A DNA stretch of 45,314 bases from an uncultured Candidatus Micrarchaeota archaeon (lineage in GTDB: Archaea > Micrarchaeota > Micrarchaeia > CAILAH01). Both the position numbers and the translations under genes were made by a program. Location: NCBI GenBank assembly GCA_903832205.1, contig CAILAH010000063.1, positions 1 to 45,314 of the forward strand, written 5' to 3'. Of the stretch, positions 1 through 45,314 are shown piece by piece. The notes beneath the pieces were generated by a model that was given only the letters and a program-made list of their open reading frames with translations, was not told the origin of the DNA and ran no database searches. Positions within the stretch are counted from its first letter, which is position 1; every line of letters starts with the position of its first letter.

Positions 1-1370
<1,370 letters not shown>

Positions 1371-1446
1371 ATATCAGCAGCTATAATTAAAAATAAAACT
1401 AGCAGGATGAAATGCGAAGAATGAAAATTAAGAAAGAAAAAGGGAA

Positions 1447-2175
1447 TTAAATGTTTGACGGAACCTTGCAGGTATGCGCAGTCTTGTCGCAGTACTGCCC
1501 CGCACCGCATTCCTCATCAACGTTGCAGGAGCCCGCCTTTGCGGCGCACCTGTGCGTCTGCAGGCCGCAGTACTCCCAGGCCCTGCAGTCCTTCTCGTTT
1601 CCGCACAATCCTACCTTCACCTTGCAGCCGTGCAATTTTACGTCACAGTCCTCCCACTCGTTGCAGTCGGTTGCAGCGTTGCACCTGCCCGTAATGACCT
1701 TGCAGTTCTGTGTGGTAATGTCGCAAAGCTCCCATGCATTGCAGTCAAAATCGTTCAGGCATTTGCCCTTGAGCGGCTCGCAGGTGTGCGTGTCATCGCT
1801 GCAGAACTGCCAGTCTCCCTCGCAGTAATCGTTCGAGCTGCAGAACCCCGCCTTCACCTGGCACTGGCCGAGAACGGTGTCGCACTGCTGCCACGCGCTG
1901 CAGTCCGCATCGGTTGCGCAGAACCCTTTCTTGAAAATGCACTTGTGCGATGTCTTATCGCAGTCATACTTTTCAGAGCCGCAATCGGATGCGACGCCGC
2001 AGAATCCCTCGCGCACAACGCAGGTATTCTTGTCGCCGCACTTCTGCCATGCGCTGCAGCCAGCATCGCCGGTGCAAGTCTTGGTGGTGTCCCCGCCCGT
2101 GCATCCCATGAGCAGGATCGCCGCGGCAAACAGCACGAACGCACCAAATGCAAATATCATCTTGTTCTTCACCAT
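1447..2175 (-). CDS. Cys-rich tandem-repeat lipoprotein (8 repeats of about 26 aa, 4 Cys each)
   Basis: Hydrophobic N-terminus with a lipobox-like LLMGC, followed by 8 units of C-x5-C-x2/3-W-x2-C-x6-C-x4-G. Confidence 0.8.
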   Translation of the reverse strand: MVKNKMIFAFGAFVLFAAAILLMGCTGGDTTKTCTGDAGCSAWQKCGDKNTCVVREGFCGVASDCGSEKYDCDKTSHKCIFKKGFCATDADCSAWQQCDTVLGQCQVKAGFCSSNDYCEGDWQFCSDDTHTCEPLKGKCLNDFDCNAWELCDITTQNCKVITGRCNAATDCNEWEDCDVKLHGCKVKVGLCGNEKDCRAWEYCGLQTHRCAAKAGSCNVDEECGAGQYCDKTAHTCKVPSNI

Positions 2176-2239
2176 ATCACTTCACCCGATAAACATCAAA
2201 CCTTTGCAATTCCACATTTCATATACTTTCCCATTTTGC

Positions 2240-3868
2240 CTACTCTTCCATCCATCTCCTGTAGAAGAGATAGAATACCGCCACGGCGAGCACAACGAGC
2301 ACGCCCAGCACTATAATTATCGTGTAATCATCGCCGACCGTGACATCCTGCCTGAACGGCACGTATCCGGTCCTTCGTACCTCAAGCCTGTACTTGCCCT
2401 TTGCGGGGGGAGTAATCTTCACGGAGCCCGTCACATCCGGGAACTTGAGCGTGCCGAACATCACCGTCGCCCTGTCAATGGGCTGGCCGCTCTCATCCGT
2501 AACCTTAACCGTGAACGATGAGCCGAACCCAACAGTGGTGGGCGCCTCAACCTTCATCTTCTTTCCGGTGCCGGTCCTTACTACATCAACGAATGAATAG
2601 GGCGGCAATTCCTCGCCGTCCTGGCTGATTACCCTGCACTCAATCTTGCTGCTGCCCATGGGCACCGCATCAATGGGTATTTTTCCCGTATACGTATTAT
2701 CAGTCTTCACCGCGTCAACCCAGGGGTTGCCCTCAGCCCTCACCTGCACATTGCTTATCTGCGTGTCGGCATAGGGGTCGACAACAACCTCAACTTCTTC
2801 CACGCCCGCCATGTCATCGCCCTTCTCAGGGAAATTAATATTGCACGATGATGTGGACAGCGCCGCCACAGTGCCGTTCTTTGATATGAGATAAATCATG
2901 CTACCCTTCTTTGCAATCTCCGCCTTTGTGGAGAATCCAGAATCATAAACCCATTTCACTTCGCCCTCATGGCTGATGCCGTACATTGAGCCAGAGTCGG
3001 AGAGCGCATAAATCCCGGTTTCCGTAACGACCGGCTGCGCAGCCACCTCGCTCTTTGTGTCCTTGCACCAGTTGGTGCTCCCGTCGCCGTTGAGCGAGCA
3101 TACCTTGCCGCCCACGGTTGTAACAATTATTTCCTGGGTGCTCGCAAACACATCCGCCGCAGTGCTCGTGCCGTCCGCGGTTGATTTCACCCAGAGCAGG
3201 CTCTTTGGCGATTTCGCGGATATCCCATAAATCTTCCCGCCAAAACTCCCCAGTATAACCCTGCTGTCCTGGGCCGCGGGTGATGATTTCCAGAACACGT
3301 CATCATACTTGGCCTGGTCGCTCACCACGCCGTTTGAGCGCGTCACAAGAAGCACGAGGCCATTATCACAGGGGACGAAAAGCTTGTCGCCCAGGCTTGC
3401 GGGCGTAACCTGCACCGAGCACTCCTGCGACTGCTTCCAGGACATTGTATTCGTCTGCGTATTAAGCGCCTGCACTCCCTTTGATGTCGGTATGTAAAGG
3501 TTGGGCGCAATCAGCAGCGGGTTGTTGAGTATCTCACCGCTCGTGTTGAGCGTCTTCAAAATGGATTTCGATGGCTCGTTAACCACGTAAATGCTCCCCT
3601 CTTTTGAGAGCACGATGATTGTTGAGCCCGCCTTCACCGGCCTCAGGAGCGTCCCCTTGAGCTGCAGTGTCCAGATGGTTTTTCCGTCAACGACATCCAG
3701 CTTGTAGAGCGTGTCCATTGTTGTGGCGTAAATATAATTCCCATCAACGATCAGCCCGCCGGTAACATCCTTGCCCAGGTCCGCGGACCACTTCATCCTG
3801 TCCGCAAACGCAAGTGAGGAGAAGAGAAGCAGAACAATAAGCAATGCCTTGCCTGCCCCTTTTAGCAT
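2240..3868 (-). CDS. Membrane-anchored PQQ-like/BamB-like beta-propeller surface protein with C-terminal Ig-like domains
   Basis: Signal peptide; repeated 'lyalD..dG...W' propeller motifs (LYKLDVVDGKTIW, VCSLNGDGSTNW, MYGISHEGEVKW); beta-rich C-terminal region; C-terminal TM helix followed by YRRW. Confidence 0.8.
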   Translation of the reverse strand: MLKGAGKALLIVLLLFSSLAFADRMKWSADLGKDVTGGLIVDGNYIYATTMDTLYKLDVVDGKTIWTLQLKGTLLRPVKAGSTIIVLSKEGSIYVVNEPSKSILKTLNTSGEILNNPLLIAPNLYIPTSKGVQALNTQTNTMSWKQSQECSVQVTPASLGDKLFVPCDNGLVLLVTRSNGVVSDQAKYDDVFWKSSPAAQDSRVILGSFGGKIYGISAKSPKSLLWVKSTADGTSTAADVFASTQEIIVTTVGGKVCSLNGDGSTNWCKDTKSEVAAQPVVTETGIYALSDSGSMYGISHEGEVKWVYDSGFSTKAEIAKKGSMIYLISKNGTVAALSTSSCNINFPEKGDDMAGVEEVEVVVDPYADTQISNVQVRAEGNPWVDAVKTDNTYTGKIPIDAVPMGSSKIECRVISQDGEELPPYSFVDVVRTGTGKKMKVEAPTTVGFGSSFTVKVTDESGQPIDRATVMFGTLKFPDVTGSVKITPPAKGKYRLEVRRTGYVPFRQDVTVGDDYTIIIVLGVLVVLAVAVFYLFYRRWMEE

Positions 3869-3884
3869 TTACAATTCCCCCTGT

Positions 3885-4364
3885 TCACTCCCTGAAGAGC
3901 TTGTCGTGCACGCCCTGATTTATCTCTTCTATGACAGCCTTCGCGCTCTTGCCGTTGCACGTCACGTTCATGCTCACGCACGTGCCGAGCACCTGCAGCG
4001 CGCCGCTTTTCAGCGAGCCGGTGTTGAGCGCGTCGCGCTTCATCTTAACGAGCTTGATAACCTGTTCCATGGAAATGTCCCCTGCGACAGCCTCCCTGTT
4101 TCCCGCGCCCTTCTCAATGCCGATCTCCTTTATGATAAGTGCGCTTGTTGGCGGCGAGCCGACCTCAACATCGAACTCCTTTGTTGAAGTGTCCAGAATC
4201 ACTTTCACCGGGACCTGTATGCCCGTGAACTCCTTGGTCTTCTCGTTTATCGCAGAAATCACTTTCTGGATGTTGATTCCGGTGGGGCCGATTGCCGGGC
4301 CCAGCGGTGGGCCCGCGGATGCCTTGCCGCCTGAAACCAGTGCGTTTATCGTTTGTTTTGCCAT
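3885..4364 (-). CDS. rpl11: 50S ribosomal protein L11 (uL11)
   Basis: GGKASAGPPLGPAIGP, VGSPPTSALI, GTCVSM. Start placed at ATG 4364 (MAKQTINAL), downstream of the spt5 stop. Confidence 0.96.
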   Translation of the reverse strand: MAKQTINALVSGGKASAGPPLGPAIGPTGINIQKVISAINEKTKEFTGIQVPVKVILDTSTKEFDVEVGSPPTSALIIKEIGIEKGAGNREAVAGDISMEQVIKLVKMKRDALNTGSLKSGALQVLGTCVSMNVTCNGKSAKAVIEEINQGVHDKLFRE

Positions 4365-4369
4365 ATAAC

Positions 4370-4816
4370 TCATTCCTCTACTTTTTGGTGAACCTTCAGC
4401 CACGACAGCTTTGTCGTGATTGGAATGGGAACCGTAACCTCGAGCAGCTCAATGGTGACCTCTTCCTTTTCAAGGTCGATCTTCACGACCTTTGCGCGGT
4501 CGCCCTTGAACGGCCCGTTGATTACCTCGACTATGTCTCCCTTGGTGATGCTGAATATCTGCGGCTTGGCCTCAATCATCTTCTTGACCTCTTCCGCGGC
4601 AATCTCGCCCGGGAGCACTCCCTTGATGTTGGGCACCTGGAACGCGGCCCTCTTTGCGTCCGACTCTTCCGCGCCCTCAATAATCACGTATCCCTTGAAG
4701 CCGTCAAGCACAAGTATTGAAGAGATGTTAATCTTCAATTTGCCAACGCGGTTCCTGAGCAGGTCCGCAACTATCCTTTCCTGCCCCGCAGTGACGCGCA
4801 ATGCATAGTAACCCAT
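4370..4816 (-). CDS. spt5: Transcription elongation factor Spt5/NusG
   Basis: NGN domain (YALRVTAGQE, KGYVIIE) and KOW motif (GDIVEVINGPFKG); conserved secE-spt5-rpl11 order. Confidence 0.96.
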   Translation of the reverse strand: MGYYALRVTAGQERIVADLLRNRVGKLKINISSILVLDGFKGYVIIEGAEESDAKRAAFQVPNIKGVLPGEIAAEEVKKMIEAKPQIFSITKGDIVEVINGPFKGDRAKVVKIDLEKEEVTIELLEVTVPIPITTKLSWLKVHQKVEE

Positions 4817-4821
4817 AGCAA

Positions 4822-5013
4822 CTACCTTCCACCCATGAGGCCGAACAAAAGGCTTATGATAAAGCCAATCATGCCTATTGCAACCGCGGCCATCATGACG
4901 ACCCTGAACATCCTGTTGAACTCTGCCGTATCAGGCTTTTTAGCAACAGTCATGACCCTTCGCGACTGGTTTATGAAATCCAAGAGGAAAAACCCCATAC
5001 CATATACACCCAT
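4822..5013 (-). CDS. secE: Protein translocase subunit SecE/Sec61-gamma
   Basis: RRVMTVAKKPDTAEF followed by a TM helix (AIGMIGFII); lies between ftsZ and spt5. Start uncertain. Confidence 0.9.
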   Translation of the reverse strand: MGVYGMGFFLLDFINQSRRVMTVAKKPDTAEFNRMFRVVMMAAVAIGMIGFIISLLFGLMGGR

Positions 5014-5028
5014 GAATTTTTTTATTTC

Positions 5029-6288
5029 CTATATGACGTCGAGCTCAATTTCCATATTGCTGAGCTTCTCCTGCTCGAGCTTGTACTCGGGGAACTCGGC
5101 GCCCGCCAGGACCACCAGCACGTGGATGGTGTTCCTCGGCATCTCCTCGTCAACGCGCGCGCCCCAGATTATGTGCGAGTCCTTGGCAATCTTCGCCGAG
5201 ACCTCGGTGACCATAAGCTCCGCCTCGCGGAGCGTCATGTCCGCGCCGCCCGTCACGTTGATGAGCGCCCTGCTCGAGCCGACTATGTCCGCATCAAGCA
5301 GCGGCGAGTTCAGCGCCGCCTCAATTGCCATCCTTGCCCTCTCATTTGGCTTCGAGTCCGATGCCGACTCGCCGGTTCCTATGACCGCATAGCCGCCGTT
5401 CAGCAGGATGGTCTTCAGGTCCGCGAAGTCAAGGTTAACCAGGCCCGCCTTTGTGATGAGCTCAATAATGCCCTTTGAAGCGCCCGCGAGCACCTCATCC
5501 GAAATCCTGAACGCCGTGTTCAGCGGCAGGTCGGGCGCTATGGTGAGCAGCTTGTCATTCGTGATTATGATGGTCGTGTCCGCCTTCTTGCGCAGCTTTG
5601 CGAGCCCTTCGAGCGCGTTCTTCCTCCTCTGCCTTCCCTCCGAGAAGAATGGCAGCGTGACGACGCCTATGGTGAGCGCGCCCCCGTTCTTTGCGACCTC
5701 CGCAATGACGTGCGCCGAGCCTGTGCCCGTGCCGCCGCCCATGCCGCAGGTTATGAATACCATTGCCGCGCCCTCAATCGCCTTCTCAATCTCTTTTATG
5801 CTCTCCTTTGCGGCACTCTCGCCAATCTCGGGGTTGCTTCCCGCACCCATCCCCTTGGTGAGCTTTTTGCCCAGGAGCACTTTCTTGTCCGCCTTCACCT
5901 TGAGCAGGTGCTGCACGTCCGTATTGGCCGCAATAAGCTCGGCACCCTTGATTCCCATCTGTGAAAGCCTGTTAATGGTATTGCATCCGCTGCCTCCCGC
6001 CCCAATCACGCATATCTTGGGCATGCTTTCCTGCAGGAAATCCAGCAGCTCCCTGTCATCGCTTTTCTCAATGGGGAGGCTGGCGGCAATATTTTCCAGG
6101 TGTGCAGAATCCTCGCGTGATTCTGGCACGTTAAAAGGTGCATTTTCCGTGGAAAATGACTTGTCAGATGTGCTGAAACCTTGGGTTTCTGACGTATCAA
6201 AATCCTCTCGGGATTTTGTATAACCCTTCAAGTTTTGCACAACCCTTGGTTTTTGCGCGTCGCCATCCTTCTGGGGTGCATCAGACAT
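5029..6288 (-). CDS. ftsZ: Cell division protein FtsZ with a long acidic N-terminal extension
   Basis: VIGAGGSGCNTINRL, NTDVQHL, tubulin signature GMGGGTGTG, GLVNLDFAD; SD-like GAGGTAGG upstream. Confidence 0.97.
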   Translation of the reverse strand: MSDAPQKDGDAQKPRVVQNLKGYTKSREDFDTSETQGFSTSDKSFSTENAPFNVPESREDSAHLENIAASLPIEKSDDRELLDFLQESMPKICVIGAGGSGCNTINRLSQMGIKGAELIAANTDVQHLLKVKADKKVLLGKKLTKGMGAGSNPEIGESAAKESIKEIEKAIEGAAMVFITCGMGGGTGTGSAHVIAEVAKNGGALTIGVVTLPFFSEGRQRRKNALEGLAKLRKKADTTIIITNDKLLTIAPDLPLNTAFRISDEVLAGASKGIIELITKAGLVNLDFADLKTILLNGGYAVIGTGESASDSKPNERARMAIEAALNSPLLDADIVGSSRALINVTGGADMTLREAELMVTEVSAKIAKDSHIIWGARVDEEMPRNTIHVLVVLAGAEFPEYKLEQEKLSNMEIELDVI

Positions 6289-6332
6289 TAAACCTACCTC
6301 GCTTTAGACGTAAGAGATTAAACCTATCAACA

Positions 6333-6340
6333 TTTTTAAA
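6333..6340. promoter_or_regulatory. TATA-like core between divergent ftsZ and R15P isomerase genes
   Basis: TTTTTAAA about 24 bp upstream of ATG 6364, in a 75-bp divergent spacer. Confidence 0.5.
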
Positions 6341-6363
6341 CTTATAGATTAAACTATCTTCTT

Positions 6364-7266
6364 ATGGATAAGACGGCGCAGCGCATCGTGCGTGACATAA
6401 AATCCCTCAAGATTCAGGGCGCGCGCAATATCGCCAGGGCGGCCGTCGATGCCCTCGCGGCCGAATCATTCTCATTCAGGGGCTCAAGCCGCAACGCCTA
6501 TTTATCCGCGCTTCTCGTCGCAGCGGACGAGCTCGCAGCGGCGCGCGCCACGGAGCCGATGCTCCGCAACTACCTGCGCTACATCCTTAACTACGTGCAG
6601 AGGGATGAGGGCGCATCGGTGGGCGAGCTCAAGTCACTTGTCGCATCACTCCAGAAAAGCATCTACAGGGACATGGAAAAATCCAAGACGGCCATCGTCG
6701 AGTACGGCGCATCGCTCCTGCGCAGCGGCCACACCTACATGACGCACTGCCACAGCTCAACCGTCACGGGCATATTCACGGAGGCATTTGACGACGGGAA
6801 GGATTTCTCGGTTATTGCGTGCGAGACCCGCCCCCTCTATCAGGGCGTGAGGACCGCAAAGGAGCTCGCATCCCACGGCATACCCACAACGCTCATCGTT
6901 GACAGCGCGGCCCACTCATTCATCCGCCACTGCGATGCGGTATTTGTGGGCGCGGATGCAGTCACCGCATCGGGCAATTTAGTAAACAAGATTGGCACTT
7001 CGGGGATTGCGCATTTCGCGCACTCATTTGAAATCCCGTTCTACTCGGCAGCGGAGATGCACAAGTTCGACTACCTCACCAAGTGGGGCATGCTCGAGCC
7101 GATTGAGCAGCGCTCGCCAGATGAGATTCTCAAGGAATCAAAAAAGATGAAAAACCTCAAGATTGCAAACCCGGCGTTTGATGTCACGCCTGCGGATTAC
7201 ATCACGGCCTACATCACCGAGAAAGGCATAATCCCCCCGCAATCAATAATGCTGCTGGCCAAATAA
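6364..7266 (+). CDS. Ribose-1,5-bisphosphate isomerase (eIF-2B alpha/beta/delta family)
   Basis: IKSLKIQGARNIA, RATEPMLRN, MTHCHSSTV, ETRPLYQG, VGADAV, NKIGT, NPAFDVTP; adjacent to AMP phosphorylase. Confidence 0.9.
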   Translation: MDKTAQRIVRDIKSLKIQGARNIARAAVDALAAESFSFRGSSRNAYLSALLVAADELAAARATEPMLRNYLRYILNYVQRDEGASVGELKSLVASLQKSIYRDMEKSKTAIVEYGASLLRSGHTYMTHCHSSTVTGIFTEAFDDGKDFSVIACETRPLYQGVRTAKELASHGIPTTLIVDSAAHSFIRHCDAVFVGADAVTASGNLVNKIGTSGIAHFAHSFEIPFYSAAEMHKFDYLTKWGMLEPIEQRSPDEILKESKKMKNLKIANPAFDVTPADYITAYITEKGIIPPQSIMLLAK

Positions 7267-7383
7267 GGAAATAGACGCCGTGGATGGGCCAGCACAAACG
7301 GGAATGGATGGGCGAAATAGAAATAGGAATAAGATATGTTGCGTGCAACATAGGATGGTAATGCAAGGGGCATCTCTGCCCAA

Positions 7384-8946
7384 TTGATGATTCATATGAA
7401 CACAAAAAGGGAACACGTGAAAGTGGAGTACAAGGTCAAGGTATTCGACATAGGGGCGGGCATGCCCATCATCGTCCTCAACGAGACCGAGGCAAAGCAG
7501 CGCGACCTTTTCGTCGGGGACCGCGTTGAGATGGAATTCAAGGGGAAGAAAACCTCCGCAATAGTAGACACCTCGCCAACAATGGTTCGTGAAGGCGAGG
7601 TGGGCGTATTCATTGAGATTGTTGATGCGCTCAAGTGCGGCCCGGGAGACAGGCTATTCATCGTGCCCCTGGGCAAGCCCGCATCCATCGACCACATTAA
7701 GAAAAAGCTTGACGGCGGCGAGCTGCGCCCCGAAGAAATCGATGAGATAATCCAGGACCTAATGGGCAACAAGCTCAGCGAGGCGGAGCTTGCGGTATTC
7801 GTCGCGGCGGTCTATGCAAAAGGCCTCAACGCCGAGGAGACGGTGGGCCTCACAAACGCGGTGATGCGCTCGGGCGACACGCTCGAGCTGGATGTCGCGC
7901 CACTGGTTGACAAGCACTGCGTTGGCGGTGTCGCGGGCAACAGGACCACCATGGTGGTCGTCCCAATCATGGCGGCAGCGGGCGCATACATGCCCAAGAC
8001 ATCATCGCGCGCAATCACATCTGCGGCAGGCACCGCGGACACAATGGAAACGCTCTGCAACGTCAACTTCAGCAAGGAAGAGATAAGGGACATGGTGGTC
8101 AAGACGCACGGCTGCATAGTATGGGGCGGCGGCGCGCACCTTGCGCCCGCGGATGACAAGCTTATCCGCATCCGCTACCCGTTCAGGCTGGACCCGCGCG
8201 GCATGCTGCTCGCGAGCATCATGGCAAAGAAGAAAGCGGTCGGCTCAAAATTCCTCGTGATTGACATTCCAATCGGAAGGAGCACAAAGCTGGAGGACCC
8301 GACAAAGGCGAAAGACCTCGCAAAGGATTTCATTGACATCGGCAACAGGCTCGATATCAAGACACAGGTATTCCTGACCGACGGCAGCGACCCCATAGGC
8401 TATGGCGTGGGCCCGGCGCTTGAGTGCAAGGACGTCTTTGAGGTGCTCCAGGGCGCGGGACCGCAGGACCTCTTCAACAAGAGCTGCCTGCTTGCAGGCT
8501 CGCTGCTTGAGATGAGCGCCATTGCACCCAAAGGCGAGGGCTACAGCATGGCCGTGGGCATAATCAAATCAGGGAAGGCGTTCGATAAACTGCGCGAGAT
8601 TGTGGAGGCCCAGGGCGGCTCGCGCAACCTGCGCATTGATGACCTGCCCGTTGGCAAGTACAAGGCTGAGATTTATGCAGAGGCGGACGGCCGCGTGGAT
8701 TTCGTAAGCAACACAAAGGTCTCAAGGATAGCGCGTGCGGCTGGCGCGCCAAAGGTAAAGGGCGCTGGCATCGTGCTAAAGGTCGAGCATGGCGACCGCA
8801 TCCGCAAGGGCGAGGTGGTCATGGAGCTCTATTCCGATTCCGAGGCCTCGCTGGATTACGCCCTCAAGGTTGCTGCGGAAGTCAAGCCAATCGAGCTCCA
8901 GAAAATCGTCCTTGGCGAATATGACAAGAACTCCGGCAACCTCTAA
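7384..8946 (+). CDS. deoA: AMP phosphorylase (archaeal thymidine phosphorylase family)
   Basis: N-terminal extra domain plus DKHCVGGVAGNRTT, PKTSSRAITSAAGTAD, LAPADD, SIMAKK, GVGPALE, ARAAGAP. The exact start is uncertain (ATG 7387 or 7396). Confidence 0.93.
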   Translation: MMIHMNTKREHVKVEYKVKVFDIGAGMPIIVLNETEAKQRDLFVGDRVEMEFKGKKTSAIVDTSPTMVREGEVGVFIEIVDALKCGPGDRLFIVPLGKPASIDHIKKKLDGGELRPEEIDEIIQDLMGNKLSEAELAVFVAAVYAKGLNAEETVGLTNAVMRSGDTLELDVAPLVDKHCVGGVAGNRTTMVVVPIMAAAGAYMPKTSSRAITSAAGTADTMETLCNVNFSKEEIRDMVVKTHGCIVWGGGAHLAPADDKLIRIRYPFRLDPRGMLLASIMAKKKAVGSKFLVIDIPIGRSTKLEDPTKAKDLAKDFIDIGNRLDIKTQVFLTDGSDPIGYGVGPALECKDVFEVLQGAGPQDLFNKSCLLAGSLLEMSAIAPKGEGYSMAVGIIKSGKAFDKLREIVEAQGGSRNLRIDDLPVGKYKAEIYAEADGRVDFVSNTKVSRIARAAGAPKVKGAGIVLKVEHGDRIRKGEVVMELYSDSEASLDYALKVAAEVKPIELQKIVLGEYDKNSGNL

Positions 8947-9062
8947 TTGCATACGGCCATCAAATTTTCTTGCTTGCCCAAGCCCAATGGCATACCCACT
9001 TCAAATTCTTTTTGCTTTGCCCGCACTCGCTTTTATCCATATGGCTTCTCAGATTATTACGA

Positions 9063-10733
9063 ATGGTAAATCTGCAGCCTAAGCTTCTCAGCGATGCAAG
9101 GATGGCTGAACTGGCCAGGGACCTTAAATGCGCTGGCCTCAAGCCAGATGCCAATACCTATGCCAACTATGCAATCATAGCCTCCCTGTTGGCCGCAGCC
9201 CTGCTGGGCTGGCTTCTCATGGGCATGGTAAGCGATGCAATATTCCTGCCCCTCCTTTTTCTGCTGCTCTTTGTTGTGGCGTTCGTCATTTCCCTGCGCG
9301 TCCCAAAAATGGCCGCAAGGAACCGCGCACTAAAGATAGAGGCGGACCTTCCAATCCAGCTGCGCGCACTCTCAACAGAGCTTGCGATAGGCGTCTCATT
9401 TGAGAGCGCCCTGGAATCGGCGGCATCCTTTGGCGATTCCACGCGGCCCATCTTCCGCGGCATCCTAAGCGACCTGAAGAATGGCGTGAGCCCGCCGGAT
9501 GCGATGAACCGCGCCCGCACGCAGGCCGATTCGCGCATGCTGGACAAGGCCCTCTCCCATCTCACATTCCTCTACTCCTATGGGTATGAGGGCAGCGGAT
9601 TGAGCAAGCTTGTGGACGAAATCAGCTCCGAGCACAGGTCGCGCATAAAGGAGTTCGCATCACGCAGCTCCGTATTGGGCGTCATCCTAATCGCGCTCAC
9701 CTCCGTTATCCCGGCGCTCGCAACCACCTACATTCTTGTGGGCTCCTCATTCATGGACATCTCGCTGACACCGGGCTCGGTATATATATTATACATATTC
9801 CTCCTCCCTCTGCTCACACTCTCTTTGCTGCTCGCAATCCGTTTCCTCTCCCCACCAGTTTCAAAGCGGGGTGCGGACTTCCTCTCAAAAGATGAGCTGA
9901 CCAAGTTCACGGTCTTCCTTGGCAGGCACGGGATACAAATGCAGGCATCAAGATTCCTGCTCTACCTTGTCTTCGGCTCACTGCTCATCTCCATGCTCCT
10001 CTTCTTTGCCACATCATCCCCATTCTCATTCCTGTCCCTGCTCATCCCATTCCTGGTTTACGGCGTCTTCCTCTACCTGGACGACCTGCGCATCTCATCC
10101 ATGGAGGACTACATGCCCGATGCGCTCTTTTATGCGGCCTCGCTCCACAGCTTTGGCATGGAGAAGGCCATCAGCGAAATCTCAAACGCAAACTACGGCG
10201 AATTATCCAAGGAGTTCAAGCGCGCGGACAGGCAGGTTAACGCAGGGTTCTCGGTCCGCGTGGCGCTCCTGTCCATAATAGGCCGCAACAAATCCCCGAT
10301 AATAGAGCGCGGCATCTCCTTACTAATTAAAATCCAGGAGGTCGGCGCCTCCCTGGAAAAGGCGCTCAAGAGCACCGCGGAGGACATTCATGACATGTTC
10401 CTGCTTCTCCGCGAGCGTGAGACCATACTCTCGATGCAGAAGTACAACCTGATGCTTGCCTGCGTGCTTGTGCCCGCAATTTTCGGCGCTGTGCTCTCAC
10501 TTGTCTCCTCCCTTGACCTCTCTTATATAGAGACGCTCCTCGCCACTGCCTCTTCCCGCGGCCTGCTCCCAGTGGTGGAGTTCGCTATAAATATTTACTT
10601 GGTTGAATTCTCATTGCTTGCCAGCTTGTTCCTTGCGGATTACAGCGGCTCGTGGAAGCGTTTTGCCGTCTATCTGGTGTTTGTGCTTCCGACGGTATTC
10701 GGTGTTTTCTATGCGGCCCGCTTACTCCTGTGA
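9063..10733 (+). CDS. Type II secretion system F-domain membrane protein (TadB/TadC-like pilus platform, two F domains)
   Basis: Two repeats of TM helices followed by an F-like domain (IEADLPIQLRALSTELAIGVSFESAL; MEDYMPDALFYAAS...YGELSKEF). Start placed at ATG 9063. Confidence 0.82.
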   Translation: MVNLQPKLLSDARMAELARDLKCAGLKPDANTYANYAIIASLLAAALLGWLLMGMVSDAIFLPLLFLLLFVVAFVISLRVPKMAARNRALKIEADLPIQLRALSTELAIGVSFESALESAASFGDSTRPIFRGILSDLKNGVSPPDAMNRARTQADSRMLDKALSHLTFLYSYGYEGSGLSKLVDEISSEHRSRIKEFASRSSVLGVILIALTSVIPALATTYILVGSSFMDISLTPGSVYILYIFLLPLLTLSLLLAIRFLSPPVSKRGADFLSKDELTKFTVFLGRHGIQMQASRFLLYLVFGSLLISMLLFFATSSPFSFLSLLIPFLVYGVFLYLDDLRISSMEDYMPDALFYAASLHSFGMEKAISEISNANYGELSKEFKRADRQVNAGFSVRVALLSIIGRNKSPIIERGISLLIKIQEVGASLEKALKSTAEDIHDMFLLLRERETILSMQKYNLMLACVLVPAIFGAVLSLVSSLDLSYIETLLATASSRGLLPVVEFAINIYLVEFSLLASLFLADYSGSWKRFAVYLVFVLPTVFGVFYAARLLL

Positions 10734-10816
10734 TTACGGCATTTGCGACATCAATAACCGCAATTGCCGTAATATAAACTGGAATATATATACCAAAATG
10801 AACAATACGGGTCTAG

Positions 10817-10901
10817 TTTTATAAATCTTCCCCGACAATCAGAATACTATCGGAGTGAGGCTAAGCCATAGCTTTCTCCAAGCCCCAAAAAATTGAGGTG
10901 A
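10817..10901 (+). promoter_or_regulatory. S-layer gene promoter and leader: TATA box, 5'-UTR hairpin and strong SD
   Basis: TTTTATAAAT at 10817-10826; imperfect hairpin GGAGTGAGGCTA-agcca-TAGCTTTCTCC at 10852-10879; GAGGTGA at 10895-10901. Confidence 0.65.
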
Positions 10902-10905
10902 ATTG

Positions 10906-13671
10906 ATGAAAAGTCTGAACACGAAGAAAATAGTCGCACTGGCGGCTGGCGCAACCCTTTTGGGAAGTGCACTGCTGGGCGCAGGCGCAGTATCCTTCGG
11001 GAACACTGAGCTGATAAACGCCAACGGTCAACCTATGGCGAAGGTTGTAGTTGGTGCTGCTGCAAGAGCGAGCGACGGAGTGGCGGCTGCAAATATTGCT
11101 GCTGTTATGGGTAACATGGCTTTCAAGTCTGCAGCCATTACTGCAAGCCCAGTCGGCCTTGACGGGTTGACATGTGCTGCAGGCGGTGCAGGAAGCTGTG
11201 AAGTGCTCAGCAAGTCGGTGACCCTCGAGGTTACAACCCCCGCAGGAGTTCTTCCCGCAGGTGCCTATGGGTTCGAGACATATATCTCAGACTACATAGA
11301 TGCCGCAACGAAGAATAGGGTACAGGACATGATTACAGGCAACCCATTTGCGCCTGGTGACACCACAGTCCCCTATACTGCGCTGAAGGTCACGGGAAGC
11401 AACTACCCGCCCCTGAAGGACTACGTAATCCACGACACGCACACTGGAACCTCATACGATGAAAACCAGTACCTGTACGTGAAGTCCGACAAGGTCTTTT
11501 TCTCGAACGATGTCGACGGCGACTTCAGGTCCGAGAACACTCAGGTTGCATACGAAATCGTCTTCGGGAACGATGGTCTGCCAGTCTGTGGTGACTCTGT
11601 AGCAGGTAACTGGGCGTACTGCAATCCATTGAACACCACCAATGCCAACGACGATAAGATGACTCCAAACCACAGGGTAAAAATCATGTACCTTGGTGAA
11701 GAGTGGGTCGTATCAGACATGAGCGGCATGCCAGCAGTCGGTGTTGGAGACACTATGGGCGGCAAGATAAAGCTTGCGAAGGAGAGTGCGTACTCACCCA
11801 AGCTGCAGATCGGAGAGTCCCTTGACCTCGGCGACGGCAACAAGCTCGTGCTTGGAGACCTTAAGCCCGCATCAGGTGGGCAGCCGAAAGACCTGGCAAT
11901 ATTCAGCATAAAGAATGCTGCTGGAGAGGAGATTGCAAACAAGGTCGTTGCACAGGGCGATACCACGGAGATTAATGCAGGCAGCAACACCTACAGGGTG
12001 CGTGTCTACCAGGCAGCTCCAGGTTATACCCTTGCTGAAAAGTGGGCAGAGGTTGCAGTGTTCGCCAATGAGCTGACCCTTGAAAGCGGCCAGAAGATTG
12101 ACGACACCGACAACAGGGACTACAAGGTCAGGCTCCTGTGGAAAGACAGGGATTCCGTCAGCCCAACGACTGACGCGCTGCACAAGATACAGGTCTACCT
12201 TACGAAGACTGGTGCATACACCAACCTGAACCCCGGCGACTCGATCGATTTGCTGAAGGTTCCCGCTAGGTGGAGGTTCACGTTCAGCGGCAACAAGCTG
12301 CAGGACAAGGACTACGACCAGCTGACCTACTCGCTTGAGGGTTCCAATTCGTTTGGCTTTAACGCATCCGCGACGGCCTCGAACCATGCAACAGTAGGTG
12401 GAATAGATTACTACACTGGTCCAAACACGACAACCAGCGCGAGGTCTATTCACGTTGTGGCATCATCCAAGATTTTCAAGTTCTTGGATGCGACAGGCAG
12501 CGAGATAACCACCGATGAGTTCATATATGCGCCGGTTTCGCATTATGCAACTGGAGTCACCGCTGTGGCAACGAATTTCCTCAACAGCCCGGTCGTTCTC
12601 GTTGACGTTAACGGCGACTATGTGCCTGTGCAGAACCAAGTTTCTGGAGCCATAACTACTCCGAGCTATGTCAACGGCTTCAAGGTTAAGTACAACTTTG
12701 GAGGCGCTGACTACCCGCTGTATTTCCAGGTTGGTGAGTACACCGCAGCTGGTGTTACCGACCAGGCATTGGCAGCGAGCGGTGTTCTGTCCGCAGATGG
12801 CTACTATACCGTATACACCAGCATGGGTGAAGACGCAGGCAACAGCAACGCTGACTGGCTTGGTATAAGGGCAATCCAGAAGACGAAGAATGTAGCAGCA
12901 ACCGTTCCTGGAAACTCTTCCATGGACTTTGAGTTCGACTTTGCGGGCACAACCGACGGCTCCGAGGAGAACTATGTGCTGTACAAGGCCTACAACCAGA
13001 TGAATGCGACAGCATGGTCTGGCACGAAGTCGCTGACAACCTCTGAAAACGACAACGACTGGAAGGTTATCGGCAACACCACTACGAAGATCGAGAAGGA
13101 CTTCTACTTCACAAGTAGGGGCTCCTATGTCGACTCTGGTGACACCGGCTCTAGCACATACGGCGTGAACCTCGCAAAGGATGTTGCGACTCTCGGGTTC
13201 ATGTGGCAGTCAATCAGTGCTGACTCGACAGGCGCGATGACCGAGACCTACTCTTCCCTGAAGGAGGGCGACGAAATCACCCTTTCTGACGGCGTGAAGG
13301 TCAAAGTGAAGTCGATCAACGTGGAGACTGGCTCGTGTGCATCAAGCGGTGCATCAGTTTCAGGCCTGGACAAGGTCTCATGCCAGCTTAATGTGGCAGA
13401 CACATCAAAGCTCGGCGAGAGGCAGAACGTCCCGACTGACCTGGTAGTGCTTGACAGCAACGCAGGCAGCCTTGAAACGGTTGTGGCAGTAGGTGGTGGT
13501 TCAGTGAACACCGTCACGCAGGCAATCCTCAGCGGCACAGGCGTGTCATTGACGAAAGCAGGCGATGTGGTGGTCCAGGAAGTCGAGAACGGCAAGATCG
13601 TTGTTGCCGGTTACACGGCTGACGACACTACGACTGCAGCAGGCCAGTTCATTGCCAAGCTGAAGGGCTGA
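10906..13671 (+). CDS. S-layer protein (Methanococcales/DPANN type with conserved N- and C-termini)
   Basis: KKIVALAAGA..LG signal, VVVGAAARASDGVAAANIAA, C-terminal VAVGGGSVN..T and IVVAGYTADDTTTAAGQFI; many N-x-S/T sequons; strong SD. Confidence 0.9.
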   Translation: MKSLNTKKIVALAAGATLLGSALLGAGAVSFGNTELINANGQPMAKVVVGAAARASDGVAAANIAAVMGNMAFKSAAITASPVGLDGLTCAAGGAGSCEVLSKSVTLEVTTPAGVLPAGAYGFETYISDYIDAATKNRVQDMITGNPFAPGDTTVPYTALKVTGSNYPPLKDYVIHDTHTGTSYDENQYLYVKSDKVFFSNDVDGDFRSENTQVAYEIVFGNDGLPVCGDSVAGNWAYCNPLNTTNANDDKMTPNHRVKIMYLGEEWVVSDMSGMPAVGVGDTMGGKIKLAKESAYSPKLQIGESLDLGDGNKLVLGDLKPASGGQPKDLAIFSIKNAAGEEIANKVVAQGDTTEINAGSNTYRVRVYQAAPGYTLAEKWAEVAVFANELTLESGQKIDDTDNRDYKVRLLWKDRDSVSPTTDALHKIQVYLTKTGAYTNLNPGDSIDLLKVPARWRFTFSGNKLQDKDYDQLTYSLEGSNSFGFNASATASNHATVGGIDYYTGPNTTTSARSIHVVASSKIFKFLDATGSEITTDEFIYAPVSHYATGVTAVATNFLNSPVVLVDVNGDYVPVQNQVSGAITTPSYVNGFKVKYNFGGADYPLYFQVGEYTAAGVTDQALAASGVLSADGYYTVYTSMGEDAGNSNADWLGIRAIQKTKNVAATVPGNSSMDFEFDFAGTTDGSEENYVLYKAYNQMNATAWSGTKSLTTSENDNDWKVIGNTTTKIEKDFYFTSRGSYVDSGDTGSSTYGVNLAKDVATLGFMWQSISADSTGAMTETYSSLKEGDEITLSDGVKVKVKSINVETGSCASSGASVSGLDKVSCQLNVADTSKLGERQNVPTDLVVLDSNAGSLETVVAVGGGSVNTVTQAILSGTGVSLTKAGDVVVQEVENGKIVVAGYTADDTTTAAGQFIAKLKG

Positions 13672-13682
13672 GTAGAAAGAAC

Positions 13683-13710
13683 TTTTTTTCTTTCTTTTAA
13701 TTTTTCTTTT
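13683..13710 (+). terminator. Oligo-T archaeal terminator after the S-layer gene
   Basis: TTTTTTTCTTTCTTTTAATTTTTCTTTT directly after the stop codon. Confidence 0.65.
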
Positions 13711-13757
13711 AAACCCGCTTACTAAATTTAATGCTCTCTCTCAAACGATTAGATTGT

Positions 13758-14708
13758 TTACAGGATTAGCTCAACATCGCCCGCATTAATTATCGGTACC
13801 CTCAATTTGTTCTGGTCGTCAACCATCCTTGGGCACGCAGTGTTGATGAAGCACTCAATCTCCATGAAATTGTTCAATGATGTGAAATCGAAAGTGTTCC
13901 CAATTATGATTATCGCTTTCTTGTTCTTATTCTCCAGCTCACTCTTAATTCTCTCAGCAATCTGAAGCGCATACTGCCCTGCCTTTGTGCTCACCAGAAT
14001 TCCAAACACCTTGGCATCTGCGGCCTTTGCAAGCGCCGCCCTTCTCCTCTTTTGCATGCGCTTCAGTTCATCATCTATCCATTTTACTTCCCTTGAATAG
14101 GGGTCAACCCAGAGCACCGGTGGCAGATTATAATCCTCAATTGCACCTGGCGCAAGCGCATGGAAATGCCCAGTTCCGAAGTAAATTATGCAGTCCGCCT
14201 TGCCGCTGATAGCATTCAAAGCGCTCACATCACAGCCAAGGATCTGCCCCTCATTGTTGCACCTCAGGCTGCCTTTGGCAGTGACGGGCTCAAGCCCCTT
14301 CGCCTTGAGCATCTTCTTTATGTCATCCACCTGGTGCAAGTGGCTTGCATTCGTAATAATCCCCACCCTTTTGTAACCCCTCTCTCCAATCTCCTTAATC
14401 GCCTCCCCTTTCTTTCCCTTGATCTCCTCAATAGCTTTCTCCATCACGCCCTTTACATCCACATCTGCATCAATAATCACATATTCAATCTTAATCCCCT
14501 CAACATCAACAAACTTAGTGTGCCCGAAATGCACAATCTTATCGCACTTGAGCAGTTTTGCCTCGCAGATGGGCAGGTCGCACGCACCATAGGACGGCTC
14601 CGCAGAAACAATAATCTCATGCCCCTCCTTCTCATATTTGGCAGCATGCTTCATCGCGTCCTGTTTCAGCCCCTCGGGAAACTGCAGCAATATTCTCATT
14701 GGGAACAA
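13758..14708 (-). CDS. dph2: 2-(3-amino-3-carboxypropyl)histidine synthase (diphthamide synthesis)
   Basis: LQFPEGLK, YGACD, HFGH, GQILGC, GTGHFHAL, STKAGQ, TACPR (three Fe-S Cys). Likely start is ATG 14699. Confidence 0.95.
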   Translation of the reverse strand: MFPMRILLQFPEGLKQDAMKHAAKYEKEGHEIIVSAEPSYGACDLPICEAKLLKCDKIVHFGHTKFVDVEGIKIEYVIIDADVDVKGVMEKAIEEIKGKKGEAIKEIGERGYKRVGIITNASHLHQVDDIKKMLKAKGLEPVTAKGSLRCNNEGQILGCDVSALNAISGKADCIIYFGTGHFHALAPGAIEDYNLPPVLWVDPYSREVKWIDDELKRMQKRRRAALAKAADAKVFGILVSTKAGQYALQIAERIKSELENKNKKAIIIIGNTFDFTSLNNFMEIECFINTACPRMVDDQNKLRVPIINAGDVELIL

Positions 14709-14805
14709 TTGGAATCAATCTTATTTTAAATCTTATAGCAAAGGAGTTTGAAAGAAAAGAGAAAATAAGGGGTTAAGTTGCCATCTGTGTTTCCATCGGG
14801 CCTGC

Positions 14806-17151
14806 CTATCTGTCCTTACAATGCCCGCACTTGCATCCGCCGTGGCCCTCCTCATCATCCTGTATTTTCCTGAGCATCTTGAGCATAAGCTTCTGCTCCG
14901 CGGATGCAATCAGCTTCCTCGCCCTCTCGATCACGTCGGGGTTCACTGAGATGCTCGTAATGCCATATTCAACAAGCTTCTCTGCAAACTCGGGATAGAC
15001 GCTCGGCGCCTGGCCGCACAGCGACACGGTAATGCCGCACTTGTTGCACTCCTTGATTGTGTGCTTGATAGCCCTCAGCACGGCGGTGTTCCTCTCGTCG
15101 AAATCCCTCGCGAGCACCGTATTGTCCCTGTCAATTCCCATGATCAATTGCGTCAGGTCATTGCTCCCGATTGAGACTCCGTCCACATGCCTTGCAATCT
15201 CATCAATCATGAACACCGCTGACGGAACCTCCACCATTGCCCACAGCTTGAAGTCCTTGGTCCTATGCAGCCCGACCTCCTTCATCATCTCATTCACGTG
15301 AATAAGCTCGCCGACCCTGCGCACGAACGGAACCATAATCCAGAGGTTCTTGAGCCCGTATTTCTCACGCACTTTCTTAATCGCCATGAGCTCCATCTTG
15401 AAAACTTCGGGCTCGTGTATGTATCTCGAGCATCCCCTGTAGCCTATCATGGGATTGTTCTCCTGGGGCTCGTACTTCTCGCCGCCTTCAAGCGACCTGT
15501 ACTCATTCGTCTTGAAGTCGGTGGTCCTGTAGACAACAGGCCTTGGGTAGAACGCAGCGGCAATCCTCCTAATGCTCTCGGTTAACTGGTCTATGAATTC
15601 CTCCTGCCTGTTCTCCTCGAACATCTTGCGCGGGTGCGTCCCGATATCCGCAATCATGAACTCCGCGCGGAGCAGTCCCACTCCGTCAACATCCCTTGCC
15701 GCGACGCTCTCCGCAAGCGCGGGCTCCGCAAGGTTCACGTAAACCTTTGTGCCCGTGGGAATCTTCGCCTCGATTGCTGAAAGCGAGTGCGGCTTATCAT
15801 CTATCGCCTTCTGGCCCACATCAATCATTCCCTCGTAAACAAGGCCGTGGTCCGCATCCACGGTGACCATCATGCCGTCCTTTAGCACGCTTGTCGCGTT
15901 TGTAGTCCCGACAATGCAGGGTATGCCGAGCTCCCTGCTCACGATTGCCGCATGGGAGGTGATTCCCCCCTCATCCGTGACAATCGCGCTCGCCCTTCTC
16001 ATTGCGGGCACGTAGTCCGGCGATGTCATCTTCGCAACCAGGATATCTCCGCTCTCCACCTTGCCAATCTCCTTTGGCCCGCCTATTATCCTTACCTTTC
16101 CCCCGCTCGCGCCCGTCGTTGCGCCGAGCCCCCTCACAATAATCTTTGCGTTAGCGACCGAGCCGAGCTTCTGCTTTGCCGCATCGCCGCCTTTCTTCTT
16201 CATCGTGGTAACGGGCCTGCTCTGCACGATGTAGAGGCTGTTCCCGCTTATCGCCCACTCAATGTCCTGCGGCTTGCCGTAATGCCCCTCGATCTTTTTC
16301 CCGAATTCCGCAAGCTCGATTATGTGCTTGTCATCAATCTTCTGCTTGTCCCTCACATCCTCCTTCACGTTGACGTGTATGGTCTCATTATCAACCCTCG
16401 TAATCATGAACTTCTGCTCGGCGATGTGCTTGTCAAGCAGCTTCATTGTGCTCTTCTGGATTTTGTAGGTGTCCGGGGTGACCGCGCCCGAAACTATCGC
16501 CTCGCCAAGCCCGTAAACCGCCTCCACAACAATTATGTCCTCATCATTGGATTGCGGCTCGAGCGTGAACATCACGCCTGATTTCTCCGACTGCACCATC
16601 AGCTGCACTACCGCAGCGAGCCCGACCTTCTTGTCGCCGAACCCCTGCTCTTCCCTGTAGAATATTGCCCTCGCGCCGAACAGCGATGCCCAGCATTTTT
16701 GCACCGCCTCCACAACGCCGTCCTCATCCTCCACATTCACGTATGATTCCTGCTGCCCTGCAAAGCTCGCCTCGGGCAGGTCCTCGGCGGTCGCAGAGCT
16801 TCTCACTGCGACGAAGTATTCCTTCTCGTTTCCCCTGAGCGTTTTGTATGCCTTTCTCAATTCCTTCTCCACTTCTTTCGGCATCTTTCCGTTCATAATC
16901 AGCTGCTTGATATCATCGCTTGCGCGCTGCAGCTCGTCTGAATTGTAGACGTTTGTCTTTTTGATTATGCCCCTAATCTTCTGCTCAAGCCCCTCATTCT
17001 TAATGAAGTAAAAATACGCCTCGGCCGTGAGCACGAATCCCGGAGGCACGGGCAGCCCGGCCCCGGTCATCTCACCGAGGTTTGCACCCTTCCCTCCCGC
17101 AATGCCCACATCATCCTTCTTCAGGTCGCTAAACCATGCAATATAAGCCAT
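14806..17151 (-). CDS. ppsA: Phosphoenolpyruvate synthase (pyruvate, water dikinase)
   Basis: GGKGANLGEM, AVRSSATAEDLPEASFAGQQ, DIEWA, GGITSHAAIVSRELG (phospho-His), GLLRAEF, SIGSNDLTQ, CGQAPS. Confidence 0.96.
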   Translation of the reverse strand: MAYIAWFSDLKKDDVGIAGGKGANLGEMTGAGLPVPPGFVLTAEAYFYFIKNEGLEQKIRGIIKKTNVYNSDELQRASDDIKQLIMNGKMPKEVEKELRKAYKTLRGNEKEYFVAVRSSATAEDLPEASFAGQQESYVNVEDEDGVVEAVQKCWASLFGARAIFYREEQGFGDKKVGLAAVVQLMVQSEKSGVMFTLEPQSNDEDIIVVEAVYGLGEAIVSGAVTPDTYKIQKSTMKLLDKHIAEQKFMITRVDNETIHVNVKEDVRDKQKIDDKHIIELAEFGKKIEGHYGKPQDIEWAISGNSLYIVQSRPVTTMKKKGGDAAKQKLGSVANAKIIVRGLGATTGASGGKVRIIGGPKEIGKVESGDILVAKMTSPDYVPAMRRASAIVTDEGGITSHAAIVSRELGIPCIVGTTNATSVLKDGMMVTVDADHGLVYEGMIDVGQKAIDDKPHSLSAIEAKIPTGTKVYVNLAEPALAESVAARDVDGVGLLRAEFMIADIGTHPRKMFEENRQEEFIDQLTESIRRIAAAFYPRPVVYRTTDFKTNEYRSLEGGEKYEPQENNPMIGYRGCSRYIHEPEVFKMELMAIKKVREKYGLKNLWIMVPFVRRVGELIHVNEMMKEVGLHRTKDFKLWAMVEVPSAVFMIDEIARHVDGVSIGSNDLTQLIMGIDRDNTVLARDFDERNTAVLRAIKHTIKECNKCGITVSLCGQAPSVYPEFAEKLVEYGITSISVNPDVIERARKLIASAEQKLMLKMLRKIQDDEEGHGGCKCGHCKDR

Positions 17152-17294
17152 CTTAATACACCGAAACAAAATCAGCAAGAAAGCTTAAATGCAATCAGTA
17201 GATATTCCCAATGCTTCTCTGTAAAATAAAATACAGTCCTGCCACGAATGTGCTCCCGTGGCAGAGGCTAAAATTGCACGCTCGAGAATCCAAA

Positions 17295-17795
17295 TTACTT
17301 CTTTTTCTTTCTCGCTCTCTCCATTTCTTCGAATGTTATTCTAGACGCCTTCTCCTCAGCAGGCATAGTAGTAACACCCTTTAAGGCGTTCTCAGAAGTG
17401 ATACTTCCGCCCTTTCCTGCCATGACTTGCTTAAGCGCGCCTTTACCCTCCCTAATGGACTTGATTATTTCCGTTCCCTGAACCTTCTTTCTAATCATTT
17501 CTTTATTGCTCACGGTAATGGTCTCTCCGGTTTTAAACTCAGTCACCTTGACAGGGATATCTTTTCTGCCCACTTTAATTTCGCCTGCCTCCTTCTCGCT
17601 AAAACCCAGGTGCTTAACCCTCCCCTTAATTGCGCCGGCTTCCTTCTCGCTGAAATCTGCCTGCTTAACCCTCACTTCAGTTGATTTGGCCTCCTTTTCA
17701 GTGAATTTTGCCTCTTTAATCCTTCCCTTAATTGCCTCGGGCTCATTGAATTTTGCTTCAAATACTGGTTTCTTCTTAAATTTCTCTTCACCCAT
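17295..17795 (-). CDS. Hypothetical Lys/Glu-rich protein with four repeats of about 17 aa
   Basis: Repeats EAKFNEPEA-IKGRIK, EAKFTEKEAKSTEVRVK, QADFSEKEAGAIKGRVK, HLGFSEKEAGEIKVGRK; upstream GGTGGT and TTTAAA. Confidence 0.7.
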   Translation of the reverse strand: MGEEKFKKKPVFEAKFNEPEAIKGRIKEAKFTEKEAKSTEVRVKQADFSEKEAGAIKGRVKHLGFSEKEAGEIKVGRKDIPVKVTEFKTGETITVSNKEMIRKKVQGTEIIKSIREGKGALKQVMAGKGGSITSENALKGVTTMPAEEKASRITFEEMERARKKKK

Positions 17796-17880
17796 GTTAC
17801 CACCAATAAGTAGTTCTCAGTCTGGATTTAAATACCTTACCATAACTTCGGTTTAAAAGCCCCCTCTCCTTTCCTTCGGA

Positions 17881-18531
17881 TTATTTTTGCTTTTCGTCTT
17901 CATAATCAATGATCCTGTGGCTGAACGCATCATCGTTGGGAATATAGGTGGACTTCATTGCCCCAATGACTTTCCCATCCTTCCCGAGAATGGACACGAG
18001 ACTGCCGCCAGTTGCCTCGATTGCAACCGCCCTTCCCTTGAAATTATTCCGAATCGCCAGTTTGCCATCCGAATCAAACAGCGTGAAAATAACAATCTCG
18101 CCGCTGTCAGCAAGAAGATATCCCGTGTCATTGCTTGGGTCAATAATCGCCTTCTTTACCTCTGAAATCCCATATTTCTCGAGCTTAATCATATACTCGT
18201 CGCACTTTCTCAGCGAAGTGAGAACTACCGAATTCCTGTTGCAGCCGCTTGCGAAATGCACATCCCTATTCGTCACCACGACATAATAATTCGACGTAAA
18301 TGCGGATTCAAGCACACTTTCGCCCTGATGGACCTTAATCTCTATCTTATCCTCTAAACCAACGGTCGGCGCGGGCGATAATTTCCTATGCTCAGTTTTG
18401 CATTCTTTGCTGCAAACAATATTTTCCCCGAGCTGTTTCATCCTGTTAAAATAAGCGTATGCACATGAGGGCGTAGCTACAATCGCGAGTGCCACGCCCA
18501 ATGCAACGGCCTTTTTCTTCAGCTCAGACAT
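17881..18531 (-). CDS. Hypothetical exported protein, paralog of 19118-19870
   Basis: N-terminal hydrophobic segment (LAIVATPSCA); AIIDPSNDTGYLLADSGEIVIF resembles VAIDEERDTIYLLDKNGKILIL in the paralog. Confidence 0.72.
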   Translation of the reverse strand: MSELKKKAVALGVALAIVATPSCAYAYFNRMKQLGENIVCSKECKTEHRKLSPAPTVGLEDKIEIKVHQGESVLESAFTSNYYVVVTNRDVHFASGCNRNSVVLTSLRKCDEYMIKLEKYGISEVKKAIIDPSNDTGYLLADSGEIVIFTLFDSDGKLAIRNNFKGRAVAIEATGGSLVSILGKDGKVIGAMKSTYIPNDDAFSHRIIDYEDEKQK

Positions 18532-18560
18532 TCAAAACACCATTCTTTTCCAATGCTCAA

Positions 18561-19049
18561 CTATTTCTTTTTCCCTTTTCTTCCCTTTCCCTTCTCCTCT
18601 TCTCTTTCTTCTGCTTTTACCCAGGGCGTACGATCAGCCACTGTTGAGGAAAAATCTTCCCTTTTTAATTTGATATCTTCTACTATGCCTTTTTCTACAT
18701 CAAGAGAAGGGCCCTTTTCTTCTTCCGCAATATATTTGTTGCTCTTTTCCACATGCGTGTTCTGAAGCGCATCCTGCGTCCCTGGATTAAGATGGAATCC
18801 CACCTTGCTTGAGATGGTGCGGTCATAAACATCCCTAATCATGGTCTTCCTTTCCAAGTTGCTCTCGTCGATTATTCGCTCTCCAGCTGTCCTGTCGCCG
18901 CTTGCCCTTTGCCTAAGCGCTTTCACGAGAAGCATCATTTCCTCAGGGCTCAAGTTAAGCCTGCCCAATAGGAATCTTTCAGTATCTTTTGAAATCTCCA
19001 CTTTAACCTGTTTTTTTTCTATTACCGATCCTTCAACCTGGAATATCAA
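18561..19049 (-). CDS. Hypothetical charged protein with a basic C-terminal tail
   Basis: 162-aa ORF with SD-like AGGTGA upstream; ends KGKGRKGKKK. Confidence 0.68.
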   Translation of the reverse strand: MIFQVEGSVIEKKQVKVEISKDTERFLLGRLNLSPEEMMLLVKALRQRASGDRTAGERIIDESNLERKTMIRDVYDRTISSKVGFHLNPGTQDALQNTHVEKSNKYIAEEEKGPSLDVEKGIVEDIKLKREDFSSTVADRTPWVKAEEREEEKGKGRKGKKK

Positions 19050-19117
19050 TCATATCACCTTTGTATGTTAATTGCATATGGGGATTTATATACCTTTTCC
19101 TGACGGCAGAACCGCAA

Positions 19118-19870
19118 TTATTGCAGTGCCGCGGCAGCCTCCCCGTAGTCCTTCACATCATAGTCAAACTTGTCCTTTATCGGGTTGAACAGGTAATCTA
19201 TCATCCCGATTGCAGCGCCGTTTGCGTCATAAACCTTGAGCGAGCCATCTTTCTGGAGCTCAATCTTTTCAGCCCTTTGTGAGAACGTGTACTCAGAAGC
19301 AATGTTGCTTTTCCCATTCCAGATTGCGAGGATGAGTATCTTGCCGTTCTTATCGAGAAGATAGATGGTGTCCCTCTCCTCGTCAATTGCAACGTCCGCA
19401 ATATTCCCTATCCTGCCCCTAAGCTGCAGCATGTTCTCCTTATCATTTTCCGTATCGCTCAAGGCAAGAAACAGCATGGAAACCCTGTCGTAAGGGATGA
19501 ATATCACCTTGCTTTCAATGAGATTTTTTGCAACAATAACCAGGCTACCTTTTGTGCAGGCGGTTTTGATTATCTCATCGTTCTTTCCGAAATAATCAAA
19601 CTTCGGGTCAAATGAGCCCTTGAATTCTTTTCCGTTCCACTGAAGTTCGACGTATACTCTTCCGTCTTCAGCATTATAGCCGCACTTAATATTATCATAA
19701 ATCGGGTGCCAGTTGGCATAGCTTACGTTCTTGTAATTCATCTCAACCTTCGCGGGCGGCTCGGCCGCCGGCTTGGCTTTCTTGAACCCCTTTGCATCAG
19801 AACTGCAAGGCGTGAATGCGATGGCTGCAGAAATGCCCAATACTGCAATGCCATAACCTATTTTATTCAT
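19118..19870 (-). CDS. Hypothetical exported protein, paralog of 17881-18531
   Basis: Signal-like N-terminus (AAIAFTPCSS), beta-rich body, TATATAAA about 30 bp upstream. Confidence 0.72.
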   Translation of the reverse strand: MNKIGYGIAVLGISAAIAFTPCSSDAKGFKKAKPAAEPPAKVEMNYKNVSYANWHPIYDNIKCGYNAEDGRVYVELQWNGKEFKGSFDPKFDYFGKNDEIIKTACTKGSLVIVAKNLIESKVIFIPYDRVSMLFLALSDTENDKENMLQLRGRIGNIADVAIDEERDTIYLLDKNGKILILAIWNGKSNIASEYTFSQRAEKIELQKDGSLKVYDANGAAIGMIDYLFNPIKDKFDYDVKDYGEAAAALQ

Positions 19871-19916
19871 AACCGTCAGATAATTAAGACCGTTTCCCCT
19901 TTATATACCTTTCTTT

Positions 19917-20021
19917 TGACAGCCCAAGGGGGAGCGCCGCATTTTCGCAGCGGCGAAAAGCGACGCCTTTTGGCTCTCAGCCAAAAGAGCGCCCCCTTAG
20001 TCCGTCACCGCCCAAACCCCC
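19917..20021. repeat. Palindromic element A, free intergenic copy
   Basis: Matches 27799-27903 at 100 of 105 nt. Terminal imperfect inverted repeat TGACAGCCCAAGGGGG...CCCCCTTAGTCCGTCA encloses two hairpins, followed by a CCGCCCAAACCCCC tail. Confidence 0.92.
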
Positions 20022-20026
20022 CGTCA

Positions 20027-21877
20027 TTACATGTTACGTATGACCGGAATCCCAAGGATGTGCAGGCACGCCTCAAGGGCCTCGGCATATTTTTTCACGA
20101 GCCTTTTCCTGCTCTCGCTCACGCCCTTTTCCTCGCCGATAACCCTGCAGGCCGCATAAAACGAGTTGAATGCTGAGCACAGCTTTATTGCATAATCTGC
20201 CATGTTCTGCGGCGCATAGGTGTCCACCGCCCTGGCGCACACCTCGGGGAATTTTGCAATCTCCCGTATGAGCTGCAGCTCGCTTTTCTCCGTGAACACC
20301 AATTTTCCGTCCCAGTAATCGTCAATTGTTTCCTTGTCCAGGATGTGCACCGCGCGCGCATATGCGTACTGCAGGTAGGGGCCGCTGTCGCCCTCAAAGC
20401 TGAGCGCCTTTTCCCAGTCGAACACCAGCTCCTTCTCCGGGCCGAGCCTGATGAACGAGTACCTGATTGCGCTAATCCCGACAGCCTCGCTTATGCCTTT
20501 CTTCTCCTCCTCGCCGTAATCCCTGAACTTATCGCTGATGAGCGCGTGCGCCCTGCTCACACTCTCTTCCACCAGCTCATCCGCTGAGAATCCAATCCAA
20601 GTCCCCTTCCTGCCAGATAACTTTTTCCTATGAGAGGTCCTTTCCGCCTTGAGCGTCGCATGCCCGTATGAGATGTGCCTGTAATTGTTCGCCTCCTCTT
20701 TGAACCCGGCCATATCCAATGAAACTTTTATGACGTTCTGCGGGTACTCCTGCTCGACACCAATAATATTGACGACCTTTTTCGCATTGCTGAAGTTTGC
20801 CTGCTGCCCCTTTGCATTGCTCGTGAAAAGCAGCGCGCCGTTCTTCTGCATTGAGAACTTGTCAAACAGCAATTCATCCTTAATGATGCCCAATTTCCAC
20901 ATCTGGAACGCAATATCTTTTGCCGTATAGGTCGCAACGCCGTTCGCCCTCACCAGCACCTTGTCCGCATCCGTGAGATGCTTGAACATGGGGTGCCCGC
21001 TCAGCTCAATGATCTTGCACCCCGCATACTTGCTGTCCCCGCCGGCAGTTTTGAGTATTCCCTTCTTCTCCAGTAAGTCAAGCCCGTTCCTCATTAGCTT
21101 CGCGTGCACGATATCGCTTTCCCACACGAGCACGTTCTGAAATATGTTCAATCTCTGCAACGTAATCTTTTGCGCCTCAACGCACTGCACAGCCATCTCC
21201 CTGCCCATGCGCGATACCGTCTCGTCGCCCTCCTCCAGCTTCCTCATCAGCTCTTCCACTTCCCTCTTTACATCCGCGCTCTCCTCATACATCCTGGCGG
21301 CTTCAACATACTTCTCGCCGAGCCACATATCATATTTCTTCCCCTTCTCAACCGTGGCACCGCGCATGCACGCCCACAGGCTCTGTGCCACCTGCAGCCC
21401 CAGGTCGTCGATGTAGTCCATCCTCACCACATCAAAGCCGCCATAGTCAAGCAGGTTGGCAATGCAGTCGCCTATAATCCCATTCCTCAGATGCCCGATG
21501 TGCAGCGGCTTGTTCGGGTTAACAGAAGGGTACTCGACAATGACCTTAACGCCGTTCTTTGCAAACCTGTGCTCATACTTCCCTACAAAATCCGTATAGA
21601 ATTTTTCAGTGAGCGTGAAATTGATATAGCCGTTCGCATTCTTCATCGTATAATGCCCGCTCTCCAAATGCGGCATAATCTTCTCCGCAATCTCTGCGGG
21701 CTTTGCCTTTGCATCCTTTGCAACCCTGAACGCTATCCTGCACTCAACATCAACGCCCTCGACTCCCCCGTCCTGCACAAGGTTGAGCACCTCCTCCTTT
21801 GCAATCGCTATCCCGTACTCCTTCTCAAGCGCCACGCTTGCCTTCCCTGAAATTTCCTTCTTGATTTCAATAATCAT
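20027..21877 (-). CDS. argS: Arginine--tRNA ligase
   Basis: VEYPSVNPNKPLHIGHLRN (HIGH), DDLGLQ, TYTAKDIA, LSGRKG, FEGDSGPYLQYAYARA, FNSFY. Confidence 0.97.
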   Translation of the reverse strand: MIIEIKKEISGKASVALEKEYGIAIAKEEVLNLVQDGGVEGVDVECRIAFRVAKDAKAKPAEIAEKIMPHLESGHYTMKNANGYINFTLTEKFYTDFVGKYEHRFAKNGVKVIVEYPSVNPNKPLHIGHLRNGIIGDCIANLLDYGGFDVVRMDYIDDLGLQVAQSLWACMRGATVEKGKKYDMWLGEKYVEAARMYEESADVKREVEELMRKLEEGDETVSRMGREMAVQCVEAQKITLQRLNIFQNVLVWESDIVHAKLMRNGLDLLEKKGILKTAGGDSKYAGCKIIELSGHPMFKHLTDADKVLVRANGVATYTAKDIAFQMWKLGIIKDELLFDKFSMQKNGALLFTSNAKGQQANFSNAKKVVNIIGVEQEYPQNVIKVSLDMAGFKEEANNYRHISYGHATLKAERTSHRKKLSGRKGTWIGFSADELVEESVSRAHALISDKFRDYGEEEKKGISEAVGISAIRYSFIRLGPEKELVFDWEKALSFEGDSGPYLQYAYARAVHILDKETIDDYWDGKLVFTEKSELQLIREIAKFPEVCARAVDTYAPQNMADYAIKLCSAFNSFYAACRVIGEEKGVSESRKRLVKKYAEALEACLHILGIPVIRNM

Positions 21878-21886
21878 TTGAGCACC

Positions 21887-21990
21887 TCACTGATGGGGAA
21901 CCTAGGTTCCCCCTGTGCATCTTCGCCGTGCGAAGATGATGCATCATTCGGCTCCGCCGAATGCATGTCGTGTGGTCTACACCCCTTCCT
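21887..21990. repeat. Palindromic element B (long form), free copy between ogg and argS
   Basis: Matches 27461-27564 at 101 of 104 nt; CACTGATG-hairpins-TCGTGTGGTCTACACC. Confidence 0.92.
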
Positions 21991-22020
21991 ATTTACAATG
22001 TATGGTCCACACGTTTCCAT

Positions 22021-22650
22021 TTATTTTAACACCTTGTTTGTCTTGAAATACCACAGGTACATATCTAATTTGCCGTTAGGCATTTTAGCCTTTTTCGCAA
22101 TGCCTTTTAATATACCCTCAATTTCCATATATCTTTGCCTGTTCATGGAAGTGAAATGCCCAATCAATCCATACTCCCTCATGAGCCTTAATACATGCAA
22201 ATCGATAATCGCAACGTCCTTTCCCACACCTACATTCCTGAGGAAATGGCTGGCCTCCTTGTATCCCATGCCTTTCACGTTCTGCACGAGCCACTCGCGC
22301 GCCTCATCAACCTCTGTAAAATCCATAATTATGTCTTTTAATTTCCCGTCGAACCTTCTCGCGCCGATGATGAATTCCGCCCTCCTGTTGTAAAACCTGG
22401 AGCCCGCAGCCCTCAATTCAGCAGCGAGCTTTTTCTCAGGCGTTTTTGCAAACCCCTCATAGCCGAGCGCATTCTGCACGCGCATCCCCATCTCCGCGGA
22501 TGTATTTGCAGTTAGTATGCAGAAGCACAGCTCGGAAAACCATTTCTTCTCCCCTGCGTTAAGCATCCCCTGAAAATCCTCCCACCTATCTTTTATTGCT
22601 TTTATTGTTTCATCGTCAGTGCCAGCAATCCTTTTAAGCAGTGGGTCCAT
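22021..22650 (-). CDS. ogg: 8-oxoguanine DNA glycosylase/AP lyase (HhH-GPD, Ogg2 type)
   Basis: FSELCFCILTAN, RFYNRRA, REWLVQNVKGMGYKEASHFLRNVG, AIIDLH, LDMYLWY, C-terminal VLK. Confidence 0.93.
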   Translation of the reverse strand: MDPLLKRIAGTDDETIKAIKDRWEDFQGMLNAGEKKWFSELCFCILTANTSAEMGMRVQNALGYEGFAKTPEKKLAAELRAAGSRFYNRRAEFIIGARRFDGKLKDIIMDFTEVDEAREWLVQNVKGMGYKEASHFLRNVGVGKDVAIIDLHVLRLMREYGLIGHFTSMNRQRYMEIEGILKGIAKKAKMPNGKLDMYLWYFKTNKVLK

Positions 22651-22709
22651 CGTAAGCTTATGCCTCAAAACCTTTTTAAAGCGGAATTAAGAGAATACTT
22701 ACGACACAA

Positions 22710-23423
22710 ATGAAAATGCTCAAGCCCAAAAGGCAGACAATCCGCAGGCATTCTGCCTGGGACGAGTTCGACCGCAGGAAAACAAGAAGGGAGCGCAATA
22801 TTGACGAGTACCTGTGCATTGTCAACCACTTACTGTTCGATTCGGTCCGCAAGTCTTATGCTGCGGGTGTAAGGGAGTCGCTGGCTGAGGGGGCAAACGT
22901 CGATGCCAAGGGAGATTATAACCTGACACCGCTCATGATTGCTGCGCAGCGTGGCGATGTCCTGATGTCAGAGCTTCTCCTTTCATTCAATGCAAACATA
23001 AATCAGGGCGACAAGTACGGCCTCAGCGCATTGATGTTCGCTGCGATGAAGAACCGCCTCGATGTTGCCCTGCAGCTTCTGAAAAAAGGCGCATACGTGA
23101 ATGCGGAGAGCGAGGACGGCAACACTGCGCTCATCTTTGCCGCCATTGAGGGCAACGTGAGCATGGCGCGGCTCCTCATCAGCAATGGCGCCTCAGTAAA
23201 CCAGGTCAACGATGATAAGGTTACGACCATAATGCTCTCGTCCTACAAAGGCCACAGGGGCATGGTCCTGCTGCTTGTGGAGAGCGGGGCGGACGTGAAC
23301 CTATTGGATAACGAGGGAAATTCCGCACTGGCATACGCGCAGCGAAAACACCATTTGGAAATCATGAATATACTAATCAATGCGGGCGCACTCTACGTCG
23401 TCAAAAAATCCGGAAAGGCGTGA
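22710..23423 (+). CDS. Ankyrin repeat protein with a basic N-terminal extension
   Basis: About five ankyrin repeats (TPLMIAA, SALMFAA, TALIFAA, TTIMLSS, SALAYA; L...GA.vN). Confidence 0.92.
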   Translation: MKMLKPKRQTIRRHSAWDEFDRRKTRRERNIDEYLCIVNHLLFDSVRKSYAAGVRESLAEGANVDAKGDYNLTPLMIAAQRGDVLMSELLLSFNANINQGDKYGLSALMFAAMKNRLDVALQLLKKGAYVNAESEDGNTALIFAAIEGNVSMARLLISNGASVNQVNDDKVTTIMLSSYKGHRGMVLLLVESGADVNLLDNEGNSALAYAQRKHHLEIMNILINAGALYVVKKSGKA

Positions 23424-23425
23424 AA

Positions 23426-23887
23426 TTATTCTTCCCTCTGCGCCACGCCAATGTCTTTTACCCTTTTCTTTATTTCCACTTCGCTTGGCTTAAGCCTGAA
23501 CGCCAGCGGCACTCCTGTCTTTCGGTCCATGGAATCGTCGGCATTGCGCCTCAATTCACTCAGCATGGACCGCCTGAGCTCTGTCTTTATTTCGGTCCCG
23601 TCACTTCTAATTATGGTGCCGTCCCTGAGCATTTCCCTCAGTGCGGCGTATTGCTCTGGCCCTGACTTGAGGTTCAGGGGCACGGGCTTCCCGTTCTCAT
23701 AAAATTCCTGCTTGGGAACATTATTGGTTTTTATCGTATAAGCAGCATTCCCCCACGTGAGCGTAAACTCGTGGGCATAGTTAACCTGCTCTTTTTCCTT
23801 CTCCTTATATACCTGCGATCCCTTGTCTACCATTTCTATCCCCAATAACAATTGGGTATATGGCTTTAAATATTTTCCGAAATCCAT
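23426..23887 (-). CDS. Hypothetical protein
   Basis: 153-aa ORF filling the gap 20 bp downstream of gatE on the same strand; no recognisable motif. Confidence 0.6.
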   Translation of the reverse strand: MDFGKYLKPYTQLLLGIEMVDKGSQVYKEKEKEQVNYAHEFTLTWGNAAYTIKTNNVPKQEFYENGKPVPLNLKSGPEQYAALREMLRDGTIIRSDGTEIKTELRRSMLSELRRNADDSMDRKTGVPLAFRLKPSEVEIKKRVKDIGVAQREE

Positions 23888-23907
23888 GTTTTTTAATCAG
23901 ACGCGAA

Positions 23908-25680
23908 TTATTTCTTCCCAATCAGCTGCATGAGTTCCTCAGCCTCAATCCTCAGCCTGTATTTTGCAAGTATCTTTTGCGCATCCCCGCCCTCTTCTTC
24001 AATTATTTTCTTGAGTGCTGCTCCTGTAATCCTCCCAAGCCCCTTTTCCTTGATTATCACATCAATCCCGGCTTTTGGGTTTTTGCACAATTCTCTGATA
24101 AGCTCCTCAATCGCCTTTTTTGTTATCCTGTTATGCGCATACTGCTGCAGCACCTCAATTAACCGTTCGTCATCAATCCTGTCAACGGGAATCCCTTCCC
24201 TTGAAATCGTCTTGAGCGAGCTCACGAACGTAACCGCGGCAACCTTGGCGTCAACGCCCATCCCAACCGCCCTGTTATATGCGCCAAGATGCGGCGAGCG
24301 CAGCAGCTGCGGCGCCAAATCCTTATTTGTCTGCCCCTCCAGCTCGCGCAGCACATCCTCTGGGTTTCTCGGAGCATATTTCTCCGATTCCCTAATCAAA
24401 TCCTCTGTTACGATGATGGGCTCCACATCCGTTTCAGGGTACATCCTTGCGCCAGTGGGCATGGGCCTCATGAACTGGCTCTCCCCGTTCTTGAGCGGCT
24501 TTCTTGTCTCGCTGGGGATCTTTTTCATGTACGCCCTCTCAACAACGCTCTGGAACGCGAGCCTCATCTTCTCGTCAAAATCTCCAATCAGTATTGCGTA
24601 TGAGCTTCTCAGGCCGGCCTTCAATTCCTTCTCAACCGCATTCTTGTCAACGCCGTATTTCTCGAAATCCTCATCACCGTGAATCATCCCGCCGAACCCA
24701 AACGTCCTTGCATAGTCCGCAAGCTCCGTCCCGTATCTCCTGTTCTCGTACAATTCAAAGCCGAGCATTCCCTTCAATCCCGGAAGCAGTATGCCAATTA
24801 CGCGCGCCCCATTTCCTATCGCTTTTGGAATGAATCCCTTACCGCTCTTGAACAGCTCGGTCAAATCAACATAATCCGGCTCTTCAGGGTTTTTCGGCTT
24901 TTCCTCCGCAGGAATTTTCCTGATGAGCTCAATCAGCCTCTCCTGCCTCAGCACTTCCCTGTTCACGATCAGCGGGATGTCATCGAGCTCCTGCACGCCC
25001 TTGATTTCACAGCGCACACCGCCGTCCACAGAAATATTCATGTCCTGCCTTATTGTCCCGATTCCTCTCGCAGCCATCCCGGTCATGCGGAGCATCATCC
25101 CGATTGATTCGGCAACCTCGCGCGCGTGCTCCCCGTCCTTAATGTCGGGCGCGGTGGCAATCTCTATGAGTGGCACACCCAATCTGTCAAGCGAAAACCT
25201 CGCGCTCCCCTTTTCCTCCAAAATCCCTGCGCTTTCCTCCTCAACGAACAGCGCCTGGATTCCTACCTTTCCACCTTTGCAATCTAAGTGCCCGCCAAGC
25301 CCCACAAGCCCGGACCTTTGGAACCCGGATGTGTTGCTCCCGTCAATCACAATCTTCCTCATGAAGAAAATCTCATCCGCGATTGCCATGCGCATGTGCC
25401 TTGCAACCGCAACTGCAACCTCCAGCGCAGCAACATCCGCATCGTGGGGCGGCTCCTCATCTGTCTCCACAAGGCATGAGTTGTCATATACAGAATACAC
25501 AAAATTTGCGCTCTTGAGCTCCTCCCTTACGGCGGCAATGTCCTTCTCGCCCATCTCGCTCTTCACCGCGTGCAGTCTCCGTTTTATCTCGCCTTTCACA
25601 ATGCCCGCAGAATGGGATGGGCACCTGCAGAACAGCTTGCCCGTGTTGAGCCTCTGGTGTATTTCAATCCCGACCTTCAC
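23908..25680 (-). CDS. gatE: Glutamyl-tRNA(Gln) amidotransferase subunit E
   Basis: KVGIEIHQRL..GKLFC.C, DEEPPH, RKIVIDGSNTSGFQRS, LDRLGVPLIEIAT, RGIGTIRQD, GARMYPETD; GTG start. Confidence 0.95.
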   Translation of the reverse strand: MKVGIEIHQRLNTGKLFCRCPSHSAGIVKGEIKRRLHAVKSEMGEKDIAAVREELKSANFVYSVYDNSCLVETDEEPPHDADVAALEVAVAVARHMRMAIADEIFFMRKIVIDGSNTSGFQRSGLVGLGGHLDCKGGKVGIQALFVEEESAGILEEKGSARFSLDRLGVPLIEIATAPDIKDGEHAREVAESIGMMLRMTGMAARGIGTIRQDMNISVDGGVRCEIKGVQELDDIPLIVNREVLRQERLIELIRKIPAEEKPKNPEEPDYVDLTELFKSGKGFIPKAIGNGARVIGILLPGLKGMLGFELYENRRYGTELADYARTFGFGGMIHGDEDFEKYGVDKNAVEKELKAGLRSSYAILIGDFDEKMRLAFQSVVERAYMKKIPSETRKPLKNGESQFMRPMPTGARMYPETDVEPIIVTEDLIRESEKYAPRNPEDVLRELEGQTNKDLAPQLLRSPHLGAYNRAVGMGVDAKVAAVTFVSSLKTISREGIPVDRIDDERLIEVLQQYAHNRITKKAIEELIRELCKNPKAGIDVIIKEKGLGRITGAALKKIIEEEGGDAQKILAKYRLRIEAEELMQLIGKK

Positions 25681-25732
25681 TCCTTATTCTCCTCGCAAAA
25701 TGCTTTAAATATTACGCATTATTAATACATCC

Positions 25733-26359
25733 ATGTCTTCAGACCAGCTCATACCGACTCGCATGGAGCTCATGAAAATCAAGGACAGGAAGAAGCTTGC
25801 CGAGAGGGGGCACAAACTGCTTAAGCAGAAGCGTGACGCCCTGATAATCGAATTCTTCAAGATATATAACCGCGCCAGCGATATGAGGGAGAGGCTGAAC
25901 GGGGAGCTCTACAAGGCATACATGCAGATGGCCACTGTTGAGATTCGCCACGGCCCGCTAATGCTCAACGCCGCCGCTGAAGGCATGCCCGAGCCCTATG
26001 TCATAGAGGTCAGGGAAAGGAACGTGATGGGAGTCCGCATACCCGAAGTGAAGAAGGAAAAGAAGGAAACCGGCTATGCCTACAGCGTCATGACGACCGA
26101 TTACAGCATGGATGAGACCGTTGCCGCGTTCCAGAAAGTGTTAACGATGATTCTTGAGCTTGCGGAGACCGAAAATGCGCTCAAGAGGATAATCAAGGAC
26201 ATTGAGAAGACCAAGAGGCGCGTCAACGCGCTCGAGTACATTCTTATCCCGAGGCTTGAGGGGCAGGGAAAGCTGATTACGCTCAGGCTTGAGGAGATAG
26301 AAAGGGAAAGCTTCTTCGTGCTCAAGCAGCTGAAAAGAAAGGCAAACGCCAACGGCTAA
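25733..26359 (+). CDS. atpD: A/V-type ATP synthase subunit D
   Basis: PTRMEL, RGHKLLKQKRDAL, NVMGVRIP, IEKTKRRVNALE..LIP, LEEIERESF. Confidence 0.95.
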   Translation: MSSDQLIPTRMELMKIKDRKKLAERGHKLLKQKRDALIIEFFKIYNRASDMRERLNGELYKAYMQMATVEIRHGPLMLNAAAEGMPEPYVIEVRERNVMGVRIPEVKKEKKETGYAYSVMTTDYSMDETVAAFQKVLTMILELAETENALKRIIKDIEKTKRRVNALEYILIPRLEGQGKLITLRLEEIERESFFVLKQLKRKANANG

Positions 26360-26415
26360 TTCTGTTGCATTATCTATTTTTCAACCGCACAGGAGAATAA
26401 AACAGAAAGAAATAG

Positions 26416-27432
26416 TTAGCCTGTCCTGGCCCTCTGGTAGCATTGGTTCTGCCAGTCCCTGTAGAGCGGGTCGGTTATCTTGTCGCATTCTGACCTTAGC
26501 GTCTCATTATCAACTATGCTGTCCGCGAAGCAGCCCCAGATATAGCCGGACTCATTTATGTCCTGGCAGATGGACGGCATCAGGTTAATCTGCGCAACCC
26601 TCACCTTGCAGTATGCAATGTCCTTTGCAGCGGAAGCAAACGTGCCGCTATATTCGCAGAGGCTCGGGTCTTTGAGTTTTCCCGCAACATCGATAAGACA
26701 GTCCTTCCTTGTCTTGTAGGAGGTTATGGGCAGGCACTCGGAATAATTGCCGCTTGAATAGGCGACACTCGACTGGCAGTCCTCCCTGTAGATTTGGTCA
26801 CTTATCTGGTTGCATATGTTTCCATTCGTTCCCGTAATCCTCGCGAACGTCTTTATGCACTCTTTCCTGGAGGCGTCATATTGCTCATAAACATAGCACC
26901 TGTAGGGGTCCATCAGCAGTATTGAATTGCACGCGCTCTTGTCCATGCTTCCGGAAGTAATCGCATCACACGCCTTGCTGCTGTTGGTCTTGAATGCGAA
27001 TTTCAGCAGGCATTCGCTGTTTGTGCCGCAGTAAAACAAGTCATTTGAGGCAAGCGCCTTGCACAATGACTGGTCCGGGTCGTTGGCGCACATTGAGAAC
27101 CCGACGCTGATCTGGCAGTTGTGCCTCATCTCATCATTCACAATCCCGCTACAGTTAGTCGCAGTGAAATAACAGGAGTCCTTAAGTGAGGCATCCTCAA
27201 TATAGGAGCATAGTGACTTGTTCAGCAGGCAGGCATCCACATCCGCCCTCGTAAGCCCCCTGCACGGCCCGACCACAATCTCCTTTGTTACGTTTTCCAC
27301 TGTTTGGTTCTCCGTCAGGTTTTCCGTCACATTTGGCTTTGGCGGCTTTGGCGGCGTGGGCGGCTCAAAGCATCCGGCCATGAACGAAAACAACAATACT
27401 GCGATAATGAACACGAAAATAGCTCCCTTCAT
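26416..27432 (-). CDS. Cys-repeat lipoprotein (C-x2-I-x6/8-C units)
   Basis: Lipobox-like FMAGC, Pro-rich linker, repeats such as CSYIEDASLKDSC, CNQISDQIYREDC, CLPITSYKTRKDC; many N-x-T sequons. Confidence 0.78.
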   Translation of the reverse strand: MKGAIFVFIIAVLLFSFMAGCFEPPTPPKPPKPNVTENLTENQTVENVTKEIVVGPCRGLTRADVDACLLNKSLCSYIEDASLKDSCYFTATNCSGIVNDEMRHNCQISVGFSMCANDPDQSLCKALASNDLFYCGTNSECLLKFAFKTNSSKACDAITSGSMDKSACNSILLMDPYRCYVYEQYDASRKECIKTFARITGTNGNICNQISDQIYREDCQSSVAYSSGNYSECLPITSYKTRKDCLIDVAGKLKDPSLCEYSGTFASAAKDIAYCKVRVAQINLMPSICQDINESGYIWGCFADSIVDNETLRSECDKITDPLYRDWQNQCYQRARTG

Positions 27433-27460
27433 GCCTTACCCTTCGTTAATAATATTTAAA

Positions 27461-27564
27461 TCACTGATGGGGAACCCAGGTTCCCCCCGTGCATCTTCGC
27501 CGTGCGAAGATGATGCATCATTCGGCTCCGCCGAATGCATGTCGTGTGGTCTACACCCCCTCCT
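27461..27564. repeat. Palindromic element B (long form), free copy upstream of tRNA-Glu
   Basis: Near-identical to 21887-21990; bracketed by AATATTTAAAT at 27451-27461 and 27568-27578. Confidence 0.92.
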
Positions 27565-27646
27565 GCGAATATTTAAATTTGTTATCTACTCAAAGAACGT
27601 CATAGGGCTCCTGTAGTCTAGCCCGGTTAAGGACATTGGCCTCTCA

Positions 27647-27777
27647 AACACTGATGGAAGGGGGCACATCCCCCTTCCCTCGTGTGGCGTCAACCTATGG
27701 TTGACGACTTGCACAAACCTCGTTTGTGCAATGGTCTACACCTAACCCCCTGCGGGTTTGGGTTGTACTAAAGAGAA
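27647..27777 (+). other. tRNA-Glu intron 1 (position 37/38, 131 nt) containing an element B variant and module C
   Basis: Relaxed BHB: C32-U35 pairs with AGAG 27772-27775, bulge AA^C. CACTGATG begins at 27649 and TGGTCTACACC ends at 27742. Confidence 0.85.
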
Positions 27778-27798
27778 CGCCGAAAGCCCGGGTTCGAA

Positions 27799-27927
27799 TC
27801 TCAGCCCAAGGGGGAGCGCCGCATTTTCGCAGCGGCGAAAAGCGACACCTTTTGGCTCTCAGCCAAAAGAGCGCCCCCTTAGTCCGAGACCGCCCAAACC
27901 CCCAATGGTTTGGTGGTATTTCGAAAA
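27799..27927 (+). other. tRNA-Glu intron 2 (T-loop position 59/60, 129 nt) made of element A plus a module C hairpin
   Basis: UUCG (54-57) pairs with CGAA 27922-27925, with bulges AA^U on both sides. 27799-27903 repeats 19917-20021. Confidence 0.85.
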
Positions 27928-27987
27928 TCCCGGCAGGAGCTTTCTTATTCTTTTATTTCTTGCTGCAGATACCCTAGTGGTGAGCCT

Positions 27988-28293
27988 ATGGGTATAATAC
28001 AAGAGTTCAAGGATTTCCTGAACGAGTACAAGGTTGTTGGCCTTGCCGTCGCTTTCATAATGGGCGCCGCCACAACAACACTCGTGCAGTCGCTTGTCAA
28101 CAGCATCATAATGCCAGTTATCGGCATATTCCTGCCCGCGGGTGACTGGCAAACGGCAACGATAATGGTTGGCTCGGCAAAAATAGTGTGGGGCGCATTC
28201 GTTGCGGCACTGATTAACTTCATCATCATCGCGGTCGTGATTTTCCTGATTGCGAAGATAATGCTTAAGGAAGATAAGGTCTCGAAGAAATAA
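27988..28293 (+). CDS. mscL: Large-conductance mechanosensitive channel (short form)
   Basis: IQEFKDFL...VVGLAVAFIMG.A...LVQSLVNSIIMP, WGAFVAALINFIIIA; SD GGTGA before ATG 27988. Confidence 0.93.
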   Translation: MGIIQEFKDFLNEYKVVGLAVAFIMGAATTTLVQSLVNSIIMPVIGIFLPAGDWQTATIMVGSAKIVWGAFVAALINFIIIAVVIFLIAKIMLKEDKVSKK

Positions 28294-28354
28294 GGCATTT
28301 TTCTTGCCCTTTTTTTTGATTTTCTTTATTAATTTCACGCGAGATTATAGCCTT

Positions 28355-29719
28355 ATGGTAAAAGTCGTTTCCACTTACGGCCCAATGCTTGAGCAGAAAG
28401 GCCTTCTAGAATCGGTGTGCACCGAAAGCGACGTCCTGCGCATTAACATCTCGCACACCACCATTGAGCAGGGCATACACCAGTATAATCTTCTCAGAAA
28501 ATTCGGCAAGCCCATCATGATAGATACCTGCGGGCCCGAGGTGCGCATCCGCACAAAGGAGAAATTCCTGCTCAAAAAAGGCCAGCACATAAAGATAGGC
28601 AGGCCAAACTCATCGGCGAAGATATGCCTGGACCAGGACATCTATCCTCACATGAAGGCCGGTGAGATGATTTATTTCGACGATGGAATGGTGGCAGTTT
28701 CGCTGGTATCAAAATCGAAGGGCCTGATGGAGTTCCGCACGCACGAAGATGTTGAGATAAGGGACCATATGGGCGTCAACATGAAGGGGCGCTCGTTCAA
28801 CTTTCCCGCGCTCAGGAAATTCGACATTAGCGTGCTTCGCTCCACTGCGCCCACATTTGTCGCGCTCTCATTTACCAGGACGGCAGCGGACATAAAGGAG
28901 GCGCGCAGGCACACCGATGCAAAAATAATCGCGAAGATAGAGAATTGGGACGGCGTGAAGAACATAGGATCGATAATGGATGAAGCGGACGGTGTCATGA
29001 TTGCCCGTGGCGACCTGGGCGTTGAGGTCCCGGCCGAAGAGGTTCCCATAATACAAAAGGAGATAATCGAGCTTGCAAACAACCACGCAAAGCCCAGCAT
29101 AGTCGCAACCCAGGTGCTATACTCAATGGTTGAGCACCCGGTCCCCACGCGCGCGGAGGTGAGCGACATCGCAAACGCAGTGCTTGACGGCACCGATGCA
29201 ATCCTGCTTTCCAACGAGACCGCAGTGGGAAAATATCCGCTGCAGGCGGTACGCGAGGTGAAGAAGGTGGGCAAGCGTATCGCATCCCACGTCTGCACGA
29301 AAATCCAGGGAAATTTGCACATTAAATCCCTTGACACGGCATCTGAAATTCTCAGCAACACCATCTACTCAATAGCATCCAAAAGGGAAATCGACAAGAT
29401 AGTCGTGATAACGCGCTCCGGCTACAACGCGCACATGCTTTCCAGGTTCAAGCTGCCCAAGCCGCTGCTTGCGATAACCACTGAAGAAAAGGTCGCGCTT
29501 GAGCTCAACCTGCTCTACAATGTCACCCCAGTCAAGTGGGAAGCCCTGCCGAAGAAGAACGTCGTGCCAAGGGCTGCCCTATTCTGCCTTGAGCACGGGC
29601 TCATAGATGAGACAGACACGGTGGTGTTCACCGCGGCGGTGAGGACGCAGAAGAAGGACATAATGAACCTTATCGAAGTGCACGACATGAAGGACATGCT
29701 GCAGTATCTCGAGTTTTGA
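28355..29719 (+). CDS. pyk: Pyruvate kinase
   Basis: STYGP, RINISH, DTCGPEVR, IIAKIEN, DGVMIARGDLGVE, ATQVLYSM, PTRAEVSDIANAVLDGTDAILLSNETAVGKYP. Confidence 0.96.
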   Translation: MVKVVSTYGPMLEQKGLLESVCTESDVLRINISHTTIEQGIHQYNLLRKFGKPIMIDTCGPEVRIRTKEKFLLKKGQHIKIGRPNSSAKICLDQDIYPHMKAGEMIYFDDGMVAVSLVSKSKGLMEFRTHEDVEIRDHMGVNMKGRSFNFPALRKFDISVLRSTAPTFVALSFTRTAADIKEARRHTDAKIIAKIENWDGVKNIGSIMDEADGVMIARGDLGVEVPAEEVPIIQKEIIELANNHAKPSIVATQVLYSMVEHPVPTRAEVSDIANAVLDGTDAILLSNETAVGKYPLQAVREVKKVGKRIASHVCTKIQGNLHIKSLDTASEILSNTIYSIASKREIDKIVVITRSGYNAHMLSRFKLPKPLLAITTEEKVALELNLLYNVTPVKWEALPKKNVVPRAALFCLEHGLIDETDTVVFTAAVRTQKKDIMNLIEVHDMKDMLQYLEF

Positions 29720-29766
29720 GCGAAAAACAAATATTAAAAAGCTATTACAACCGAAGATATATTCGT

Positions 29767-29996
29767 GCCGAGGTGGCAGAATCCGGTAATGCGTACGCCT
29801 TGAGTATGGGTGAGGGAGAAGCGTCTCCCTCTCCCATAAGACCCAACTCCCTCTCAAGAGGGTTTTGGACTCCTGTGGATTGAAATTCTCCTTCGTATGA
29901 GGGGGAGGTGTAGACCACACGAGGAGGGGGATACTTCCCCCTCATCAGTGAGCGTATGTCCGCAAGGACTCAGGAGTTCAAATCTCCTCCTCGGCG
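29767..29996 (+). tRNA. tRNA-Ser(UGA) with a 146-nt intron; exons 29767-29804 and 29951-29996
   Basis: Acceptor stem GCCGAGG/CCTCGGC with G73, anticodon stem TACGC/GCGTA with loop CT-TGA-GA, variable arm GTCC-GCAA-GGAC, T arm AGGAG-TTCAAAT-CTCCT; T-rich trailer. Confidence 0.9.
29805..29950 (+). other. tRNA-Ser intron (37/38) containing module C and an inverted short element B (29907-29950)
   Basis: GGTGTAGACCACACGAGG-hairpin-CATCAGTG is the reverse complement of the element B core. The boundary is ambiguous by 1 nt. Confidence 0.8.
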
Positions 29997-30014
29997 CTTT
30001 CTTTTTTAATTTTT

Positions 30015-30082
30015 CGCCTCGTCGGTTTTGCCTTCGGCAAAATCTCTGCAGCAAAGAGCTGCAGATTTCCTCCTCGGCGCTT
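30015..30082. repeat. Palindromic element D whose right arm duplicates the tRNA-Ser 3' end
   Basis: CGCCTCGTCGG...CCTCCTCGGCG encloses hairpins TTTTGCC-TTC-GGCAAAA and TCTGCAGC-AAAGA-GCTGCAGA. TCCTCCTCGGCGCTT occurs at both 29985-29999 and 30068-30082. Confidence 0.75.
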
Positions 30083-30086
30083 ATAA

Positions 30087-30683
30087 TCACTTAAGCGAAT
30101 CCCTAATTTTCCTCAATAATTCGTCCGGCTGGGCAGCGCCCCTAATCCTAAGCCTGTTGTTTATATTGGTCATGGGCGTCGCGCTAATGTCATACTTTGT
30201 CGCCAATTCCGGGAAGAAAGTAACATCAATAATCCGCACCTTGATCTTATCATTGAGCGCTGCAAGCTCATAGGCCCACCTTACCTGCGGCGGCGAGTAG
30301 TCGCAGTTTGCCATTACAAAAACGTCAATGTCAACCGGCTCACCAATGGCCATCACCGCAACCCTTGCATCATTATCCATGATATATCTCGCGTTTGACA
30401 AATCAACGAGATAATTCACGAGCACCCACATCTGCTTGCCCATGGGGAATCCCATGTAAGTCAGATTGTCTAATATCCTAACCCCTGGATATCCCTCGGC
30501 CACCCTTGTTTCCTCAACAACAATCTGGCCCTTGGATGCCTCGCCGATTTTCCTCCCGAATTGCCTGAGCGAATCGCAGAGGTTGCAGTTGGGCCCGGTC
30601 AATATCTGCAGCTTCAGCCCCTTATTTAGCTTTGAGAATTCCTTCTCAAGCAGTGAGAACGTGATGTCGTCAATGGCGGGCAT
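30087..30683 (-). CDS. Protein disulfide oxidoreductase (two thioredoxin folds, PDO/AhpF N-terminal-like)
   Basis: CNLC in the first unit; VFVMANCDYSP, ELATKYDISATP, INN...RGA in the second. Confidence 0.85.
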   Translation of the reverse strand: MPAIDDITFSLLEKEFSKLNKGLKLQILTGPNCNLCDSLRQFGRKIGEASKGQIVVEETRVAEGYPGVRILDNLTYMGFPMGKQMWVLVNYLVDLSNARYIMDNDARVAVMAIGEPVDIDVFVMANCDYSPPQVRWAYELAALNDKIKVRIIDVTFFPELATKYDISATPMTNINNRLRIRGAAQPDELLRKIRDSLK

Positions 30684-30686
30684 TTT

Positions 30687-32816
30687 TTAGGGCACCCCCT
30701 GAACGTTAGGAACATTATTTGTTGCAGGCACGTTGCCTGTATTTGCCGCAACTTGGTTCTTGATAAGGTCCTGCTTCTGCTCCTTTATCTGCGCCTGCAG
30801 CTTCCCCATATCGCACTCGTTCCTGTAATCATGGTACGCCTTGAGCACTTTGCAGGGCAGGTCATTCTTCACGGTTTCGCTCTCCCCATTGCCCTTCTTT
30901 ATGGTCACACCGTTGCAAATGGAAACCAGGTTGTAGCTCGGAACATTCATCGCCAGGTCAGATTTTTTGTCAAGCAATTCAGAGTACATGTCAGGGCTGT
31001 TCTTCAAGAGCACATACATGAACGCGGCCTTGCCAAGCTCGCTCTCATAGCTCTTGGTCGGGTCGATATTATTGCGGTTTATTATGCCGGCCGTGTTCAG
31101 CCGGTCCTCCATATCATACCAGTCCTTGCAGTTGTCAATCTCCACGCCGAGCGTCATGAACGCATGGACGAGATGCCTGCTCAATCCGCATCTCTCCGCA
31201 ATCACTTCTGATTTTGGGTAGAATTCCAGGCATCTTGGCAGGTAGATAATCTTCGGCTTCACTCCCGAGTCAGTGCTTCCCGAATCCGTTTTCTGTTGTT
31301 CCTCCTGTGTGGGCATTCCGGGGGCAGTATAGCTGTCCCAGCCTGTCCATCCCTTTGCAACATCCTCCATTGCCCCGAAATCAATCTCCGGGATGCAGGG
31401 CTCATAGGAAATGGCCCCAGTGTTTGTTGTGCTAAGCTGGTCCGCAGAAAGCTTGTTTATCTTGTCCAGCTCTTCCTGGCCAAGGTAAAGCATTGGATAA
31501 TCCGTGAGGTAATCGCACTCCTGCGTTAAGTTAACCCCGTTGCTTTGGAACGTGATTGGCTCCTTTTTGTAAGGGGGGCTGTTGTAGTATTTGCACAGCG
31601 CAAACCAGTCGCGCATATCCCCGTTCAGGGCCGATGCCCCCGCAGTGGGCGATGTTGAGAGAGTTGACATGCTGTATGCGTTCTTGCTGGGGTCATTGTT
31701 AAGCGGGTTTTCCGGATAATCAAAATACTGCGAATATGCCGCGCCGAAAATTCCCGTCATTCTCATCATCGTTATTCCGCTATAGAATTCCAACACAATG
31801 TTGTTTGTCTGGCCGCTGCAGGCCTGGTCAATGGAGAAGATGAGGAATGACGGCTTCCCGTACCTGTTCAGCACGAACCTGCTCCTGTTTGTTGTATCTA
31901 TGATTGCAAGCCCGGCATCGCAATTGTACTTTTCCTTGTCCACGTTGACCGTAAGTATTACCGCGCTGACCTTTGCCATTTGCGTCTTATAGTTGGTGTT
32001 TAGCGCATCCAGCGTCTCAAATATCTCCGCATCGGTCTCCTGCTTTGGGAACACTGCCACCTTGCACCCTTTCACGCTCTTCGTTTCGTATTTGTTGCAA
32101 GCCCCGTTTACATCGGTGTCAATGCAGTACTTCTCAGTGGAGCCTACGCACCCCTCGTAAATCGCATCAATCTGCGCGCTAATCTCCTTCACTTTGCTTT
32201 TATCAAACCTCGCTTCAGGCGACATGAACACCGGCGCGGTTGGGTACATCGTGTCAGTGAATGTCTGCTTCATGAAATCCTTAATCCACGCGCTTTCATA
32301 ATACGTGCCTTCGGTGTAAATGACATAGAACGGTATTGCTCCCTTGCTCAGCGCGCATTCCACCGTATCCCCTTCGCTTGAGTCAAAAGTGCCGAACTTT
32401 TTCTGGTTATAGAACGGCGGCCTGTACTTTGAGTAGAGCACCTTCACAACATATCCCTCGCCCATATTGCAGCGCAGGTTTGCCTGCTCATACTCGGTGT
32501 AGGTGGCCCCCTGCCCTATCTCGAACTCCCTCACATAATTTCCCTTGTTATTGGTGAGGTAGGAATAGAGATAATCGCGCGAGCAGTTCTCAACAAAGAA
32601 GCAGGAGCCGCTATCAAGGCCCGTTGTGAACATTCCAAGGAACGCATTGCTCGACCCGTTTGTGCACATCATGCAGGTGCACTGCTGGTCCTTTATGACG
32701 CTAATGGATGCGTTCAGCACATACATTTTGTAATCACTAGGATTCTGAAGGCATCCCGCAAGCATCACTACTGATGCCAGAATGAGCACTAAAGCCAAGC
32801 TGAAATTAATCTTCAT
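30687..32816 (-). CDS. Large hypothetical lipoprotein (about 709 aa) with many Cys
   Basis: Start placed at ATG 32816 (MKINFSLALVLILASVVMLAGC, lipobox), overlapping the upstream stop as ATGA; CTCMMC motif near the N-terminus. Confidence 0.8.
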   Translation of the reverse strand: MKINFSLALVLILASVVMLAGCLQNPSDYKMYVLNASISVIKDQQCTCMMCTNGSSNAFLGMFTTGLDSGSCFFVENCSRDYLYSYLTNNKGNYVREFEIGQGATYTEYEQANLRCNMGEGYVVKVLYSKYRPPFYNQKKFGTFDSSEGDTVECALSKGAIPFYVIYTEGTYYESAWIKDFMKQTFTDTMYPTAPVFMSPEARFDKSKVKEISAQIDAIYEGCVGSTEKYCIDTDVNGACNKYETKSVKGCKVAVFPKQETDAEIFETLDALNTNYKTQMAKVSAVILTVNVDKEKYNCDAGLAIIDTTNRSRFVLNRYGKPSFLIFSIDQACSGQTNNIVLEFYSGITMMRMTGIFGAAYSQYFDYPENPLNNDPSKNAYSMSTLSTSPTAGASALNGDMRDWFALCKYYNSPPYKKEPITFQSNGVNLTQECDYLTDYPMLYLGQEELDKINKLSADQLSTTNTGAISYEPCIPEIDFGAMEDVAKGWTGWDSYTAPGMPTQEEQQKTDSGSTDSGVKPKIIYLPRCLEFYPKSEVIAERCGLSRHLVHAFMTLGVEIDNCKDWYDMEDRLNTAGIINRNNIDPTKSYESELGKAAFMYVLLKNSPDMYSELLDKKSDLAMNVPSYNLVSICNGVTIKKGNGESETVKNDLPCKVLKAYHDYRNECDMGKLQAQIKEQKQDLIKNQVAANTGNVPATNNVPNVQGVP

Positions 32817-35800
32817 GGTGTTCCCCCTGTCCCGTACATTCCCATGTACATATTCCTGAGCCTTTCGCTCAGGGTCTCGTAAGTCTTCCACGAGTCGCCG
32901 CGCCAGGGCGGCCTCGAGATGTAATTCTTCGCCCTAATGGCAGAATACTTCATGTGGTTGCGGTACTTGTATGCCGAGCCCAAGCCGAAAAGTCCCAGCA
33001 ATGCCGGTGCGGTTAACATCGGCATGAAATACATCGCTATCGCAGGTACGAGCGGCTGCCACCTGGTCTCCTCGGCGAACTCCGTCATGCGCACAATCTC
33101 CGTTGCAACCTCAGTGGGCTTCATCGTCCTCTTGTAAAAGTCCGCATATCCTGAATACCTCATTGCGGGTGTTGAGAGCTGCGGGTTGTAATGCATAATT
33201 CCCCAGCCCCTGTTCGGGTACATTGATTCCGGCCCGCCCAGCGCGGTCTCTATGAAGTTAATCTCCCTCCCCGCAATGAAGCCGGAGTTGGCCACAACGC
33301 CGTATATGCCCACATCCATGAGGTGCTCGGGCGTCTTCTTCATCGACCTGCTTTCCTTCATGGAGAATAGGATGTCCTGGAAGTCAATCACAATATCATT
33401 GGGCTTGTAGAGCAGGTAGTTGAGGCAGTCCCTCGGCCCCCTCGCAGTGGCGCGGAAGTCATCGGTAAACATCTCCAGCAGTTCAGAAATCCTCATCTCA
33501 CCGTAGGGATTCCTGCTCAAAAGGTAGGGCGCAAAAACCGGCGGGCTCCTGTCCTTTGCAGTTGTCCTGATTACTTCGCCGAATTTAGCAAGCCTGTCCT
33601 TGAACTTCATGTACATCATTGCCTTTACCGAGTTCATCTTGTCGCCAAAAAAGCCGCCAGTGCCTTTCATCGGCTCGTATACCGCGGGCACGCCGGTCAT
33701 GAGCCGGGTCACCGAATATCTCTGGGCATACGTTCTTTGCACCTTCCTGATTGGGTGCGCAAGCATCATTGAGGTGAACCAGCCGGCATTGCCGTGCCTG
33801 CCGTAAGTCACCAGCTGCTGCATCAGGGTTGATGGCAGCGGCCCTGCAAACTGGTATCCCGCCTGCCCTGAAAAGTTGAGGCCGTACCCCTTCATGCGGG
33901 TGTGCGCCTGGGCGGCGAACGTTGAGTACAGTGTGTATGCCCTCATGAGGAATTTCTCCGATATGAACGCGGAGTTTCTCAGGTGCGCAATCATCAGATT
34001 CTCAAATTCGGTCCTCTCCTTGGCCTTCGTCTTGACAGCCTCAGAATATAGCTTTATCTCATCAACAATGCTGAACGGCGTCTTAGCCCTAGCCGAAGTT
34101 TTTCCTTTCCATTTGGCCATCTGGAAGTTGCCGAATCTCATCAGCTTTAATGAAAGGTCCCTGCTGATTTCAGAAAGCGTGAGGTTCCAGAATCTCTTGT
34201 ACTTCGCCCTCTCCATGTTGATTGGCTCAAGCAGCTCATCGACCTTCATGCCCGCGGAGAGCTTGTCTTCAAGGCCGTGCATGCCGTCATACCTCTGCAG
34301 GTAATCTTTCACTTTCGCTTTCATTCCTATTCTCAGAGACTTAATTTTATGCGATATCTCCTCATTGTTCCTATGCAGTGCGCCTACCCCATAGCTTCCA
34401 TTAAGCAGGTGATGAAATGCCTGCGCAAATTCGATTGCATTTTCAGATGACCTAAGCCTCTTGGTGATTATTTCCAGTGCGCCTGGCGGCAGGGAAGACA
34501 GTGCTGACCTAACCTCGCTGTCCGCAAGAATTTCATCTGCAAGCGTTCTGAAATTTGCTGGAGTGGCCGCACTCCTAATCTTGCCTGCATATCTCATTTC
34601 GACTCCCGCTGCGTTTATGGTGAATCCGGCTTCTTTGTACACTCCTGCATCCACAAATACCGACTCAAACATGCTATTGAACGCGCGCTCCAGCTCTGCC
34701 TTGCTTTTTGCGCTTGTTATCTTTGCCTCAATTCCCCTCATTTTGCTTGCCCTATAAGTTACATCTTGGGATGCTGTCAAGGCAGCACTTATTTCAGGGT
34801 CGGCAAGGATTGTTGCTGCCACTCTGCCGCAGTCTGCAGCGTTCGCAATTGCGCTTATCTGCGGCCCATACTTGGCTTCCAGGGCGGCCTTATCAATAAT
34901 CAGGTTTTCCATTGATGGAAGTGCGGCCTGCACCCTTTGCTTTGCCCTATCAAGCTTGCCAATGAGCTCATCAACGGCAGTGTCAACCAGCGTAAGGTCC
35001 TTCTTCGTCTCCTTGGCTGGATCCTTTGACGCCTCAATCTTGCTCTTTATGTCTTTCAGCAGGTCATCAATTTCCTTCTCGGCATCCGGCGGCAATGTAA
35101 GGCCCTTGAGCTCACCCTTCAGCTGCTTCACGAACGTGCTCTTGGAAACGTTCTCAATGAATCCGATTTCTTTCCTCGCGTAATCAAGCTCGTGCTGGCC
35201 TTCCTCCTTTCTTAGCCTGCTCTTGCTCATAAGGTCTAGCAGATTCTCCTGCATCACGAATTCCCCGACCAAATTCTTGCAGGTGTCTATCACTTTGTCT
35301 AGTTCTATGAGTTCGTCTGGTTTTTTCGGGTTACGGTAACGCAAATCTCCTGCAGTTTCCACAACATTGATTGCATCAAGCACCTTCAGGTACTCCCCAA
35401 GAATTTCCATCTTCTTTCCTTGCCTGTCATAGTCCTCAGGGCTTATTGTGGGGCTCTTGAGCATCCTATCAATCGTTGTAATCTCCGCTTTAATTCCCGG
35501 GATACCCCTGATGTTGTTTATATCACTCAGCTTAAGCTCGCGCCCTGCCAAATCCGTTTCCATTTTTTCCTTTATGTTGATGAGCTCGGTTTTCAAATTC
35601 TCTTTGATTTTTTCCGGCTTGAGCATGATCTTGAGTATCTTGTTAAACTCCTCCTTGTCAATCTCGGCCTCCCTGCTCATCAAATATTTCAGCTTGTAGG
35701 CCTCGACAAGCTTATTCGCAAGCTGCTCATTCCTTGTAACGTCTTTTGTGAACTCGGTATTGCCGCGGAATGCGCCAAGCACGTGCTTCTTGAGATATCC

Positions 35801-38800
35801 GCCGTGCCTTGTGAATGTTACCGTTGTGGTCTTTGCCTCCGCCATAATCCCGATGTAAGAGCCGTGCAGGAAGTTGTTTGACCTTGCAGCAAGCCAGGTG
35901 TTGACCCTTCTTGTGAGCGTCTCCTCAATGGGCGAAACTATCGTCCTTCCTTTCTCGTCAATTGCAAACCCTGCATTGACCATTGTGTCCGCACTGCCCA
36001 TGGTCTCATATTTCGGCATGTACTTGGGGCAGGCCAGATATTCTCCCTTGGATTCCACTATCCAGGGCACCTTTGCAAGCGCCTCACCGGGGAGATAGGC
36101 GCCTACGTGCATGATTGCGTTGCTGCCAAGCAGGTCATAGAATTCTATGTACTTCTTTGCCTGATCCGCGGTTATTGTGATACCCTTCCCCGCTGCCCTC
36201 GCGATTACCTTGGCTGCCAGGTCATTTTTCCTATTCGGAAGCTCTTTGTTCGCTATGACAATAAGGTTCTGCGTCTCCTCATACGAAACCCTGCCATAAT
36301 CAACATTGCCCGCGCTATCGCGGGTGACTGGCACCTCAAATGCCTTTACGAAAATATGCTCCTTCCCGTTAATCTTATCCTCAACGAAAAGGTCATAATA
36401 TGCCTCGCTCTCCTTGGAGACGTCCTTGAAGAAGTCCATCATCGCGGGGAACATTACGCCCTTCCATTTCTTGTCCATCTCAAGAAGCAGGTCCTCCGCC
36501 TCCATGTTTTGTGCCTTGCCTTTCTCGATTATGAATCCCATGCTCTCGTTTATTTTTACCATCCTGTTTTTCTTGTCCTTGTTGAGCACCCTGCCGTGGT
36601 CTTCGGTAACCTTTATGCAGGTGTTCTCCCACTCTGCCGTGTTTGCCAAATCGCCAATGTTCTCCTTGAGCCCGACGCGCCCCATCACTCCCGTCGCCCT
36701 GTTGAGCGCCGCAGTGGCCGACCACTCAATCACCGCTTTCTCAACGAGCGTAGAATCGTTGCTTAGCTTCACAAGGTTTTCCTGTGAGTTGGCCTGGGCC
36801 TCATGGGTCTCCATTGCGGTCCCCATCCTATTGCTGAAATTCGTGTATGTGGCCTCATCCATCTTGAGATGATAAATATCACGCAGCGAGTTTAGTGTGC
36901 GCTGCCTTATCTGCCCAAGCCTGTATTCGCGCTCCAAATCAGGCATCTCGTGGCCCTCAATCTGCCCCATCTCGCGTATGCGCATCTGCAGGTCCGACAT
37001 CTGCCTGGAATAATGCCTGCGCACGTTCTCAAAGTCATTCCCCATATTTGTATCCCTAACTGCCTTCTTCTTGGTCATGTTATGCGCTTCCTTTTCGAAA
37101 CTGCCAATCATGTAATGGAACGCTTCGCTGAACGCGAGGAAGCCCATCTCCTCCCGTGTTATGTCCTCAACTCTCCTCTTGTACCTTTCGGGCCTGTTTG
37201 TGGCGCCAATGAGCGAGAAGAGCTCGTCATCACCCACATACCTGGCGTGCGTTTCGCGGATCTTCTCGGGCGTCTCGAACTTCTCCACATTTGACATCAT
37301 GCGCACGGCCGCGTCAAGCCCTTCGTTTTTTGCCTTTATGAGAACGTCCTCCCTGACGAAATCATCCAGCTCCAAATAGCGCCTCAGCTGCTGCTGCTGC
37401 GTCTCGATTATCGCGTCATACTTCAGCGGGTCCTGGCCGATTGCCCTGCCCGCGCCAATTATGAATGCCGCCTCTTCAGGATCAGAAATGGAAGTCAAAT
37501 TGTCAGTTGCAATGCCGTAAACTTCATTGAGTGCATATCTCTTTGAAGTGTATTTTCCGTCGCTTGGCGTGAGCACCTTGTAGAATCCTTCCCTGGTGTA
37601 CTCATCATACTTCTGGACCTCAACAAACAGCCCCTCCTCTTTCTTCTCCATGGTGTCCCTGTAAAGCTGCCCCCAGCCGTTGTCATAAAATTTATCCTTA
37701 ATCTTCTCGTGCCTCTCCACAACCTCCCTGGTCTCGCCAATGAGCTCGCCGCGCCACTTGTCCATCTCCTCATCGATTTTCTTTAGCGCACTCGTGCCCG
37801 TAATTCCCTCCTTTGATTTCTCAATGAATTCCTTGAGCAGCCGATTGTTTATGTCGTTGATAAGCTCCTTCGACAGGTTGGTCGTGGCGATGACTGCCTC
37901 CTGTGCGGGCTTGATCAGGTCAGGCTTTAATGTTCCGGACTCTTTTGCCAGAGCCCATTTTTCCTTGGCCTCATCCAACTTTATCTCTGCAAAATCAATC
38001 TCTGCCTGAATGTCGGTAAGCTTCTTATTATGCGCCTTTTGCGTCGCTATTGGCACTGCATAGCCGAGCATTCTTGCATCTGCCTGTATCTGCTCGAAAT
38101 CCTTGTATTCCTTGAAATAGTTCTGCTGCAGCTTGTCAACCTCGCCTTTTGAGGACCTGTACTTCATTCCGCTTCTTGCATATTCTGCAGCGCGCAGGGG
38201 TGTCTCCACGGACATCTTAACCCAGCCGCGCAAGTCGTCCGCAACCCTGACCGCATATCCGACTCCTGTAATCGATTCCGCCCTTCTCCTTAGCGGCGAG
38301 ATGGTTCCGGTTTCTGAAAAGAGCCCCTCGCGCCCAGATCTGCCTTTTGCAATCTCATCGATGGTCTTATGATAGCTTTCTGGCAAGACTGCTTTCACCT
38401 TGCCCACGGTGCCGCCAACTCCAACCACTCCCCTGTCTACCAGGGAAGCAAAATCTGAGACCAACCTTTCGGAGACATACTTATTGGCAAGCATGATGCC
38501 GGGACTCTCTCTTCGCGAATTTCCGCTGCCCTGCATTTCCCACATATCCTTTATTTTTTGGCGTGCCCTTATGGCAGCGGCATTTTTATCGCTTGCAATT
38601 ATTCCCTTATTCGCCGCGTTCACAAGCTCCGCGCCGATGTTCGCGTACATGCCATATGTCTGGTTGTAATCAATCACAATCGCCCTGTTGATTGCGATGC
38701 CCTTGACCGAATCGCTAATTTTCTTGAGCGCCTCCCTCTTTTTGTCCTCAACCCGCTCCATTATTTCCCTGTAAATCCTCTCTTCCTCTTTTTTCCTGGC

Positions 38801-39661
38801 AGTATCGTTGGGCGCGCTTCTTACCGAGTCAGAGCTCTTCGCGATGCTGCGTGCAGTCCCCTTGATTGAATTCTCCAGCTCCCTCTCGTGCTCATACTGC
38901 TGCTTCCTCAGCACCTTCATCTTATCCTCGCTTATGCTGATTTTTATCTCCGGCTTCCTGCGCGCACTTGGCAGCCTGGGGGTGGTAATATCCAGCAATT
39001 TTAGCGGGTCCTTTCCGGATGCGTAGAGCCCGGCCATCAGGAACCCGATTACAACGAAGAAGTAAATGCACGTGTTCTGGAATCCCGGATTTTTGCTTAT
39101 CGTCTCGATGACTTTCGTCAGCGGCACATCCAGCGGTATGAGTGAGTTCTGGCATATCTTCTGCCGCCTGCCCTGGGATGCGAGCAGCGTGTTATCGCCG
39201 AGGAATTCCCCGTAAATCTCAATGCACCCGTTATCGAGCGACATCTTGTCAATGTCAAATGTGAAGGTTGTCTGCCCGTTTGAGTCCGTTGTATTGGTTT
39301 GGGAAGAACCCCCCGACTTGAGATTAATCGCCTTTCCCTGCAATGGGAACGCCATCGTTCCCGGCGCAACTATTTTCCCCTCCATGCTGCCCGAGCCGGG
39401 CGAGTTGGTCCCGCTTATCTGAAGGCCGGAAGGCAGGGCGCCGACATAATTCGGGCTCTGCGAGTTGTCGCTCCCGAACGACTGTGTGATTTGGTAAAGC
39501 GTGAGCGTTGCGGTGAATGTGGTGTTGCCGGTCTGTATTATAAACATCTCAATGCTTGTCGCGTTCTTGTCCCCGTATGGGCTCACGAGCTTTGCGGACG
39601 CAGGCGTAACAATCAAAATTAGGGCTAGCATTACCAGTGCGAGCATCCGCCTACATATCAT
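32813..39661 (-). CDS. Giant (about 2280 aa) hypothetical membrane protein
   Basis: Uninterrupted 6.8-kb ORF: signal peptide, about 170-aa Ser/Thr/Gly beta-rich domain, TM helix (CIYFFVVIGFLMAGLYA), about 2000-aa charged helical region, hydrophobic C-terminal segment. TATA-like run at about 39692-39700. Confidence 0.85.
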   Translation of the reverse strand: MICRRMLALVMLALILIVTPASAKLVSPYGDKNATSIEMFIIQTGNTTFTATLTLYQITQSFGSDNSQSPNYVGALPSGLQISGTNSPGSGSMEGKIVAPGTMAFPLQGKAINLKSGGSSQTNTTDSNGQTTFTFDIDKMSLDNGCIEIYGEFLGDNTLLASQGRRQKICQNSLIPLDVPLTKVIETISKNPGFQNTCIYFFVVIGFLMAGLYASGKDPLKLLDITTPRLPSARRKPEIKISISEDKMKVLRKQQYEHERELENSIKGTARSIAKSSDSVRSAPNDTARKKEEERIYREIMERVEDKKREALKKISDSVKGIAINRAIVIDYNQTYGMYANIGAELVNAANKGIIASDKNAAAIRARQKIKDMWEMQGSGNSRRESPGIMLANKYVSERLVSDFASLVDRGVVGVGGTVGKVKAVLPESYHKTIDEIAKGRSGREGLFSETGTISPLRRRAESITGVGYAVRVADDLRGWVKMSVETPLRAAEYARSGMKYRSSKGEVDKLQQNYFKEYKDFEQIQADARMLGYAVPIATQKAHNKKLTDIQAEIDFAEIKLDEAKEKWALAKESGTLKPDLIKPAQEAVIATTNLSKELINDINNRLLKEFIEKSKEGITGTSALKKIDEEMDKWRGELIGETREVVERHEKIKDKFYDNGWGQLYRDTMEKKEEGLFVEVQKYDEYTREGFYKVLTPSDGKYTSKRYALNEVYGIATDNLTSISDPEEAAFIIGAGRAIGQDPLKYDAIIETQQQQLRRYLELDDFVREDVLIKAKNEGLDAAVRMMSNVEKFETPEKIRETHARYVGDDELFSLIGATNRPERYKRRVEDITREEMGFLAFSEAFHYMIGSFEKEAHNMTKKKAVRDTNMGNDFENVRRHYSRQMSDLQMRIREMGQIEGHEMPDLEREYRLGQIRQRTLNSLRDIYHLKMDEATYTNFSNRMGTAMETHEAQANSQENLVKLSNDSTLVEKAVIEWSATAALNRATGVMGRVGLKENIGDLANTAEWENTCIKVTEDHGRVLNKDKKNRMVKINESMGFIIEKGKAQNMEAEDLLLEMDKKWKGVMFPAMMDFFKDVSKESEAYYDLFVEDKINGKEHIFVKAFEVPVTRDSAGNVDYGRVSYEETQNLIVIANKELPNRKNDLAAKVIARAAGKGITITADQAKKYIEFYDLLGSNAIMHVGAYLPGEALAKVPWIVESKGEYLACPKYMPKYETMGSADTMVNAGFAIDEKGRTIVSPIEETLTRRVNTWLAARSNNFLHGSYIGIMAEAKTTTVTFTRHGGYLKKHVLGAFRGNTEFTKDVTRNEQLANKLVEAYKLKYLMSREAEIDKEEFNKILKIMLKPEKIKENLKTELINIKEKMETDLAGRELKLSDINNIRGIPGIKAEITTIDRMLKSPTISPEDYDRQGKKMEILGEYLKVLDAINVVETAGDLRYRNPKKPDELIELDKVIDTCKNLVGEFVMQENLLDLMSKSRLRKEEGQHELDYARKEIGFIENVSKSTFVKQLKGELKGLTLPPDAEKEIDDLLKDIKSKIEASKDPAKETKKDLTLVDTAVDELIGKLDRAKQRVQAALPSMENLIIDKAALEAKYGPQISAIANAADCGRVAATILADPEISAALTASQDVTYRASKMRGIEAKITSAKSKAELERAFNSMFESVFVDAGVYKEAGFTINAAGVEMRYAGKIRSAATPANFRTLADEILADSEVRSALSSLPPGALEIITKRLRSSENAIEFAQAFHHLLNGSYGVGALHRNNEEISHKIKSLRIGMKAKVKDYLQRYDGMHGLEDKLSAGMKVDELLEPINMERAKYKRFWNLTLSEISRDLSLKLMRFGNFQMAKWKGKTSARAKTPFSIVDEIKLYSEAVKTKAKERTEFENLMIAHLRNSAFISEKFLMRAYTLYSTFAAQAHTRMKGYGLNFSGQAGYQFAGPLPSTLMQQLVTYGRHGNAGWFTSMMLAHPIRKVQRTYAQRYSVTRLMTGVPAVYEPMKGTGGFFGDKMNSVKAMMYMKFKDRLAKFGEVIRTTAKDRSPPVFAPYLLSRNPYGEMRISELLEMFTDDFRATARGPRDCLNYLLYKPNDIVIDFQDILFSMKESRSMKKTPEHLMDVGIYGVVANSGFIAGREINFIETALGGPESMYPNRGWGIMHYNPQLSTPAMRYSGYADFYKRTMKPTEVATEIVRMTEFAEETRWQPLVPAIAMYFMPMLTAPALLGLFGLGSAYKYRNHMKYSAIRAKNYISRPPWRGDSWKTYETLSERLRNMYMGMYGTGGTP

Positions 39662-39709
39662 GGTAACCAATAACAATTAGATAGATTTCATTATATATAT
39701 TTTGTTATT

Positions 39710-39842
39710 CGTGCATCCTTGTCTTTGCGAAGATGGCGTGCCATATCGCCTATGCGAATGCGCATAGCTCCGTCTGATGCTCTCCCGCTACAGGCGTGCC
39801 ACGCCTGAAATAAAATTAGGCCTAGCCCGCCCCTGCGGGCAG
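39710..39842. repeat. GC-rich intergenic hairpin cluster partly related to the element B insert
   Basis: CGTGCATCCTTGTCTTTGCGAAGATG resembles CGTGCATCTTCGCCGTGCGAAGATG in element B. Further hairpins: CTATGCG/CGCATAG, CAGGCGTG/CACGCCTG, GCCCGC/GCGGGC. Confidence 0.6.
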
Positions 39843-39853
39843 ATATCCAAAAG

Positions 39854-40588
39854 TTATTTTTTACGTTTTCTCCCTCTCATTCCGGGAAGCTTCAGCTCCG
39901 GGAACGCCTTCTTGATTACATTCTGGCCCGGGGTAAGCGAGTATCCAAGCAATGCGGCGCCCGCCAAAAATGCGCAGACATCCTTTCCGCTCACGTCATA
40001 GACGTCCTTGAGTGTGGCAAGGCCCTTCCTTTTTCCCTTGAGCGCCTTTAGCATGGCGTCCGTATCCGCGGCGCGCGTTGGGAATTTCAGTGAAAGATAT
40101 TTCGATAGCACCGCGGTTTTCACGCCGAGCAAAAATGCAGCCGCCTCGCGCGGTGTTGACTCCGGAGTCAGGCTGGTCTTCTTCACGATGACCCAGTCCT
40201 TTAAATCGCTCATGAACACAAGCTTGCCTTTCATCTTCGCAGCGGCGGTTGCGGCATTTTTCTTTGGCACAACCTCGCCCAGGTATTTCTTCACGAGCTC
40301 GTCAACTATGAGCGCCTCGCACAGGTGCGTGTACTCGCCGCCGTTCGCGCTTTTCACCAGCTTGCCGACCTTGATTTGCGCAACCGCGCCTCCCATATCC
40401 TTTGCGGACAGGCTCGCCACTTCGCCGCGGATCTTTTTTGCATCCACGCCCAGTAGCCCAAAAGGCAGGTCGCCAATTGCGTTGTAGGTTCCCACCAGGC
40501 CCTCCTGCATATCAGCGCTCTCGTAATAAAAGCCGCCGTTTTTTCCAAAGTCAAAGTTCAGCCTCATCATATGCTCCACCGTTATCAT
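39854..40588 (-). CDS. DUF2666-like archaeal protein with an N-terminal extension
   Basis: The C-terminal half (FMSDLKDWVIVKK...AAAFL; FPELKLPGMRGRKRKK) resembles DUF2666 as recalled; needs HMM confirmation. Confidence 0.6.
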   Translation of the reverse strand: MITVEHMMRLNFDFGKNGGFYYESADMQEGLVGTYNAIGDLPFGLLGVDAKKIRGEVASLSAKDMGGAVAQIKVGKLVKSANGGEYTHLCEALIVDELVKKYLGEVVPKKNAATAAAKMKGKLVFMSDLKDWVIVKKTSLTPESTPREAAAFLLGVKTAVLSKYLSLKFPTRAADTDAMLKALKGKRKGLATLKDVYDVSGKDVCAFLAGAALLGYSLTPGQNVIKKAFPELKLPGMRGRKRKK

Positions 40589-40591
40589 AAT

Positions 40592-41152
40592 CTACCTATC
40601 TTTCATCTCGCCAATTATCCTTTTGCATTTATCCACATACTCCTTGATTGGGCCCTCGTTGATAATCATCTTGTCCGCAAGCGCGATGGCCTTGGCCATG
40701 CCGAAGCCCAGCTCCATCTCATCGCTCCACAGGAATTCCTCATAGCTCTTCGGGTCATCTGCCTTGGTCTCCCTCTTCATCACGCGTTCATATCTCATCC
40801 TGGGCGGCGAGTGGATTGCGAGCAAAACCAATTTTTTCTCGCCGAAGGCCTGCCTGAATTCCCTGATCTCGTACATACCCCTTATGCCCACAATTATTAT
40901 TACACCGCTCTTTTCGCTTTCGGCACCAATCCTCTCAATCATTTTCTTCGCGACAATCTCCTTGCCGTACTGTTCCCTGATGCTCTTTGCGAATTCGCGC
41001 ATGTTCCTGTTGTCAATCTGGATGCCTTCCCTGTCCATCATTTCCACGACAATGGAGCGCATCTCGTAAATTGGGAGCCCCGCAGCCCTGGCCACCTCTC
41101 CCAGCACGGTCTTGCCGCATCCCCTCATTCCGGTAACACAGATAATCTTCAT
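40592..41152 (-). CDS. Archaeal dephospho-CoA kinase (UPF0200, P-loop kinase)
   Basis: IICVTGMRGCGKT, REQYG, GIRG..E, IHSPPRMRYER, DEMELGFG...AIALAD..IINEG. Confidence 0.8.
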   Translation of the reverse strand: MKIICVTGMRGCGKTVLGEVARAAGLPIYEMRSIVVEMMDREGIQIDNRNMREFAKSIREQYGKEIVAKKMIERIGAESEKSGVIIIVGIRGMYEIREFRQAFGEKKLVLLAIHSPPRMRYERVMKRETKADDPKSYEEFLWSDEMELGFGMAKAIALADKMIINEGPIKEYVDKCKRIIGEMKDR

Positions 41153-41157
41153 TGGAA

Positions 41158-41670
41158 TCACCAGGGCACCTTTTTCAGCCCGAGCAAGTTTGCGATGATG
41201 TTCATCACCCTGTGCAGCACGTAGGTCACTACCAGCACCAGCACGACGGCCTCAGGAAGCAGCACCTGCGGGAGCATGGCCGCGAGTATGAAGTAGGGCA
41301 GCAGAAGCGCAACTATGATGAACAGCAGCTGGTCCATGAGCAGCGACGGCCTGCCCCTCTCGTAATTCAGCCTTCTCTTGATGAAACTGCCGAGCATGTC
41401 CCCGAGCATTGCGCCGGAGCTCGAAAGGAACGCGAGGAACGCGAATGCGGAATTGCCCGTAACGCCTGCCTCTGCATAGCCTACAATTACTCCCGCAACA
41501 ATGCCCACAATAAGCCCCTTCCAGGTCTTGCCGTCACCCAGCCATCTCCTCCCATCCCAGGCACTCATGCCGAAATCAACGGGCGCACCGCCGCCGAAGA
41601 TTACCGGCACCGCGTTTGCTACGTATGGCGGAAGCAGGAACAGGATGATTGCAATCAGGTCAAATTGCAT
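41158..41670 (-). CDS. carS: CDP-archaeol synthase
   Basis: PPYVANAVPV, PVDFG, DGRRWLGDGKTWKG, GAMLGDMLGSFIKRRL, DQL, HR..N..A..LGLKKVPW. Confidence 0.94.
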   Translation of the reverse strand: MQFDLIAIILFLLPPYVANAVPVIFGGGAPVDFGMSAWDGRRWLGDGKTWKGLIVGIVAGVIVGYAEAGVTGNSAFAFLAFLSSSGAMLGDMLGSFIKRRLNYERGRPSLLMDQLLFIIVALLLPYFILAAMLPQVLLPEAVVLVLVVTYVLHRVMNIIANLLGLKKVPW

Positions 41671-41724
41671 AATACTTTTTTCTAAAGGATGAAGCTTATA
41701 TTTATTGTATGCCCGAACTCACTC

Positions 41725-42666
41725 ATGAAACGGCCAACGGGTATCTCGTTAATCGGCATGATTGCAATTGTGGTTATTGTTGCCGCGGTCGGCATTGTCA
41801 TTCTCGCATCAATCGGCCAGGCGGTGGGCGTGATGCTCTTTTCAAAGCCGTGCATTGCGGAGGTCAGGATCGGCTCCGAGATTGTCGACAGCGCACCTGC
41901 AGCCAGCCTGCTCTCCCCGGAGTCGCCGCCATCCGCGAGCGAGATTAACGCGATGATTGACTCAGCCAACGAGCGCGAGGACATCAAGGCCATTGTGCTT
42001 TACGTGGATTCGCCGGGCGGCGAGGTGATACCCAGCAGGGAAATATACGAGCACGTTAAATATTCAAAGAAGCCGGTGGTCGCATATTTCCGAAGCATGG
42101 CCGCATCCGGAGGCTACTACGCCGCAGTGGGCTCAGATTATATAGTGTCCGAGCCCGAAACGATTACAGGCAGCATCGGCGTGCGCACCACTTCCGTTTC
42201 CATGTCGGGCCTTTTCGATAAGCTCGGCATCAACTACACAAACGTGGTGTCAGGAAAGATGAAGGACATGGGCGATGTGAACCACAATCTCACCGATGAT
42301 GAGCGCGTCGTCCTCCAGTCTTTCATTGATGAGATATTCACGGAGTTCAAGGACACGGTCTATGAGAACAGGCACGGCAGGCCCGGATTCTCAGATGAGG
42401 AGTTCAACAAGATTCTGGACGCGCGCGTACTGACCGGCAGGCAGGCCTACAAGATCGGCCTCGTGGACGAGCTGGGCAATGAGACGCGCGCATTTGAAAA
42501 GGCCGCATCCCTTGCCCACGTAACCGAATATGACAAGTGCGAAATCACGCCGGACCGCGGCATACTGCGCTCATTCATACAGGAGCTCGCCAGGCCATTG
42601 CAGGTTAACGTCAACGTCAACACCGGGCTTGAACCGAATTCAAAGATGGGCGTAAGTTACACGTAA
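41725..42666 (+). CDS. sppA: Signal peptide peptidase SppA (S49)
   Basis: N-terminal TM, VDSPGG, KPVVA, MAASGGYY (catalytic Ser), TGSIGV, SGKMKD (catalytic Lys), TGRQA..IGLVDELG. Confidence 0.94.
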   Translation: MKRPTGISLIGMIAIVVIVAAVGIVILASIGQAVGVMLFSKPCIAEVRIGSEIVDSAPAASLLSPESPPSASEINAMIDSANEREDIKAIVLYVDSPGGEVIPSREIYEHVKYSKKPVVAYFRSMAASGGYYAAVGSDYIVSEPETITGSIGVRTTSVSMSGLFDKLGINYTNVVSGKMKDMGDVNHNLTDDERVVLQSFIDEIFTEFKDTVYENRHGRPGFSDEEFNKILDARVLTGRQAYKIGLVDELGNETRAFEKAASLAHVTEYDKCEITPDRGILRSFIQELARPLQVNVNVNTGLEPNSKMGVSYT

Positions 42667-42702
42667 GAGAAAAAGAGAATGGGATAAATCCCAAATTTAT
42701 TT

Positions 42703-45314
42703 TTACTGCTTAATCTTCTTGAGCTCGTCAACGGCCCTGCTTACCTGCACGCTGGTCCTGTTGCCGAAATCCTTTATTCCCTTTGCCTTTGCGCCTACGG
42801 ACTTGACCGCATCGTTTGCAATGCCCTCGCTTTTCATAATCACATAGCCTACGGTCGCGTTCTTCTGCACCAACGGCTTGCCGTACATCCAGCCGAATGT
42901 TGCCGCTGCGGCAATCACGGCTGCAGCCGCAAGATACTTGAGAGTCCTCTTCATTTCTGTCCTCTCTTTTCTCACAGCAACTTTTCTCGGCAGCTCATAG
43001 AACGCCCTGAGCAATACCTTTTCGAACTCATATGCGTTCTCCTTTATCTTCTGCTCCGAAACGAAAGGCACCCTGGACTCAATTGCGATTTCCAGAATGT
43101 CCTCGTGGCCAACGCGCTCGCCCGCAACCACATGCCTGAGGATGTCCTTTGTAAGCAACATTGTCCTCTCAAACGTGTTCTGGCCCGGGTAGAAGCACTT
43201 GTCAATGACTTGGTTGAGGTCAAAGGTTATCTTAATGTCCTCTTCCGTTCTCATCTCAACGCGCATCTTCTCGCTCGCCTTTGGCGCTTCTGCCGCAGGT
43301 TGCGGTGCAGCCTGTGCTGCTGGCACGGCGGGAGTCTCAAACAAGACATCTTCCTTTGGTGCCGGCTTTGGAGGCACTGTGTGCGCATGCCTCTCCTCAT
43401 CTTTATTTCCTTTCATAGTATCTACCATAGTAACATCCTCCTTTTTTTCTCCTCTTTTTTTCTCAGCGTCAATAATTTCCTGAGGAATATCATACTCTTC
43501 ATCAGTTGTTTGTATTGGTTCATTGAGTGCGGGCGCATCACCGCTAAGCATGCGCACTTCCTCATCGTTCAATACCTCTCCGGTTGTTTGTATAGGCTCA
43601 TCAGTGGCATCATATGCCTCTTCCCCACCGTACATTGATTCCACATGTATTGGCTTATGGAATGAAAATGCCCTCTGTACTGCCGGCTCAGGTACAAATA
43701 CTAGCGGCTCTACACAAAGATCCCCATCCATCATAATCTCATTGCCCGCGCTGGTTGTCTGCCTTTCGTAGGGGAACAATGGCGCACTTTCAGTGCCATA
43801 ATATGTAATGTTCGCGCCCTCATGGAACGGGAATGATGCCTGCCCTTCCTTGAAGACCCTTGCCACAACACTGCCGGGGTGGGCTTTTGACAAAGACCTG
43901 TTAACCGCAGCAGCTAGCGATTCATCCGCAGGGCGTGCTGCCTCTTCGGGATGAACTGCTTCCACCAATCTTGTTTCAGCAGCATGCACATCAGCCGCGG
44001 CAAGCGGCGTATCCTGAATTGCAGGCTCAGCTGCAACAAACGGGACATCCTCATACAGCGCCATCACCGGAGCCCTGGCTTCCATCACAGCATTTTGCTC
44101 AGCAATAAGTTCAGCTGCATCTGGCTCAGTAATCGCAGCGGGTTCAGCAAAAACCTGCTCAACATCAGCCTCGGTAACCAGCGGCAATTGTTCTTCCTTC
44201 ACTGGAGGCACAACCTCCACAATCTCTGCCGATGCTATCATAGGAAATTCATCAGTTACCCGCTTTGAAGCAGGAACCTCAATAACGTCAGCCGGTGCTG
44301 CCATGGGCAACTCATCTGCAATTGGCCTTGCCTCTGCAGCAGGCTGTGCAATAGGAATTTCTGTTTGTGCCACAACTGGCTTTTCAGCAGCAGGTGCAAC
44401 AACAGGCTCTTCCGCCTTTGGTGCCTCAACCGCATCATGCGGCACAGCAGTGTGAACAAGCAGCGGTATTTGCGGCTCTTCAACAACAGGCGTGTCATTT
44501 GCAGCCGCATCAATCAGGTGCTGCGGTATTGTAACAGGCCTTGTAACTTCCTGTGAGAACATTGGCGCCTTTCCAGGCACAATAATATCAACAGGCGGCT
44601 CTGGGGCACCGTTATCGCCCGCGGCCAATGCCTCATTCACCGCATCATGATCAATTATGAATGAAGGCTCACTGCTTCCTTCGCCTTCAACAATATTAAT
44701 GCCGGGCATCTCAGCAGTCTTCCTCTTCTGCGAATCCGGGCGCACAGCATCGCGAATCTCACTCACGGCGCTCTGCACCACTTCATCCGCAATTGTTTCG
44801 CCATCCATTTCCGCCTTGGCGTCAACGGGCTTAAACACCCCATTGAATACCTCATCGCTTTTTGCGGAAATGCCAAAGAAGCCGGCATTGAGCCCGGCCA
44901 TCTCCTGTGGCACTGATTCCCCGGGAACGGCTCCCTTGGGCCTCTCACCATCAATTTCCACTCCCATCAACGAATGGGTAATTGCGGTCTGGTCCTCATC
45001 ATTAACATAAACCCCGCTTTCCTTCCTGCTGCCGACCGCCTCAATCTTTCCAAGCACGCCCCTTGGCATGTACCACTTGTCTTTTCGGTTCCCGAAGTCA
45101 ATTATGCGCTGCAGGCGGCCCTTCCTGTAGTAGGAATCTATGGCCCGCTTTCCCGCCTCAATTCTCACAACATCGGGAATATCGGCATAGACAGCACAGA
45201 TATCCTCGAGCTTGAATTCCATGTCAGCTTTCACGCACAGGTTCACGCATTTCATGCCCGCGGCAATCCTGGCCATCCCAGGCAGATTTACATCCTGCGC
45301 GTATTCAATAAGCA
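42703..45314 (-). CDS. Large acidic Pro/Ala/Glu-rich protein with a C-terminal TM helix; 5'-truncated by the window edge
   Basis: The frame stays open upstream of ATG 45276 to the window end (LIEYAQDVNLPG-MAR). Low-complexity core; TM helix YLAAAAVIAAAATFGWMYG. Confidence 0.75.
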   Translation of the reverse strand, partial: LIEYAQDVNLPGMARIAAGMKCVNLCVKADMEFKLEDICAVYADIPDVVRIEAGKRAIDSYYRKGRLQRIIDFGNRKDKWYMPRGVLGKIEAVGSRKESGVYVNDEDQTAITHSLMGVEIDGERPKGAVPGESVPQEMAGLNAGFFGISAKSDEVFNGVFKPVDAKAEMDGETIADEVVQSAVSEIRDAVRPDSQKRKTAEMPGINIVEGEGSSEPSFIIDHDAVNEALAAGDNGAPEPPVDIIVPGKAPMFSQEVTRPVTIPQHLIDAAANDTPVVEEPQIPLLVHTAVPHDAVEAPKAEEPVVAPAAEKPVVAQTEIPIAQPAAEARPIADELPMAAPADVIEVPASKRVTDEFPMIASAEIVEVVPPVKEEQLPLVTEADVEQVFAEPAAITEPDAAELIAEQNAVMEARAPVMALYEDVPFVAAEPAIQDTPLAAADVHAAETRLVEAVHPEEAARPADESLAAAVNRSLSKAHPGSVVARVFKEGQASFPFHEGANITYYGTESAPLFPYERQTTSAGNEIMMDGDLCVEPLVFVPEPAVQRAFSFHKPIHVESMYGGEEAYDATDEPIQTTGEVLNDEEVRMLSGDAPALNEPIQTTDEEYDIPQEIIDAEKKRGEKKEDVTMVDTMKGNKDEERHAHTVPPKPAPKEDVLFETPAVPAAQAAPQPAAEAPKASEKMRVEMRTEEDIKITFDLNQVIDKCFYPGQNTFERTMLLTKDILRHVVAGERVGHEDILEIAIESRVPFVSEQKIKENAYEFEKVLLRAFYELPRKVAVRKERTEMKRTLKYLAAAAVIAAAATFGWMYGKPLVQKNATVGYVIMKSEGIANDAVKSVGAKAKGIKDFGNRTSVQVSRAVDELKKIKQ

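Follow-up and report, generated by a model that had tools for sequence, protein, structure and literature searches.

Small hairpin-forming repeats, probably mobile, in tRNA introns and intergenic DNA of a Micrarchaeota family

The window, the whole 45,314-nucleotide contig analysed here, belongs to a Micrarchaeota metagenome-assembled genome (G000; 1.11 Mb, 82% complete) and carries two intron-bearing tRNA genes together with small repeats found in their introns and free between genes (Table 1). Such hairpin repeats, present in tRNA introns and elsewhere, offer a concrete handle on the long-standing question of where the tRNA introns of archaea come from and by what route they spread. Neither gene was detected by default ARAGORN or Rfam; both were identified as tRNA-Glu and tRNA-Ser with introns allowed in ARAGORN, whose isotype assignments are unreliable for intron-bearing genes, or after intron removal by script. 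Intron 1 of tRNA-Glu contains a long copy of element B (27649-27742), followed by a tail hairpin (module C) and by an end complementary to the anticodon, GAGA opposite UCUC. In intron 2 a copy of element A precedes the second arm of a C-type hairpin, and the 3' end (TTCGAAAAT) could pair with the T-loop. The tRNA-Ser intron starts with modules D and C and finishes with an inverted short B, whose CACTGATG end forms the final 8 nt of the intron and whose 3' motif lies inverted at 29900-29922. Predicted splice boundaries of the window introns are movable by 1-3 nt. The initial annotation had the three intron lengths right and the order of the two tRNA-Glu introns reversed. It had also placed element ends at or near splice sites: B does begin at nucleotide 3 of intron 1, A begins at nucleotide 1-3 of intron 2, and the inverted B ends on the last nucleotide of the tRNA-Ser intron for one of four equally valid boundaries, the three neighbouring choices also giving a valid tRNA. 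Downstream of tRNA-Ser, a 67-nt hairpin insert (29998-30064) is followed by a 3' exon copy, ATTTCCTCCTCGGCGC (30065-30080), repeating ATCTCCTCCTCGGCGC at 29982-29997.

Table 1. Coordinates of the tRNA genes, introns, repeats and target duplications of the window
Feature	Position	Strand	Remarks
Free A copy	19917..20026	+	fold z -4.3; repeat match to tRNA-Glu intron 2
Left target duplication ATTTGAGCACCT, free B copy 1	21876..21887	.	single undivided site in G006
Free B copy 1, long form	21888..22022	+	CM E 9.7e-6
Right target duplication ATTTTAACACCT, free B copy 1	22023..22034	.	10/12 identical to left copy
Left 11-bp target duplication AATATTTAAAT, free B copy 2	27451..27461	.	comparison with relatives
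Free B copy 2, long form	27462..27567	+	ends 39 nt upstream of tRNA-Glu
Right 11-bp target duplication AATATTTAAAT, free B copy 2	27568..27578	.	comparison with relatives
tRNA-Glu(CUC) gene, two introns	27607..27941	+	ARAGORN with introns allowed or script removal
tRNA-Glu intron 1, 131 nt, after anticodon	27647..27777	+	B CM E 2.4e-14
tRNA-Glu intron 2, 129 nt, T-loop	27800..27928	+	A copy 27802-27903
tRNA-Ser(UGA) gene, class II, long variable arm	29767..29997	+	introns allowed or script removal
tRNA-Ser intron, 146 nt	29805..29950	+	removal leaves 85-nt tRNA-Ser(tga)
Module D plus C, tRNA-Ser intron start	29806..29872	+	TATGGGT-hairpin-CCCATAAGACCCAA-hairpin-TTGG
Short B, inverted, in tRNA-Ser intron	29893..29950	-	CM E 1.3e-18
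Hairpin insert and second tRNA-Ser 3' exon copy	29998..30080	+	alternative 3' end found

Element A has five copies in G000, mutually 97-100% identical. The free copy consists of an outer stem (AAGGGGGAGCGC/GCGCCCCCTT) around two inner hairpins and of a tail, CCGCCCAAACCCCCC; a TGA stands directly before it, and 5 nt separate it from the stop end of a 616-aa ORF (20027-21877, minus strand). It is 97% identical over 102 nt (19920-20021) to the copy in the tRNA-Glu T-loop intron, and the two free B copies (21887-21990 and 27461-27564) are 97% identical over 104 nt, which bears out the initial location of both repeats. Module C, claimed for all three introns, is a common hairpin type (CCCAA-CCCC-loop-GGG-TTGG) without near-identical repeat sequence. 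Modules D plus C begin the introns of at least four further G000 tRNA genes (C24:20789, C38:25601, C38:35263, C39:3279), and two-hairpin inserts are nested in some copies of A and B and absent from others. All elements fold better than shuffled sequences (z -3.1 to -7.4). Introns of this genome are 30-200 nt long and assembled from repeated modules, and near-identical intron sequences are found in different tRNA genes, at canonical and T-loop positions.

Covariance model (CM) and motif searches of the genome yielded 21 copies of B. Its core unit of about 60 nt comprises the invariant CACTGATG, a G/C hairpin, then the invariant CCTCGTGTGGTCTACACC, and finally a C-rich tail that repeats the B 5' end in inverted form. 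With at most one mismatch, the window has three occurrences of GTGTGGTCTACACC, where 100 shuffles predict 0.00. Each exact GTGGTCTACACC in G000 has a CACTGATG partner within about 160 nt, the exception being the interrupted C41 copy; no longer element bounded by B ends was found in this genome. Alignment of 14 copies from three genomes gives 26 invariant columns, and these nucleotides are conserved over five genera while the hairpin between them varies. In 39 copies, hairpin 1 has compensatory changes on both sides at all eight pairs, with 97.9% of cells paired. B is restricted to a single family: the CM matches seven of the eight other genomes of the family (f1, nine genomes with G000) and one of 142 genomes from other families of the class, the latter marginally (E 9.9e-4).

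Empty sites in relatives, where G000 has B between direct duplications, identify B as mobile DNA. The 11 bp duplicated around B at 27462 are present once, with no element, in G001, G002 and G006. The site of B at 21888 (12 bp duplicated, 10/12 identical) is empty in G006, and those at C24:25898 (about 15 bp), C60:7990 (about 20 bp) and C38:51805, where the 11-bp duplication is a tRNA 3' end, are empty in G001. Free copy 1 has a core (21888-21983) with a nested two-hairpin insert, then about 39 nt of tail or filler, and its right duplication now supplies the final codons and stop of an ORF (22021-22668, minus strand). Further duplications flank B on C25 (about 20 bp) and C37 (30 bp), and G006 has one of 21 bp at the corresponding tRNA junction. 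Their length is thus not fixed, ranging from 11 to 30 bp, and filler is frequent. Flanking duplications are absent at several copies (among them C68, C13, C41 and A copies) and were not seen at intron copies; intron 3' ends complement the exon loop rather than repeat it. New B copies are inserted at staggered breaks, with precise joining of the CACTGATG end and variable filler at the opposite end. The first proposal is supported in that the modules are non-coding, multi-copy and, as these filled and empty orthologous sites show, mobile.

The tRNA-adjacent copies could alternatively be decayed integrative elements of the integrase type, which duplicate the tRNA 3' end at their att sites. Direct repeats do begin in the T-arm here and extend beyond the tRNA 3' end, a pattern typical for archaeal integrated elements, but near-identical B copies lie beside different tRNAs and also at non-tRNA sites with unrelated duplications, only 60-170 nt separate the repeats, full-length elements with B at one att junction were not seen, and Phage_integrase has no match in G000. 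This origin is highly improbable, despite the parallel of a Caldiarchaeum tRNA-Thr gene disrupted by a recombinase-bearing element in the accessible text of PMC3293823.

B is tied to stable-RNA genes. The 38 tRNA loci of G000 account for 11% of non-coding space, and 13 of the 21 B copies lie within 120 nt of one (binomial P ~4e-8); among 25 matches in seven relatives, 23 fall in a tRNA locus or no more than 104 nt away, 19 of them inside a locus. The proposed link between modules and tRNA introns is thereby upheld. One copy adjoins the 3' end of the SRP RNA, and a metagenomic 23S rRNA gene has a 94-nt B insertion at a site empty in G001. Intron copies of B in G000 are positioned at the first 2-3 nt of the intron, or at its 3' end or no more than 7 nt away from that end; in relatives, 13 introns have B in the same orientation as the tRNA, at a distance of 35-40 nt from the tRNA 5' end. 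Contrary to the neutral safe haven envisaged in the initial annotation, B is not scattered within introns and its invariant CACTGATG end adjoins the exon at the splice site. Could B be a selected RNA or DNA signal (assisting at splice sites, for example, or serving processing, termination or protein binding) spread with tRNA segments? The invariant motifs and co-varying hairpin, the sense copies fixed at the intron start in those 13 tRNA genes, the ability of B ends to pair and bring splice sites together, and the placement of copies immediately 3' of RNA genes and of stop codons are consistent with it. We nevertheless consider it very doubtful: B is found in both orientations, within introns and downstream of genes, orthologous tRNAs exist without it, target duplications flank it at unrelated sites, no Rfam family matches it, and direct reading of the copies reveals a C-box-like CUGAUGA but neither a D box nor the GAAA of a hammerhead.

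Intron contents of tRNA-Ser(UGA) and tRNA-Glu(CUC) differ among five genomes. Between G000 and G001, 42 sites in 21 best-matched tRNA pairs, paired by exon similarity and not by synteny, show 13 presence/absence differences. The tRNA-Arg(GCG) gene has no intron in G000 and a B-led intron in G001, G002 and G004, which points to loss in G000 and not to gain in G001. The initial annotation had named a lack of further copies and of presence/absence polymorphism among relatives as fatal to its idea; further copies were found and polymorphism is abundant, so the idea survives its own test. Some G001 tRNA genes without B have 3'-exon units repeated two or three times, and tandem arrays have periods of about 75-82 nt. 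Such arrays and units, with the mosaic and nested architecture, the filler and duplications of variable length and the negative transposase searches, could suggest that no dedicated enzyme is involved and that template switching, snap-back synthesis and slipped duplication copy short palindromes into breaks. Hairpin-induced replication or repair errors would then account for mosaics and fillers, for 3'-exon duplications in tandem and for the variable duplications at the flanks. This is quite improbable, as the 26 nucleotides invariant over five genera despite a changing hairpin, the always precise joining of one B end and the strict position and orientation at tRNA site 37/38 argue for specific recognition.

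An IS200/IS605-RAYT route, proposed initially, is not borne out: Y1_Tnp has no match in the nine family genomes, and the insertions carry target duplications, which to our knowledge are not expected from HUH single-strand transposition. Matches to Cas1 (one of the nine genomes), DDE_Tnp_1 (two) and OrfB_IS605 (two) are all absent from G000 and its congener G001, and no autonomous partner or RAYT was found for B. Variable duplication length and common filler are atypical of one DDE transposase. G000 alone among the nine has a reverse transcriptase (RT) gene, which resembles group-II and retron types only below cut-offs; an RT-16 RNA motif lies immediately upstream, suggesting a self-contained RT-ncRNA unit. 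In the competing explanation already named in the initial annotation, reintegration of excised introns, an RT might copy the intron RNA released by the endonuclease as far as its exact 5' terminus, and the resulting cDNA might be captured at nicks or replace segments of tRNA genes by recombination. Consistent with this, free copies are precise at the end that in introns lies at the 5' splice site and variable at the other, with filler and variable duplications; moreover, the only RT-bearing genome is also highest in B copies, some far from validated tRNA loci, has an expansion of A, and precisely lacks the tRNA-Arg(GCG) intron. We regard this explanation as rather unlikely, given the below-cut-off matches of the RT, its probable pairing with the RT-16 motif, the duplication-flanked B insertions in two genomes for which no RT was found (G001 and G006), the failure of the model to predict either inverted copies or nested two-hairpin inserts, and an RT/B-copy correlation that depends on a single genome. 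As to the mobilising route in general, an unrecognised or trans-acting DNA transposase is a possible agent; reverse transcription of excised introns is somewhat less probable, about as probable as all other routes together.

The intron-dwelling mobile element family is real, and the initial interpretation as a whole is partly supported. We favour, with a probability of about 0.72, the reading in which A and B, together with the two-hairpin inserts nested in them, form a lineage-specific set of small, non-coding, hairpin-forming mobile elements of one Micrarchaeota family, homed in endonuclease-spliced (BHB/BHL) tRNA introns and, at least once, in a 23S rRNA gene. The splicing endonuclease EndA of G000 is of the epsilon2 type (match to 4fz2, E 1e-120, residues 13-390). 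Insertions in tRNA genes would survive only where this broad-specificity enzyme can excise them, which would account for the three placements of B: site 37/38 in the anticodon loop, the T-loop site, and immediately 3' of the gene, where the target duplication would restore the tRNA 3' end. B insertions may seed or remodel introns, and 3'-exon duplications beginning at tRNA positions ~59-65 may precede T-loop introns.

MITEs and the bacterial palindromic repeats of the REP/BIME, RPE or Correia type are small, non-coding, multi-copy and hairpin-forming, with inverted-repeat ends and nesting. B shares these traits with them, together with target duplications at some sites and intergenic placement near gene ends, and differs in its variable 11-30-bp duplications, the lack of a detected autonomous partner or RAYT and its strict tie to tRNA splice sites. 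The mitochondrial DNA of fungi and sponges holds double-hairpin elements and repetitive hairpin-forming elements, each unit about 50 nt long and comprising two hairpins; they likewise insert in intergenic DNA, introns and rRNA genes and nest in each other, whereas the elements described here reside in an archaeal chromosome, associate with BHB introns and show target duplications. Introner-like insertions are tolerated via removal by host splicing, and many near-identical introns result. A and B would resemble them in both respects; here, however, introns would be removed from the RNA genes of an archaeon by a protein-only system of BHB endonuclease and ligase, and the elements measure ~60-150 nt. 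Introner-like elements create spliceosomal introns in eukaryotes (accessible text of PMC11282704). Intron transposition in Thermoproteales, whose mechanism is unknown according to the available parts of PMC4090602, PMC3239211 and the preprint 10.64898/2026.10.13.758758, also gives near-identical introns across tRNA genes and positions, canonical and T-loop, in hosts with an endonuclease of broad specificity. Our host, in contrast, is a DPANN archaeon (Micrarchaeota) with an epsilon2 enzyme, and its modules also lie away from tRNA genes, flanked by target duplications and matched by orthologous sites that are empty. From the same phylum come the disrupted tRNA genes of ARMAN-2/Micrarchaeum, with EndA of the same epsilon2 type and introns at 37/38 and at T-loop site 59/60 (PMC3239211); the accessible text of that paper does not describe repeat elements. 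The ARMAN-2 introns in its assays measure 13-25 nt, unlike the 30-200-nt introns found here, which are built of repeated modules.

The hairpin elements A and B, which lie free between genes and inside tRNA introns, are borne out by a repeat search of the window. Two A copies (19920-20021 and 27802-27903) share 97% identity over 102 nt, two B copies (21887-21990 and 27461-27564) share 97% over 104 nt, and the B 3' motif is present in inverted orientation at 29900-29922. Three occurrences of GTGTGGTCTACACC (at most one mismatch) are found, against none expected from 100 shuffles of the window, and all elements fold far better than shuffled sequences. Neither default ARAGORN nor Rfam detects a tRNA in the window, the sole Rfam match at E values up to 1 being a chance-level TPP hit. 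ARAGORN with introns allowed finds one of the two tRNA genes (29767-29997), and scripted removal of the inserts yields proper tRNA-Glu(CUC) and tRNA-Ser(UGA) from both loci, with the cloverleaf restored (see the table). Element ends had been placed at or near the splice sites. B indeed starts at nucleotide 3 of Glu intron 1; the start of A in Glu intron 2 falls within nucleotides 1-3 rather than strictly on the first, and inverted B reaches the last nucleotide of the Ser intron in one of four equivalent choices of the boundary. The window also carries a 51-nt unit in four tandem copies at 17563-17760 (repeat families D4, D8 and D12), probably a coding-region repeat.

The assembly of the source genome G000 (1.11 Mb in 70 contigs, 82% complete), in which the window is contig C63, holds 17 B copies found by pattern and BLAST and 21 with a covariance model, 44-154 nt long, together with five A copies of ~105 nt; both elements are non-coding and dispersed. 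B opens with CACTGATG(R), continues with a G/C-rich hairpin and CCTCGTGTGGTCTACACC, and closes with a C-rich tail. Ten of the G000 copies are short, with a core of 44-48 nt, and the remaining ones carry a ~50-nt two-hairpin insert. It separates the hairpins in the window copies and on contigs C13 and C25; in C37 it occupies the loop of hairpin 1, in C41 that of hairpin 2. An alignment of 14 copies taken from three genomes has 26 invariant columns, and in the alignment of 39 copies fitted to the covariance model all eight pairs of hairpin 1 have changed on both sides, with 97.9% of cells paired. The tail TCCCCCTCAT of most short copies repeats the 5' TGATGAGGGGGA imperfectly and in inverted form, which allows the B ends to pair together; variable filler follows the 3' end. 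Element A, 97-100% identical among its five copies, has a similar design, an outer G5/C5 stem around two inner hairpins, to which an extra two-hairpin insert is added in two of the five. Full-length A is found only in G000, and tRNA-Glu intron 1 of the relative G007 is its bare outer hairpin. B has no match in Rfam. C/D-box sRNAs combine a C box RUGAUGA and a D box CUGA on a fixed strand; B has CUGAUGA/G but no CUGA D box, and lies in both orientations. A hammerhead reading of its CUGAUGA is likewise rejected, with GAAA absent and copies in both orientations.

The scan of the genome and its relatives that had been proposed extends B to seven of the eight other family genomes, with 2-10 copies each by the covariance model. 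Outside the family there is one marginal match among 142 genomes of other families in the class, and the B core pattern has no match in IMG/VR viral contigs. In G000, 13 of the 21 copies are inside or at most 120 nt from 38 tRNA loci, a space that accounts for only 11% of the non-coding sequence (P ~4e-8, for copies that are not fully independent); six of the 13 are in introns, in five genes. The association is found again in the seven relatives, where 23 of 25 matches are in or at most 104 nt from tRNA loci, 19 of them inside a locus. In 13 tRNA genes of relatives the first B, in the same orientation as the gene, begins at a distance of 35-40 nt from the 5' end of the tRNA, which is the canonical intron site. 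Inverted B is found at the 3' end of introns or no more than 7 nt away from it (tRNA-Ser and C10:25448), or else close downstream of tRNA genes. This placement at splice sites, in G000 and in relatives, does not support the earlier view of introns as neutral havens: B is not scattered through their interiors, and the exon junction lies at its invariant end. B is also associated with other stable RNA genes. One copy adjoins the SRP RNA gene at its 3' end, starting in the last nucleotides of that gene, and the congener G001 has no element there; a 94-nt insertion led by B interrupts an archaeal 23S rRNA gene of a metagenome contig between GAAGCAGCCAT and CCTCTAAGC.

Insertions were compared with the entire G001 genome, whose coding DNA is only ~65-84% identical to that of G000, and with syntenic stretches from four other relatives. 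At least seven B copies are flanked by duplications, and the tRNA junction of C38:51805 is also occupied by B in G006, where the duplication measures 21 bp. In every duplication-flanked case CACTGATG directly abuts one repeat, and 0-40 nt of unrelated filler is found at the opposite B end. The duplications have no fixed length (11, 11, 12, ~15, ~20, ~20, 21 and 30 bp); in the tRNA-adjacent cases they begin at tRNA positions ~59-65 regardless of length, a pattern that selection to keep the tRNA intact is not enough to explain. No flanking duplication is seen at C68, C13 and C41, and none was found around free A copies. A search of sequencing runs listed no RNA run that contains the locus. Four DNA sequencing runs (depth ~2-4, short pieces) contain joints with sides of 20-27 nt, which probably come from other loci or organisms.

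Table. Coordinates of tRNA genes, B insertions and associated features. G, genome; C, contig within a genome; L, stretch in locus coordinates
Feature	Position	Target duplication	Empty site	Remarks
tRNA-Glu(CUC) gene	window 27607-27941			inserts: 131 nt after anticodon, 129 nt in T-loop
tRNA-Ser(UGA) gene	window 29767-29997			146-nt intron at 29805-29950
B insertion	window 27462-27567	AATATTTAAAT, 11 bp	G001, G002, G006	
B insertion	window 21888-22022	ATTTGAGCACCT / ATTTTAACACCT, 12 bp	G006	
B insertion	G000 C24:25898	~15 bp	G001	
B insertion	G000 C38:51805	CCCTGGCCCAT, 11 bp	G001	duplication = end of a tRNA
B insertion	G000 C60:7990	~20 bp	G001	duplication = tRNA-Glu(UUC) 3' end and trailer
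B insertion	G000 C25	~20 bp of tRNA 3' end		duplication only, no direct empty-site comparison
B insertion	G000 C37	30 bp of tRNA 3' end		duplication only, no direct empty-site comparison
SRP RNA gene (archaeal)	G000 C26:51466-51735 (L014:1233-1502)			93.8 bits, just below the 96.5 gathering score
23S rRNA insertion	L219 = Ga0129302_1051054, minus strand ~1508-1601		G001 (23S site uninterrupted)	
RT gene	G000 C26:45058-46335(-) (L006:1255-2535:-)			426 aa; NCBIfam group II intron RT/maturase, 1e-44, below cut-off
RT-16 RNA motif (RF03019)	L006:2491-2651(-)			73 bits, above gathering; immediately upstream of RT gene
~49-nt T-loop intron	G000 C37:4368-4539, C41:5522-5643, C60:7831-7955			close variant C37:32475-32796; also G001 C2:50012-50132
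EndA, three-unit epsilon2-type	G000 C13:34003-35172 (L003:877-2049)			390 aa
Duplicated 3' exon genes	window 29982-30080; G000 C10:~330-440			1-2 extra copies
Duplicated 3' exon genes	G001 C2:556-808, C3:54792-55243, C4:78948-79181, C6:28458-28798			

Elements derived from REP/RAYT or IS200/IS605 are not expected to leave a target duplication. The lead to these families in the initial annotation is not supported: duplications flank at least seven B copies, and the Y1 transposase domain (PF01797) is found in none of the nine family genomes, most of them incomplete assemblies (61-93%), the same search detecting it in control genomes. TnpB domains give nothing above cut-off in G000. OrfB_IS605, DDE_Tnp_1 and Cas1 each match no more than one or two relatives, and neither G000 nor G001 (among the nine genomes, Cas1 only in G007 and DDE_Tnp_1 only in G003 and G004), and no tested transposase family is common to the B-bearing genomes. 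Like a MITE, B is short, non-coding and dispersed in many copies, but its duplications vary in length and no autonomous partner was found: no B motif pair in G000 spans more than ~160 nt. A remnant of an integrase element would account for duplicated tRNA 3' ends, but Phage_integrase (PF00589) is absent from G000 and B also duplicates non-tRNA targets.

G000, the sole genome of the nine with a reverse transcriptase (RT), also has the most B copies, some of them far from any validated tRNA locus, which fits retro-integration of excised introns. By that route the 5' end would be precise, and the 3' end and the duplications would vary. The RT has no homologue in G001 (tblastn) nor in any of the eight relatives, and an Rfam scan of L006, the stretch that carries its gene, gives no match to a group II intron RNA. 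Duplication-flanked insertions are nevertheless found also in genomes where RT was not found, so that we adopt only a general statement on mobility: we consider the B family to be mobile and non-autonomous, resident in endonuclease-spliced introns and integrating at staggered DNA breaks.

The introns themselves are numerous and shared between genes. Of 35 tRNA loci in G000 (ARAGORN-validated search), 30 have at least one insert, 26 in the anticodon loop, 15 in the T-loop and 11 in both, many inserts being 100-200 nt long; the intron-start module D is in five tRNA genes. The ~49-nt T-loop intron (CACCTCTTTTGGGATGCC / CACCTCTTTTGGGATGCCTAAAGAGCTGCACCAG...) is near-unchanged in three G000 tRNA genes whose acceptor ends differ, and the intron beginning GCACTTTCTTTGCGC is found in three tRNAs, at the canonical position in one and in the T-loop of the other two. 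This recurrence across tRNA genes and positions is what is known as intron transposition in Thermoproteales, where similar introns in different tRNAs are described, the mechanism being reported as unknown (PMC4090602).

Comparison of orthologous tRNAs for empty and filled introns, suggested earlier, revealed differing contents. Five genomes all differ in the intron of tRNA-Ser(UGA), G001 having none at 37/38 and a T-loop insert instead; intron content of tRNA-Glu(CUC) is likewise different in each genome. N runs (withheld or masked bases) at ~9310-9420 of L030 (G006:C9) leave the tRNA-Ser intron of G006 only partly readable; a further N run lies beside an ORF of G003 (L032, G003:C5, ~985-1085). 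The tRNA-Arg(GCG) gene, intronless in G000, is interrupted by an intron led by B in G001, G002 and G004 and by one of 43 nt in G003; since all four have introns, loss in G000 is the simpler reading. Over 21 tRNA loci, each paired by similarity rather than synteny with the best G001 match sharing at least 41/43 exon positions, intron presence differs between G000 and G001 at four anticodon-loop and nine T-loop sites.

The helices of 4 bp predicted at the junctions are UUGA/UCAG for the Ser intron and UCUC/GAGA for the first Glu intron. At the end of T-loop introns UGAAAAU faces UUCAA, and MFE folds give relaxed rather than strict 3-4-3 motifs. The EndA of G000 has two catalytic-domain matches and a full-length match (E 1e-120) to PDB 4fz2, whose chain we take to be the ARMAN-2 epsilon2 tRNA intron endonuclease. 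Its G001 homologue is in two frames at the start of contig C7, and its relatives are almost all from Candidatus Micrarchaeota or Micrarchaeia. PMC3239211 describes an ARMAN-2 epsilon2 enzyme of broad specificity, cutting strict and relaxed motifs, and highly disrupted ARMAN-2 tRNAs, 59/60 included.

Duplicated tRNA 3' exons are common, in the window, in contig C10 and as 2-3-fold tandem units in four G001 genes. The repeated exon, present in one or two extra copies, comprises the T-stem 3' strand, acceptor 3' strand and discriminator, starting at the T-loop/T-stem border, and the copies are separated by hairpin-rich spacers of 50-90 nt. Such genes look like intermediates. We advance as a tentative and rather doubtful possibility that B-type elements are archaeal 'introners', whose insertion into tRNA and rRNA genes would directly create endonuclease-spliced introns by two routes, at 37/38 and in the T-arm. 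Insertion at 37/38 would give a canonical intron, the first nucleotides of which are the invariant B end. Insertion in the T-arm would duplicate the 3' exon, and the arrangement at window 29982-30080 would be a present-day intermediate. The proximal copy would then decay, turning the insert and old exon into a 59/60 T-loop intron. If true, this would be the first mechanistic route to archaeal tRNA intron gain.

The arrival route of archaeal tRNA introns has been open since the similar introns of Thermoproteales were found. A preprint on Asgard archaea of October 2026 (10.64898/2026.10.13.758758) tested copying, mobile elements and reverse transcription, and ended with the view that "how they arrive remains open". 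In Caldiarchaeum, PMC3293823 reports a tRNA-Thr gene disrupted by a 1.8-kb recombinase-bearing element. We rate similar introns across tRNAs as already known, from Thermoproteales, whereas for hairpin repeats common to archaeal tRNA introns and intergenic DNA no prior report was found in a literature search with most subscription journals outside its coverage. The Micrarchaeota family adds several things missing from earlier data sets: a recognisable element with invariant ends, splice-junction copies in many tRNA genes and one 23S rRNA gene, tRNA genes whose duplicated 3' exons resemble intermediates, and integration at the DNA level, shown by ectopic copies that have target duplications and whose orthologous sites are empty in relatives. 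The route of intron arrival is made testable: gain, loss and remodelling can now be addressed directly by closed-genome comparison and by biochemistry with the crystallised epsilon2 endonuclease. Functional analogues of B are the hairpin elements of organelles and the introners of eukaryotes.

Follow-up and report, generated by a model that had tools for sequence, protein, structure and literature searches.

Two look-alike stretches of DNA, one lying between genes and the other inside a tRNA gene, are probably copies of a small non-coding insertion element of Micrarchaeota, here called element A, which occurs in intergenic position or as a tRNA intron. Both lie in the window, i.e., the whole stretch of 45,314 nucleotides that was analysed, which is part of contig C63 of a genome (G000) that is 82% complete and comprises 1.11 Mb. 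Alignment of relatives shows that the foot of the element's hairpin must pair, the sequence of its two middle pairs being free. That a helix is required is genuinely supported by the paired differences between the two copies, although these differences probably represent inherited variants that were joined by recombination and not fresh compensatory mutations. Below, L numbers denote copies (loci) of the family, G numbers genomes, and C numbers contigs of G000; G001 and G002 are congeners, G007 and G008 are genomes of the same family, and G040, G045, and G060 belong to another genus. The copies and parts of element A in the window are as follows.

19917..20022, plus strand: free copy of element A, one of five genome copies with 97-100% identity
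19917..19920, plus strand: 5' strand of the terminal stem, TGAC, identified by covariation; left target repeats in relatives end here
19921..19932, plus strand: invariant 5' head arm, AGCCCAAGGGGG, (nearly) invariant columns in alignment A3
19933..19991, plus strand: apical cargo, two TTTT...AAAA hairpins with an AGCG tetranucleotide on either side; genome-specific
19992..20003, plus strand: invariant 3' head arm, CCCCCTTAGTCC, identified by sequence conservation
20004..20007, plus strand: 3' strand of the terminal stem, GTCA, identified by covariation and alignment
20008..20022, plus strand: invariant tail, CCGCCCAAACCCCCC, unpaired here; right end of the mobile unit
27799-27903, plus strand: second copy of element A, inside intron 2 of tRNA-Glu(CUC); stem TCTC/GAGA

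The free copy is flanked by two minus-strand ORFs (19118-19870 and 20027-21877), and the stop codon of the latter is only 4 nt away. A 40-nt core was matched at 19928-19967 without mismatch and at 27810-27849 with one mismatch (0.00 expected by chance), and a repeat search paired 19920-20021 with 27802-27903 at 97% identity. In an alignment of all five genome copies (A4), the two window copies differed at five positions: 19918 (G in the free copy, C in the intron copy) and 19919 (A/T) in the 5' strand of the stem, 20005 (T/A) and 20006 (C/G) in its 3' strand, and a single interior position, 19965 (G/A). The terminal C-run has six letters in the free copy and five in the intron copy. Four of the five differences make up the two middle pairs of a 4-bp stem, TGAC/GTCA versus TCTC/GAGA, and both stems span 91 nt (19917 to 20007 in the free copy). 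The probability that at least four of five differences fall within 8 stem positions of 105 is 7.1e-5. The initial annotation had pointed out that four of the five differences are paired and that both stems span 91 nt, which is borne out by alignment A4 and by this clustering. It had also proposed that the stem pairs better on the minus strand; the folding energy of element A was indeed -54.9 kcal/mol (z = -3.6) on the minus strand and -43.9 kcal/mol (z = -4.5) on the plus strand, because two fixed A.C/C.A mismatches turn into G.U pairs. Finally, it had described the free copy as keeping one half of a hairpin that is complete in the intron. This holds as well: the tail CCGCCCAAACCCC pairs with downstream GGTTTGGTGG in the fold of the intron copy only, and its complement was absent downstream of the window's free copy.

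All family copies share the layout TNNC-AGCCCAAGGGGG-(loop or cargo)-CCCCCTTAGTCC-GNNA-CCGCCCAAACCCC, are non-coding, and measure 54-170 nt. The head hairpin consists of the 4-bp foot TNNC/GNNA followed by AGCCCAAGGGGG...CCCCCTTAGTCC with three fixed mismatches; the tail is invariant and unpaired, and the apical loop is the variable part. Judged from relatives, the mobile unit begins with the stem T at 19917; in these relatives, a 4-nt AGCG loop takes the place of the apical cargo. The 59-nt cargo occurs in this genome only inside heads, and a metagenome contig that carries another family member at another locus skips exactly 19933-19991. Besides the two copies on C63, full copies are present on C51, C49, and C14 (one each), and a divergent copy is present on C10. 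The C49 and C14 copies have two additional hairpins between foot and tail, and C14 767-922 (L135) displays a paired length change in the inner stem, where one G is lost from a G-run and one C from a C-run. Hairpins of the form TTTT(T), 3 to 5 nt, loop, complement, AAAA(A), which constitute the cargo, number 48 in the genome versus 0-2 in shuffled genomes; many lie in or beside tRNA genes (e.g., 19941-19986 and 30025-30042). A stretch of C24 (~19630-19817, L137) looks by eye like a C/D-box-like small RNA with two ATGATGA and two CTGA boxes, behind which three hairpins and then a solo tail CCGCCCAAACCCCCC, without a head, are found.

Element A belongs to a Micrarchaeia-wide family characterized by the head hairpin and the tail. 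BLAST among 60 relatives matched only the last 30-47 nt (84-100% identity, 8 genomes, 6 families), and a degenerate pattern scan of species genomes yielded 75 loci, 73 of them archaeal and mostly labelled Micrarchaeota. The two bacterial matches lacked the head and are therefore not members of the family. In these (L092 and L116, from Bacteroidota MAGs), the 24-nt pattern is part of another structured region, where CTGCCCAAACC pairs with upstream GGTTTGGGCA. The same pattern was found in 118 metagenome stretches, 80 of which were fetched, and in no viral contig. The non-redundant set comprises 144 copies (79 from genomes and 65 from metagenomes), a count for which de-duplication wrongly merged at least one tRNA copy (L109) that is distinct. 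Of the 151 genomes of the class, 26 were matched by a covariance model made from 67 short-loop copies; they carry 1-12 copies each and represent 12 of 30 families. Neither of the two congeners and two of the eight same-family genomes were among them. Within the genus, flanking genes share only 73-79% identity, against a near-invariant head and tail. Rfam gave no match at the gathering score over the window and none on element A or B with E values up to 10 (19800-28000), and models of self-cleaving ribozymes did not match. A literature search for Micrarchaeota/DPANN tRNA-intron repeats and for the motif strings, with subscription journals outside its coverage, retrieved no description of the family. 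A weak TPP-riboswitch-like match on the minus strand of the window (24884-25004; 24.8 bits, the gathering score being 54.3; E value 0.16) is probably due to chance.

The requirement for pairing emerged from covariation in the foot. Among 65 distinct short-loop copies (alignment A3), one middle pair was GC in 51, CG in 10, AU in 3, and another combination in 1, and the other middle pair was UA in 28, AU in 18, CG in 15, and GC in 4 without any other combination; the remaining pairs were essentially invariant. The covariation score was 0.180 versus 0.038 in shuffles, and none of 500 shuffles reached 0.180, a count that is not a probability because the alignment rows are related. When the partner was slid as a control, the score dropped to 0.04 or less. 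All four stem pairs are kept in 133 of the 144 copies (74 of 79 in the genome set and 59 of 65 in the independent metagenome set). Over these 144 copies, pair 2 is GC in 121, CG in 16, AT in 5, TA in 1, and other in 1, and pair 3 is TA in 67, AT in 44, CG in 28, GC in 4, and other in 1. Since the scan pattern left three stem letters free and excluded the 5' strand, the pairing was not selected by the search. That one pair takes all four Watson-Crick forms, with only one deviating copy, is strong comparative evidence that pairing is required. At the outer pair, wobble variants occurred as T.G three times and as C.A five times, and the wobble changes at variable sites indicated no preference for either strand. 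The covariation and the full pairing in 133 copies uphold the earlier suggestion that the structure is under selection. The accompanying suggestion that the ends are templated by the target is not supported: a single target, the T-loop position 59/60, hosts GAC, GCC, GTC, or CTC stems, and in the 16 copies for which flanking duplications reveal the target, the stem letters are unrelated to it.

Comparison with relatives provided evidence for mobility. The C49 copy is absent from the syntenic spacer of the congeners G001 and G002, where the empty-site orthologues are only 66-79% identical and exact boundaries are hence unreadable. In the tRNA-Glu orthologues of G001 and G002, the same two positions are occupied by introns that have other contents and lack element A, and in another genus the tRNA-Glu(CTC) gene is intronless (G040), has the canonical intron only (G060), or bears the element (G045). 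Exact direct repeats of 11-48 nt flank 18 of 137 testable copies, two of which are doubtful (L243, a tandem copy, and L082), giving 16-18 of 137, versus 1 of 137 in a control with the right flank reverse-complemented. The exact repeat lengths are 11, 11, 15, 15, 16, 16, 17, 19, 20, 23, 23, 29, 31, 38, 47, and 48 nt. Left repeats end no more than 2 nt from the T of TNNC; right repeats start 0-104 nt past the tail. Because the right repeat begins 2, 4, and 0 nt after the tail in L063, L208, and L211, respectively, the unit runs from this T to the C-run. Among 13 comparable cases, the filler that separates the tail from the right repeat is diverged target sequence in 5, so that the duplication is longer than the exact repeat there; in the other 8, the filler is unrelated. 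Parts of tRNA genes also served as targets: a stub is duplicated in L083, L097, and L067, and in L202 the duplication covers the final 11 nt of a tRNA. In 10 of 16 targets the last base is A, often as part of AA, which recalls the T-loop. Copies within one genome have common right-hand extensions of differing lengths.

In G000 itself, no flanking duplication was found at the three testable free copies (19917, C49, and C14), and the C51 copy lies at a contig end. An empty site for the window's free copy was not found in relatives, in which the match starts only from the ORF stop codon onward and the neighbouring gene differs, and metagenome contigs from four DNA runs (19000-28500; 150-400 nt, depth 2-4) contained no element-free allele. 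Two free copies of G000 are sense and two are antisense to the flanking genes; in other genomes, where 300-nt flanks were available, the orientation is too noisy to use. The half-hairpin had been taken as a hint that the free copy came from an intron-like composite. Such an origin is unsupported, as duplication-bounded copies end 0-4 nt past the tail (L063, L208, and L211), and it is further disfavoured by the tail, which is without a partner in 41 of 42 non-tRNA copies versus 13 of 37 tRNA copies. Since the target duplications place the end of the mobile unit at the tail, the free copy would not be a decayed intron, and the reverse direction, from free unit to intron, appears more likely.

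Two metagenome contigs carry orthologous insertions (L182 and L194) just past codon 5 of a gene, with 15-16-nt repeats that are identical within a contig and differ from one contig to the other, a pattern suggestive of concerted change or of selection for identity. At L203, also on a metagenome contig, the target duplicated on both sides retains an 18-codon minus-strand ORF, and the differences between the target copies are mostly synonymous-looking.

The intron copy belongs to a tRNA gene that consists of the following parts.

27607..27941, plus strand: tRNA-Glu(CUC) gene, unannotated, with two introns; found by in silico splicing and then ARAGORN, with orthologues in G001 and G002
27607-27646, 27778-27798, and 27928-27941, plus strand: tRNA-Glu exons, from in silico splicing
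27647..27777, plus strand: intron 1, 131 nt, position 37/38; holds a relative of element B, CACTGATGG...TGGTCTACACC
27799..27927, plus strand: intron 2, 129 nt, T-loop position 59/60; contains, in this order, element A (27799-27903), the tail complement (27907-27916), and the T-loop complement TTCGAA (27920-27925)

ARAGORN recognized tRNA-Glu(ctc) after in silico removal of 27647-27777 and 27799-27927, and neither ARAGORN nor Rfam detected a tRNA in the unspliced window. Intron removal thus gives a canonical cloverleaf for the 27799-27903 copy; the copy at 19917-20022 lies between two ORFs, and bulge-helix-bulge (BHB) flanks are absent around it. In the fold of intron 2, the T-stem leads into a helix between the T-loop TTCGAA and the intron TTCGAA (TTCG/CGAA), followed by a 3-nt AAU bulge and the 3' strand of the T-stem; the junction gives rise to two branches, the element foot and the tail hairpin, and the 5' AAT is located at a three-way junction. 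We predict from this geometry that 27799-27927 is an archaeal BHB/hBH intron, which an epsilon2-type enzyme of the host may cut. A 390-aa splicing endonuclease encoded on contig C13 matches the ARMAN-2 epsilon2 enzyme (4fz2_A) over its full length with an E value of 1e-120, and the ARMAN-2 epsilon2 endonuclease is described as cutting a relaxed 59/60 hBH intron in vitro (PMC3239211). A BHB within the head itself was rejected as a candidate; two 3-nt loops face each other there without the 4-bp offset.

The same arrangement recurs in the family. In 28 of 79 copies, which represent 18 anticodons and 14 amino acids, ARAGORN called a tRNA spanning the site of the excised element; one further call (L096) was rejected, and among the 28 the 3' exons of L081 and L090 are doubtful. 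The tRNA copies all have the same orientation as the tRNA. A T-loop-like left flank is present in 61 of the 144 copies, and in 36 of these 61, partners for the T-stem and for a 4-bp helix, together with a bulge of 2-4 nt, lie within 130 nt. In the 36 BHB-type copies, the bulge is AAT in 34 and its 5' counterpart is AAT in 33, and the helix covaries (TTCA/TGAA in 26, TTCG/CGAA in 5, TTCA/TGGA in 3, TCCA/TGGA in 1, and TTCG/CGGA in 1). A tail complement lies within 30 nt in 24 of 37 tRNA copies versus 1 of 42 non-tRNA copies. The family would also account for the many tRNAs that standard finders miss in such genomes (ARAGORN finds 15 in 1.1 Mb).

Of the 15 tRNA genes that ARAGORN detected in the 1.11 Mb of G000, 11 have introns of up to 181 nt; many others are probably hidden by multiple or non-canonical introns, like tRNA-Glu here. 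In G045, the 5' parts of three different tRNAs (L038, L043, and L046) end at the T-loop and continue into the same ~245-nt composite, in which two heads are arranged in tandem. The next 350 nt showed no 3' exon, and these loci may represent very long introns or split tRNA genes.

The distribution of stem letters bears on how the paired differences arose. All four free copies of G000 have a GAC/GTC foot, and the intron copy has CTC/GAG, the stem that G007 and G008, both of the same family, have in their T-loop copies. Orthologous insertions retain their stem letters (L182/L194, L070/L071, and L082/L121), and similar cargos are found on different feet (L057 versus L108; L062 versus L070/L071). 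The only informative part common to the window copies is the 59-nt cargo (19933-19991) with AGCG at both sides. These alignments make it more likely that the four paired differences go back to two old stem variants around a common interior than that four compensatory mutations arose recently. The common interior could have come from recombination between copies or from a second insertion of the cargo; recombination would be read only from the distribution of the differences, and the invariant head hides the boundary of any exchanged tract. That the differences arose in place, by two compensatory double substitutions selected for the stem after one copy had derived from the other, seems improbable. 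Although the stem pairing is clearly selected and a single other difference separates the window copies, 4 substitutions in 8 positions versus 1 in 97 have a probability of 7e-5 under an even spread, stem letters are constant between orthologous copies of different genomes, and the CTC/GAG of the intron copy already exists in the T-loop introns of G007 and G008.

The best explanation, and in our judgement a probable one, is that element A is a non-autonomous insertion element whose foot must pair and which has two old stem variants sharing an interior. This small non-coding element, with five near-identical copies in G000, would insert at the DNA level, with a preference for positions just behind A-rich sites (e.g., TTCRAA). 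It could persist in tRNA genes where the epsilon2-type splicing endonuclease of the host can excise it, and elsewhere it would persist only at harmless sites, such as spacers adjoining stop codons. Many different tRNAs carry it at T-loop position 59/60, a frequent location, where additional 3' sequence pairs with the tail and the T-loop and thereby produces the BHB geometry with AAT in both bulges. A search for the responsible enzyme gave no match to TnpB (PF07282) or Y1 transposase (PF01797) in the 82%-complete G000. The reverse transcriptase domain RVT_1 was present in 19 of 151 genomes, including 2 of the 26 element-bearing ones (about 3 expected by chance). No larger autonomous partner was found beside the G045 or G104 copies; the sequence common to three G045 loci is only ~245 nt long, and the G104 copies at contig ends are 150-nt elements. 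The long and variable duplications with one exact end do not fit classical DDE/HUH transposition, and they resemble target-primed insertion, without a visible reverse transcriptase. More specifically, the head-tail unit might be a non-autonomous mobile element of a kind new for archaea, insert via a target- or hairpin-primed route from its nearly perfect-hairpin strand, and be the direct source of the Micrarchaeota T-loop introns, with archaeal BHB introns being gained at TTCRAA landings as the spacer behind the unit evolves pairing to the tail and the T-loop. We put this forward tentatively and regard it as doubtful; if true, the primed route would yield an exact end at the hairpin foot and variable duplications of 11-48+ bp.

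The head and tail could instead be a functional structured RNA, i.e., a binding site for a conserved protein or a stable or circular intron-derived RNA, with the free copies as RNA genes or cis-elements. About 45 nt are invariant across 12 families in which neighbouring genes are only 70-79% identical, the three fixed mismatches are conserved and unrepaired, and the fold is good (z = -4.5). A functional RNA is nevertheless unlikely in view of the patchy distribution (26 of 151 genomes, neither of 2 congeners, and 2 of 8 genomes of the same family), the variable and non-syntenic positions of the copies, the target duplications at some of them, the occurrence of free copies in both orientations (two sense and two antisense in G000), and the lack of an Rfam match.

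We also weighed a SINE-like or hairpin-primed retro-element, whose minus-strand RNA or ssDNA, ending at the hairpin foot, would prime its own target-primed copying, and judge it to be quite improbable. It would account for the stronger minus-strand fold (-54.9 versus -43.9 kcal/mol, with G.U replacing A.C), the precise end (the left repeat ends at the T of TNNC), the 0-104 nt of filler past the tail with duplications of 11 to 48 nt, and the right-hand extensions of unequal length within a genome. However, RVT_1 was not found in 24 of 26 element-bearing genomes, the filler is diverged target and not element in 5 of 13 comparable cases, the wobble changes favour neither strand (T.G 3 and C.A 5 at the outer pair), and every tRNA copy is sense to the tRNA. 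A derivative of the IS200/IS605 or REP/RAYT type, in which an HUH tyrosine transposase moves a single-stranded DNA hairpin, is very improbable. Elements of these types make no target duplication, whereas 16-18 copies have one, and neither a Y1 transposase nor a TnpB domain was found in G000, even though the imperfect hairpin with fixed mismatches, the strand asymmetry, and the absence of terminal inverted repeats would suit such a derivative.

Among known dispersed repeats, MITEs and bacterial REP/BIME sequences are short, structured, and non-coding and lie mostly in spacers near gene ends. Element A resembles them in being short, structured, dispersed, and mostly located in spacers at gene ends. 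It differs in having no terminal inverted repeats (TNNC-AGCCC... and ...CCCAAACCCC are not reverse complements) and no fixed length of the target duplication (11-48 nt, and none at three G000 copies), in its low copy number (1-12 per genome), and in doubling as a predicted intron. SINE-type retroposons have one precise and one ragged end and variable-length target duplications. Element A likewise has variable-length duplications, one precise end, and one ragged end, but reverse transcriptase was not found in most of its hosts and it has no A-rich tail.

The closest published case appears to be that of the transposed BHB introns of Thermoproteales, near-identical sequences of which are reported in many tRNA genes, including non-canonical positions (PMC4090602). 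Their gain is thought to occur at the DNA level by a mechanism stated to be unknown in that article, which summarises earlier work (Fujishima et al., 2010, Mol Biol Evol 27:2233). The likeness lies in a shared sequence in many different tRNA genes. In contrast to these introns as described there, element A is a defined unit with mapped ends, occurs also outside tRNA genes, has 11-48 bp target duplications, and is found in Micrarchaeota, which have another type of endonuclease. The 59/60 hBH introns of ARMAN-2 (PMC3239211) belong to the same phylum and agree in intron position and in the relaxed bulge-helix geometry; the 59/60 intron published there is 13 nt long, and the account of it mentions neither a repeated element nor free copies. 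In Caldiarchaeum subterraneum, a tRNA-Thr gene is reported to be disrupted by a 1.8-kb recombinase-encoding element (PMC3293823). That case also ties intron gain to a mobile element and has duplicated tRNA stubs, such as those seen here at L083, L097, and L202; the published element is 1.8 kb long with a recombinase, in contrast to the 54-170 nt of element A, which is non-coding and for which no partner gene was found. The route by which archaeal tRNA genes acquire introns has been an open question ever since different Thermoproteales tRNAs turned out to have similar introns. The present family spans three states, namely, inserted with duplications, free in spacers, and as an intron with full BHB geometry, and these three states of one defined unit make a path from insertion to intron testable.

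The window also contains a second repeat, element B, whose layout is CACTGATGG...three hairpins...TGGTCTACACC.

21887..21990, plus strand: free copy of element B, 97% identical to 27461-27564
27462..27567, plus strand: copy of element B in the tRNA-Glu promoter, identified by repeat match and flanking direct repeat

The free copy adjoins the start of ORF 20027-21877. The promoter copy is flanked by an 11-bp direct repeat, AATATTTAAAT, at 27451-27461 and 27568-27578; G001 and G002 have AATATTTAAAT once, and the element B insert is absent from them. A shorter relative of element B is located in the anticodon-loop intron of tRNA-Glu in both G000 (27647-27777) and G002 (L149), and its 16-nt 3' motif occurs at at least 10 other places in the genome.
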